Source of the DNA: Squalus acanthias
Lineage: Eukaryota
DNA: 64,000 bases
NCBI GenBank assembly: GCA_030390025.1
Contig: CM059432.1
Location: 56,484,001 to 56,548,000 of the forward strand
Reading direction: 5' to 3'
The notes under the pieces were generated by a model. That model worked only from the letters and a program-made list of their open reading frames with translations, searched no databases and had not been told where the DNA came from. Shown here in pieces: positions 1 to 64,000 of the stretch. The first letter of the stretch is position 1; the number at the start of each line of letters is the position of its first letter. Both the position numbers and the translations under genes were made by a program.

Positions 1-39
1 TAGTTTCTTGTGATGAATAGCCTAACAGAAATTTAACAA

Positions 40-232
40 AATGTTAGACATCTGAAATAAAAACAGAATGCAGCAAGTTAGTCAGCAGCTGCAAACAAAA
101 AAGATAGGCTATGACATTTTGGGTGTGCATTCTAGGAAGGTTACACACCCAAAAATCACTTCCTGTCTATTTTTCTTCACATATGATGACAGAGCTGTTT
201 TATATTTTTGGAATTTTATGTTTTTATTTAAA
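40..232. mobile_element. Old degenerate fold-back copy of the Penelope-end short element
   Basis: The left part (catctgaaataaaaacagaatgc) is the reverse complement of the PLE-end tail, and the right part ends ttttatgtttttattt. There is an inverted core ttttgggtgtg...cacacccaaaa. Highly decayed. Confidence 0.4.
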
Positions 233-753
233 ATATATAATCTTAGCACATGTGCCTCCTGTTACGCCTGAAAGGTTGACTAGATGAGTTTGTGGTGTGT
301 TGAGGATGGATTGTAAGAGCGAAATGACTAAAAAAAATTCAAAAGCAATTTGATGTAATTCAACAAAATTAATAAAATTAATTTTTAGTCTGGAAAGTTT
401 ATTTGTGATAAATATTTATTAATTTCAAATTGTTAAAAGTGAGCGCTTAATAGGGCTTGTACCAGACTCCTCAATGATCAACATCCTGCTCTGATTTTTT
501 CATTGATAACTCCATTTCATTTCTACTTGAGGATATAGATGCTGATAGTCTTCAAGATCCAGGAACAGTAATAGCACTATTAGTCACCAGTAGGGGATAA
601 TGTTCGAAATGCTCGAGGCATCTCCATTCACTAAAAATACATGAGCATTCAGCTAAATGCAATGAAATGATGGTGTTCTTAACAGCTTGTTGACTGTTAA
701 TACTCATTATTGCTGACTGCCATATATCTTGTCTTACAGACAGGAAGAACAAT

Positions 754-1492
754 GGCCCAGAAATTGATCTCGCTCTGTTCCCGCGGGGGTAAGCCTTCCC
801 CGCGATCTCTCACTCCGCGTTGGCTTTTTCAGATCCAGCTCGCACGAACTTGATGTTCCAGACATCAGCTGGGCAGTGCTTGCGTATCCCACCGGCGTAG
901 TGAATTCGTGCGAGCTGTGGGATCACGTGACTCAGTTAGAGCCAATGGCAGCACACCATCTTCCATTCATAAGTTTCACATACGTGCTGTGAAATCTATG
1001 AATCTTACACCCCCCCAAAATAACAGCTAAACCTCAATTAAATTTAAAAAAAACCATCACATTAATAAAATAAGTATAGTTAAATAAATTAACCATTTTA
1101 AATAAAAAATTAAATTTTTGAAAAAATTTAAAATCTTTTAAAAAGTTATAAAAATAAACTTACCTGTCTTTAAAGTCTCTAAAAAAGATATACCTGTTAA
1201 AAAAAATTCAAAAAAATACTTAATTCACTACTTACCCTGTTAAAAGTGGGTCTTACTCCTTTTTCCATTTCTAAAATCTTCCGTCCTTACCTGCGCGTCC
1301 AAAGCACGAAGTGTACAGCGTGCGCGCAGCCTGTAGCGCGCACGCGATGCACCAAGGAACCGCCCCCTTTTCAAAAGACCAAGTGCCGGTTTTAAGCGCA
1401 TGCGCAGGGCATGCAGAAAACCGGCAATTGGAGAGAGAATACGCGAGAGTACGCAGTGCGTACTCTCGCGCAGCGGGATGAATTTTTGGCCC
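754..1492. mobile_element. Non-autonomous DNA transposon (PIF/Harbinger-like MITE)
   Basis: Imperfect TIRs ggcccagaaattgatctcgct / (rc) gggccaaaaattcatcccgct, with 3-bp TSD AAT at 751-753 and 1493-1495. GC-rich subterminal regions flank an A-rich centre. Confidence 0.75.
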
Positions 1493-4149
1493 AATAACAT
1501 TGAGTTACATGAACTCTCCTTGTCTTTATTCATTTCTACATTTTGGGCATAATTAAGATGTACTTCATAGATTTAAAATTTGTTCTATTGAGTATGTAAG
1601 GAATACTTTATGGGGGTGTGTAACTTGTTAATCTTTGTGATTTGTTGACTTCCAGATATTTAAAAAATGCAGCAAGTAAAATAACCAGGTAATAACTTTA
1701 CTGGTAATACATGCTCCTCCAACTCTCTGGCGTGGAGAGCTGCTTGTGAGTACTGAAAAACGTGCCAGCAGAGAGTGGTTTTCATTGTTGCAGAACCGAG
1801 ATGTGGTTTCAATTAAAAAAAAATATAAACCTTGTGTTTTTGAGTGTGGCTGTTTTAACTAAGCAGCTGCACAATTATTGCTCATAATGGGATAACATGA
1901 TAGGATGAAGGCTTTTATTTTGAGAGATATACAAAGAATTGCTAGACTTTAAGTTATTTAATTTTTGTGTTATGGTTGTATATTCAGCTGGATCAGCAAA
2001 ACAAATAGCAGCTGGCAACTGAAAAATTGAAGTCAGCGATATAATTGGTAAGATTGGAGGTATTCAAAAGAAGTTGTTTTTCTTTGGGTCTCTGAGATCT
2101 ATCTTTCAGTGGATTGGTGTTATTATGTTGCTTATTTTAGCAAACAAGAAGAGCATGACATTTTTTTCTCTCCATCAAACAGATTTAATTGCCATCCACA
2201 AATTTAATATTTGTACTGTACACAAAAATTACATAGATGTCTTAGTCATAGAAGAAACATGACTTTCACATTAAGAATTTATTGTATACAGCTGAGAAAC
2301 TACAGCAGGGAAATTGCTGTGGCAATTGAAATCAAGGCCTCTGTTTTAATAGTGTTTGATTGCATCTTTATTTTTTAAAATTCCAATATAATGGCTAACT
2401 TTTTTTTAATGATTAAAATAATAAATGGATTTCCATTTGCAAAAATCATTATTTCCACGTCGTACCCTTATTCAAATATTTAATAATGTACAAGCACATG
2501 TGCCGCATGACAGGGTGTTTGCAGAGTGAGGTTGACAGGATTTAACCTCGCTACAATCCATACACACACATGCTAGTAAGTCATCTCTTCAAAAGACTGA
2601 AGAAAATGACTTCAAAAAACTGGACATTTAATTTGTATTTAAAAGCAGTGGAATATATTTTTCTGTAAATGTTAATGATAAAGTTGGCTTAAACATTAAG
2701 CAGAGAAGCCCACTTTACACTTATGCCAACTTTAACCTTAACATTAACCTGCTTTATATGTGATGCCAACTTTTTCCACTAGCATTGGTGGGTGTAGGAA
2801 AATACACACCAGGAAATCGGACTGAGATGCAGCCCATCTCCTGGAGCATCATTTGTCAAGTTTGAAAGGAGAACCAACAACCATTTGGAATGTGGGATTT
2901 ATTTCATGATGCATATAAATTTTATATTTTGGTATTATAAATTCAAATCAGTCACCTAAAGATCTTCGTATGTGACAGTACTCTGCACTAAAATCTCTCT
3001 TGGCATATAACATAGTGACCCCGAATATCACATGCAGAAATTACACCAAAATTTACACCGTATATGCGTCGATTCTGCCAACGGGGACTTGCGTCAAAAT
3101 TTCCTGTGGAACTCGTTTTCCTATAACGGAACCTAACAACCACTGTAAAATGGGCGCAAATGCGGCTTATAAGCATGTGGGCTGCTGTCGTGTGCCATGG
3201 CATGTCACTTTCACAGCCTCTTGCCTCTGCTGCTACTCTTCCATTATTACGCAGAACAGTGGTATGCCCATTGGAAAGGCCATTCCAGCTGCTTAGTCCT
3301 TCTGAACATGTGGTGGGGGTCCAAAACGTCCAGATACACTGAGAGTGGTGACACTTTGGTTAAGGATAGTGCAAGTTTCTAAGAAAGATTCCAAAAACAA
3401 TTGCGAATAAAATTGCTATCAAACTCCAGAAATCTTCGTTATGCTGAAATGAAATGACTTTGGGTTGTGCTTTGCCTAAACTTTTAAGTGTAAATCTATG
3501 ATATCGCTTTACTGGCATAAATGCAGGAAACTTGTGTGAGCTGGTCTTGTATATGGGGGCGGAGCTATGGAAATGAGCGGCAGATGGTTTCGGCAAACTT
3601 ATCTGGAAAGTGCCACAAACGATTGAGGAAATTTGTGCGGACCAATGTTTTGGTGCAAAACACGCAAGTCAGTTACATGCGAATTAGACTAAAGTAATGA
3701 TTTTCTGAAACTGAACTATATGCTAGACCGGGTCCATTTGCACATATTACCAAGTTGTTTACCTTAAATTGATTGTTTTCAAAATGCCTGTGTTAAATGC
3801 TTTCTACTTGCTTTGCAATCAAAAACTTTTAACATATCAAAGTGACTAGACTCATTGCAATGATTTGTAGCAACATCATCTGTGAAACTAATATTCCCAC
3901 AATGCAATTTTTACCAACACATTAAGAATGTGGATTCTTTCCTAACCCAAAGACAGTAAGACTACAGTAATCCAAATTTAGTGATGCCACTTGCTATAAA
4001 TAGATCGTAAAAATTAAAGATTTGAAATGTGACACAATTCCCTGTTATGTTGTGTACCACCAAAATACAATAAAGCATGAATAAACCAAAGAAATACGTA
4101 AACATAAATAATTGTAAAGATTAATTGTTTATAACATTTAACTTGTAAA

Positions 4150-4944
4150 TTGTGCTCGGCATGCAACACGAGTCAGTTAAAAAGTGTGAACTGTGCATTG
4201 AGATGATCGGGGGCCAGGACCAGCTTTGGGGGTGGGGGACACTGAGAATCGGGAGCCGGGACCAGCCCGGGGGGAGGGTTCAGGTGAAGATCGGGAGTAC
4301 GGGACCAGCATGGGGCGTGGGGAGTTGGGTGAAGATCGGTGGCTGGGACCAGCATTGCGGGGGTGGGGTCTGTGCCGGGACCAGCATTGGTGGGGTGCGG
4401 GTGGAATTGTCGCTAAGGATCGGGGACCGGGCCCAGCACGGGTTGGGGGAACGGTTGGGGGTGTTGGGTGAGGATAGGGGGCCGGAGGAGCGGTGTGGTG
4501 TAGGGTCAGGGAACGATTGGCGGCTGGAAGAGCAGATCGGTGGCTGGAGGAGCATGGTTGCGGGGGGTGGCGGCGAAGGCCTCGTGGAGGGGGAGTCTCT
4601 GATTTCCGGGAGTGGGTTCGGGAGTGACGCTGGATCCAGGAGTTAAGTGTAAAGACATTTAACTCCTGGATCCAGCAGTCCTCGCCTTGCATTAGCTGTC
4701 GGTTTTCACGACCAGCTAAAGTTAAATTCAAAACGGAGGTTAAAGCAAAGGCTTCCAGCCTCATTATAATATTTAATTAGGTTACTCGCCTCCTGGCAGC
4801 GGGTTGACTGCCTGCCCCCATCCCGCCTCCGTTAAAACCGGAAGTGGGCAGGTTGGAGTTGGATTCTGGTTGGGATTCAGATTTTTAACACTAAGTACCC
4901 ACACGACCCCAACCCACCTGTTTGTTTTAGGTTAAAATTCCCCC
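4150..4944. mobile_element. Partial Harbinger-like non-autonomous element carrying a G-rich minisatellite
   Basis: The right end ggttaaaattccccc resembles the gggg..aatttt termini of other MITEs in the window. The left TIR was not identified. The element is a sharp GC-rich island in AT-rich DNA. Confidence 0.4.
4204..4480 (+). repeat. Degenerate G-rich tandem repeat (~40-45 bp unit)
   Basis: Recurring gatcgggg...gggaccagca..gggg unit, about 6 copies. Confidence 0.7.
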
Positions 4945-6648
4945 ATACATTCTGAAGTGCGTATACACAGCTCTAGTGTTTAGAGTCTTGATGCATAAGG
5001 GTTAATCAGGGAACTGTCTGAAAGCTTTGAAGTTGCTATAAAGTATGTAACAGTTGTAATGAATGTAGTAATATTTTAAAATGATCGGGTGGATGGCAGA
5101 AATCAGTTCTTGTTTCATATTTTTGGGTCTTCAAGTGCATAAGCACTCGTTTCTAGAAATAATCTTTGGATGTTATAAGTATTCCAGTCCAAAAATAAAC
5201 CGAGGGATTTCCTTTGGAACAAGAGTTGACAATTTCACACAGTAGATTAATCATTGTCACAGGTTCTAAGCACTGTGCATGATAGTTGTGTCTTAATACC
5301 TACTTTATTTATTGATATAATTGGAGAAAACCTGAGGGGAGTGATGGGAGCTGTGACCTGAATTAAACATCCTGCCATTTCACTTATTTCTGTGCCAGCA
5401 GTGATATTTTGCAGCAAATCTGAGAGAATGAACATCACCCTTGATCATAACTGATGCACACAATATGTCAGGTGTGATAGCAAACAGAATTTACATGTGG
5501 TCTTCATAAATTTGTTAAATGGTGCACTTATATATGTATTCATATATTTTTAAAACAATGCAAGGTGTTTAAATGTTTCAAAAATAAATTCCGTTCTATT
5601 TATTGCATTTTGCTACAGCATTTTATAATAATTTATCCTTTTTCAATTTATCCCATTTTCCAGGGGTTTCACGTCTCTGGTGTAGAGTTTCCTTTACTTG
5701 GTTCTTAGTTCTCAATCTTTAGATGACAAAACTGATTAATCTTTTCTCCAAATTATTGATGGCTTTTATATAAAAAATGAATTTATGCAAGTGTAGCTAT
5801 TAAAGTTAAGTTTATGTTTTGAGTCTAATTTTAAATTGAAGACAACAATTTTCAAATTGTCCGAAAATAGACAATACTTGTATGAAGTGTTTATTCCTCT
5901 TTATGCAGTCTACTACCTAATTATTTTTGTCAACTATTTTGAAAGGCAATAAATAGTGAAGAAATTATAATTATCGCATAAAGGCCTGTCATAAGATAAT
6001 TTTTGCATTGTGCCATTGCTGGGATGTCACCATCATCATACCTCTTGAAAGAAGAACAATGCAAGATCATGAAATAACGAAGAATGAGGAAGGCAATTCA
6101 GCCCAAGTTAGTTCATCCATCCAGAAAGACCCTAAAGTTCCTTTCCTCCATTGTTTCTTAAGTGATTCCAGGGGTTTCACCTATATTATTCTATCTGGAA
6201 GTCCTTTCCATATATTGACCATTGAGTGAAAAATAACTTACTGATAGCAGTCCTAACTTTGCCATTGACTGGTTGATACTTGTGACCTCTCGTACTACTT
6301 TTATAATTTTGTTTGAAGTAATTTTTCAGATTTACCTTTTCCATTTCATTTACCTCAAGTTTTCATTCAGATCTCTCCTTTCAACACTGAAAGACCCAAG
6401 TTTCATAAGGTTATAATGGATGAGGAAAGCCATTTGGGTCATCTTAATTCATTCATCCAGGGAGATCTTAAAATTTTCCCACTTTATTATCCCGTTGTTC
6501 CTTAAAAGATTCCAAGGTTTTTGCTCCACTATTCTTCCAGTGGCTCTTTGCACTGTTTCCAGAATTTAATTGCCAGAACTGGATATAAGAACATCAGAAA
6601 TAGGAGCAGGAGTAGGCCATACGGCCCCTCGAGCCTGTTCCGCCATTC

Positions 6649-6852
6649 AATAAGATCATGGCTAGTCTTCGACCTCAACACCACTTTCCCGCCTGATCCT
6701 CATCCCTTGATTGTCCCAGAGTCCAAAAATCTATCTATCTCAGCCTTGAATAAGATCATGGCTAGTCTTCGACCTCAACACCACTTTCCCGCCTGATCCT
6801 CATCCCTTGATTGTCCTAGAGTCCAAAAATCTATCTATCTCAGCCTTGAATA
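6649..6852 (+). repeat. 100-bp tandem duplication inside a CR1 3' UTR
   Basis: 6649-6748 is repeated at 6749-6848 with one mismatch (c6717/t6817), and AATA sits at all junctions. Confidence 0.95.
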
Positions 6853-7420
6853 TACTCAACGATTCAGCATCCACAGCCCTTTGGGGTAGAGAATTCCAAA
6901 GATTAACAACCCTCTGAGTGAAGAAATTCCTTCTCATCCCAGTCTTAAATAGCCGACCCCTTATCCTGAGACGATGCCTCCTAGTTCTAGACTCTCCAGC
7001 CAGGGGAAACAACCTCTCCGCATCTACCCTGTCAATCCCCCTCAGAATATTGTATGTTTCAATGAGATCGCCTCTCATTCTTCTAAACTCCAGAGAGTAT
7101 AGGCCCAATCCACTCCATTTCTCCTCATAGGATAACCCTCTCATCCCAGGAATCAGTCTCATGAACCTTTGTTGCACCGCCTCTAAGGCAAGTGTATCCT
7201 TCCTCAGATAAAAAGACCAAAACTGTGCACAGTACTCCAGGTGTGGTCTCACCAAAGCCCTGTACAATTGTAGTAAGACTTCCTTACTCTTATACTCCAA
7301 TCCCCTTGCAATAAAGGCCAACATGCCATTTACCTTCCTAATTGCTTGCTGTACCTGCATGTTAACTCTGTGTTTCCTGTACGAGGACTCCTAAATCTCT
7401 CTGAACACGAACATTTAATA

Positions 7421-7600
7421 TAAAATATTATGACCCTGCTTAAAAATCTCTCTTCTCGAACCTTTTCCAGTTCTGACGAAGGGTCCCCGACTCGAAACGT
7501 TGACACTCTTTCTCTCTCCTTGATGCGGCCTGACCTGCTGAATGTTTCCAGCATTTTCTGTTATTTCAGATTTCCAGCATCTGCAGTATTTTGCTATTGT
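7421..7600 (+). mobile_element. Short Penelope-end (pLTR-derived) insertion with hammerhead motif
   Basis: Flanked by a perfect 14-bp TSD acgaacatttaata (7407-7420 and 7601-7614). Homologous to the PLE 3' end at ~37195-37367. Interrupts CR1 copy A. Confidence 0.85.
7469..7504 (+). ncRNA. Minimal type I hammerhead ribozyme motif
   Basis: Reads agtt-CTGACGA-a-GGGTC(ccc)GACTC-GAAA-cg-TT-gac. It has the conserved core, a 5-bp stem II, a palindromic AACGTT helix III and a short stem I (gtt/gac). Confidence 0.65.
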
Positions 7601-8155
7601 ACGAACATTTAATAGTTTCTCACCATTTAAAAAAAATATTCTGTTTTTCTATTCTTCCTACCAAAGTGAATAACTTCACATTTACCCACATTATCCTCCA
7701 TCTACCACCTTATTGTCTACTCACTTAACCTGTCTATATCCCTTTGCAAGCTCTTTGTGTCCTCCTCAGCTTACTTTCTACCTAGCTTTGTATTGTCAGC
7801 AAACTTGGATACATTACACTCGGTCCCTTCATCAAAGTCATTAATATAGATTGTAAATAGCTGAGGCTCAAGCATAGATTCTTGCGGCACCCCATTAGTT
7901 ACTGCTTGCCAACTGGAAAATGACCCATTTATTCCTACTTTCTGTTTTCTGTCTGTTAACCAAGCCTCTGACAATGCTAATAGATTACCCCCAACCCCCT
8001 TGAGCCCTTATCTTGCATAACAATCTTTTATGCGACACCTTATCAAATGCCTTTTGGAAATCCAAATATACTACAGCCACTGGTTCCCCTTTATCTACCC
8101 TGCTGGGTACATCCTCAAAAAACTCTAATAAATTTGTCAAACACGATTTCCCTTT

Positions 8156-11100
8156 CATAAGAACATAAGAAGTAAGAGCAGGAGGAGGCCAAACGGCCCT
8201 TCGAGCCTGCTCCGCCATTCAATAAGATCATGGCTGATCATCGACCTCAACTTCACTTTCCTGCCTGATCTCCATATCCCTTGATTCCCCTAGAGTCCAA
8301 AAATCTATCTATCTCAGCCTTGAATATACTCAAAGACTCAGCATTCACAGTCCTCTGGGGCAGAAAATTCCAAAGATTCACAACCCTCCTGAGTGAAGAA
8401 ATTGCTCTTCATCTCAGTCTTAAATGGCCTACCCCTTATCCTGAGACTATGCCCCCTAGTTTGAGACACTCCAGCCTGGGGAAACAACCTCTCAGCGTCT
8501 ACCCTGTCAATCCCCTTCAGAATCTTGAATGTTTCAATGAGATCACCTCTCAGTCTTCTAAACTCCAGAGAGTATAGGCCCATTCTACACATTCTCTCAT
8601 CATAGGACAGCCCTCTCATCCCAGGAATCAATCTAGTGAACCTTTGTTGCACTGCCTCCAAGGCAAGTATATCCTTCCTTTGATAAGGAGACCAAAACTG
8701 TGCACAGTACTCCAGGTGTGGTCTCACCAAGGCCCTGTACAATTGTAGCAAGACTTCCTTACTCTTATAATCCAACCCCCTTGCAATAAATGCCAACATG
8801 CCATTTGCCTTCCTTATTGCTTGCTGTACCTGCATGCTAGCTTTCTGTGTTTCTTGCATGAGGACACCCAAATCTCTCTGAACACCAACATTTGAAAGTT
8901 TCTCACCATTTAAAAAATATTATGTTTTTCTATTCTTCCTGCCGAAGTGAATAACCTCACATTTCCCTACATTATACTCCATCTGCCACCTTACTGCCCA
9001 CTCACTTAGTCTATCTATATCCCTTTGCAAACTCTGTGTTCTCCTCACAGGTTACTGTCTCACCTAGCTTTGTATCATCAGCAAACGAGGATACCTTACA
9101 CTCGGTCCCTTCATCTTGGTCATTAATATAGATTGTAAATAGCTGAGGCCCAACACTGATCCTTGCGGCACCCCACTAGTTACAGCCTGCCAACCTGAAA
9201 AAGATCCGTTTATCCCTACTCTCTGTTTTCTGTCAGTTAACCAATCCTCTATCTGTACCCCCAACCCCATGAGCCCTAATCTTGTGTAATAACCTTTTAT
9301 TTGGCATCTTATTGAATGCCTTTTAGAAATCCAAATATACTACATCCACTGGTTGCCCTTTATCTACCCTGCTAGTTACATCCTCAAAAAACTCTAATAA
9401 GTTTGTCAAACACGATTTCCCTTTCATAAATCCATGTTGACTCTGCCTAATGATGTTATGATTTTCTAAGTGCCCTGATACCACTTCCTTAACAATGGAT
9501 TTCAGCATTTTCCCGATGACTGATGTCAGGCTAACTGGCCTGTAGTTCCCTGGTTTTTCTCTCCCTCCTTTCTTGAATAATGGTGTTACATTTGCGACCT
9601 TCCAATCCGCTGGGACCGTTCTAGAATCTAGGGAATTTTGGAAGATCAAAACCAATGCATCCACTATCTCTTCAGCCACCTCTTTTAGAACCCTAGGATG
9701 TAGGCCATCAGGTCCAGGGGATTTGTTGGCTTTTAGTCCCATTAGTTTCTCTTGCACTTTTTCTCTACTTATATTAATTACGTTAAGTTCCTCACCCTCA
9801 TTAGACCCTTGGTTCCGCACCATTTTTGGTATGCTTTTTGTGTCTTCTACTGTGAGACAGATATAAAATATTTGTTTAACGTTTCTGCCATTTCCTTATT
9901 CCTCATAATAATTTCTCCTGTCTCTGCCTCCAAGGGACCAACGTTTACTTTGCTACTCTCTTCCTTTTTACATACTTGTAGAAGCTCTTACAATCTACTT
10001 TTATATTTCTTGCTAGTTTTCTCATTCTATTTTTTCCCTTTTTACCAATTTTTTTGTCAACCTTTGCTGGTTTCTGAAACTCTCCCAATCCTCAGGCTTA
10101 CTATTATTCTTTGTAACATTATAAGCTTCTTCTTTCAATCTAATGCTATCCTTAACTATTTTAGTTAGCCTCGGTTGGATCACTTTTTCTGTGGAGTTTT
10201 TGTTTCTCAATTGAATGTACTTTTGTTGAGAATTATGAAATATTTCTTTAAATGCTAGCCATACCTTTTAATCTATGATACATTGTTCTAGGAAACTGTC
10301 CCGAATGCATTCTATGAACTCGTCCTCCAGACTACCTTTGCCAATTTGATTTGTCCAGTCTATATGAAGATTAAAGTCCTCCAAGTTTATTGCTTTACCT
10401 TTGTTGCAAGCTCCTACTATTTCTTGATTAATATTCTGTCCAATGGTATAGCTACTGTTAGGGGGCCTATATACTACTCCTACCAGTGTTTTCTGCTCCT
10501 TGTTATTCCTTATCTCCACCCATACTGATTCTACTTCCTGATCTTCCGAGGCGAGATCCTTTCTCGCTGCTGTCCTTCTGTCATCCTTTATTATCAGGGC
10601 TACTCCCCCTCCTTTTCCATTTTGCCTGTCTTTTCGAAACGTCAAGTTCCCTGGAACATTTAGTTCCCAACCTTGGCCACCTTGCAACCACGTCTCTGTA
10701 ATGGTTATTAGATCAAACCCATTTATCTCTATTTGTGCCACTAGTTCTTCTATCTTGTTACGAATGCTTCGTGAATTCAGATAAAGAGCCTTTAATTTAA
10801 ATTTTTTACCATTATTCCCTGCTTTGACCTTATTCTCTGCTGCACTGCTGCCGTTAAAACGCTCTGTCCCTTCCTGTCGCACTCTGCTTATTTTTACCCA
10901 AATCGCTACACTGCTCTATTGCCTTGACCTTTCTCTTTAGATTTCTAACTCACCTGACCCCTTCTCTCCCCCCCCCCCTTTTTTTTAAAGTTTAAATCCC
11001 TATCTACAGCCCTAGTCCCAGCCCGGTTTAAGTGGAGCCGATCTCGACAGAACCGCTCCCTCTTTCCCCAGTATTGATGCCAGTGCCCCATGAATTGAAA

Positions 11101-11260
11101 CCCCTTTTTCCCACACCACTCTTTGAGCCACGCATTTAACTCTCTGATCTGCTTGACCCTATGCCAATTTTTACGTGGCTCAGGTAGTAATCCAGAGATT
11201 ATTACCATTGTGGTTCTGCTTATTAATTTAGATCCTAGCTCCTCAAACTCCCTCAGCAGA
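8156..11260 (-). mobile_element. CR1 LINE (copy B): ORF1 esterase C-terminus, APE endonuclease, RT, 3' UTR; degenerate
   Basis: ORF1 SGNH-like VIISGLLPEP...DRLHLNRAG; endonuclease LYLNSRSIRNK...ITETWL...GVVYRPP; RT KSPGPDGLHPRVLKE, NYRPVSLTS and SGVPQGSVLG; tail cataagaacataaga. Has an internal deletion near 10268. Confidence 0.95.
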
Positions 11261-11499
11261 AGACTAAGAAGGTGGAGGAGGTGTGATGGATTGGGGTAGG
11301 GATTGGAGGGGGCAAAGTAACCAAAAGGGGAGAAATGAAAGTTGACTAGAAGGTAGAGGGGGAGACAGGAGAGAATGATTTAATTGGGAGCTCAATAGGA
11401 GCCCAGAGGATAAGAAAAAGGAGATAGAAGTAATGGGCTCAGGTCTGGAGCGGCAGCCAAAATGGGCTTGTAAATGAGCATATCGTAGGTAAATATATT

Positions 11500-11918
11500 G
11501 GGCCAAATCTTGCTGGAGCGGGACATCTCGCGACGTGCGCTGTTCATTCAACTTTTCACTGCACCCTTCAGCTCGAATATAATTTACGACATAACTTGCT
11601 GTAAGTGCGAGCTGATTTTGGCCAGTGAAGGTACTGGAGCATCTGAGACCAACAGTCTATCTCCTTAACTAATGAGATTTAAGGATTGAGAAAGAAACAG
11701 AGTGACGACAGAGAAGGAGGGTGAATTTGAGTCAAAGCAGGTACAGAAAGAGAAATAGAGACAGAACGAAAGATTGAATTGAGCAAGAAAATAGTGACCG
11801 AAAGGAAAAGTAAGAATTTAAAATTGACATTTTTAAATCTCTAAGAAGAATTTGCTACATGCAGGAATGAAACTCAGCAGTTTAAATTGTTCCCTATTTT
11901 TCCAGCAGGATTTGGCCC
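11500..11918 (+). mobile_element. Harbinger-like MITE, copy 1 of an inverted pair
   Basis: TIRs gggccaaatcttgctgga / (rc) gggccaaatcctgctgga (17/18), preceded by ATT. Confidence 0.7.
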
Positions 11919-11963
11919 AAGGTTTCTCACAGAAAACACACACAAAGTTGCATAATTCACATT

Positions 11964-13049
11964 GGGCCAAATCTTTCTGGAAAAATAACAGCGATTTTAA
12001 TGCGCAAATCAGCAGCACGTTCAGGGGATGAAGAGATACGTTGTGAATCTCCAGAAATTGCTGGTCGATTTATGCCGCTTCACACAAACAGCATCTCGCC
12101 CTTAGCCTCCCTTTTATTTTTAAGCACATTAAACTCACCGCAGAAAGTTAAAGCTGGTAATTAAGAGCGGATGTACCTTCTTTTTTGATTCGTTCATTGG
12201 ATCTGGGCGTCGCTGGCAAAGCCCGCATTTATTGCCCATCCCTAATTGCGCTCGAGAAGGTGGTGGTGAGCCTTCCAAGTCAGGATGGTGTGTGACTTGG
12301 AGGGGAACTTGGAGGTGGTAGTGTTCCCATGCGCCTGCTGCCCTTGTCCTTCTAGGTGGTAGAGGTCATGGGTTTGGGAGGTGCTGCCGAAGAAGCCTTG
12401 GCGAGTTGCTGCAGTGCATCTTGTAGATGGTACACACTGCAGCCACGGTACGCCGGTGGTGGAGGGAGTGAATGTTTAAGGTGGTGGATGGGGTGCCGAT
12501 CAAGCGGGCTGCTTTGTCCTGGATGATGTCGAGCTTCTTGAGTGTTGTTGGTGCTGCATTTATCCAGGCAAGTGGAGAGTATTCCATCACATTCCTTACT
12601 TGTGCCTTGTAGATGGTGGAAAGGCTTTAGGGAGTCAGGAGGTGAGACACTTGCCGCAGAATACCTAGCCTCTGACCTGCTCTTGTTGCCACAATATTTA
12701 TGTGGCTGGTCCAGTTAAGTTTCTGGTCAATGATCACCCCCAGGATGTTGATGGTGGGGTATTCGGTGATGGTAATGCCATTGAATGTCAAGGGGCGGTG
12801 GTTAGACTCTCGCTTGTTGGAGAATGGCGTGATAATTGTTAATACAATGCCAATCAACCTCTCTGGCGCAGAAAGTGAACAATATAAACTGTTCAACTGT
12901 CCCAGATGCCCTGTTGCTCTTGCCACACCATTATCAGCTCACCCTTCCAGCAACTTACTGTGCAAAAGTTTTTTGAGCTGAAGGATGCAGGAAAAAGTCT
13001 AACCAATGACATACACCGCAAGATGCTCCACTGCAGCAAGATTTGGCCC
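11964..13049 (-). mobile_element. Harbinger-like MITE, copy 2 (inverted), interrupted by a LINE
   Basis: Ends are gggccaaatctttctgg and cagcaagatttggccc. The reverse complement of 12880-13049 aligns with 11500-11655. Flanks are ATT/CTT. Confidence 0.7.
12181..12823 (-). mobile_element. 3' fragment of a second non-LTR retrotransposon family (CR1/L2 group)
   Basis: ORFs ILGVIIDQKLNWTSHIN...RAGQRLGILR and MEYSPLAW...LDIIQDKAARLI, with an A-rich tail at 12181. Same family as 38807-39820. Confidence 0.85.
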
Positions 13050-13799
13050 CTTATGTTTAGTGCTATGCCCTCTTGATTATAGACAAAATAAGATGGTTTT
13101 CAAAAGATATTCTGAGGGATTTAATTGGTCCTGCTTCTCTTTGCTAGTTTTTTTTATTGGTAACTGCTTGCTGACTGATTCTTGATTGGTAGTTTTTGTA
13201 CTCAACTTGATTGTTACTTTTAATTTCCACTTGCGATTTGTTAACTGGTAGGTTCCCTACTTGTTCAGTTCTGATGTGTTGTTGTTTTACAACACGTGAA
13301 CCAGTCAGTTGATTATGTAACACATACTTTTCTGATAAAGTAGTGTGATTTTTGAAGTATAATTGCATTGCTAGATTCAGTCTGTTTTTAATTAGCTGAA
13401 CACCCATGTAATTGTTCATAGCTAGTCTGGAGTCTTGAGCATGATTATATTGTTTAGCTGCATACCAAGTCTGTCCCTTTTAAGGACATTGCTAAGATAC
13501 TGCTTGTGGTGAAGTGGTCTGCATAGTTATTGAGGTTAATCATGCACCAGTTTTTGTTGAACATTTCTGTAGAACTTCTTTATCACTGAGTTCCCTGTGA
13601 GCTGCAGGCGACCAGATATTTTTGGTCACCGGCTGCCTATCACATTCTAAACATACTGGTGTGATGTTGAATTATGGAACTGTATGGAAACAATTTCCCC
13701 ATATTCCTAATAGCTGAACAACATCAGTGCATAGGAAAATCTTAGATTTAGGTCTTGATGAAGATTGCTTTTCCTCATATAGGCTGAAACAAACGAGCT

Positions 13800-13978
13800 A
13801 ATTCGAAACTAAAACATCCGTTGGAAATTGACGGGATCGGGTGCAACGCTGGTTTTACACCCTACCTGATTTTGCTCTCCATTAAAATCAATAGAGAGTA
13901 ATATTGGGCTAGGTGTAAAACTGGCATTCTACCCAATCCTGTGGGTTTTCTGTTCGGCGAGTTAGGTTAAAATTATGC
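13800..13978. mobile_element. Small palindromic MITE-like element
   Basis: Imperfect inverted arms (ggttttacaccct...ctctcc / gagag...aggtgtaaaactgg) surround a cattaaaatcaat centre. The end ggttaaaatt resembles 4930-4944. Confidence 0.45.
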
Positions 13979-14021
13979 CAGTTTCAGCAGGCATGTAAAT
14001 AAACAACCCCGTTATCAAATA

Positions 14022-14440
14022 CCGTGGCTCAGTGGTAGCACTCTCAATCAGAAGGTTGTGGGTTCAAGCCCCACTTCAGAGACTTGAGCACAAAATCTAG
14101 GCTGATACTTGGGGGTGCCGTTTTTCGGATGAGGCATTAAACTGAGGCCCCGTCTGCCCTTCCAGGTGAACATAAAAGATCCCATGGCACTATTTCGAAG
14201 AAGAGCAGGGGAGTTCTCCCTAGTGTCTTGGCCAACACTTATCCCACAACCAACATCACTAAAATAGATTATATGGTCATTATATCATTACTGTTTGTGG
14301 GACCTTGCTGTGCGCAAATTGGCTGTCGCATTTCCTACATTATAACAGTGACTACACTTCAAAAGTACTTCATTGGCTGTAAAGCGCTTTGGGACGTCCT
14401 GAGGTTGTGAAAGGCGTGATATGAATGCAAGTCTCTCTTT
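14022..14440 (+). mobile_element. tRNA-derived Deu-domain SINE (SacSINE1/AmnSINE1-like)
   Basis: A box tggctcagtgg and B box ggttcaagccc. The body contains gtttgtgggaccttgctgtgcgcaaattggctg...aaagcgctttgggacgtcctgagg, and the tail ends aatgcaagtctctcttt. Confidence 0.8.
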
Positions 14441-14815
14441 TTGTAATACTTGCTTGCCAACCTTTGAAATCTGTTGGATAGGATGCCTCCACTGCCCTTT
14501 GTGTGCATTAAAACTAATCCAGCACTATAGGCTTTTATACAGGGCATTAAACTCTTAAAAACAATTATTCAAGTCCTTTTGGTCTTTTGTATGTATAAGT
14601 GTAAGTGGGTGGAATTTTTCCTGTTTACAGAATCAGGAAAATTGAAGAATAGATTATTATTATTATTAGCGTTCTGTAATACTTCAAATGTTTCCATGAA
14701 TCTTTTGTATTTTGCAGTTTTCATAAATTAATGTAATCTTTTTTCAGAAATTAGCAGTGGTGTGTAATAAGTCTCTGTGTTTTACTTAAAAATTGTCTCC
14801 TCTTGTCTGTTTCAG

Positions 14816-14946
14816 ATGGAATCAGTGTTGCAGGGTTACCCTTGTCAAGTCCTTTCCGACAAAATGGCAAACCACGCTCAGAGAGCAAATCTACTATTTT
14901 CAATTCAGCTGACACCAACAGTAAGAGTGAATACAATCCTGTAAAG
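14816..14946 (+). CDS. TRAPPC9: Internal coding exon of TRAPPC9 (trafficking protein particle complex subunit 9 / NIBP)
   Basis: A polypyrimidine tract and acceptor (tctcctcttgtctgtttcAG, ending 14815) precede it, and the donor is AAG|gtatga (14947). The 131-nt phase 1/phase 0 exon is stop-free and reads (D)[43 protein letters not shown]. This matches human TRAPPC9 as recalled from memory ([42 protein letters not shown]). It has no ATG in this frame, so it is absent from the ORF track. Confidence 0.9.
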
Positions 14947-16307
14947 GTATGATCTCATTTCCAAAATTTTGTGTGCAGTACTTTGGATAGGTGTGGTACT
15001 TCACAGCTTGGGTTTTATTACTGTGACTGTGACAACTTAAGGAAATGTTGACTTTCATTTGGTCCTGTCAACTGAGTTTGTCCAGTCACAAACTTAAAAA
15101 TGTTTAATATTAAAGGAAATTACAGCAGTTTAATATAACCTATCAATAGATAAATGGAGTTGAAATATTTCAACTTCATATGCTTTGGAGGCCTCTTGGA
15201 ATTAGACTATAATGATTGTATATTTCCTGGCCCATATCTTGTGTCAAGATAGGCTGTCATTGACAAATCAATAATGTTCCGGTCAATACTAAATGATGCA
15301 AAATAGAAGAATCTACTTTTTTTTGTATGGTTATTCTCATTTATTAGCATTTTTTAAGTATATTATCCAAATTCTTGTATTTGATACTATAAAAAGACTC
15401 AAACTTTTAATGAACCCTTTATCGATCTACAAATTGCATATTAATCTCCGCCACGAATAGACTGGGTTGGATTCTCAGTCTTGACACTAAATCTAGTTAT
15501 CTTTGATAACTTTTGCCAGTTTGTGATTAGGTTGTTAGATGAGTTTTTCATGGTGGCAAAATTGTCCACCTGTTGCAGAGGAGAGGAAGAATAATGAACA
15601 GGAAAAGTGATCCTACTCCTAAAATGGTATGGTGTGAAATGACAGCTATGGAGAAGTATGAAATCTGGCCAACATAGTACAAATGGTGAGCTGAAGGCTA
15701 AGTGAATAATGGATTTTCACAATGAAGTTATGCTTTTGCTGCAAGTGTAGATCTGCCATTCCTGACAAGAAATATGATAGATATTTATGATTTGCTAGTT
15801 ACCCATGGATACATATCAGTCATAATGAGTTGATTGTACACTTTTTTTAGTAGAGTTGCATTTAAATGTTCGGTTTTTAAAGCTAAGTATATTCACACAA
15901 GTTTTTTTAAAAAAAAAGCACCGAGATGAAAGTGGTTAAAATGTTAATGAGCTAGGCATTGAAGTTATTTCCCCCAAGACAGGAAACAACAAGCAATTTG
16001 TTTGCCCATCTCGGAAAATTGATGAACACCTTACACTCATTGTGTTGAAAAATCCCTAGACCCAGGCACTCTGGTGTATGCCCTCCCCTCTGATTGGGAG
16101 CACGGATAATAATAGGGTTGAACGCACGCTGACGGTTAGGTTTTTAAACAGAAGGCTAATAAGACAGGTTTTTGCCTGACTCAGAAGAGAGGAGGGGATT
16201 TGAAAGTTATTCTGTCTAATTCAAGCAAGATAATCCATTCATATGAGGAAGCCTAGCGTGTTCATTATTTTGTATTATTATGCAAATACAAGTTGTACTG
16301 ATTGAAG

Positions 16308-16460
16308 CAACAACTTGCATTTATGGAGTGCCTTTAACGTATGACAATGTCCCAAGGCGCTTCACAGGAGCATAATCAGACAAAATTGACAACGAGCTAA
16401 AGAAGGAAATATTAGTACAGGTGACTAAAAGCTTGGTCAAAGTGGTAGGTTTTCAAGAGG
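16308..16460 (-). mobile_element. L2-type LINE 3' end fragment (similar fragments at ~17170-17300 and ~19410-19590)
   Basis: caacttgcatttat...cccaaggcgcttcacaggag is the reverse complement of the type of 3' end seen at 60230-60372. Confidence 0.55.
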
Positions 16461-18149
16461 GGTGATCAAATTATTTGTTTATCGAGGAACACTGTGCAAT
16501 TGACAAAATCTTACTCGGCCTTCATTCCAGCAAGGACGATTAACTTAAAAGTGCAAAGTCACAAAATGAAATAAATTTTAAGTGAAGAGAATAAAAAAAA
16601 TCCCATGAAATTGCTATGGATTTTTCACAGGATTTTTTTGCAGTTAGGAAATGGGCTTCGACAGTGAGGGGCTGTCTTGCAACCCACTCTATATCTCAAA
16701 AAATGAACAGTGAGGGACTTGCGTGCCACCTACTGTCATTTCTAGCCAGCTCAATATATAGTTGTATAACTAATATTTCTGACCTAAACATTAAAAAATA
16801 AAATCATTTGTGATAAAATCATTAAACTTTCTCATAAAATTAATGTTTTGTAATTCCTCTAAAAAGTTTATCTTGCATAACCAGGAACCACACTGTGGGG
16901 CCTGCTTAAGACCCAGAGCTGGATATGTTACCTCAGCGTTGCGAGGAATTTCCAATACTCATGGACAAATTTTGTACATATGGAAGAGGTGGTTTTCATC
17001 CTGCTTATGTGGAACCATAAAACCCAGAGTGAACCATGATAATCATGTCACATCACAAACAGTAGAATATGGTTTTTCATTGGGCTGGGGAGTTCCAGCT
17101 CCTTTTGATGAATTTGAGGTGTGTGAGAGAGATGTATGGTTTTCACCCTACTTCTGTGGAACTATAACCACAACAACAACAACTTGTATTTATATCGTGC
17201 CTTTAACATAGTAAAACATCCCAAGGTGCTTCACAGGAGCGTTCTCCAAAACAAAATTTCCCACTGAGCCACATAAGGGGATATTAGGGCAGATGTCCAA
17301 AAACTTGTGCTGTGGCAGGGGCAGAAACATGTTTGGAGGGGTTCAAACACGGAGTTCCGGGAAAGATGAGCATGGATTTGGGAGGCGACAACACATTCAA
17401 GGATTTTGGAGAGGAAAGGGAGGTTGGAGATGGGGTAGTGGTTTGCACCCCGTAGTTAAAGCGCACCATTGTCCTACTGAACTTTTTAGTACTGTAAATG
17501 ACAGCTAAGTTGTGTTACATGTGGAGTAAATGTAAGACATGACCACAAATAGTGGTCTATGAAAGATACAGTGTGGACTTAGATTATGCTTCATTACCTT
17601 TTTACCTCACTAGACATAGTTCTTTGCCCTCCATTTTTACTTTGATCTGTGTTTAATTTATTATTTCCTCATTTGCTCTTCAAAGGCTCTTATAGCCAAA
17701 CAGCATCTCTGAGTAATGGATATTCATAAGTAGTGGTGGATAACACAAAGTGTTAGCACATTCTCTTTTTAGCTCAAAATCTGGATTTTCAGCCCGGACT
17801 GATGGCATGAAAATTTCCTTTTTCGTTGTTAGTGGGTCCTCCCAGAAATGTTTCAGTCTCAACTTAATCTGGAACTGCCTGATGAGCAATAAATTGACCA
17901 TCTCACTTGAAAACAGAAACGTGTTTTCGCATAGTAAGGGATGCATTTCTGCTGTTAAGGCACATTGTGAGAGCTTTGTTCTACCTCTATCTTATACTTG
18001 TCCTGCAAGTGCTTAAAGCTGATACTATGCAAATAATGGAAAGGTCTTCTATCCCCCAGCATTGACGTCCTTCATCTTGGCTAACATAAAACTTCCCCAA
18101 GGTTCTCTCCTTACCTGTTTTTGCTCTAAAATAATGTTGCAGTGCAAGA

Positions 18150-19050
18150 TTAACTTTCCTTCCTTGAAGCGAAGCATTCTTTCATCATGTTAATGCCAAT
18201 TTGGATAACAACATATGAACATAGTGACTCGCCTCCTGACTCCCCAAAGCCTTTCCACCACCTAAATGGCGGGCCGATGATGTTGGGACTGGGGGACTCC
18301 CCCAAGACCTGCTTGCACACTGGATGTCTTGCACTCTTGCTTGGAGAAGTACAGTGGCCAATTGCACAGCTATGGCAGGGCTCATTAAACAGCAGCACTT
18401 CACTAAACTCTTCATGATTGCTGGAAAAAGAGGCCATAGAAGGAAGAGTTGTCAATTGGAGCAGCACACCCAGCCTTCACTCCAAAGCTACCTGGAGGAG
18501 CTAATTCTGGATATAGGGTGCCACCACTTTGTGGGATCCATTGAAGAGGGGCCATTCTGTATCTGGAGGTTAGTACCCATTCTTGCAGCTTTTGATTCCC
18601 TCCATATATTTGTCATAAACTCAGGTATTCTATCTGTAAGCAACTTAACCAGCCACCACAGCATCATAGGACGGCATGTGTTGTCTACCGAAATGTGTCA
18701 CACGCAGTGTTTTACAGATTGCAATAGATGCTTTTTCCCATTGTGTTTCCGTAGGGACAGCTAAGCAGCATCAGCTAGCAGGGCTTACGGGTGTAGGCTC
18801 ATTCATCTTGCATGATACAGCATCAATCACAAGCAAGCAACAACCCAGGAATATTCACTCTGGGGAAGGTGTAGAGTTAGATTTTGAGCAGGAAGCATGA
18901 ATGAGAGGAGCAAGTGCAGTTATCAGCAAAAGAGCAGGAAGAAGTTGGCTAGAGGATCAGCTCAAGGTCACCGTGGGGCTTTGCCTCCAGTTAATACAGC
19001 AAGTCTCTCTCCTCTGTCTGTCTGATCCACTGTGCACTGTGCACAGAAAG
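18150..19050 (-). mobile_element. Possible heavily decayed DIRS-like pol remnant
   Basis: The minus-strand translation KSNSTPSPE*IFLG (~18844-18885) resembles the DIRS RT thumb motif KSxLxPSQxIxFLG, and HISVDNT resembles the RNase H DN motif. Weak support. Confidence 0.3.
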
Positions 19051-20187
19051 CTGCAGCCTCCAAATCTTGCAGTACAGTTAGTCTAGCACTGCACCAACAC
19101 ACTGAGCAGTGACTGCTGCTAGCATCTGAGTGGTGTTAAACAAATCCCAAACCAGTCAAAGATCGACAGCTCATGAAAGAGTTTAGCAGAATTTTTAATA
19201 TATTATCATCCGGGAAAATGAGGCAAAACAAACTTCAAGCTTCAGTCGGTGGATTACAGGCCAGTAACGCACAGATCATTCTGCAGTGCGAAAAGGAAAA
19301 CCTTGCTCCGCTCTGCACAGTACACTTGCTTTATAACTACAGATAAGGTTTATTTAGCAGGGTAAGGGCAATTTACCGCAAAACTGTAAGGACTTGCTGT
19401 TTATTCAGAGTAACTCGCATTTATATAGCACCATTAACATGGAAAAACACCCCAAGGCGCTTCAGAGGCGTGATCAGGTGCAAATGTACACAGAGCCAAA
19501 GAAGGGGATATTAGGATTGGGTGATCAAAGGCTTGGTCCAAGAGGTGGGTTTTCAGGAGATTCTTAAAGGAGAAGAGAGAGGTAGACCCGAGGTGTTCAA
19601 ACTTGGCTTCCGCAGGTGTTGTACTTTAATGTGAGTCATATCACATGATGCCCTGAATGTTTATTGCAGCGAGGTTCCTTCTTGCCAAACTTCCAGACCT
19701 TGACATAATGACCGTCTTGCTGGTTTAACGGCTAATCAATTTAACCTGATGTTTCCTGTCTGGATTTAAAAAGGAACAGGAGATGACCTGGACAATCCCA
19801 GATAGTTAATGTGACCTTACTAATAATTGCTAATGTGCTAGCTTCAGTGCCTCTGTTGATCTGGCCAATCTGCTAGTAACACCTCACATGGGATGTTGCC
19901 AACTCGTCTGCTTCTTCCGACTAATCTCCAATATTAGCATATCCTAATTGAACAATGACCTCAAGCTTTTATGATTAACTTTGATGGGACACCTGACACA
20001 GAGCAAATTCTAACACGAAACACGTATAATATAGTTTTTGTAAGAGCTGCAACCTGTTGGAGATTAAATAAAGCCACTAATGAGGTTTATAAACCAAAAA
20101 AGAGTAACTGATTTCATGATTTTTAAGCGTTTGTCTGATTCTCTCATGATTTGAGATGGTGGGGTGGCAATATGCCATTACTGTATA

Positions 20188-20611
20188 CAGGAAACTCTTG
20201 TTTAACCGGCACCTAAATATCCGGAATTCTCTCTTAACCGGCAAAAATCATCCTCCGAAAACTCCTCTCAAATAACCGGCAATGTTGCCGAGTTGCAGTC
20301 TGAGTCTCCTGCGAACGCCGAGTACTCCGAAAACTCCTCTCAAATAACCGGCAATGTTGCCGAGTCCGAGCCCGCGAACGCCGAGTTAGTCAGTGGGGGT
20401 AGTACTGTACTTAATCAAGCATCTTCCACCATCCATTTAACACAACATTCTGTAGGTGAGTACCCAAATACTGTATACTGCACATTTCTTGATTTTTTTA
20501 TTTTTCTTTGTTAAAAATAGCCTCGGTAGATATAACTCTCCGTTATCCGGAACTTTCGATCAACCGGCACCACGCCGGTCCCGTCGGTGCCGGATACCAA
20601 AGAGTTTCCTG
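20188..20611. mobile_element. Tc1/mariner (Tigger/pogo-like) MITE
   Basis: TIRs caggaaactcttgtttaaccggcacc / (rc) caggaaactctttggtatccggcacc, with TA TSD at 20186-20187 and 20612-20613. Contains an internal 72-bp-period duplication (20253, 20325). Confidence 0.85.
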
Positions 20612-22988
20612 TATATGCTTTTAAGTGGTTGCTGTCGTCGTTGTTGTAAAATTTGCCCACTGACAAATAGGTTGTGCTCAAAGAAGTTTGTGGCCCGCTC
20701 AGTACAAAAAAAAATTAAAGGGAACATTGGCCACCACTTGCAGAAGGGTGTAAATACATTGTGATAAGTTTACATTATAAATGTGGAGATAAGAATTTAT
20801 AATGACAAAAGTTGACACGAATTGTGTGCAGTTGCAAGAATTTTAATGTTGATAGAAAATATATCTTTAACTTAAAAAAAAAGTAGTCTTTTATGCTTTA
20901 TTATAATGATTCTCTGTTCCTGAATTGAATTTGAGCATTGTTTTCCTCTCTAGTTGTGTCTGATCTATGGTTAAAAGTTTTTTTTTTAGCGTTTGTGGGA
21001 TGCTGCCTCCTTACTTTGTTGTAGTTGATCTGTAAAGTTTAGCCTTCCTTCCAATGGTAAGCTCAGTAATATCTCAACAACTGGCTAAGCATATCTCTTA
21101 GACTGATGCCTTTCTTGCTATGACATTGCTATAACTCCAGCTATTCAAAATCCGCTATCTCAATCTGTGCTTGGTCTTTTAACATGCAATCCCATTTCTA
21201 GCTCAATTACCAGCTCTTTTTAAATGTGTCTATGAACATAGTGTTAACTGCTTTATCTGGAAGTCAGGTCTATCCACTACCTTGCAGGAAGGAAGAATTT
21301 TTCCTAATTGCAAATATTGTTTCTGGCTAGTTAGCTTTATACTCATGTCTTCGGTTCTACACAAGTTAAATAACCTGCTTGAATTCACCTTATTCATTCC
21401 ATTTTAGAAATCTTGATGATATCTCCTCTTGATGGTTTCTCCATGTTAAGTTTTGTAGTGCTTGCCTCCCAAATCAAATACTCATTCTCAGAATTGTTTT
21501 GGTTATTCATTTATGTCCTTTTGAAGGTTGGATGCCCAAAACTGCACACAATATTCTAAACTTGGTCTCACCAATGATCTGTATATTAGAATAATTCGTT
21601 CTAACTCGTAGTTACCTGTGCTTTAGATGCATCCCAGTACATGATTAACTTTGTTTCATTGGCCTTGATTTTAGTAGAGTGAGAATGGTGTGCAGGATGG
21701 GTTAAAATTAGGCCGAGTCGACATACCAGCCTGAGGTTGCTCCATTCCTGCCTGGTACCATTGCACCATTGTTGACTTTCAAGTTTTACACTGACCATAT
21801 ACTTTCAGTGAATGGTCATTAACTGCATCAGTCCTGTTCTATCTTTGAAGAAATTAATTCATTGGCCCTGAATTTGCAGTCGGTATGATGGTATACTCCG
21901 AGTACGCCATCATACCGCCTTTGAAATTGACCGCAAGTTCAGGATTTTCGCATGCGCCAAATCCCGAACTTGCGGGTCTATCAAGTTCCGACTGCACATA
22001 GGCTTCGCTGCGGCTTTCACCTCCTCATACAAATGAACGTGTTGGCAAATAGTTGGGCTAATTGCCCACCTACTGCAAGGTAATTAAGCTGAAAATTTTT
22101 AAGTCTGGTGCAAACAGGTGCATGAAGCCTGTTGCACAGCGTAAGGGGACCGGATGAGAAAATTGTAATACAAAAAGGTCTAACAAGACAATGCTATAAT
22201 GAGAGATTTGTTTTAAGAGGTTATCATAATGAAGACTGAATAAAGCATTAAATGAGTGTTTGTAACCTTTTTTTAATGAGAAGTTAATAATCAGAGTGTA
22301 AAGTAATGAGAGACTTGTATTGCCAGTATGTGTTACAAGAGGTTTGTAACAATTGATGATTGTGAATTTTGAATAATCATACTTTGTTCTAATGAGAGAT
22401 TTACAATGACAGATTGTTACTATGAAGATTACATTTACAGAATTTATTATAATGGCAGCCTTTAAGTGTTAGATTCCACTTCGGAGTCACGTATAAAGGA
22501 GAGACAAATGAAAGGTCTCTGGTATTCCCATTGAGTTCACCCAGAATTTCACTTCGGGAGTATTAAATAAATCAACTGTCTGTCCGGTTCCCAGCACAAA
22601 GATAAATGCTTTGATTTACACAACTTTAAAAATTGTCAGAATATTAAAATAAATACTGCCCCATTATTTGTTTTGAAGATTGCTGTTGTTGCCAAGCTTA
22701 TGCAGTTTACTGCAGCTGATACAGTAAATGTGATGTACTCCTGTCAGCTCATAGCTTGTACCTCCATGAAGCTTACGCCTGTGTTTTTTAATGAATGCTT
22801 AATATTGCCTTGTCTTCTGTAAATCATACAAATCAGCAATCTCCTCTGTTTCCTGATTGGCTAAGAGTCAGGAAGTGAAAGTAGCACAGCTCCACGTGAT
22901 CCCAGGTTCGCGTATGCGCTACGGTGTGCTCCTGGGCTCCGTGGGACACTACGCTGTGCACAACTCTGCAACGTTTGAAGCAAGTTCA

Positions 22989-25668
22989 CATAGAAGATAG
23001 GAGCAGGAGTAGGCCATTCGGCCCCTCGAGCCTGCTCCACCATTTAATGAGATCATGGCTGATAATCCAAATTCAGTACCCTGTCCCTGCTTTCTCCCCA
23101 TATCCCTTGATCCCTTTAGCCTTAAGAAATATATCTATCTCCTTCTTGAATATATTTAACGAATTGGCCTCCACTGCCTTCTGTGGTAGAGAATTCCACA
23201 GGTTCACCACTCTCTGGGTGAAGAAATTCCTCCTCATCTCAGTCCTAAATGGCTTACCCCCTTATCCTTAAACTGTGACCTCTGGTTCTGGACTCCCCCA
23301 CCATCGGGAACATATTTCCTGCATCTAGTCTGTCTAGTCCTGTTAGAATTTTATAAGTTTCAACGAGATCCCCTCTCATTCTTCTAAACTCTAGCGAATA
23401 TAAGCCTAATCGACCCAATCTCTCTCTTCATACGTCATTCCTGCCATCCCAGCTATCAATCTGGTAAATCTTTGCTGCACTCCCTGTCATATATCGCAAG
23501 TAACAACTCAGGAAGTACTACTGGGCGGCCAGCTGGGGCGCCATCCAGGGAGTATAAATACTCAGGCATGGGCCCACCTTGGGCAGAGACAATCTGGAAA
23601 CAGGAAGCTAGTGACTGCTAACTAGACCTCCATGTTTTGTTACAAGTTGATTAAAGCCTTGCTTTATGTTCAAGTGCGTAGTGAGTCTTTATTACGTCAC
23701 TCCCTCCATGGCAAGAACATCCTTCCTCAGATAAGGCGACCAAAACTGCACACAATACTCAAGGTGTGGTCTCACCAAGGCCCTGTACAACTGCAGCAAG
23801 ACATCCTTGTTCCTGTACTCGAATCCTCTCGCTATGAAGGCCAACATACCATTTGCCTTCTTAACCGCCTGCTGCACCTGCATGCTTACCTTCAGCGACT
23901 GGTGCACAAGGACTCCCAGATCTCGTTGCACTTCCCCTTTTCCCAATCTATTGCCGTTCAGATAATAATCTGTCTTCCTGTGTTTGCCACCAAAGTGGAT
24001 AACCTCGCATTTATCCACATTATACTGCATCTGCCATGCATCTGCCCAATCACCCAACCTGTCCAAATCATCCTGCAGTTTCTCTGCATCCTCCTCACAG
24101 CGCACACGCCCACCCAGCTTTGTGTCGTCTGCAAACTTGGAGATATTACATCTAGTTCCCTCGTCTAGATCATTAATATATATTGTGAATTGCTGGGTTC
24201 CTCGCACTGATCCCTGCGGTACCCCACTAGTCACTGCCTGCCACTCGGAAAAAGACCTATTTATTCCAACTCTTTGCTTCCTGTCTGCCAACCAGTTCTC
24301 TATCCAAATCAGTACCTTACCCCCAATCCCATGTGCTTTAACTTTGCACGCTAATCTCTTATGCTGGACCTTATCGAAAGCCTTCTGAAAGTCCAAATAC
24401 ACCACATCCACTGGTTCTCCCTTATCTATTCTACCAGTTATATCCTCAAAAAATTCCAGTAGATTAGTCAGCCATGATTTACCTTTTGTAAATCCATGTT
24501 GACTTTGTCCGATCCTGTCACTGTTTTCCAAGTGCTCTGCTATTACATCTTTTATAATGAACTCTAGCATTTTCCCCACTACCGATGTCAGGCTTACCGG
24601 TCTATAATTCCCCGTTTTATCTCTACCACCTTTTTTAAATAGTGGGGTTACATTAGCTACCCTCCAATCCATGGGAACTGTTCCAGAGTCTATAGAATTT
24701 TGAAAAATGACCAGCAATGCATCTACTATTTCTAGGGCCACTTCCTTAAGTATCCTAAGATGTAGATTATCAGGCCCTGGGGGTTTATCGGCCTTCAATC
24801 TCGTCAATTTCCCTAACACCATTTCCCTACAAATACTGATTTCATTCAATTCCTCCCTCTCATTAGACCCTATGTTCCCCCGACATCTCTGGGAGGTTAT
24901 TTGTGTCCTCCTTTGTGAAGACAGAACCAAAGTATGTATTTAATTCTTCAGCCATTTCTTTGTTCCCCATTATAAATTCCCCTGATTCTGACTGCAAGGG
25001 ACCTACGCCTGACTTCACCAATCTTTTTCTCTTCACATATCTATAGAAGCTTTTACAGTCAGTTTTTATGTTTCCTGCAAGCTTACTCTCATATTCTATT
25101 TTCCCCCTCTTAATTAATCCCTTTGTCCTCCTTTGCTGAATCCTAAACTGCTCCCAATCCTCAGGTTTGCTGCTTTTTCTGGCCAATTTATATGTCCTCT
25201 CCTTGGATCTTATGCTATCCCTAATTTCCCTTGTTAGCCACGGTTGAGTCACCTTTTTTGTTTTATTTTTATGCCAAACAGGGATGAACAAATTCTGTAG
25301 TTCATCCATGTGATCTTTAAATGTTTGCCATTGCCTATCCACCGTCAACCCTTTAAGTAACGCTCCCTAATCCATCCTAGCCAACTCGCGCCTCATACCA
25401 TCGTAGTTTCCTTTATTTAAATTCAGGACCCTAGTCTCTGAGTCAACTACTTCACTCTCCATTTTAATGAAGAATTCGGTCATATTATGATCGCTCCTCC
25501 CCAAGGGGCCTCGCACAACAAGATTGCTAATTAATCCTTTCTCATTACATAATACCCAGTCTAAGATGGCCTGATCTCTAGTTGGTTCCTCGACATATTG
25601 GTGAGGAAACCATCCCGTATGCACTCAAGGAATTCCTCCTCCACAGTATTGTTACTAATTTGGTTCAC
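22989..25668 (-). mobile_element. CR1 LINE (copy C), ORF2 from endonuclease C-terminus to 3' UTR
   Basis: 412-aa uninterrupted RT ORF 23692-24930 ([33 protein letters not shown]), plus SDHN endonuclease motif and CR1 3' UTR. Confidence 0.95.
23485..23699 (+). mobile_element. Solo LTR (215 bp)
   Basis: TG...CA termini with 5-bp TSD CTCCC (23480-23484 and 23700-23704). Contains TATAAA at 23553 and ATTAAA at 23650. Removing it restores the CR1 sequence tgcactccctccatggc. Confidence 0.85.
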
Positions 25669-26587
25669 GAAGGGGGGTTCGCACGAAGTAAGTGCGGATT
25701 TCCTTTGGATGTCGGTGGCGTACTCCTTGGCTATGCCGCTGACCGCAAATTCAGTGTCATTATGCTCCCATTTAAGGGTTCTTAATTCAGTGTGCATACT
25801 GTGCATTTATCTGTATTACGATCCATTCATGCCCTATCCACTTAGTTGCACTATGCACCAATATAAACAAGGTACTCTGATTTGAACCAGTAGCAACTCC
25901 AAATCTGCTTCTAAGGTGGTGTATTTCTAAAGAGGTTGCATACCTCTCCAGTGGAACAGTTGCTGATATTGTGATCGATTACAACTCCATTAAAATGAAT
26001 AAAGCTGAGTTTATTCTTTTGAGCCAGATCTTTTAGAAGTGAAAGTTAGATTAAGGCAGATTCAACAAGGTTGGGGCTTCACTCTGCATAACACTTTTTT
26101 TTTATCTGTAGCTTTTCAGATTTTATACTCTATAAAGATAGGGAAAATTGAGTGCTAAACCAAGAAAAATGGTAGCTTTTAAAAGCAGTTTGATCTTAAT
26201 CCATGCTTAAAATGTGTTTATTTTATATGCATATGCTTGAGTTTCATGCTTACAGTCCAAGCTAAATAACCTGCATGTCTTTCAATCTCCCTTTCTCCAA
26301 TGAAATGAAGTTGGCTTGATGAGTTTAATTTCATAATTTAAATCACTAAATCCTGATATCATCCTTGTCACTCTGAATCCTCTCTCACACATCAGTGTCA
26401 AGTTGAAGATAGGGAGCTCAAATTACATGCAGTGTTTCATATATGGCCTCATCAATGTTTTAACATCGACCTAATTCATTGAAATAACTCTGAGTGGAAC
26501 TGTTGGTAATAGTTTTGCTTTGACTGCATACTTCTAGTGAGTGATCAAAAATCACACCGGAATTCATTTCCATTTTTGTTTAATGCT

Positions 26588-27047
26588 AGCCTTGGCTCAG
26601 CGGTCGCACTCTCGCCTCTAGAGTCAGAAGATTGTGGGTTAATGCCTCATTTCAGAGACTTGAGCACATAACCTAGGCTGACACTTTGGTGCAGTACTGC
26701 AGGAGTGCTGCATAGGCTGGAGAAGAAGTCTTTTGGATGAGACGTTAAACCAAGGCCCAATCTGGTCCCTCGGATGGGTGTACAAGATCTCTTAGCACTA
26801 GTAAAAGAAGAACAGACGAGTTCTCCTGGTTTCTTGGTCAATATTTATCTGTCAATCAACTATCCCTAAAAACAAATTATCTGCTCATTTTATCTTATTG
26901 CTGTTTGTGGGACCTTACTATGTGCAAATTGGCTTCAGTGTTTCCATTACAAAAGTCATTACACTTCAAAAGTAATTCAATGCCTGTGGAGTGTTTTGGG
27001 ATATCCTGACTGAGGAAAGCTGCTATATAAATTCAGGTTCTTCCTTT
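26588..27047 (+). mobile_element. Deu-domain tRNA SINE
   Basis: tggctcagcgg head; collinear with 14022-14440. Confidence 0.78.
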
Positions 27048-27837
27048 AACGAGCACTTTTTTAATGCACATTTTCTGTTCCAGTGTGCAATAACTTGCAT
27101 TTGTCCACATGCAAATCCTTAGCTCACTTGCTTAATTAGTGGTGATCACTGCAAGAAAGAGAAATAACTTGCAATCATATAGCACCTTCCACAAGCTCAG
27201 GACGTCCTAAAGTGCTTCTCAATTAATTACTTGAAGTAATTGTTGTAATATAAGGAAAATGTACTTATAGTTGACACTGAACTCTCGAGCTTAGTGTCAT
27301 CAGTAAATTTTATAACATGGTGTGGGGTATCTCATGCAATTCATTTATGAATAATATGAACAGCAGGAGATGTGGAACACATTCCTTTGGAACTCCAATG
27401 TGTCACTGCTCTGGGTCAGAGCCTTTTATATTGCCCTTCCCTCATTTTCTGCAACCAATCTAGTTTTCAATCCAGCTATTGTTTGAACCTTACCCTTTAT
27501 AAAAATCCTACATATGGAATTTTATCAAATGTGTGTGAGAATTCAAGTTAAATATGTCCACCGAATGACCCTCACTGAACAATTTACCTCAAAGAAAATT
27601 TATAGATTTGTGAGACACTAGTGCAGTAAGATGTGTATTTGGGAGCTGATTACTCTAAATATTCAAATGAAATTATAAAAATAGCAACATCAGTTATGAT
27701 TCACCTTTTTCCTCTAGCGTTTTTACCTTGTTTATGTCCAAATAATGACATTTTCATCTAATAGTCGTTGACAAAAACAGTAAGTAAAGTTAGGTAAACA
27801 ACATAACAGGAAGATCTATGCTAAAACTTAAACACTA

Positions 27838-28150
27838 AAGCACATAATCTAGGCAGAAATACTGCATTGTCCCAGGTGCCGTATTACAGATGAGACTTTA
27901 AAATAAGGCCCTGTCTGCCTGCTCAGGTGGACATAAAAGCTCCAGTGTGGCACTATTAGAAGAGCAGGAGAATTCTTCTCATGTTCTGGCCAACATTTAT
28001 CCCTCAATCAACACTAACACAAACAGATTATCAAGTAATTTATCTTTATTGCTGTTTGTGAGACCTTGCTGTATGCAAATTGGCTTCTATGATTGTCTAC
28101 AAAACAACAGAGACGACATTTCAAAAGCAATTAATGTATTGGAGCTTTAA
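27838..28150 (+). mobile_element. Deu-domain SINE, partial
   Basis: Collinear with the body of 14022-14440 (gcactattagaagagcagg...gctgtttgtgagaccttgctg). Confidence 0.7.
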
Positions 28151-30834
28151 GTCACAAAATGAATTTATAATAAATAATTGATAAATGGTAGACAAATGTG
28201 CTTTTTTTAAAAAAAAAAATTAAAAATTCAATTGCGTTATCCAGGTCTGTCTCATGAATGCAGTCAAAAACAAGGCACATTGCCTGGCTGCAAGTTTTTT
28301 AATAATTTGTGCATGACTACTGTTTACCAATGACAATTGAATTTTTGTATTTGCATTGGTATTTTTGTAATGAAAATAAATATTTTAACATTGCAGTGGT
28401 GATATTTTACTTGTGTCTATTACTGAAATCTGCAACAGTCTAAAATTCTCATGAATATGTTTTTCATTTTTACTTTTATTAATGTGCTCATTTTGAGAAT
28501 TGATAACTAAATTTTTTTACAGCAAAAGCCCAGTTTTATGCTGTGCTTCATGAACACTGGAAACTTGCGATGATGAGAACTCGGTTGATTTGTGACCCTT
28601 AATATCAGTCATTTAACTGTAGTGATTGATGCTTTGAAAGCTGTTATATTTTCTTTCCAGATAAGTGCTTGGAAATTTTGTTACTATCCGTTTTGGAGAG
28701 GCTCTGAACCACTAACGTAACATGAGTCTGTTCTTAGCTTTGAGCTTTATAGCCATTTAAATGGCCATTGAACAGAATCCATGAGCACTGCAAAAAGGTT
28801 GTCCTTCTGGATAGCTAAAACATTATTCACAATAAGTTCAGAATAGGTAGAATCAGAATCTTCTGATGCTGCAGTGTTTTCTGTCATAATGCTAGAACAG
28901 TTTGTCCTGTGCAAGATGTTGTGCTGCACTGTGGGGAAACCTTTTCAAGTGCATAAGCTCGTCAGAGCACAGCCTTAATTTTTGGTTTTAAAAAGTGTAG
29001 GCCTAATCCAACTTAATTTACATAACCATTACTATCATATTTACATGGCAGAAAGCTGCAGTAAATATTTTGGTACATACCTGCTTGGAAAGTGGTAATT
29101 TGGATTTTGGATCTGAGCTTCCCCCCCATACCCCCCAGATGTGGGAATAAAAACGGAAGCAGCTTTACTGATAGTTTTTAACGTGAGTGTTTTCTGCCGT
29201 GGTATTGTTTGTGAGGGAGCTTGAGCAGCCGACTAATGTTTTAGCAGTGATCTTCTACCCACTGGCACTACAAACGAGCAGAGAGGTGATGCATGCTCTG
29301 CTTGAGTTCCTCGCTGTCAAATGTGATTTGCTAACTATGAAGTGTACATTTCTTGCATAGAAGATTTCTCTCATTCAGAATTATTCACTCATTCAAATCG
29401 TTTTATTCTTAGAAGTGTTAAACAAGGGGTGGGGGAAAAAAAGTGTAGTGACAAGTTGATATTGTTTGGTAGTGGCCCATTTAATGTCAGTTATGTTTTT
29501 TAAATATTACGCTTGACTTTCATCACCTTTCTGAGCATATTGAGACATTGCACCCCAGTAACGCCAGAACCATGTTATGTTGTTGATTCTTAAACTAGAA
29601 ATTTCCTTGGGAGGTCTTCTGATCAACTGCTGCAACTGTTGATCAGTGAAAACCGTGAGTTGACACGTGAACGGTGTTTTTGTCGAAGTTACAATGGCTG
29701 ATCGGGAGAATTCTCACGCTGATAGTCTCTCAAGTGCTCCAGCAATCCACTTCATTGATTAAAAAAAATTAAAAAATCACCTTCCTGAAGAGGCCTCACG
29801 ACCACCTTCTCGGGGTAACTAGGAATAGGCAATAAATGTGGCCTTGCTGTTGCCATCTACGTCTAGAGAACAAATAAGAATAAAATCTGGTAATTAAAAC
29901 TTAAATATCTTGTTAAATGGAAGAACTCAAATTTAAACTATCCAAATGCAAGTAAACTTTAAATCTTAAAACTTGTTGTGCGAAATAGAAATACCTTGCT
30001 GCCACAGGTAGATTGGTGTTAAGACAGGTTTTGAGGGATTTTAACTTTGCTCGCATTAATGAAAACCAATGTTTTGAATGTTGTTGTTTAATAGAGAGAT
30101 GCAGCATACGCTCTCCTTTTACGTTTTCTGATGTCATGAAGTAAGGTAGTGTGCCAAATGGTAATCTGGGATAACCACCACAATGGCTTTGTGTATAAAT
30201 GTTCTTCATTGGTGCAGAGTAATATGACACTGGCATCTGTTGTAATTACCTACATAATGAATTCTTAATCTCAGTTGACCATCCTTCAGGAAGAGAATAA
30301 AGACCAGGCCAGGTTAACCTGCTGTGCTCTTGTCCTGAGGAGGTTAAAGATGTTATATAAATGCAAGTTCTTTCTTTTCTTTAACCTAGTACTAGCGTAA
30401 AATTTTCAGCTGGTTTGCTTAGGCTGATCAAGTTAAATCTATAATATTGCAGTCACTGTTGCCCAGGAATTCCCCCACAAGGAGTTCCAATACTGTAATG
30501 GGAATAGTCCTATAAACCAGACCCAGTGCCTGATTTTTACCCTTGTTTCTTCCCTAATATATTGTGTAAGTAAACAGTTAATATCTACAAATCTTTCAGC
30601 TATGCCGCCTTAAATGCTAGATGGATCACATTGCACCATTGAAGATCTGGAGAGTTAAATCTATTACGCAGAAATTTTCCCACTTCTATTTCCCCTGTAA
30701 TTTATGACCAGAATACCTTCTCTTGATGGGTCCTTGACATGGAGATTTATAACAGATTATGTGGTCAGGTTCTGGAAGTGGCTTAAACCCACAACTTTGT
30801 AACTCAGTGGTGAGAGTAGAAAAAGTCATGCAGT

Positions 30835-32040
30835 TGCCATCCTATCTTAAATACCAGCGTTTTACAAATTCCTCATGTAGCACTACCTCAAGTCACTTAG
30901 GATGTGCATCTAAGAGACTGGCTGGCAACAGTTGACTTGGCAGATACCCACCTCTGCATCACCATTGAGTGTTCTCATTGCATACATCTCCGCTCCAACC
31001 TTCTAGGGCCACAGCTACCAGTACTTGGCTTTTGGTCTTTACCCGCATAAAATACCTGTCTGTTGTTGGAGCCATAACTGGATGTGGCATTCACATCTCT
31101 ACATGTTTTTGGATAATTGGCTTGTCCGAGGTTTTTTGCCATTTGGACAGCAGTTCAGTCGGTCCTTGCCTTATTCCAAGAGCTTAATTTCATCATCTAT
31201 GAGAAGTCTGATTTTGGGCGAAGGGATGACACAATGTTCTTGGGCGCCTTGTTTTGAACTGCCCTCAATAATGTTTTCTAGCTGCCACACCAATTTGCAG
31301 TCTGGTGGCTCCTCTTCATACATCACAACAGAACACCACCTTCATCATATCCGTCTGGTGGCAGAAGCCATTACAGTCGTAAATGCTCAATTGTTCATGA
31401 GTTCATAGTTAAATATCCTCTGCAGTAATCTCCCCAGATGTCTCAATCACCCCAGTCAGTGGAAATGAACAACACCTCTGCTATGAATCTAAGTGGATTG
31501 TCCCAGAAGTAAATTATTCTAAAGGGGTCCTGTTAAAGTCACCACCCCCTGAACTTTCCTGTACCAGTTGTGGGCCCATTTTCAGGATGATCAGCAGGCT
31601 TGAGCTACAAGTGGTATGTGTGGTCCTGGGATATTTTCAGACTCTGGTGCAGGGCAAATCACTGTGCCTCTGGATAGACAACACAACAATAGCCTGGTAT
31701 GTAAACAAACAAGCTGGGAGTCATTTTTGAATAACAGGTGAGATTGTGGCCAATAAGACAGCTAACATCTTCAGTCATTCTGTGGCTTATCCTCATAAGT
31801 GAACATCCTCATCAGATTAGTCCCGAACATGGAAATAAATGTTTTTGTACACATAACCTCCATTTCCCCTGTTATCCAGAAAAATAGAGAAAATCAGAGC
31901 AGATGGCTCATTTTGTTAACTCCTTACTGTCTCTGCAAACTTGGTTCTTGGACATAGTACTCCCACAGAAGGACCCTTCTTTGTCATCTAAAGTCAGATC
32001 CTGCTCTGAACCCAGTCATGGTCTGGCATGTGGAGGATGA
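30835..32040 (+). mobile_element. Decayed DIRS1-like tyrosine-recombinase retrotransposon (RT-RNase H-MT-like region)
   Basis: Motifs appear in the expected order: LRDWLATVDLAD (30910, RT), LELQVVCVVLGYFQTLVQGKSLCLWIDNTTIAWYVNKQAG (31599-31720, DIRS RNase H) and PPFPLLSRKIEKIRAD (31857, MT-like domain). Confidence 0.75.
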
Positions 32041-32439
32041 GGGAAAAAAGCAAGATTGGTTACATTGTAGGACAAGGGGAGAAAAAATAGAGTAGAGATA
32101 GGAAGAAATCAGTTCCATGGGGCAAGACTGTCATTACCAAGACTGTCATTGACCTCATCTCCTCTGGAGATCTTCCCTCCACAGCCGCCAACCTCATAGT
32201 TCCCCAACCCTGCACAGCCCGCTTCTACCTCCTTCCTAAGATCCACAATCAGGACTGCCCTGGTAGACCCATCATTTCAGCCTGTTCTTGCCACGCAGAA
32301 CTGATTTCTTCCTATCTTGACTCTATATTTTTTCTCCCCTTGTCCAGCCTCTTCCCACCTACATCCACGACTCTTCTGACACCCTCCGTCACTAACAGTT
32401 TCCAGTATCCTGACCCCAACCGTCTCTTTTTCACTGGAT

Positions 32440-35400
32440 GTCCTGGCGAACCGAATAACTAGGGCAGTAGACAGGGCTTTAAACTAATGAAGGGGAGGCG
32501 GGAGGATTCGGGAAAGAGTAAATTTAAAAGCAGCGAGTGAAATGTCAAGGCTCTAGAACAGAGTGGAGTTTTGGGTAAAAATAAGCAGAGTGGGTCAGGA
32601 AGGGACAGAGAGAGTAACAAAGGTAATAAGGCATTAGTGACAAAGGTGACATCAGGGAAAAAGAGAAATAAGTCAAAGCTAAAGGCACTATATCTGAATG
32701 CGCGAAGCATTCGCAACAAAATAGATGAATTAATAGCACAGATAGAAATTAATAAGTTTGATTTAATAGCCATAACGGAGACGTGGTTGCAAAGTGGCCA
32801 AGGATGTGAACTGAATATTCCAGGATACATAACTTTTAGAAGGTAAAATAGAAAAGGAGGAGGAGTAGCCCTGATAAAGGATGGGATAAAGACAGTAGAG
32901 AGAAAGGATCTTGGCTCCGAAAATCAAGAAGTAGAATCAGTTTGGGTGAAGCTAAGAAACAGCAAGGGGCAGAAAACATTGGTGTGAGTTGTTTATAGGC
33001 CCCCAAACAGTAGTTGCAATGTAGGGCAGAGTATAAATCAGGAAATTAGAGGCGCATGTAACAAGGGTAATACAGTAATCATGGGGGACTTTAATCTACA
33101 TATAGACTGGGCAAACCAAATTTACAGTAATAGTGTGGAGGATGAATTCATGGAATGTATGCAAGATAGTTTTCTCGATCAGTATGTTCTGACGAAAGGT
33201 CCCCGACTTGAAACGTTGACTCTGTTTCTCTCTCCTCGATGCTGCCTGACCTGCTGAGTGTTTCCAGCATTTTCTGTTGTTATTTCAGATTTCCAGCATC
33301 CGCAGTATTTTGCTATTGTGTTGCGGAACCAACTAGGGAACAGGCTATTTTAGATCTAGTATTGTGCAACAAGAAAGGGTTAATTAATAACCTTGTAGTA
33401 AAGGGGCCTTTAGGGAAGAGTGACCATAATATGATAGAATTTTATATTGAGTTTGTAAGTGACTTAGTTAAATCCGAAACTAGGGTCTTAAATCTAAACA
33501 AAGCAAATTACATAGGTATGAGGGCGAGTTCGCTCAGGTAGATTGGGAAACTACATTAAAAGGTATGACAGTGGACGAGCAATGGCTAGCATTTAAAGAA
33601 TTAATACATAATTTATAACAAATATACATTCCTTTAAGGCACAAAAACCCCACAGGAAAAGTGGTCCAACCGTGGCTAACGAGAGAAGTTAAAGATAGTA
33701 TTAGATCAAAGGAAGAGGCTTATAATGCTGCCAAAAAGCGTGGTAAGCCTGAGAATTGGGAGAATTTTAGAATTCAGCAAAGGAGGACCAAAAAATTGAT
33801 AAAGAAAGGGAAAATAGAATATGAGAGTAAACTAGTGAGAGACATAAAAACAGACTGTAAAAGCTTCTATAGGTATGTAAAAATGGAAAAGATTAGTGAA
33901 AGTAAATGTGGGTCCCTTGCAGGCTGGGACAGGTGAAATTATAATGGGGAATAAGGAAATGGTGGAGAAATTAAACAAATACCTTGTGTCTGTCTTTACG
34001 GAAGAAGATGCAAAGCATTTCCTGGAAATAGTGAAATTCCAAGGGTCTAGCGAGAATGAGGAACTGAAAGAAATTAGTATTAGTTAAAAAGTAGTACTGG
34101 AGAAATTAATGGGACTGAAAGTCGATAAATCCCCTGGACCTGATGGCCGACATCCTAGGGTTTTGAAAGAGTTGGCTATAGAGATAGTGGATGCATTGGT
34201 TGTCCAAAATTCCATAGATTCTAGAATGGTTCCCGTGGATTGGAAGGTAGCAAATGTAACCCCACTATTTAAGAAAGGAGGGAGAGAAAACGGGGAACAA
34301 CAGACCAGTTAGCCTGACCTCAGTAGTAGGAAAATGCTAGAATCTATTGTTAAGGACGTGGTAACAGGGCACTTAGAAAATAATAATAGCGTTGGGCAGA
34401 GTCAGCACGGATTTATGAAAGGGAAATCAAGTTTGACAAATCTGTTAGAATTTTTTGAGGTTGTAACTAGCAGAATAGATAAGGGGGAACCAGTGGATGT
34501 GGTGTATTTGGATTTTCAGAAGGCATTCGATAAGGTGCCACACAAGAGGTTATTAAACAAAATTAGGGCTCATGGGATTGGGGGTAATATACTAGCATGG
34601 ATTGAGGATTGGTTAACGGACAGAATACAGAGTAGGAATAAACGGGTCATTTTCGGGTTGGCAGGCTGTAACTAATGGGGTACCGCAAGGATCAGTGCTT
34701 GGGCCTCAGCTATTCACAATCTACATCAATGATTTGGATGAAGGGACCAAATGTAATATGTCCAAGTTTGCTGTTGATACAAAGCTGGGTGCAAATGTAA
34801 GTTATGAGGAGGATGCAAGGAGGCTTCAAGGGGATATAGACAGGCTAAGTGAGTGGGCAAGAACATGGCAAATGGAATATAATGTGGAGAAATGTGAAGT
34901 AATCCACTTTGGTGGAAAAAATTGAAAAGTAGAGTATTTTTTAAATGGTGAGAGATTGGGAAATGTTGGTGTTCAGAGGGACCTGGGTGTCCTTGTACAC
35001 GAATCACTGAAATCAAGCATGCAGGTATAGCAAGTAATTAGGAAAGCAAATGGTATGTTGGCCTTTATTACAAGAGGATTTGAGTATAAGAGTAAAGATG
35101 TCTTACTACATTTATATAGGGCCCTGGTGAGACCACACCTGGAGTACTGTGTACAGTTTTGGTCTCCTTACCTAAGGAAGGATATACTTGCCATAGATGG
35201 AGTGCAACGAAGGTTCACCAGACTGGTTCCTGGAATGGGGGGGGGGGATTGTCCCATGAGGAGAGATTGAGTAGACTAGGCCTATATTCTCTCGAGTTTA
35301 GAAGAATGAGAGGTAGTCTCATTGAAACATCCAAAATTCTTACAGGGCTTGACAGGGTAGATGCAGGGAGGATGTTTTCCCCTGGCTGGGGAGTCGAGAA

Positions 35401-35700
35401 CTAGGGGTCACAGTCTCAGAACAAGGGGTCGGCCATTTAGGACTGAGATGAGGAGACATTTCTTCACTCAGGGTGGTGAATCTTTGGAATTCTCTACCCG
35501 AGAGGGCTGTGGAAGCTCAGTCGTTGAGTATATTCAAGACAGAGATCGATAGATTTTTGTATATTAAGGGAATCAAGGGATATGGGGATAGTGCAGGAAA
35601 GTGGAGATGAGGTAGAAGATCAGCCATGATCTTATTGAATGGCGGAGCAGTCTCAAAGGGCCAAATGGCCAACTCCTGCTCCTATTTCTTATGTTCTTAT
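32440..35700 (+). mobile_element. CR1 LINE (ORF1 end, near-complete but degenerate ORF2, 3' UTR) nested in the PLE
   Basis: ORF1 end VLANRITRAVDRALN*; endonuclease LYLNARSIRNK..ITETWL and SDHN; RT motifs; tail ttcttatgttcttat at 35700. Confidence 0.95.
33189..33318 (+). mobile_element. Short Penelope-end insertion with hammerhead motif
   Basis: Interrupts CR1 gatcagtatgtt|gcggaacc (DQYVAEP). Contains CTGACGA-a-AGGTC(ccc)GACTT-GAAA-cg-TT, ends ttgctattgt, and has a short tgtt/gtt duplication or microhomology. Confidence 0.85.
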
Positions 35701-37231
35701 CCCTCTACACCTCCCTCCCCCAGCAGGACGGCCCGAGAGTACTCTGCTTCTTCCTTGAACAGAGGCCCAACCAGTCCCCATCCACCACCACAATCTCCTC
35801 TGCCTGGCTGAACTTGTTCTCACATTGAACAACTACTCCTTTGACTCCACTCATTTCCTCCAAATTAAAGGTGTTGCTGTGGGAGCCCGCATGGGTCCTA
35901 GCTATGCCTGTCTTTTCGTGGGATATGTCCACTCCTACTCGGGTCCCCTCCCTCACCTCTTTTTTCCGGTACATTGATGACTGTATCTATGCTGTTTCCT
36001 GCTCTCGCCCTGAACTAGAAAATTTCATTCATTTTGCTTCCAATTTCCACACTTCCCTCACCTTCACATGGTTCATCTCCAACTCTTCCCTTCCCTTCCT
36101 TGACTTCTCTGTCTCCATTTCTGGGGATAGGCTATCGACAAACATCCACTATAATCCGACTGACTCCCACAGCTACCTGGACTACACTTCCTCCCATCCC
36201 GCTTCCTGAAAGGACTCTATTCCATTCTCCCAGTTTCTCCTTCTCTGTCGCATCTGTTCTGACGATGCCACCTTCCATACTCGTGCTTCCGATATGTCTT
36301 CCTTTTTCCTCAACCGAGGATTCCCCTCTACCGTGGTTGACATGGCCCTCCAGCGTGTCTGTTCCATTCCCAGTACTTCTGCTCTCACCCCTTCCCTTCC
36401 CTCCCAAAACCACGATAGGTTTCCCCTTGTCTTCACCTTTCACCCCACCAGCCTCCACATTCAATGGATGATCCACCATTTCCGCCACCTCCAGCGTGAC
36501 CCCGCCACCAAACACAACTTCCCTCCCCATCCCTTTCAGCATTTCGTAGGGACTGCTCCCTCTGCGACACCCTGGTGCACCCCTCAATCACCCATGTCAC
36601 CTTCCTGTGCAAGCACAGGAGATGCAACACCTGTCCTTTTACCTCCTCCCTTCCCACTGCTCAGGGCCCCATACACTCCTCCTTCCAAGTGTAAAAGCGA
36701 TTTACTTGTACTTTAAATTTAGTATACGATGCGGTCTGCTCTACATTGGGGAGACCAAACATAGATTGGGTGACCGCTTTGCGGAACACCTCCGTTCAGT
36801 CTGCAAGTGTGACCCCGAGCTTCCGGTCGCCTGTCATTTTAATTCTCTGCTCCACTCCCACTCTGACCTTGGTCTTCGGCCTCTTACACGTTCCAATGAA
36901 GCTCGAGGAACAGCACTTCATCTTTCGATTAGGCACTTTACAGACTTCTGGATTCAACATCAAGTTCAACAATTTCAGACCTTTGCCCCAATTTTTTCAC
37001 ATGGCAGCTGTTGATGATTCTCCCATTTCCATTTGCACCTCTTCCAGACTTATCTTTTGTTTCTTTACTTGTCTCATTCCCATTGCCTTTTGCTTTGTAC
37101 TATCATACCTTTTGTCATTTAGTCTCTCCTGCATTCCACCCTATCACTGACTTCCCTTTTTGTTTTCCTCCCCTCTCCCCTTTCCCTGCCTCTGCACTTG
37201 TTTAAAATCTATTACATCTCTAACTTTTTCC

Positions 37232-37268
37232 AGTTCTGACGAAAGGTCATCGACCTGAAACATCAACT
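37232..37268 (+). ncRNA. Minimal type I hammerhead ribozyme motif at PLE 3' end
   Basis: Reads AGTT-CTGACGA-a-AGGTC(atc)GACCT-GAAA-ca-TC-AACT. Stem II is a perfect 5 bp, stem I is AGTT/AACT, and the UH site is present. Confidence 0.7.
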
Positions 37269-38806
37269 CTGTTTCTCTCTCCACAGATGCTGCCTGACCT
37301 GCTGAGTATTTCCAGCATTTTCTGTTTTTATTTCAGATTTCCAGCATCTGCGATATTATGCTTTTGTATTAATGTTCTATTAACTTTATTTTCCCAATAA
37401 TAATCCTGAATTCATGTCCTTTTAGTCCTGGTTCACGATCAAGTAGAAACAATTATTCACTATTTAGCCTCTGAAAACCTTTCACAACTTTGTAAATTTC
37501 CATTTGAGCTCTGTTCCAGTGGAAAAAGACCCATTTTTTGAACCTTTCTTAACTGTACCCCCACTTTCCTGTTACCATTTTTGTGAATTTGGGTTCTACC
37601 CATTCCATGGTTCAAATATCCTTCCCATAATAGGATACTGAGATCTGCATGCAATACTCCTAACTGCTGCCTAACCAATTCAAATTCAACACCGCTCTCT
37701 TACTTTTGCAATGTCTATGCCTTTTTATGACCTGTTTTACTTGTACCCACCACCTTTTGGAGATCTTTTGTATACATACTTCTTGGTGTCTCTGTTCCGT
37801 TTACTCTGCTAAGAATCTTGCTGTTTAGGGTATACTTCCTTTCACAGTTCTTTTCCTAAAATGTGCTGCTTAACATTTTTCCTCCGTGAACTACATTTTC
37901 CCTCTCTGCTAACCTATTTTTTTCCTGAAATTTTCTTCAGTTTGCTATGCTCCCCAGTTTGGTGTCAGCAAATGTTGGGTGGTTATATCCAAAAGAAATA
38001 CATAATTAGAGAACAGGAGGGATTGCTGGATATTGGTCAGGATCTCCAGCCGATTTTCTTCTCCATAAAGTTGGAGTGAGAAGGCTAATTCTAGTGCCTG
38101 CCTGAAAAAGATCAACTAATTCAGTACATGCCAGGGATAACAGGGATCGTTTTGATCTGAATTACTCAGCTGTGTAGTGGATAGACCCTGCTGAGCTATT
38201 GGAGGAGCTTATGTGAAAGTGTTGATGGTGTGAACTGGCAGTAGACATATGAAAACAAATGACGGATGAAAATCTGAAACAGTGATGTCATAGTTAGCAC
38301 AGAGGAAGAGCGGCAGAACCTTAGTTAAGCTAAGTGTTTAATTTACAATACACACTCTAGTTTTTAAGTATAAACCAATCTATGAACTTTAAATAAATAG
38401 TTAATTAAGTAAATAAATATTCAGAATAATTAATTTGAAATTAAACTAAATTCATTTACTAAATATAATTTAGACCAGGTGTTTCAATTAGTTGTAGAAT
38501 TAAATTACAGCTAACAAATCAATAAAAATTAGAAATGGCAGCACAGTCAGTGTGTCAGCACTGCAGTATGTAGGAGTTTGTGGACAGCGAGACTGTCCAC
38601 AGTGACCACATCTGCAGGAAATGTCTCTGCCTTGAGACACTTCAGCTCAGAGTTATTGAGCTGGGGTGTGTTTTAGAGGCACTACGACACATAAGGGAGG
38701 GGTGGATTATCTAGATAGTTTTCTCCAGAGTACAGTCACACCTCAGAGGAAAGCACAGGTGCAGGAAGGGGAGAATGTGACTGTTAGTCAGCAGGGTAGA
38801 GGAACC

Positions 38807-39820
38807 TTTTTTTTTTATTCGTTCATGGGATGTAGGCGTCGCTGGCAAGGCCAGCATTTATTGGCCATCTCTAATTGCCCTTGAGATGGTAGTGGTGAGC
38901 CGCCGCCTTGAACCACTGCAGTCCATATGGTGAAGGTACTCCCACAGTGCTGTTAGGGAGGGAGTTCCAGGATTTTGATTGAGTGACGATGATGGAACGA
39001 CGATATATTTCCAAGTCGGGATGGTGTCTGACTTGGAGGGGAACTTGGAGCTGATGGTGTTCCCATGTGCCTGCTGTCCTCGTCCTTCTAGGTGGTCGAT
39101 GGCGCAGGTTTGGGAGGTGCTGTCGAAGAAGCCTTGGCGAGTTGATGCAGTGCATCTTGTAAACGGTGCACACTGCAGCCACGGTGTGCCAGTGGTGGAG
39201 GGAGTGAATGTTTAAGGTGGTCGATGGGGTGCCAATCAAGCGGGCTGTTTTGTCCTGTATGGTGTCGAGTTTCTTGAGTATTGTTGGAGTTGCACTCATC
39301 CAGGCAAGTGGAGAGTATTCCATCACATTCCTGACTTGTTTCTTGTAGACGATGGAAAGGCTTTGTCAGGAGGTGAGACACTCGCCGCAGAATACCTAGC
39401 CTATGACCTGCTCTTGCAGCCACAGTATTTAGGTGGCTGGTCCAGTTAAGGTTCTGGTCAATAGTAACCCCCAGGATGTTGATGGTGTGGTATTCGGCGA
39501 TGGTAATGCCATTGAATGTCAAGGGGCGATGGTTAGACTCTCTCTTGTTGGAGATAGTCATTGCCTGGCACTTGTGTGGTGTGAATATTATTTGCCACTT
39601 ATCAGCCGAAGCGTTAATGTCGTCCAGGTCTTGTTACATGCAGGCATGGACTGCTTCATTTTCTGACGAATTGCGATTGGAACTGAACACTCTGCAATCA
39701 TCAGCGAACATCCCCATTTCCGACCTTCTGATGGAGGGAAGGTCATTGATGAAGCAGCTGAAGATGGTTGGGCCTAGGACACTGCCCTGAAGAACTCCTG
39801 CAGCGATGTCCTGGGGCTGA
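38807..39820 (-). mobile_element. 3' fragment of the second LINE family (CR1/L2 group)
   Basis: QGSVLGPTIFSCFINDLP..MFADDC and MEYSPLAWMSA...QDKTARLIG, with a poly-T (antisense A tail) at 38807. Confidence 0.88.
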
Positions 39821-41115
39821 GGGGAGGGAGAGAAGGAGGTCCTGCAGACACTGGTCCTATCCAACAGGTACGATGTACTTGATACCTGTGAGGATAAGGA
39901 GAAAGGCTGCGGGAAAGATTGCCACAGTTTGGACCAAGGCACCGTGGTGCAGAAGGCAGTCCAAAGGCGGGGATACGCAGCATGGAAATGTGGTAGTTAT
40001 AGGGGATTCAATAATTAGGTGGATAGATCGTATCCTCCACAGTCATGAACAAGAGTTGTGAAGGAACATAGGAACAGGAGTAGGCCATTCAGCTCCTCGG
40101 GCCTATTCAGCCATTCCTTGAGATCATGGCTGATCTGTGACCTAACTCCATATACCTGCCTTTGGCCCATATCCGTTAATATCTTTGGTTAACAAAAAGC
40201 TATCAATCTCAGATTTAAAATTAACAGTTGATCGAGCATCAATTGCCGTTTGCAGAAGAGAGTTCCAAACTTCTACCACCCTTTGTGTGTAGAAGTGTTT
40301 CCTAATTGCACTCCTGAAAGGTCTGGCTCTAATTTTTAGACTGTGCCCCCTCGTCCTGGAATCCCCAACCAGCGGAAATAGTTTCTCTCTACCCTATCTG
40401 TTTCCCTTAATATCTTGAAAACTTCGATCAGCTCACCCCTTAACCTTCTAAATTCTAGGGAATACTACCCTAATTTGTAATCTCGCCTCGTGACTATACC
40501 CTTGAAGTCCGGGCATCATTCTGGTAAACCGACACTGCACTCCCTCCAAGGCCAGTATATCCTTCCTAAGGTGTGGTGCCCAGAACTGCTCACAGTACTT
40601 CAGGTGTGGTCTAACCAGGGTTTTGTATAGCTGCAGCATAACTTCTATCCCCTTATATTCTCGTCCTCTAGATATAAAGGCCAACATTCCATTAGCCTTT
40701 TTGATTATTTTCTGTACCTGTTCATGACATTTTAATGATCTATGTACTTGGACCCCCAAGTCTCTTTGGATCTCCACTGTTTTTAACTTTTCACCATTTA
40801 GAAAGAACCCTACTCTATCCTTTTTAGGTCCAAAGTGGATGACCTCGCATTTACTTACATTGAAATCCATTTGCCACAGTTTTGCCCATTCACTTAATCT
40901 ATCAATATCCCTCTGTAAATTTATGCTTTCATCTACACTGCCCACAATGCCGCCTATCTTTGTGTCATCGGCAAATTTGGATATATGACTTTCTATGCCA
41001 TCATCTAAGTCGTTAATAAATACAGTGAATAGTTGAGGCCCCAACACAGATCCCTGTGGGACACCACTAGTCACATCCTGCCAATTTGAGTACCTATCTG
41101 TTATCCCTACTCTCT

Positions 41116-41993
41116 GGTGGCGATTTTGCCGGCGCTCAGGGGTCGGTTTGGAGGCGGGACTGCTGGCAAAATCAAAAAGATTGGCAGCGGGTCCCGAACC
41201 TGCTTCCAACCTGCCTCCAATCAATCTTCCCGGGAGTCGGGTCCCCGATCTGTGCAGGGACCCGACTCCTAGCAGCGGAAAGAGGATTATAGCCACTTAA
41301 CTGCTTGTTAACAGGTAGTTAACAGGCAGTTAAGAGGCTTTTTCCAATTTTGACACTTCTACTGTGGGCTTCCCGACGTTGGGAAACCCCGCCAGGGTAA
41401 GTGTGACGTGCTGTTGGTCTACTGTAATGTTTGTGTATCGATGACAGCTGCAGAAGTGGTGTGAAGGATCCAATGGGACATTGGTGAGTTGCAGAGGTAA
41501 GAAAATGTTGGAAAGTCATTTTTAATGTGTTTAGAATTTTCTGTACGTGACAAGCTTTGAAGTGTTTGTGTAGTCCTACCTCATTGGGAGAACCTCTCTC
41601 ACCAGTGACAGATCGCTTCTGTAACCTCACCTGCAGCTGCCATCTCTTTTAGCCGAAGGAGAGAGTCACTGGAGAGCCTGGATGCAAGGGCTCACCTTTG
41701 TACAGTGATTGTCAGTGTTTGCAGCACCTCAATGCTGTCAAACACGGAAAAAATCATCTGTCAAAAAGAAATGGTGGTGGCCCCTTTTAAGAAAACCGGC
41801 AGATGACACGTCATCAACTGACGTCATCTGACACCGGCTTTCTCTTAATTGGCCGGCAAACCCGCAGGGCGGGCTTAACAAGGCCAATTGATGCAAAATA
41901 GCGTGTCTGCGTCGGACGTCGCTGGGGGCGGGACTAGAACCCGAAAGGCAGCAATCCCGCCCCCAACGTGCCTCTTCAGGTAAGATCGCGGCC
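41116..41993. mobile_element. Harbinger-like MITE inserted in CR1 copy D
   Basis: TIRs ggtggcgattttgcc / (rc) ggccgcgatcttacc with TSD TCT. Excision restores the CR1 reading SSRRQR-VGI. Homologous, in inverted orientation, to 52058-52857. Confidence 0.85.
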
Positions 41994-43775
41994 TCTGTCT
42001 CCTGCTGCTCAGCCAATTTCCTAACCAGGTCAATAATTTGCCCTCAATCCCCTGGGCTTCTACTTTAGTTAACAGTCTCTTATGTGGGACTTTATCAACT
42101 GCCTTCTGGAAGTCCATATAAATAACATCCATAGACATTCCCCTGTCCACTACTTCAGTCACCTCTTCAAAACATTCAATCAGGTTTGTCAGGCATGACC
42201 TACCTTTCACAAATCCATGCTGGCTTTTTCTGATCAACTGAAAATGTTCGAGGTGTTGAGTCACCCTATCCTTAATTATAGACTCTAGCAATTTCCCGAC
42301 AACAGATGTTAGGCTAACTGGTCTATAATTCCTTGGTTTCCCTCTCTCGCCATTTTTAGATAGCAGAGTGACATATGCAATTTTCCAATCTAAAGCAACG
42401 GTTCCTGATTTGAGAACTTTGGAAAATTATAGTTAGGGTATCTGCAATGCGCTCACCTACTTCCTTTAAACCCTGGGGTGGAAACCATCTGGTCCTGGGT
42501 ATTTCTTCATTACTGTTATTTTACTTACGTTAATTTTATTCAGTCCCTGTCCCCAATTAGTTTCCTTGGGATTTCCAGCATGCTGTCCTCTTCTACTGCA
42601 AATACTGACGCAAAGTAATTATTCAACATGTCCGCCATTTCCTTCTGACAATATCAGCATTTTCAGTTTTTAAGGGGCCAACATTGTTCCTGACTGTCCT
42701 CTTTTTCCTAATGTAATTGTAAAAATTCGTTGTATTGATTTTTTGTAGCTCTTACTATCTGTTTTATGTTCTTTACTGTTCTTTGTATCTTTCCCATTCG
42801 GCAGGATTTGTGCTATTTTTTGCATTTTTGTATGCTTTTTGTTTGTTTATGCTGTCCTTTACCTCTTTAGTCATCCATGGCTTTTTTTTTGGCAAGTCGA
42901 GCTCTTGCCCCTCAGGAGCATAAAGTGGTTCTGTATCACAAATTCTTTTTTGGACATTTCCTACTGATCTTCTGTCATTTTACACATTAATAGATTTGCC
43001 CGGTTTACTGTGGACAGTCTCTGCCTTACCCTGTTGAAGTCGGCCTTACCTAAATCTAGAATCTTAGTAGCGCTTTCGCGTTTCTCCCTTTCAAAAGCTA
43101 CGTTGATCTCGATCATGTTATCGCTATTGGATAAATGTTCATGCACAGTTAGGCTGTTAACTAAATCTGGCTCATTACTCATTACTGAAACTAATATGGC
43201 TTACCCTCTTGTTGCCTCCAGGACAAATTGTTGTAGAAAACTATCCCGGACACACACAAGAAATTTGCTACCTTTCTGACAGGTGCTAGTCTGCTTATCC
43301 CAATCTATATGGAAGTTAAAACCCCCCATTAAAACCACTCTGGCTTTGCTACACGCTTGTCTAATCTCTCTGCATTTATACAATCTGGCACTTCACAGCT
43401 GCTACCAGGGGGCCTATACACAACTCCCACTACAGTCTTAAGTCCTTTCCTATTTCTTAATTCTACCCATAAAGTCTTCACTGCCTGCTTACCTCTCTTT
43501 ATATCCTCTCTTATCATTGAAGTGATTTCATCCTTAATCACTAAGGCTACTCCTCCCCCTCTGCCATTTCCCCTATCTTTCCTGTAGACCTTATAACTTG
43601 GTATATTTAGTTCCCACTTCTGACCGTCTTGCAGCTATGTCTCAGTAATGGCTACCATGTCATACCCTCCAATTTGAATTAGTGCCTGCAATTCATTCAG
43701 TTTATTCCTTTATACCCTGTGCGTTTGTATAAACGCTTATTTGGGCCACGCACCCTAGCCTGTTCTTCAGCTCTT

Positions 43776-44569
43776 GGGAGGGGAAAATTCGGTATCGCCC
43801 ATTTTGGGGCGCTAATATCGGCCGGGTGCAAAGTTTAGCACCCGTCGCTAATTATCGCCTCTGACTGCAAAATTCGCCTCTATCTCCCCTGGAGGTGATT
43901 TGAGTGCTAAATCAGGCGCTACACACCTCTCTTAAGGCGCAAACATCAGGGAGCGAGGCACTACCTCAGAACGCTGCCAAAGCTCAGGCGATGCCAATTA
44001 CCATGGAAGCCAGACACACTGGCGCCGTCCAGTTCTTAAAGGGGAGGGGCCATCTTGCTGGCCAGCCACTCCCTGCTCATTGCAGCCTTGAATCTCAGCC
44101 TGGAGAGACCTCAAAAGCAATTGTGTTGGAAGCACTAATGGATAGGCCCAGGGAAAGAGCTCGGCACTTAGGAACCTCAAAAGTGGTGCTGAGGGCCAAA
44201 ACTCCTTAGGACAGCGTTAAAACCAAAAATATTGCCGACAAGAAAAGGCAGGAAGCGCCCGCCTTTAAATAGCGCTCCTCCAGCCTCTTCCCGACTTGAA
44301 AATGTTCCCCTCTACCTGTCGTTCCTAGCGGCAGACGCTAAGGCAGGGGGCGCGACTCAATATCCGGTCCGGGGCACTACCTGGGCGTTACACGCTCGAC
44401 TGATGTCACGATCTGCGGTCGCAGAAGATTGTGGCGGTAGTGTTTAGTGCCGCCGCAAAACAACTGGTCAATTTCACGAGCGGTGCTAAAATCGCCGCGT
44501 TCGGGCACTAAGTTCCTAGTGCCCTGTTAGCGCCCACCGGAGGCGCTAACCAACCGAATTTTTCCCCCC
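43776..44569. mobile_element. Harbinger-like MITE inserted in CR1 copy D
   Basis: TIRs ggggaaaattcggt / accgaatttttcccc around a CpG-rich body with ggcgcta subterminal motifs. TSD is ambiguous. Confidence 0.75.
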
Positions 44570-45958
44570 TAATGTTTTACTCACATGTTTCTTATTTCTC
44601 ACTCCTGGTTTAATCACTTTACATATTTTTTGTTTTCCCTTTACCTGTAGTGCCTAAAGCACATTTTCTGACTGTTACTCTACTCTCTTCCAATTCGTTT
44701 GTTTTTGAACTACTATTCGTTCTACAATTTCCACCTGAGCACACCCCCCCACCACCATTTACTAGTTTAAAGTCCTTGTGACCGCCCTATTTATCCTTCC
44801 CGCTAGGACCCTGGTCCCAGACCGGTTCAGTTGGAGCTCGTCCCAATGGTACAGTTCCTTCCTCTCCCAATACAGGTGCCAGTGCCCCATGAAATGGAAC
44901 CCCTCTTTACCATACCACTCCTTTACTTCCCTAATCAGCTTATCCCTACGCCAATTTGCATGTGGCTCAGGTAATAATCCAGAGATTATAACCCTTGACG
45001 TCTTGTTCTTGAATTTAGCTCCTAGTTCCTGGTACCCCCCAAACAGGACCTCTAGCCTACTCTTCCCTATGTTGTTGGTCGCACCATGGACCACAACGAC
45101 TGGATCCTCCCCCTCCCTCTCCAAAATCCTTTCAAGCCAGTTCGAGGTGTCCATCACCCTGGCACCAGGTAGGCATCATACCATGTGGGACTCTCGATCT
45201 TATTTACAAAGGATGCTGCCTGTCCCCCTAATTATAAAATCTCTTACAACTACCACATTACGCTTCCTCTCCTCCTTCTCCCCCCTTTGGACAGCCTCCT
45301 GCTCCAAAGTGCCATGGTCCGCATTCTGGCTGTCCTTCCGACAGTCTTTATCCTAATCCTCACAGGTAGCAAGTACAGGTACATTGTACGTGTTGGATAA
45401 GCTCAGTTTCTGTGGATCCTCGTTCCCTTTCTTACCTGGGTTCCCCTTACTCTGCACGCTATCAGTCACACCAACCCCATTCTGATCCTGCATCTCTCTG
45501 AGATGTGACCGAAGTCTGGAGCAAACTGTCCAGATACTCCTCACTTATGTGTCGGAGTGTCTCCGACTCACACTCCAGCTCAATGATTCTGAGCCAGAGG
45601 GATTTGAGACCGAGACCTCTACTGCAGATGTGTTCACTCGGGACAGTCTCGTTGTCCACAAACTCCCACATACTGCAGTCCAGACACACAACCTGCTCTG
45701 CCATCTCTTAGTCTAACCTTATTTTATTTATTTAATTAGTTAAAGTCTTTATTCAATGATTATTTTTAGTTATATTAATTAGTTTAACTAGTTAAGCTAT
45801 TAATTTAATAAAGTGCGTTATAGTTTCCCGCTCCTAGTTTAAACCACTGTCCTAGCTGAGAGAGATAAAAATGTTAATACACACCAACCAATCACCTACC
45901 TGCTGTCCTATGATGTCACTCCTTGGTTTTTTGTTGTTTTAAATTCGCCGGATTTGTA

Positions 45959-46235
45959 CTGCATCGGGTGCTGCCGACTCCTCGCAGATCCGTGCTGTCC
46001 TCGCCTCTCGCTGTATTTATCTGCATCGGGTGCTGCCGACTCCTCGCAGATCCGTGCTGTCCTCGCCTCTCGCTGTATTTATCTGCATCGGGTGCTGCTG
46101 ACTTCTCGCAGGTCTGTGCTGTCCTCGCCTCTCGCTGTATTTATCTGCATCGGGTGGTGCCGACTTCTCGCAGGTCCGTGCTGTCCTCGCCTCTCGCTGT
46201 ATTTATCTGCCTCGGGTGCTGCCGACTCCTCGCAG
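45959..46235 (-). repeat. 62-bp tandem array (4.5 copies) at the 5' end of CR1 copy D
   Basis: Units ctgcatcgggtgctgccgactcctcgcagatccgtgctgtcctcgcctctcgctgtatttat start at 45959, 46021, 46083, 46145 and 46207. Confidence 0.95.
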
Positions 46236-48247
46236 CCTTACCTGGTGCCAGGGTAAGGGATATCTCCAGGTGGGTGAAAAGGAACCTAGGAAGGGAGGGT
46301 GAAGAACCAGTTGTTTGGTCCATGTCAGAACAAATGAGATAGGAAAGAACAGGAAGGAGGTCCTGCTGAGGGAATATCGGGAGCTAAATTGTGCAAATTG
46401 ACATAGGGAGAAACAGGTAAGGAAGGTAAACATGTAGCTGAAGGATTGGTGTGGGAAAGAGGGGTTCACTTCCATGGGACACTGGCACCAGTATTGGGAC
46501 AGGAAGGAGCTGTATCGCTGGGATGGGCTGGGACCAAGATCCTTGCTGAAAGGATAAATAGGACTGTAGAAATGACTTTAATTCAATAAGTGGAGGTGGG
46601 GAAAAGGCTCAGTCAGAAATCAATATAAAAGTGAAAATAGCCTAAAGATAAGAAAAAGGGCTGAGAGCGACAGGTGATATTGTAATTGAAAATCAGGAAA
46701 TGGTGGACTTGCTAAATAGTTACTTTTTATCAGTCTTCACAGTAGAGGAAGAAGATAGAATGTCAGTGATACGAGGAAAAGTAAAAATAAATCAAGGAGA
46801 GGAACTTACTAGATTTAATATAGGTAAAAAAAAAAAGGTAATGGAGAAAATAATGAAATCTAAAGATAGACAAATCTCCAGGACTTGATGGTTTCCACCC
46901 CAGGGTATTAAAAGAAGTAGGTGAGGAAATTGTAGATGCTCTAGTCATGATCTTCCAAAACTTTCTTGATTTAGGAATTGTCCTCATGGATTGGAAAATT
47001 GCCAATGTCACTCCACTATTTAAGAAGGGTAAGAGAGATAAACTAGAAAATTATAGGTCTTTTAGTCTAATGTCTGTTGTTCGGAAGTTACTAGAATCTA
47101 TTGTTGGGGTCCGTGACTGAGCACTTGGACAAACATGAACTGATCAGAGAGAGCCAGCATGGACTGGTAAAGGGTAAGTCATGTCTAACGAACAGAGTTG
47201 AATTTTTTGAGGAGGTACCTAACTTAGCACATAGTGTCTATGGGTGTTATTTATATGGAAGACATTCGATAAGTTTCCACACAAGAGACTGTTAACAAAA
47301 ATTAGAGCACATGGAATTGGAGGCAACTTATTGATATGGGTAGGAAATTGGTAAGGAAGTAGGACAAAGAGTGCAGGGATAATGGGTATGTACTCCAGTT
47401 GGCAGGATGTGACTAGTTGTGTCCCTCAGCGATTTGTCGTGGGGCCTCAGCTTTTCACTATATTGACTTAGATAAACGAAGAGAGAGCCATATATCCAAG
47501 TTTGCTGACTGCACCAAGTTAGGTGGCACAGTAAATAGTGTAGATGGGAGCAGAAAGTTGCAAAGGGACATTGGCATATTAAGTGAGTAGGCAAAACTGG
47601 CAGATAGAGTTCAAGGTGGGGGTAGTGTGAGGTCATCCACTTTGGACCTAAAAAAGATAGAGCAGGGTATTTTCTGAATGGCAAGAAGCTAGAAACATTG
47701 GAGAAGCAGAAAGATTTAGGAGTCCAAGTACAGAAATCACTAAAAGCTAGTGCACAGGTACAAAAAATACATCTAAAGGGAGCAGGAATACAAAGGTGAG
47801 GAAGTTATGTTAGTTATATAAAGCTCTGGTTGGACTCCATTTAGAGTACTGCATTCAGTTCTGGGCACCATAGCTCAGGAAGGATATATTGGCCTTGGAG
47901 GGGGTGCAGCGCAGATTAACCAGAATGATACCGGGGCTAAAGGGGTTAAATAAATTTGGAAAGGTGGCATAGATGAGGTTTGTATTCCCTTGAGAATAGA
48001 AGGGGTGATGTAATTGAGTTGTTTAAGATGATTAAAGGAGTTGATAGGGTAGATAGAGAGAAACTATTTCCTCTGGTAGGGGAGTCCAAAACAAGGGGGC
48101 ACAACCTTAAAATTAGCTAGGCTGTTCAGGGGTGATATCAGGAAGCATTTTACACAAAGGGTAGTGAAAATCTGGAAAACTCTCCCCGAAAAAGCTGTTG
48201 AGGCTGGGTCAGTTGAAAATTTCAAGACCATGATTGATAGACTTTTG

Positions 48248-48464
48248 AAATAACAACAGAAAATGCTGGAAACACTCAGCAGGCCAGACAGCATCCGTGG
48301 AGAGAGAAACAGAGTTAACGTTTCATGTCTGTTACCCTTCGTCACAGACCTGAAACGTTAACTCTGTTTTTCTCTCTCCACAGATGCTGCCTGGCCTGCT
48401 GAGTGTTTCCAGCATTTTCTGTTGTTATTTCAGTTTTCCAGCTTCTGCAGTATATTGCTATTGT
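48248..48464. mobile_element. Fold-back Penelope-end short element
   Basis: Perfect 15-bp TSD attgatagacttttg (48233-48247 and 48465-48479). Inverted arms lie at 48248-48332 and 48344-48430. Same 3' terminus ttgctattgt as 7600 and 33318. Confidence 0.88.
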
Positions 48465-48654
48465 ATTGATAGACTTTTGTTAGGTTGGGGTATTAAGGGA
48501 TATAGAACCAAGGCAGGTAAACGGAGTTCAGATGCAGATCAGCCATGATCTCATTGAATGGCGGAACAGGCTCAAGGGGCTGAATAGCCTACTCCTGTTC
48601 CTATGTTTAAGCTTGTTTTTTTTCCTGTGTCAGTGAATGTTCAATTAACTAAAG

Positions 48655-49087
48655 AAATGAAGAAATAACTTGTGTTTATATTGCATCTTTTATATCCTCA
48701 GGCTGTCTCAAAATGCTTCACAGCCAATAAGTACTTTTTAAATGTAGTCATTCTTGCAGTATAAGGAAGTGCGGCGTCCAATTTGCACAGCAAAATCCCA
48801 CAGAGTTAAATAACCAGATAATCAGTTTTGTGATTTTTGGTTGAGGAATAAGGGTTGGCCAGGACACCATGAGAGCACCCCTGCTTTTCTTTGAATGGTA
48901 CATGGAATCTTTTATGTCTGTCTCAAGAGGGTAGATGGGGCCTTGGTTTAATGTGTTATCCAAAAGATGGCATTTCTGATAGTGCGGTACTGCGGGAGTG
49001 CTGAATTAACATGTCAGCCTTGATTATGTGGTCAAGTCTCTGGAGTGGAGCTTGAACCCACCATTTTTTGACTTGGGTGAGAATGCT
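48655..49087 (-). mobile_element. Deu-domain tRNA SINE
   Basis: Reverse complement is collinear with 14022-14440 (cttgaaccca B box, caatttgcacagcaa). Confidence 0.72.
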
Positions 49088-49088
49088 T

Positions 49089-51027
49089 CATAGAATCATA
49101 GAATGGTTACAGCATGGAAGAAGGCCATTTGGCCCGTCGAGCCCGTGCCGGGTCTCTGCAAGAGCACTTCAGCTCGTCCCACTCCCCCGTAGCCCTGCAA
49201 ATTTTTTTCCTTCAGGTACTTATCCAACTCCCTTTTGAAAGCCGTGATTCAGTCTGCCTTCACCACCCTTTCTTTCAGGTATTGCATTCCAGATCCTAAC
49301 CACTCGCTGAGTAAAAAAGTTTTTCCTCATGTTGCCTTTGGTTCTTCTGCCAATCACCTTAAATCTGTGTCCCCTGGTTCTCGACCCTTCTGCCAATGGG
49401 AACAGTTTTTCTCTCTCTACTCTGTCCAGACCCCTCATGATTTTGAACACCTCTATCAAATCGCGTCTTAATCTTCTCTGCTCTAAGGAGAAAAACCCCA
49501 GCTTCTCCAGTCTATCCACGTAACTGAAGTCCCTCATCCCTGGAATCATTCTCGTAAATCTTTTCTGCACCCTCTCTAAGGCCTTCACATCCTTCCTAAA
49601 GTGTGGTGCCCAGAATTGGACACAATACTCCAGTTGGGGCCGAACCAGTGTTTTATACAGGCTCATCATAATTTCCACGCTTTAGTACTCTATACCTGTA
49701 TTCATGAAGCCCAGGATCCCATAAGCTTTTTTAACTGCTTTCTCAATCTGCCCTGCCACCTTCAACGATTTGTGCACATATACCCCCAGGGCTCTCTCTT
49801 CATGCATCCCCTTTAGTTTATATTTCCTCTCTTTATTCTTTCTACCATGTGTCCGCCCATTCCACCAGCCTGTTTATGTCCTCTTGAAGTCTATCACTAT
49901 CCTCCTCACTGTTCACTATACTTCCAAGTTTTGTGTCATCTGCAAATTTTGAAATTGTGCCTTGTACTCCCAAGTCCAAGTCATTAATATATATCAAGAA
50001 AAGCAGTGGTCCTAGAACCGACCCCTGGGGAACACCACTGTATACCTTCCTCCAGTCCGAAAAACAACCGTTCATCACTACTCTGTTTCCTGTCACTTAG
50101 CCAATTTCGTATCCATGCTGCCACTGTCCCTTTTATTCCATGGGCTTCAACTTTGCTGGCAAACCTATTATGTAGCACTTTGTCGAACGTCTATTGGAAA
50201 TCCATGTACACCACGTCAACCGCGTTGTTCTCATCAACCCTCCCTGTTACCTCATCAAAAAACTCGATCAAGATAGTTAAACATGATTTGCCTTTAACAA
50301 ATCTATGCTGACTTTCCTTAATTAATCCACACTTGTCCAAGTGACTTAATTTTGTCTCTGATTATTGTTTCTAAAAGCTTCCCCACTACAGAGGTAAAAC
50401 TGACTGGTCTGTAGTTGCTGGGTTTATCTTTACACCCTTTTTTGAACAAGGGTGTAACATTTGCAATTCTCCAGTCCTCTGGTACCACCCCTGTTTCTAA
50501 GGAGGATTGGAAGATTATGGCCAGTACCTCCGCGATTTCTTCCTTCACTTCCCTCAGCGTCCCAGGATGCATCCCATCTGGTCCTGGTGACTTTTCTACT
50601 TTAAGTACAGCCAGCCTTTCTAATACCTTCTCTTTATCAATTTTTATCCCATCCAGTATCTCCTCTACCTACTCCTTCACCTACACCTACGGCAGCATCA
50701 TCTTCCTTGGTGAAGACAGATGCAAAGTACTCATATAGCACCTCAGCCACACCCTCTGCTTCCATGCGTAGGTCTCCTTTTTGGTCCCTAATCGGCCCCA
50801 CCCCTCCTCTTGCTACCCGTTTACTGTTTATATGCCTATAGAAGACTTTTGGATTATCTTTTATGTTAGCTGCCATTCTATTTTTATACCCTCTCTTTGC
50901 CCCTCTTTTTTTTCACTTCCCCTCTGAACTTTCTATATTTAGCCTGATTCCCAGATGTATTCTCGACCTCACATCTGTCATGCACGCTCTTTTTCTACTT
51001 CATCTTACTCTCTATCTCTTTCGTCAT
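49089..51027 (-). mobile_element. CR1 LINE (copy F, different subfamily, TTCTATGA tail)
   Basis: [37 protein letters not shown] and NYRPVSFTS, with tail catagaatcatagaat. Confidence 0.93.
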
Positions 51028-51029
51028 AA

Positions 51030-51627
51030 AGGCCCACTGATCCATGGGGCGCTGGTGGTTTGGAAGCTGGGATCACATGGGCCCGGTCCTCCAATGACTA
51101 AGGAGAATTCCATTGCAATCATTTATGAATGGAATCCCCATATGATATGCAATGGAATCGCTAATAATTATACAACGTACAGAATTCTAATAATTATACA
51201 ATGTGCAGAATTGCAATTTTATTCATACGTTCCTTTATTGCATCAACTTGAATAAAAATTTAATTTTTTGATAAATAATTTTAAACATCCTAATCCGTGC
51301 CAATATTTGCATAAACTCATTTAAAGTGAATGTGCAGAATTTGGGATTTTTAAATGTTTTATTTAAGCCTTATATATACCCTTACACTGATGCAAGCTTG
51401 CCCGATGACTGCTTTTACCTGCTGTAACAGTTGCGTGGGCAATTGCTGGACAGTTTTTGGGCAAATAGCCCAAGTCTGCGCCAGCAATACTCAGTTTTCA
51501 GGTGGTTTGGATGATCTGTCAAGGCGTACCTTGGCAGATCGCAAGTTGCGGATTTCGCGCATGCATTAAATCTGGAAGTTACGGGGTCTTTCAAAGGAAA
51601 ATTTCATAAAACCGCAATTTCAAGGCT
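51030..51627. mobile_element. Partial Harbinger-like element related to 21864-22140
   Basis: Ends accgcaatttcaaggct followed by AAT. The reverse complement of 51530-51570 resembles 21945-21985. Confidence 0.5.
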
Positions 51628-51689
51628 AATATTTATCTGACAGACCTTAAAGTAAAAAATATGTGATTAATAAATATGTCAAAAAAATC

Positions 51690-52040
51690 TGCACTTCACA
51701 GACAATGCATTACTTGTGAGGTGCTGATTTTTTTCAGTAGGCAAATGCAGCGGCCTTTTGTGCACAGCAAGATCCCATAAGCATTATAATAAACGGACAG
51801 TTAATTGTCTGGTTAATGTTGCTTAAGGGCAAAATGTTGGTCAGGAGAACTCCCTGCTTTTTGTCAAATAGTGCCATCCATCTGAATCATACAGCCATGG
51901 CTTGATTTTCATGGCTTTTCTGAAGAATGGCAATTCTGACAGTGATGCACTGGAGTGTTAACCTAGATTATTTGGTTCGGTTATGCAGTGGGGCTTGAAC
52001 CCACAACCTTTTAACTCAGAGGTGAGGGTGATACTAACTG
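51690..52040 (-). mobile_element. Deu-domain tRNA SINE, degenerate
   Basis: gtggggcttgaacccacaacctt head (rc) and tgcacagcaagatcccat body. Confidence 0.65.
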
Positions 52041-52057
52041 ATCCATGTTAACACAAT

Positions 52058-52857
52058 GGGCTGGATTTTGTCATTGGGGGCGGGACTGCTGGTTGTCGGG
52101 TTTCAGTCCGGCCCCCAACGACGTCCGGCCAACCCACACTATTTTCCCTTGATTGACCTTGTTAAGCCCGCCCTGCGGGTTTAGCAGGCCAATTAAGCGA
52201 AAGCCGGTGACAGAGGACGTCAGCGTATGACGTTTCATCTGTCAACATTTTTTTGACAGATGAGTTGTCAGCGTTTGACAGCTTAGAGAAGCTGTCAAAC
52301 ACTGACAATCTTTCTTCTATGGTGAGCCCTTGTACTGAAGGGTCACCAAAACCTATTCCCTCAGCAGAAATCAGATGGCTGCTGCAACTGAGAATGCAGC
52401 AGCCATTCTGTCATCTCAGCCGTTGAGATGTGGCACTTCCGGATCCCCAAGGGTTGAAGCCTGCAGGAAGAAGCAAAGGTAAGTAAACTTTTTCTAACAC
52501 TTTACACTCACCTCTCATACTTACCTCTCCACATTTGCACCCATCACTCACCTCTACAGCGGACTTTTCGATCCCTCTCACCGCGCAGACCAACTACTCG
52601 CCTCACTGACCCTGGCTGGGTTTCCTGACGTCGGGAAACCCGCACTTGCAGGGGTAAAATGGGGATAAGCCTCAAAACTGCCCGTTAAGTACCTGTTCTC
52701 CCCTTCCCGCCTCGAGGAGACGGGTCCCTGCACAAGTCGGGGACTCGCCTTCCGGGAAGGTGGCGCGGAAGTGGGTTGGGAGCGGGTCGGTACCCGCTCC
52801 CAGTTTCTGCCATTTTCCCGGCAGTCCCGCCTCCCCAGGGCTGGGAAAATTCCCCCC
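52058..52857. mobile_element. Harbinger-like MITE
   Basis: TIRs gggctggattttgtca / (rc) ggggggaattttccca with TSD AAT (52055-52057 and 52858-52860). Homologous to 41116-41993. Confidence 0.8.
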
Positions 52858-53129
52858 AATGACGACATGCTTGAGTAACTAGGTTGTGACTTGAGTACAG
52901 ACAGAAATAAATACAAATGTATCATTTGGGACTCAGAATGGATTAGCAATTGCCTCGTTGTAAAAAAAATTGGCAGATTTGTTGACTATTAAGGTGATGT
53001 GTGTTGTGACATGATGTCATAAAACAATGATTTATTGTGACAGATTAAAAGGAAATGATTTGTTTTTTGATCATGAGTGAGAGTGCAGGGACCCTTTGAA
53101 TTGCTCGGTTTTGATCTAATTATTATTAC

Positions 53130-53305
53130 TTAGAATTACATAGAATATACAGCACTGAAACAGGCCAACTGGTCCATGCCGGTGTTTATGCTCCACACGA
53201 GCCTCCACCCATCCCTCTTCATCTAACTCTATCAGTATAACCTTCTATTCCTTTCTCCCTCATGTACTTGTCTAGCTTCCCCTTAAATGGATCCATGCTA
53301 TTTAT
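53130..53305 (-). mobile_element. CR1 3' UTR fragment
   Basis: tagaattacatagaatatacagcactgaaacaggcc tail and UTR. Confidence 0.6.
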
Positions 53306-54092
53306 TGGTGGCAGCATGGCTGCTAGGGGAACGTTTGTTTAAAGTTGGATTTTCTGCAGCATGTGGCTAAAAGGAGTACCGCTATTGGAATGTAAACATT
53401 CACAGGCTGCTATATTTGTGTATGTAAGGAAAGAACTTCCATTTTTATAGTACCTTTTATGTCCTCAAGAATTGAAATGGTTTTGTAAAAATTATACCAT
53501 GTGTTATGAGTTGAACAATGTAAGCCATGGTATCAAAATTAAACAGAATTTCTAGTACTAGTACAAATATACAATTCTGCTTCAAGATATGGATTATGAA
53601 GGACCCAGCTATTGCAACTGAGTTGTATTTAATTGTAAATGTAAACCCTATTTATTTTGAGGATGATTTTCATAGCTTACATTTCATCTTGACCTTAGTG
53701 TAATTTTAGTCCTGATTTCTGTGTTGATTCATTATGATGTTGTCTCGATGAATATAAATGTTACCAGTGTGTCCAGCCTTAAGAATAAACTAAATCTCAT
53801 GGAGCCAGTTTGACTTCCACGGCCAGTGATAGAAAAGTGGATTTGTTGAAAGCAATTTGCTTGAAAATAAACAAAGTAATTCTTGTTGCATTTAATATTT
53901 TTCAAACTTTATCTAAATTGCCAAGCAATTACAATAATGGCGGTAAAAGAATACTGCTCTTTTAAATTATACCAGCAACCTGGTCTAATTAGTTATATAT
54001 ATTTAAGACCAAACAGCATTTATTTGTTGTAAAAACTACCAAAAATCTGTCACTCAAACTGTGTTTAAAGATCATACTTACATAAAGATCAT

Positions 54093-54545
54093 GCAACACG
54101 GTGGCATAGTGGTTAGCACTGGTGCCTCACAGCGCCAGGGACCCGGGTTCGAATCTGGCCTCGGGTGACTGTCTGTGTGGAGTTTGCACATTCTCCCCGT
54201 GTCTGCGTGGGTTTCCTCCGGGTGCTCCGGTTTCCTCCCACAGTCCAAAAATGTGCGGGTTAGGTTGATTTGGCTATGATAAATTGACCCTTAGTGTTAG
54301 GGGGGGATTAAATATGTGGGGTTACGGGGATAGGATGGGATATGTTAGGGGGAATTAAATATGTGGGGTTATGGGGACAGGGTGGGATATGTGTCGGTGC
54401 AGGCTCGATGGGGATTCTGTGATGAGAGAGTAGGGACAGGGTACTGGATTTGGATGATCAGCCATGATCGTATTGAATGGTGGAGCAGGCTCGACGGGCC
54501 GAATGGCCTACTCCTGCTCCTAGTTTCTATGTTTCTATGTTTATG
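54093..54545 (+). mobile_element. HE1-type V-SINE (tRNA head, V domain, CR1/HER1-derived tail)
   Basis: A box tggcatagtgg and B box ggttcgaatct. V domain gtgtggagtttgcacattctccccgtgtctgcgtgggtttcctccgggtgctccggtttcctcccaca. The CR1-like 3' end is gggccgaatggcctactcctgctcct followed by (tttctatg)n. Contains an internal ~47-bp duplication at 54295-54390. Confidence 0.88.
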
Positions 54546-57500
54546 AATGTCTCCTAAGCTTTGTTTTAGTTAGTCCAGAGCATTTTATGACTTGCGCTAC
54601 CTTGCATGTTTTTGAGTTAAATGTCATATTAATACTTCCATTGTATTTGTATTGAAGCAGTGGACTTAGAAATTTAAAAGGTTTTAGATGGTAGACTGTT
54701 GTTTTAATCCATTTTATTAATTCTTATTTGGACAAACTAGTGACTTTATAAACTAATCAGTACTTCAATTTTGAACAGGCTGCCTTTAACTTTTATTTAG
54801 ATTTTTACTCTATTCAAGGGCAATTGAAATCATAGTGCAGCAAAAAGGTGCCATCTCAAAGCTAATGAATATTTTTTGTTTTTAAGTATTGGATCAAAGA
54901 TCTTTCTCATAAAATGCTTTCGCAATAGTTAAATGTACTTAGTAATGTAGGATGTTGGATTTTATGAAATCTGTTCTTTTGCTTTTTTTCCAACTCAGGT
55001 TGCCAAATATGATTGGTTTTATTTGGATAAAATGCAATTGTTTTCCATACTGGGCTACTAAGCCAGAAAATTGGTAGCTCTGTGGTAGTTCTTTACTGAA
55101 CAATGGCATACTTAAAAATGTACTGAAGATAAAAGATCTTATATTATGTCATGCATTTTCAGCAGGTTATGATAATTGAAGTGCATAAAGAAACTGTTGA
55201 GTTCTAAGTAAATATTTACTCAAATAAGACGCTGTTGGGATTTAACACTTGTCGATTTTCATGTTTTGTTTATTTTATTGCTATAAGGGTAAAGCAGTCA
55301 GTCTTTAGACATTTAAATCTTACTGCAGGGATGATGGGGTTGGTAATATCTGATGGTCTATAAGTTAACTCAAAGTACAAAGCAATTTCCCCTTGTATAA
55401 TATTTCAGTTAGTTTGCTTTATTAGAATTTCTTCTCCTCATCCATCTCCATCATATTGACCTCTTGCTGGAGCCAGTCAGTGTCCGCTACCTTACTTAAG
55501 TGGCCTTTCTTCATATGTGAGTCTTGACAGTGAGTGCCACCAGGTTATTTGACCATGGGGGTGTTATCATATAGTTGAACCCAATCCTGTCCTTACCGAA
55601 ATCTACACGTGTACTTCCAGGACAGGTCTTTAGATAGTGATGAGAAGAAAAAGGTTAGCTGATTTTCCCCCTCTTCAACCCAGGCCTCCTAATATAAATG
55701 TTATTTTCCTACTGCTGTCTTGACACCTTCTTTCTCTGTATATCTCAGCTATTCACTGTCTCAACCATCTCAGTCATTCGGAAGTCCAGCTTGTAATTTT
55801 TCTTGTGTTATACTCATGTACCTTGTTATAAATCAACAACTTCTCCACATCTGACCTCCTGATTCCAAAGAATATTTTAAATTATTTGATCATACTTCTT
55901 TCTGTCTCTCTTTTATTTTCTAATGAGAATTAATTTAGGAACCAATTATGTAACAGTCTTGGACCATGGCCAAAAGTACTAAGTTATGCTGCCAAGTCCT
56001 ATATTGCTCTCACCCAGCTTGCATATACACTCCGATCTCAGAATGCCAGTTACTTTTTCCCTTTATTGAATTCAGAGTCGTCTTGTGACTGGGTTTACAC
56101 AATCAGTACCTTGTAGGGGAATTTTTGCAAGTGTATATATGGTTGCATACAAGTTTCTCATTTTATGTGTTTTTTCTGCTTTATTAGTTCTGGTCTCATT
56201 CAGTTGTGAAAGCAGGAAATAGTATTGATTTCTCTACAACTTCAACACCACTGATGCTAGGAGGCACATTTGCTTTAGTACTGGTACTTGTGACCCCAAA
56301 GGCTGTAAAGTGACCATCTCAATTATTATATGAAGAGGGTTAGAATGGTAATGTAAATAGGCAGACATGACATTAACTTATGAACTATATCCAAGTATAA
56401 GGCAAAGCGAAGACATTGCTTATGCCAGTTAAATTTGTTATACTGTTGCTGTAAACTTTTCGTGAATAATGTCTGCTATTGGCTATAATCTGCACTTCAC
56501 CAAGAACTGTGCAATTGCTTAGTTTTCAAGAAGATGATTGGGCACTGGAAGATATATACTTTTTATTCTAATTAAAAAAAAAATACAAACACTACGACAT
56601 GCATTACTATGTATGTGACAATTTATTTAAGAAACCATTGTTCTGAGAATAAGGCAAGTTTGCCACTTCCATCAGTTCAGTGTCTGCAGAATAGGTAAAG
56701 GAGCTATACAATGCAGAAATGTTATTGTGACTAATAGAGCTCTATTCCTCCCATGTGTCTGTAGTGCTGAAGCCCATCGAAGTTGAACTGTACCTTACTA
56801 CTTTCGATAGTATTTTGTTTGCAGTGCAGTACTGAAAGTCATATACAGTTAGATAGACTCCATAATGGAGAGGATCTATTTTTGCTGGATGATGAAATTG
56901 GTAAATAATTGAGAGTCTCCAAATTTTGGTCGAATATATATGGGACAGTTCTAACCTAAAAGCATTAATGAAGACAAGTACAGTACAACAAACATAAACT
57001 GAATTAAATTTTGTTGGTTATAAGGTGGATTTAAATTGAACAGGAGGAGATTTACGTTAGCAGGCTGTGCAATGTAGCTTTATTCTCTGTAAATTTGGAC
57101 AAATAATTGTAAGGGCAAATAATTGTAAAGACAAATAATTGGAGTGTAGATAATGGAAGTTCTCCTGTAGTAAGGGCATGGTTTGTGCCCCTGCATCGCT
57201 GTCAGTTCACATCCTGGAGGGGTTTTCTGAGCACCAGCAAACCTTTAATTGTTATGAGATATGCTATGGTAAAACATTTTTAAATGAATAAATGCAAAAT
57301 TTAACTCTGATTTGAAGACTCCATTGTAGATTAATTGAAGGCAAGTTTTTATATTTTTGATAAACCTGTTTTAAGATGCACTTAAATGTTGGTACACCTT
57401 GAAGGTAATCAGGAAAGGGTAGCTAAGATTATTGAAATGTAATTGCTCTATAGTCATTTAAGATAGTGAACGTGTGGGTTTGATGCTACTGACAAAAGAT

Positions 57501-58340
57501 GGCTAATTTAAATCTACTTGAATGTGTAACATTTATATTTCATTTCTTTATCCGTTTGACATACATAAATTATTGCATTAAATATATGAATTAGAAAATA
57601 CCACACAAATAAATAACTAATTGGTACAACTTTTTAATATTTAACTTATTTTTCAGATGCATTCATTTGATTTTCAAAATACTTATTAAATAAATTAAAA
57701 ATATTTATCAGCATTTAAATGGGTGATTTTTTTCATTTGTGTGGATTTCTCTTCCACATCACAAAATAGAATTAATGGGAATCATTCCTGAAATGCAGCT
57801 GAACTTCCTTAAATTGATCAGTGAAGCAAAGGAAGTGGTCAGCTTTTATTTTGATGGTGGCGGACAGGGGTAGTGAATTTTGGAGTAATATTTGAACTAT
57901 TTTAATCTAATTTGAAGGCTTTGTGCTACAGATGCTTGTTTCATGCCTCTGAGTGAGGGTGCATAGATATAGATGACATTAAATGTGCAAGGGCAAAATT
58001 TGGTGGCGAAAGAAAGTATGGAAAGACTGAGCTGGAATGAGTCCCATCACAGAATGCTGTGAATGGGGCTTTGTTCCCGCCCGTTACAGACAATTTGAAA
58101 GCGATCAAAGGATAAACCCGAATTTGGAGCGGACTGTAAAACAGTGTCTGGAAATTGTTACAGGAAATGTGGAATAGCACAATATAAGAGATTGTAAATT
58201 CTTTGTCTGAAGGCAATATTATTTACTAAAGCCGCTCCTGGTCTTACAAATATATTGGCGGGCTTTTCAAATTTGAAAAATTGTTTTGGGTTTGACAATT
58301 TGGCGCCGTTATTTTCAGCCCTTTTCTCATTGCCGTCTGC

Positions 58341-58452
58341 TGATTGGTGAACTAAGCTGCTATCCGATTGGTTGTATGAAGAGCCCAATGAGACTCTGCT
58401 CAGAATGACCAATCACAAGTGCCCCCACTGCATTCCTCCTGACGGTATAAGA
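58341..58452 (+). promoter_or_regulatory. Promoter-like cluster: four CCAAT boxes followed by a TATA-like motif
   Basis: ATTGG at 58343 and 58367, CCAAT at 58385 and 58409, all in NF-Y-type context, then TATAAG at 58446. Confidence 0.4.
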
Positions 58453-59439
58453 AGGGCTTTTACAGCTACCTGTCAATTGGGATGGTGCTGTCTCTGAATG
58501 GAAAGCAGAAAACATCATGCCTATATCAAGAAAAGATCACTCAACAGTATCCTTTATTACTGAGCAGGTCAAAAGCTCATGAAAAGCGTAATGAGAACCT
58601 GTTGTGGTCGTCTGCTATCTGTTTGCAGTTTGGCTTTGGAACAAAATAATAAACTTCAGAATCTCTCAATCTCAGTGTTCAGATGTGAAGCAAAATCACG
58701 ATCACCATACACGTTTACTAGACTATACAACAGTGTTGAGAAGCATATTTAGTGAGCTTGTTTGGACCTAAACATCAGATCTTGATTAGTCATTAGTCAT
58801 TATTCATTATGATATTGCAGCATTTATGCAGGTTCACGCGAAGAAACATGCTTCCCTTTATTCCATTTTATTCCTTGCCTTCATTTTCTTTCCGATGATT
58901 AAATCCCCCACTGTAGAGTGGTTTACCTTGCTAACTGGGGGGAAAAAAAAAGCTGTCAAATCATTGCAGACTGAAATGGACAGCATTGAATAGTTAGACA
59001 AATGGTGTGTTATTTTCAGCACTGAGAAGCCAGTCAATAACTCTAACAAGTTAATGCCCACCCACCTTTGCTTCAATTAGAAAGATTCAGCTCCTTAGTT
59101 TTTGGTAATCGATTTTGAGCTATCCTGGAATAAATAGGCGTGGCAAACAACAAGAAAAACTTATGAAATTCTTAAAGCAAGGCAGACTGTTGTGGCCATG
59201 TTTGGGAGGCCACAGTGAAGATTAATTTCTTTTCTCCTAAACTGCTACTATCTAAAGTCAGTTAACAAGCAAATCAGTGATGTGATATGGTGTGATAGAT
59301 CAGACATTTGATTCCACAATCTGACTGAATTGTTGATGATCACATTTCTGTGGACAAACATCAAGCAGATGGGAGAAGATATTTCCCCGGGGAAAGCACA
59401 AGAGAGGAGAAGCAGTTGGAGGGAAGCTGATTCTCGGGT

Positions 59440-60372
59440 CAGTTTCCACGTTTACTGCACCAGCTCTAACTCTCCACCCCGCCCCCCTTTCGACCCTCCC
59501 ACTGCCTCTGTGTTGTCAGATTGATTGTTTGACATCTGGTCTTGGATAAACTGCAATTTCCTTCAGTTAAACATGGGCAAGACTGAAGCCATGTCTGAGG
59601 CCCCTGCCAGGAACTCCATACTAATGCCACTGATTCCATTTCCCTCCCTGGCCTCTGCAAAAGGCTGAACCAGACTGATTGCAACTTCAGTGCACTATTC
59701 GACCCCAAGCTGAGTTTCTGACCCAATATCCTATCAATTACAAAGACCTCCTACTTTCACCTCTGTAACATCACTTACCTCTGCTCCTACATCAGCCTAT
59801 CTTCTGCTGAAACCCATTGTCATCTCCAGACTCCATAATTTAAATACTCACTTGGCCAACTGGCCTTTCATTGTCCACTCTCTGTAAACTTCAACTCATG
59901 CAAAACTCTGCTACCCATGTTCCCATCCCACACCAAGTCCCACTCACCAGTCACACCTGTCCTAACTGACCTACATTGTCTTCCGGTCTCCCAGTGCCTC
60001 AAATTAAAAATTTTCATCTTCATTTAAAGCCCTTCATGGCCTCCCCCCTCCCTATTCTGTAACCCCCTCCAGCCCTACAACCCTCTTCAAACTCACTCTC
60101 CCTCCGACTCCGGCATCTTGTACATCTCTGCTCTCTTTTCATCTCACCATTGGTGGCCGTGCCTTCAGCTGCCTGGGCCGCTTACTCTGGATTTCACTTC
60201 TTAAACTCCTCTGTCTGGCCTCCTTGAAGACCTTCCTGAAAACCCATGTCTTTGACCAAGCTTTTGTCACTCCTCCTAATATCTCCTCCTTCAGCTAAGC
60301 ATTCATTTTTTTGATTACGCCAATGTAAGGCTCTTTTTCTACATTAAAGTCACTATATAAATGCAAGTTGTT
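59440..60372 (+). mobile_element. L2 LINE 3' portion, degenerate
   Basis: NFLQLNMGKTEA and FDPKLSF..SITKTSYFHLCNI (L2 RT C-terminal motifs), with 3' end ...tatataaatgcaagttgtt. Confidence 0.8.
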
Positions 60373-61157
60373 AATGTTGGAGCCAGCCTCTGCAATGGGG
60401 ATGTGGTAGAGCTGTCAACCCTCTACAAGGTCTTGACTAGAGCTTCACTGGAAGAATTACCACTACCTGAGCGAGACCTTTATATTTCTGCCAGAAACAC
60501 ACAATTTGTTGCAGCTGTGTTATTCTATGTCAAACCAAAGCATCCATGAGAATTACCAGCAGCAAAACTTTATCAAAGTACTTGTTTAGTGTGCAGAACT
60601 TTTCAAAGCCGTGTCATTCCTTTACTTTATGTAAAGTTCAAATGTACTTAACTGCTGAACTAGGATTGCCGCTTTATGCATTAGATCATAGGAAGGCCTG
60701 GGATTGTTTTTTCATGCAAGTTCTTCAGGTCGTTCTGTTTATTTAAGCAACCAGTGGGGCTGGTATGCTGAATACTGTCCTTTCTGACAGCAGCTTTTGT
60801 TTGTGACAAAGCATGGAAAAAAATCATTGCGAACTGAAATATTTATATCACAGAAGCTAACAATTTGACAGCAAGATTTTCACCAACATGTGCAGTCAAA
60901 TAATTTTAGATTCACTGGAAAAATTCTAAGATCATCTCAGATATCACCTACAAGTTGCTGCAACAGAAAATTGAACAATTCCATGCTTCTCCTCAAAAAC
61001 ATGAAATATAAATCAAAAACATGGATTGTTTTGCTTATGACTCAAAACAACTCAATGGGGGATTAAGCAATGCTGTTTCTTTTTGTTGGACTGAAAGAAA
61101 AACGTTATTCCTTTAAAAGTGCTGCTACTGTGAACATATTTAATAGATGATGTATCA

Positions 61158-61486
61158 CAAGGATAAGAAATAGGATCATGGCTGATCTTCGACCTCTACT
61201 CCACTTTCCCACCCGATTCCCAGATCACATGATTGCCCGAGATCAAAAAGTCTATCGCAGCTTTGAATATTCTCGACGACTGAGCATCCACAGCCCTTCG
61301 GGGTAGAGAATTCCAAAGATTCACAACCCTCTGAGTAAAGAAATTCCTCCTCATCTCAGTTATAAATGGCTGACCCCTTATCCTGAGATTATGCCCCCTA
61401 GTTCTAGACTCTCCTGCCAGGGGAAACAACCTCCCAGCATCTACCCTGTCAATCTCCTTCAGAATATTATATGTTTCAATGAGATC
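61158..61486 (-). mobile_element. Short 5'-truncated CR1 (copy G)
   Basis: DLIETYNILKEIDRVD...FFTQRVVNLWNSLP plus 3' UTR, joined directly to the tail of copy H. Confidence 0.88.
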
Positions 61487-62924
61487 ATAAGAACATAAGA
61501 AATAGGAGCAAGAGTAGGCCATTCGGCCCTTTGAGCCTGCTCCGCCATTCAGTGAGATCATGGCTGATCTTCTGCCTCAACTCCATTCACCGGCCCTATC
61601 GCCATATCCCTTGATGCGCTTACTAGTCAGAAATCTATCTACTTCTGTTTTGAATATACTCAATGACTGAGCCTCCACCGCCCTCTGGGGTAGAGAATTC
61701 CAAAGATTCACCACCCTCTGTGTGAAGAAATTTCTTCTCATCTCAGTCCTGAATGGCCTACCCTTTATCCTGAGGCTGTGGCCCCTGGTTCTAGACTTTC
61801 CAGCCAAGAGAAACATTCTCTCAGCATCCACCCTATCAAGCCCTGTAATAATTTTGTATGCTTCAATGAGAACCCCTCTCATTCTTCTGAATTCAAGAGA
61901 ATACAGGCCTAGTTTACTCAATCTCTTCTCATACGACAGCCCCGCCATCCCAGGAATCAATCTCGTGAACCTTCGTTTCACTCCCTCTATGGCAAGTATA
62001 TCCTTCCTTGGGTAAGGAGACCAAAATTGTACACAGTACTCCAGGTGTGGTCTCACCAAGGCCCTATATAATTGGAGTAAGACTTCTTTACTCCTGTACT
62101 CAAATCCTCTTGTAATGAAGGCCAGCATACCATTTGCCTTCCTAATGGCTTGCTGCACCTGCACATTCACTTTCAGTGACTCATGTACAGGGACACCCAG
62201 GTCCCTTTGAGCATCTGAATTCCCCAATCTTTCACCATTTAGGAAATACTCAGCTTTTCTGTTTTTTCTACCAAAGTGGATAACTTCACATTTATCCACA
62301 TTATATTCCATCTGCCATGTTCTCGCCCACTCACTGAGCCTGTCGAGATCCCCCTAAAGCCTCTTCACATCCTCTTCACAACTGACGCTGCCACCTAGCT
62401 TTGTATCATCAGCAAATTTGGAAATGTTACATTTAGTCCCCTCATCCAAATCATTGATATAGATTGTGAATAGCTGGGGCCCAAGCACCGATCCTTGCGG
62501 TATCCCACTAGTCACAGCCTGCCATCCTGAAAAAGACCCGTTTATCCCTACTCTTTGTTTTCTGTCTGTCAACTAATTCTCAATCCATGCTAGTATATTA
62601 CCCCCAATTCCATGTGCCCTAATTTTGTTCACCAACCTCTTGTGTGGGACCTTATCGAAGGCCTTCTGAAAATCCAAATACACCACATCTACCGGTTCCC
62701 CTTTGTCTACTGCACTAGTTACATCCTCAAAGAACTCCAATAGGTTTGTCAAATAGGATTTCCCTTTCATAAATCCATGTTGACTCTGCCCAATCTTACT
62801 ATTAGTTTCTAAGTGCCCAGTTATTGCATCCTTTATAATAGATTCCAGCATTTTTCCAACTACTGATGTGAGGCTAACATGTCTGTAGTTCCCCGTTTTC
62901 TCTCTCCCTCCTTTCTTAAATAGT
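61486..62924 (-). mobile_element. 5'-truncated CR1 (copy H)
   Basis: 244-aa ORF 61577-62311 plus RT fragments, with tail cataagaacataaga at 61486. Confidence 0.93.
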
Positions 62925-63059
62925 ATCGCATCAACCATTTGGACAGGATCCACTGAAAAACCTACAGTCGTTTAATCACTCAAACAATCCATTGGGTTAA
63001 CTCTTGAATTAAAGAATTTGTAGTTATTTTTTAATAACGTGAAAATGGAAGAATCAGAA

Positions 63060-63237
63060 ACTGTGGTGGAAACAGAATGCATAAAGCTTTGAAAAGGGAA
63101 GTGGATAAATATTTGAAAAAGGAACATGTTAAAGGGTATGTGGAACAAGCAGGGGAACAGGACTAAGTGGATAGCTTTCTCAAAAAGCCAACATGAGCTG
63201 ATTGGCTTTTTGTGTGCTGTAAAGATCTATGTCTATT
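63060..63237 (+). mobile_element. Old CR1 3' end fragment
   Basis: aaaagggaagtggataaatatttg...tgtgctgtaaagatctatgtctat. Confidence 0.5.
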
Positions 63238-63297
63238 AAAGATCTGTACAGAAATCAAATGTATTTACAAGGTGTCACTTGAAATACTTACTCCTAA

Positions 63298-64000
63298 ATC
63301 ATAGAAATTTAAGGCTCATAAGGAGGCCATTCAGTCCATCGTGTCTGTGCTGGCCGAAAAAGAGCTATCCAGCCTAATCCCACTTTCCAGCTCTTGGTCC
63401 GTAGCCTTGTAGGTTATGGTACTTCCAATATATATCCAAGTACTTTTTAAATACGATGAGGGTTTCTGCCTCTGCCGCCCTTTCAGGCAGAGAGTTCCAG
63501 ACCCCCACCACCCTCTTGGTGAAAAAAGTTCTCTTCAACTCCCCTCTAATCCTTCTACCAATTACTTTAAATCTAAGGGAACTAGGTCCTACCTATTCAC
63601 TCTATCTAGGCCCCTCATAATGTTGTACACCTCAATTAAGTCTCCCATCAGCCTCCTCTGCTCCTAAGAAAACACCCCCAGCCTATCCAATCTTTCCTCA
63701 TAGATAAAAATCTCCAGTCCTGGCAACATCCTTGTAAATCTCCTCTGTACCCTCTCAAGTGCAATCACATTTTCCTGTAATGTGGTGACCAGAACTGTAC
63801 GTAGTACTCTAGCTGTGGCCTAACTAGTGTTTTATACAGTTCAAGCATAACCTCCCTGCTCTTCTATTCTGTGCCTCGGCTAATAAGGCAAGTATCCCGT
63901 ATGCCTTCTTAACCACCTTATCTACCTGTCCTGCTACCTTCAGGGATCTGTGGACATGCACTCCAAGGTCCCTCTGTTCCTCTGCACTTCTCAGTGTCCT
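63298..64000 (-). mobile_element. CR1 LINE 3' portion running off the window
   Basis: atcatagaa tail and reverse-strand LYKTLVRPQLEYYVQFWSPH motif near 63780-63840. Confidence 0.88.

What the first reader, a model, noticed from the sequence alone, without database searches (positions are those of the whole stretch)
37232..37268. Minimal hammerhead ribozyme carried by a shark Penelope-like element, with covarying copies
Seen: the PLE 3' end reads AGTT-CTGACGA-A-AGGTC(ATC)GACCT-GAAA-CA-TC-AACT. Copies at 7469-7504 and 33186-33220 keep the core and vary stem II in a pairing-preserving way (GGGUC/GACUC, AGGUC/GACUU, AGGUC/GACCU). All have one extra A after CUGANGA. Helix III is reduced to a self-complementary AACGUU in the short copies. 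Established: PLEs carry minimal type I hammerheads in their pseudo-LTRs, which are thought to act as dimers. Inference: all three motifs are on the sense strand of the TRAPPC9 pre-mRNA, so self-cleaving RNA motifs may sit in these introns.
Basis: partly seen in the sequence, partly recalled or inferred. Interest (0 to 1): 0.7.

Follow-up and report, generated by a model that had tools for sequence, protein, structure and literature searches.

The report
Decayed hammerhead in shark Penelope retroelement
This is a copy of the small hammerhead RNA motif already known from Penelope-like jumping genes, lying in a truncated, mutated insertion in a shark TRAPPC9 intron; it has lost the pairing its kind likely needs to cut, and such copies face either way equally often in the gene, so it likely does nothing to the host.

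Summary
The motif is there as described (37232-37268) and is the minimal type I hammerhead of a Neptune-like Penelope element (RT, CX4CxxC linker, GIY-YIG). Full-length relatives carry it in both pLTRs about 3.2 kb apart (15 of 20). The class, the extra A and the dimer idea are published (Cervera and de la Pena 2014).

Three corrections. (1) The focal copy is the damaged one: the family reads ACGU at helix III (G in 128 of 148 copies); this copy reads ACAU. (2) Covariation is thin: one pair changes on both sides (A-U 43, G-U 28, G-C 20 of 92), and that is a single subfamily split. (3) TRAPPC9 and the sense strand are confirmed, but over 784 kb of the gene copies run 33 sense to 28 antisense (intact ones 5 to 6), so there is no sign of an effect on the host.

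Insertion 5' ends pile up at the motif's first bases, about 31 nt after a TATA-like box, not at the cut site. This suggests transcription starts there and that uncut or re-joined RNA is copied. The scan noted the same family and 5' pile-up in this and other shark genomes.

The parts
35699..37371 (+). 5'-truncated, frameshifted Penelope-like (Neptune-like) element inserted at the 3' end of a LINE; 7-bp duplication at 35691-35697 and 37372-37378
   Evidence: BLAST to a full-length copy; RT stretch 93% identical over 82 aa to the 840-aa ORF of L116; about 81-83% DNA identity to young copies; duplication
35829..36209 (+). RT C-terminal fragment with the YIDD catalytic motif
36550..37014 (+). frame holding a GIY-YIG endonuclease remnant
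   Evidence: Pfam PF01541 E = 0.037, below the curated cut-off
37201..37207 (+). TATA-like box 31 nt before the motif (promoter role inferred)
   Evidence: a TTAAAA-type motif at -27 to -32 in 111 of 149 copies that keep the upstream pLTR
37232..37268 (+). Minimal type I hammerhead: stem I 37232-35/37265-68; CUGACGA 37236-42; extra A 37243; stem II 37244-56; GAAA 37257-60; C15.2 37261; 16.2 = A at 37262 (family G); U16.1 37263; C17 37264, predicted cut after it
37269..37371 (+). pLTR tail; in full-length copies it runs on into the ORF start region; insertions end near +102 or +136
7440..7601 (+). short copy, subfamily D (motif 7469-7505; intact core and ACGU; 3-bp stem I)
33186..33322 (+). solo motif-plus-tail copy starting at +2, inserted in a LINE (intact core and ACGU; 3-bp stem I)
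48246..48467 (.). inverted pair of truncated motif-plus-tail copies with a 15-bp target duplication (48233-48247, 48465-48479); neither half has a complete motif
14816..14946 (+). TRAPPC9 coding exon, the only one found in the window; the motifs lie in the introns on either side

Best explanation
The motif is the minimal hammerhead of a very abundant shark Penelope-like retroelement, and this copy is a truncated, mutated insertion that likely cannot cut the TRAPPC9 pre-mRNA. Shown: full-length elements carry the motif in both pLTRs, just ahead of the ORF start region; subfamily changes in the stems keep the pairing; this copy has one pLTR only and A in place of G16.2. Inferred for the active element: the RNA likely starts at the motif's first bases. 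A lone motif is predicted to fold into an inactive hairpin in which the core (UGACG) pairs with the CGUYA around the cut site. Cutting after N17 would need a second copy (the ACGU palindromes pairing as helix III) and probably the element's own protein, as shown for the Anolis element. Cutting would trim the capped first 33 nt or free unit-length RNA from tandem read-through transcripts. Most insertions were likely copied from uncut or re-joined RNA.
For: Element identity: RVT_1 and GIY-YIG on full-length ORFs (both under Pfam's cut-off); DKG and CX4CxxC motifs; Atlas hits at 0.96-0.97 to RT/GIY-YIG/HTH_animal clusters. Two motifs 2.8-5 kb apart in 15 of 20 ORF-start loci, both intact in 8 of those 15; also L116 and L122. 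No core column differs between the majority states of five young subfamilies, while loop II has several forms. Pair 10.1-11.1 is A-U 43, G-U 28, G-C 20, unpaired 1 of 92. Decay of this copy: G16.2 in 128 of 148 young copies and in 73-97% of depth in four public runs. The double-hammerhead fold is +1.8 kcal/mol for this copy against -7.1 for an intact natural copy (artificial linker). Stem I probability is 0 in its 184-nt context. No strand bias: 33:28 all, 5:6 intact, LINE control 47:39. 5' ends: 16 of 33 at risk fall in -8..+9 against 3.3 expected; 21 of 29 ORF-start loci keep the whole 5' motif and none starts at +34. Literature: PMC4209133, PMC11167929.
Against: No cleavage was measured. 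Covariation rests on one evolutionary event, along a path that CpG decay also favours. Absence of core change among young subfamilies is not significant alone (0 of 14 columns against about 8 of 68 in the tail). The inactive hairpin is conserved about as well as the hammerhead stems (93.7% vs 93.9-94.8% paired), partly because it is made of core bases. Transcription start is inferred from DNA ends only; contigs cannot show it. The strand test has little power (61 hits, one gene). Two copies with U4 changed to C exist, so an intact core may be dispensable.
Confidence: 0.8

Rival explanations
1. Intronic copies do cut the TRAPPC9 pre-mRNA, for example as a mixed dimer between the 33186 and 37232 copies 4 kb apart, and so affect splicing or output.
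For: All three complete motifs in the window are sense to TRAPPC9. The 4.0-kb spacing is close to the 3.2 kb of the native element. Two of the three keep ACGU. 11 of 38 motif-spanning copies in the gene are fully intact.
Against: Orientation is even across the gene. A mixed dimer would have a C-A mismatch in a 4-bp helix III and 3-4-bp stems I (from the sequence). The copies differ from their subfamilies by private, largely CpG-type changes. Single motifs were inactive and dimers weak in vitro (PMC4209133).
Confidence: 0.08
2. The 37 nt are kept in active elements for another job (promoter or initiator element, protein-binding hairpin, or coding frame), and catalysis is vestigial.
For: It lies about 31 nt after a TATA-like box at a 5'-end hot spot. 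The frame that leads into the first ATG is open across the motif, and three subfamily changes are silent in it. U4C copies exist. Anolis hammerhead mutants still insert in vitro (PMC11167929).
Against: No in-frame ATG upstream of the motif in the 60 nt shown for L116, L122 and L126. Subfamily E loses one loop base. Unrelated metagenome repeats keep the same core, extra A, ACGU and paired stems with different stem sequences (11 of 64 pattern hits, two families), which argues for selection on the ribozyme fold in the class.
Confidence: 0.15
3. The hammerhead resemblance is chance.
For: No Rfam hit. Folding energy no better than shuffles. The loose core pattern alone occurs at chance level (8 vs 7.4 expected).
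Against: The full descriptor gives 3 hits against 0 in 300 shuffles. The motif sits exactly where the class is known to carry it, in both pLTRs, with the published extra base and palindrome.
Confidence: 0.01

Closest known systems
Minimal hammerheads (min-HHR) in pLTRs of metazoan Penelope-like elements (Cervera and de la Pena 2014, PMC4209133; parts 1-2 of 4 read, 2 supplements searched, 1 not searchable)
   Same: Type I fold, short stem I, one unpaired base between positions 9 and 10.1, palindromic 15.2-16.2 with no helix III, in both pLTRs about 3 kb apart, most copies dispersed as single motifs.
   Different: Stem II is 4-5 bp with a 3-5-nt loop. The closing pair is mostly A-U or G-U rather than the conserved G10.1-C11.1. 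No shark term was found in the two supplements searched. This copy has lost the palindrome.
Anolis Poseidon element PAc hammerhead (Frangieh et al. 2024, PMC11167929; passages and second half of main text read)
   Same: Motif at the pLTR-ORF junction; two 3' end positions about 34 nt apart (the 'tail'); insertions appear to derive from uncut RNA.
   Different: PAc is Penelope/Poseidon clade and its start codon lies inside the motif; here the first in-frame ATG lies about 24 nt after the cut site and the element has a Neptune-type linker. Activity was not tested here.
Neptune-clade EN+ Penelope-like elements (Craig et al. 2021, PMC8557442; passages read)
   Same: RT followed by C-terminal GIY-YIG, DKG motif, CX2-5CxxC linker, 5' truncation, inverted partners, optional tail.
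   Different: No tree was built; Nematis shares the linker.
Non-LTR retrozymes (Li et al. 2026 preprint, 10.64898/2026.07.22.740005; part 1 of 5 and passages read)
   Same: Type I hammerhead in short non-coding PLE-derived repeats; one chondrichthyan genome was included.
   Different: Retrozymes are defined as tandem units; the copies here are dispersed solo or inverted pLTR ends, and the focal one is attached to ORF remnants.

Membership tests
Metazoan PLE minimal hammerhead | Core CUGANGA ... GAAA ... NUH | tested here: met
   triplet AUC
Metazoan PLE minimal hammerhead | Stem I (4-5 bp) and stem II can pair | tested here: met
   4 bp and 5 bp in the focal copy; 94.8% and 93.9% of cells paired in 92 distinct copies. 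In wider context stem I is not predicted to form
Metazoan PLE minimal hammerhead | One unpaired base between 9 and 10.1 | tested here: met
   A in 146 of 148 young copies
Metazoan PLE minimal hammerhead | Palindromic 15.2-16.2 allowing a dimer (family) | tested here: met
   C 136 and G 128 of 148
Metazoan PLE minimal hammerhead | Palindromic 15.2-16.2 (focal copy) | tested here: not met
   C-A at 37261-37262; filed as a decayed copy of a member family
Metazoan PLE minimal hammerhead | G10.1-C11.1 closing pair (highly conserved, not universal) | tested here: not met
   A-U in the focal copy; G-C in 20 of 92, essentially subfamily D
Metazoan PLE minimal hammerhead | Located in both pLTRs of the element | tested here: met
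   15 of 20 ORF-start loci; the focal element keeps only the 3' pLTR
Metazoan PLE minimal hammerhead | Compensatory changes across families | tested here: inconclusive
   one two-sided pair, one event; shuffle control exceeded (0 of 500) but it ignores relatedness
Metazoan PLE minimal hammerhead | Self-cleavage as a dimer or with protein | not testable with these tools
   needs an in vitro assay
Rfam hammerhead families | Match to a covariance model | tested here: not met
   none at E <= 10; expected for a motif without helix III
EN+ Penelope-like element, Neptune-like | RT plus C-terminal GIY-YIG in one ORF | tested here: met
   (Pfam scores below cut-offs, E 1e-5 to 4e-3)
EN+ Penelope-like element, Neptune-like | CX2-5CxxC linker and DKG motif | tested here: met
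   both in P0009; definition from PMC8557442
EN+ Penelope-like element, Neptune-like | Placement in an RT tree | not tested
   no reference PLE proteins were fetched
Non-LTR retrozyme | Two or more tandem units each with a hammerhead | tested here: not met
   window copies are dispersed or inverted

The most novel reading that the evidence does not exclude
In shark Penelope-like elements the hammerhead is the capped first 37 nt of the transcript, held shut by a core-to-cut-site hairpin (C7-G16.2 helix). It works as a switch: uncut, the RNA is translated and reverse-transcribed from +102 or +136 back to the cap, giving the many 100-140-nt solo motifs; opened by a partner copy or the element's protein, it removes its own cap or frees a unit that can circularise. 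The roughly 10^5 genomic copies would then map the transcription start and the cut state of the template, bearing on the open question of what PLE hammerheads are for.
Probability: 0.3. Interest if true: 0.55.

Novelty: new member of a known kind. Interest (0 to 1): 0.25.

Why it matters
As a single site it matters little: one decayed copy among an estimated 1.8-2.9 x 10^5 (extrapolated from one gene). The family is useful as material. It offers young full-length elements with two intact motifs, several stem variants and a very large record of insertion ends, with which the unsettled role of PLE hammerheads (dimer, protein-assisted, or dispensable) can be tested. The even orientation in a 0.9-Mb gene also suggests that intronic minimal hammerheads cost the host little.

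Tried and rejected
Rfam scan: no hammerhead. Loose core pattern: chance level. Folding z-scores: uninformative.

Splice-site idea (branch point and acceptor after the cut site, or an intron ending at CAG just before the core as in Drosophila Penelope): the downstream AG is not kept in subfamilies B, C, D and E, and no GT-AG joint appears among the 15 joints listed in each (57 and 161 more not shown). Rejected for the downstream site, unsupported for the upstream one.

An apparent class of copies starting at +103/+106 was an artefact of references running into host repeats; it vanished with a clean reference and those rows were dropped.

A pile-up of 5' ends at the cut site: 4 of 39 in +28..+38, two of them halves of copies split by a later transposon; no excess. 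A non-templated G at the 5' end: 2 of 19 short copies have G before +1 and 3 have G in place of +1; inconclusive.

A C-G to G-C compensatory change in the old subfamily F was considered and dropped, because the loop would be 2 nt. 5' versus 3' pLTR identity (0.966 own vs 0.949 other) cannot separate circle from tandem templates.

Sequencing runs: no RNA holder listed; only contigs were available. The metagenome scan gave no shark relatives. PDB search with the exon and the exact cluster look-up found nothing. Lunse et al. 2017 (PMC5785218) is not held; it may list chondrichthyan examples, as may supplement 1 of PMC4209133, which could not be searched.

Full report
1. Observation. The loose core pattern is at chance level (8 hits, 7.4 expected). 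A descriptor demanding core, a 3-bp stem I, a 4-bp stem II and NUH gives these three sites and none in 300 shuffles. They are copies of one repeat, so this is one observation. Two more truncated copies form an inverted pair at 48246-48467 with a 15-bp target duplication. Rfam has no hammerhead match at E <= 10, and folding energies equal those of shuffles.

2. The element. The focal motif ends a 1.67-kb insertion (35699-37371) with a 7-bp duplication. It holds an RT fragment with YIDD and a GIY-YIG remnant. The RT fragment has 25,128 first-look candidates in the 3.7-Gb genome. L116 holds an 840-aa frame with RVT_1 and GIY-YIG hits (below Pfam cut-offs), DKG and a CX4CxxC linker, which PMC8557442 gives for Neptune and Nematis but not Penelope/Poseidon (passages). 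Atlas hits agree. No tree was built. Of 20 loci chosen for holding the ORF start and the 5' motif, 15 have a second motif 2.8-5 kb on (about 3.2 kb when uninterrupted) and 8 of those have both intact. The tail after the motif runs into the ORF start region. The focal element is 81-83% identical to these younger copies and has no upstream pLTR.

3. The focal copy is decayed. Among 148 young copies position 16.2 is G in 128 and A in 14. In four public runs G makes up 94, 97, 97 and 73% of depth. The A at 37262 is the expected product of CpG decay (inference). It breaks the ACGU palindrome by which two motifs would form helix III. On artificial tandems the double-hammerhead fold costs +1.8 kcal/mol for this copy against -7.1 for an intact natural copy; neither is the minimum-energy fold. 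In 184 nt of context stem II forms (p 0.90-0.96) and stem I does not. For intact copies the predicted monomer pairs the core UGACG with CGUYA around the cut site, an inactive hairpin, paired in 93.7% of cells. This is a prediction, and its conservation partly follows from that of the core.

4. Covariation. I aligned 92 of 104 distinct 37-mers classed as subfamilies A-D. Twelve with junction-replaced arms or indels were dropped, and copies classed E (4), F (21) and unclassed (16) were left out; the set is enriched for relatives of the queries. 93.6% of cells pair. Only pair 10.1-11.1 changes on both sides in number (A-U 43, G-U 28, G-C 20, unpaired 1); 10.2-11.2 and 2.1-1.1 show G-U wobbles. 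The shuffle control is exceeded (0 of 500) but ignores descent: the G-C state is essentially subfamily D. Majority states of five young subfamilies differ in loop II and at four stem positions, always keeping a pair, and at none of 14 core columns, against about 8 of 68 tail columns, which is suggestive only. Unrelated metagenome repeats with the same architecture and different stems (11 of 64 hits) support the class, not this family.

5. Host gene. The exon at 14816-14946 matches chondrichthyan TRAPPC9 proteins at 81-98%, and 21 exon matches place the gene on + across C8:56.24-57.16 Mb. In 784 kb of this 920-kb span there are 61 motif-or-tail hits, 33 sense and 28 antisense (P = 0.61). Of 38 that span the motif (19:19), 23 keep the core and 11 are fully intact, 5 sense and 6 antisense. 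A LINE control gives 47:39. Power is low, but nothing suggests selection for or against sense copies. Extrapolated, the genome holds 1.8-2.9 x 10^5 copies.

6. What the insertion ends say. 3' ends cluster near +102 and +136, like the two reverse-transcription starts of Anolis PAc (PMC11167929). In TRAPPC9, 16 of 33 copies at risk begin in -8..+9 against 3.3 expected. Three rows are an alignment break or the partner of another row; with a conservative 12 of 29, P = 5e-5. Several such solo copies have 8-14-bp target duplications, others are inversion junctions. At the cut site there is no excess: 4 of 39 in +28..+38, two being halves split by a later transposon. Of 29 ORF-start loci, 21 keep the whole 5' motif and none starts at +34. 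I had noted the +1 pile-up before consulting earlier notes. The TATA lead came from them, and I found a TTAAAA-type motif at -27 to -32 in 111 of 149 copies. The bases at +1 fit an initiator consensus (recalled, not from a call). The simplest reading is a transcription start at +1 with run-off copying of uncut RNA; RT pausing or fold-back at the hairpin is an alternative. Copies longer than one unit need tandem read-through or circular templates, which DNA cannot tell apart. No read-level RNA data were available.

7. Known work. PMC4209133 (parts 1-2 of 4) describes minimal hammerheads in pLTRs of Xena, Poseidon and Neptune elements of fishes and other vertebrates, with the extra base and palindrome; a single motif showed no activity and dimers little. 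PMC11167929 shows protein-assisted cleavage that is not needed for insertion in vitro. PMC6765202, PMC6155905 and PMC2377424 were seen as passages; the 2026 retrozyme preprint (part 1 of 5 and passages) includes one chondrichthyan. I found no paper describing this shark family: hammerhead ribozyme + shark + Penelope-like gave one paper where 'shark' is a simile; Penelope + Neptune + shark + retrotransposon gave none. Lunse et al. 2017 and one supplement could not be read. The scan's own index holds 1054 notes with these words in at least 37 genomes, unchecked.

8. Verdict. A real motif of a known class in a new host family; this copy is likely inactive, and the host-intron inference is unsupported. 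Interest 0.25. The start-site and switch reading is the part worth a bench test (probability 0.3, interest 0.55 if true).

Noticed in passing
G000 C8:57,099,168-57,100,941 and 56,945,770-56,946,534; L135:1625-2468; L028:340-1114: Non-autonomous DNA transposons with GG(G)C..TTT-type inverted ends and 3-bp duplications sit exactly at the motif's cut-site DNA in at least four copies. Their general target in 26 insertions is a quasi-palindrome RANAY-AWT-RWNTY, which the motif happens to match; the Harbinger label is recalled.
   Followed up: yes
   Followed up: partly
L197-L225: An older subfamily (F) with a 4-bp stem II, two extra bases after N17 and heavy CpG decay; many copies are short and inverted near +1.
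   Followed up: partly
L116:2784-2875; L122; L291-L319: The first ATG after the motif opens a frame that ends at a stop after about 29 codons in subfamily A copies but reads through in L122: a short upstream ORF or an alternative start.
   Followed up: partly
L333: Both pLTR motifs of this element share a private loop II variant, so both ends came from one template sequence.
   Followed up: no
L226, L233, L238, L240, L241, L263, L274, L276, L282, L287, L270: Two unrelated minimal-hammerhead repeat families in metagenome contigs with the same core, extra A and ACGU.
   Followed up: no
window 14946 to C8:56,636,228: The intron holding the 33186, 37232 and 48246 copies is about 137 kb long; this PLE family makes up about 2.9% of the TRAPPC9 region.
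   Followed up: no
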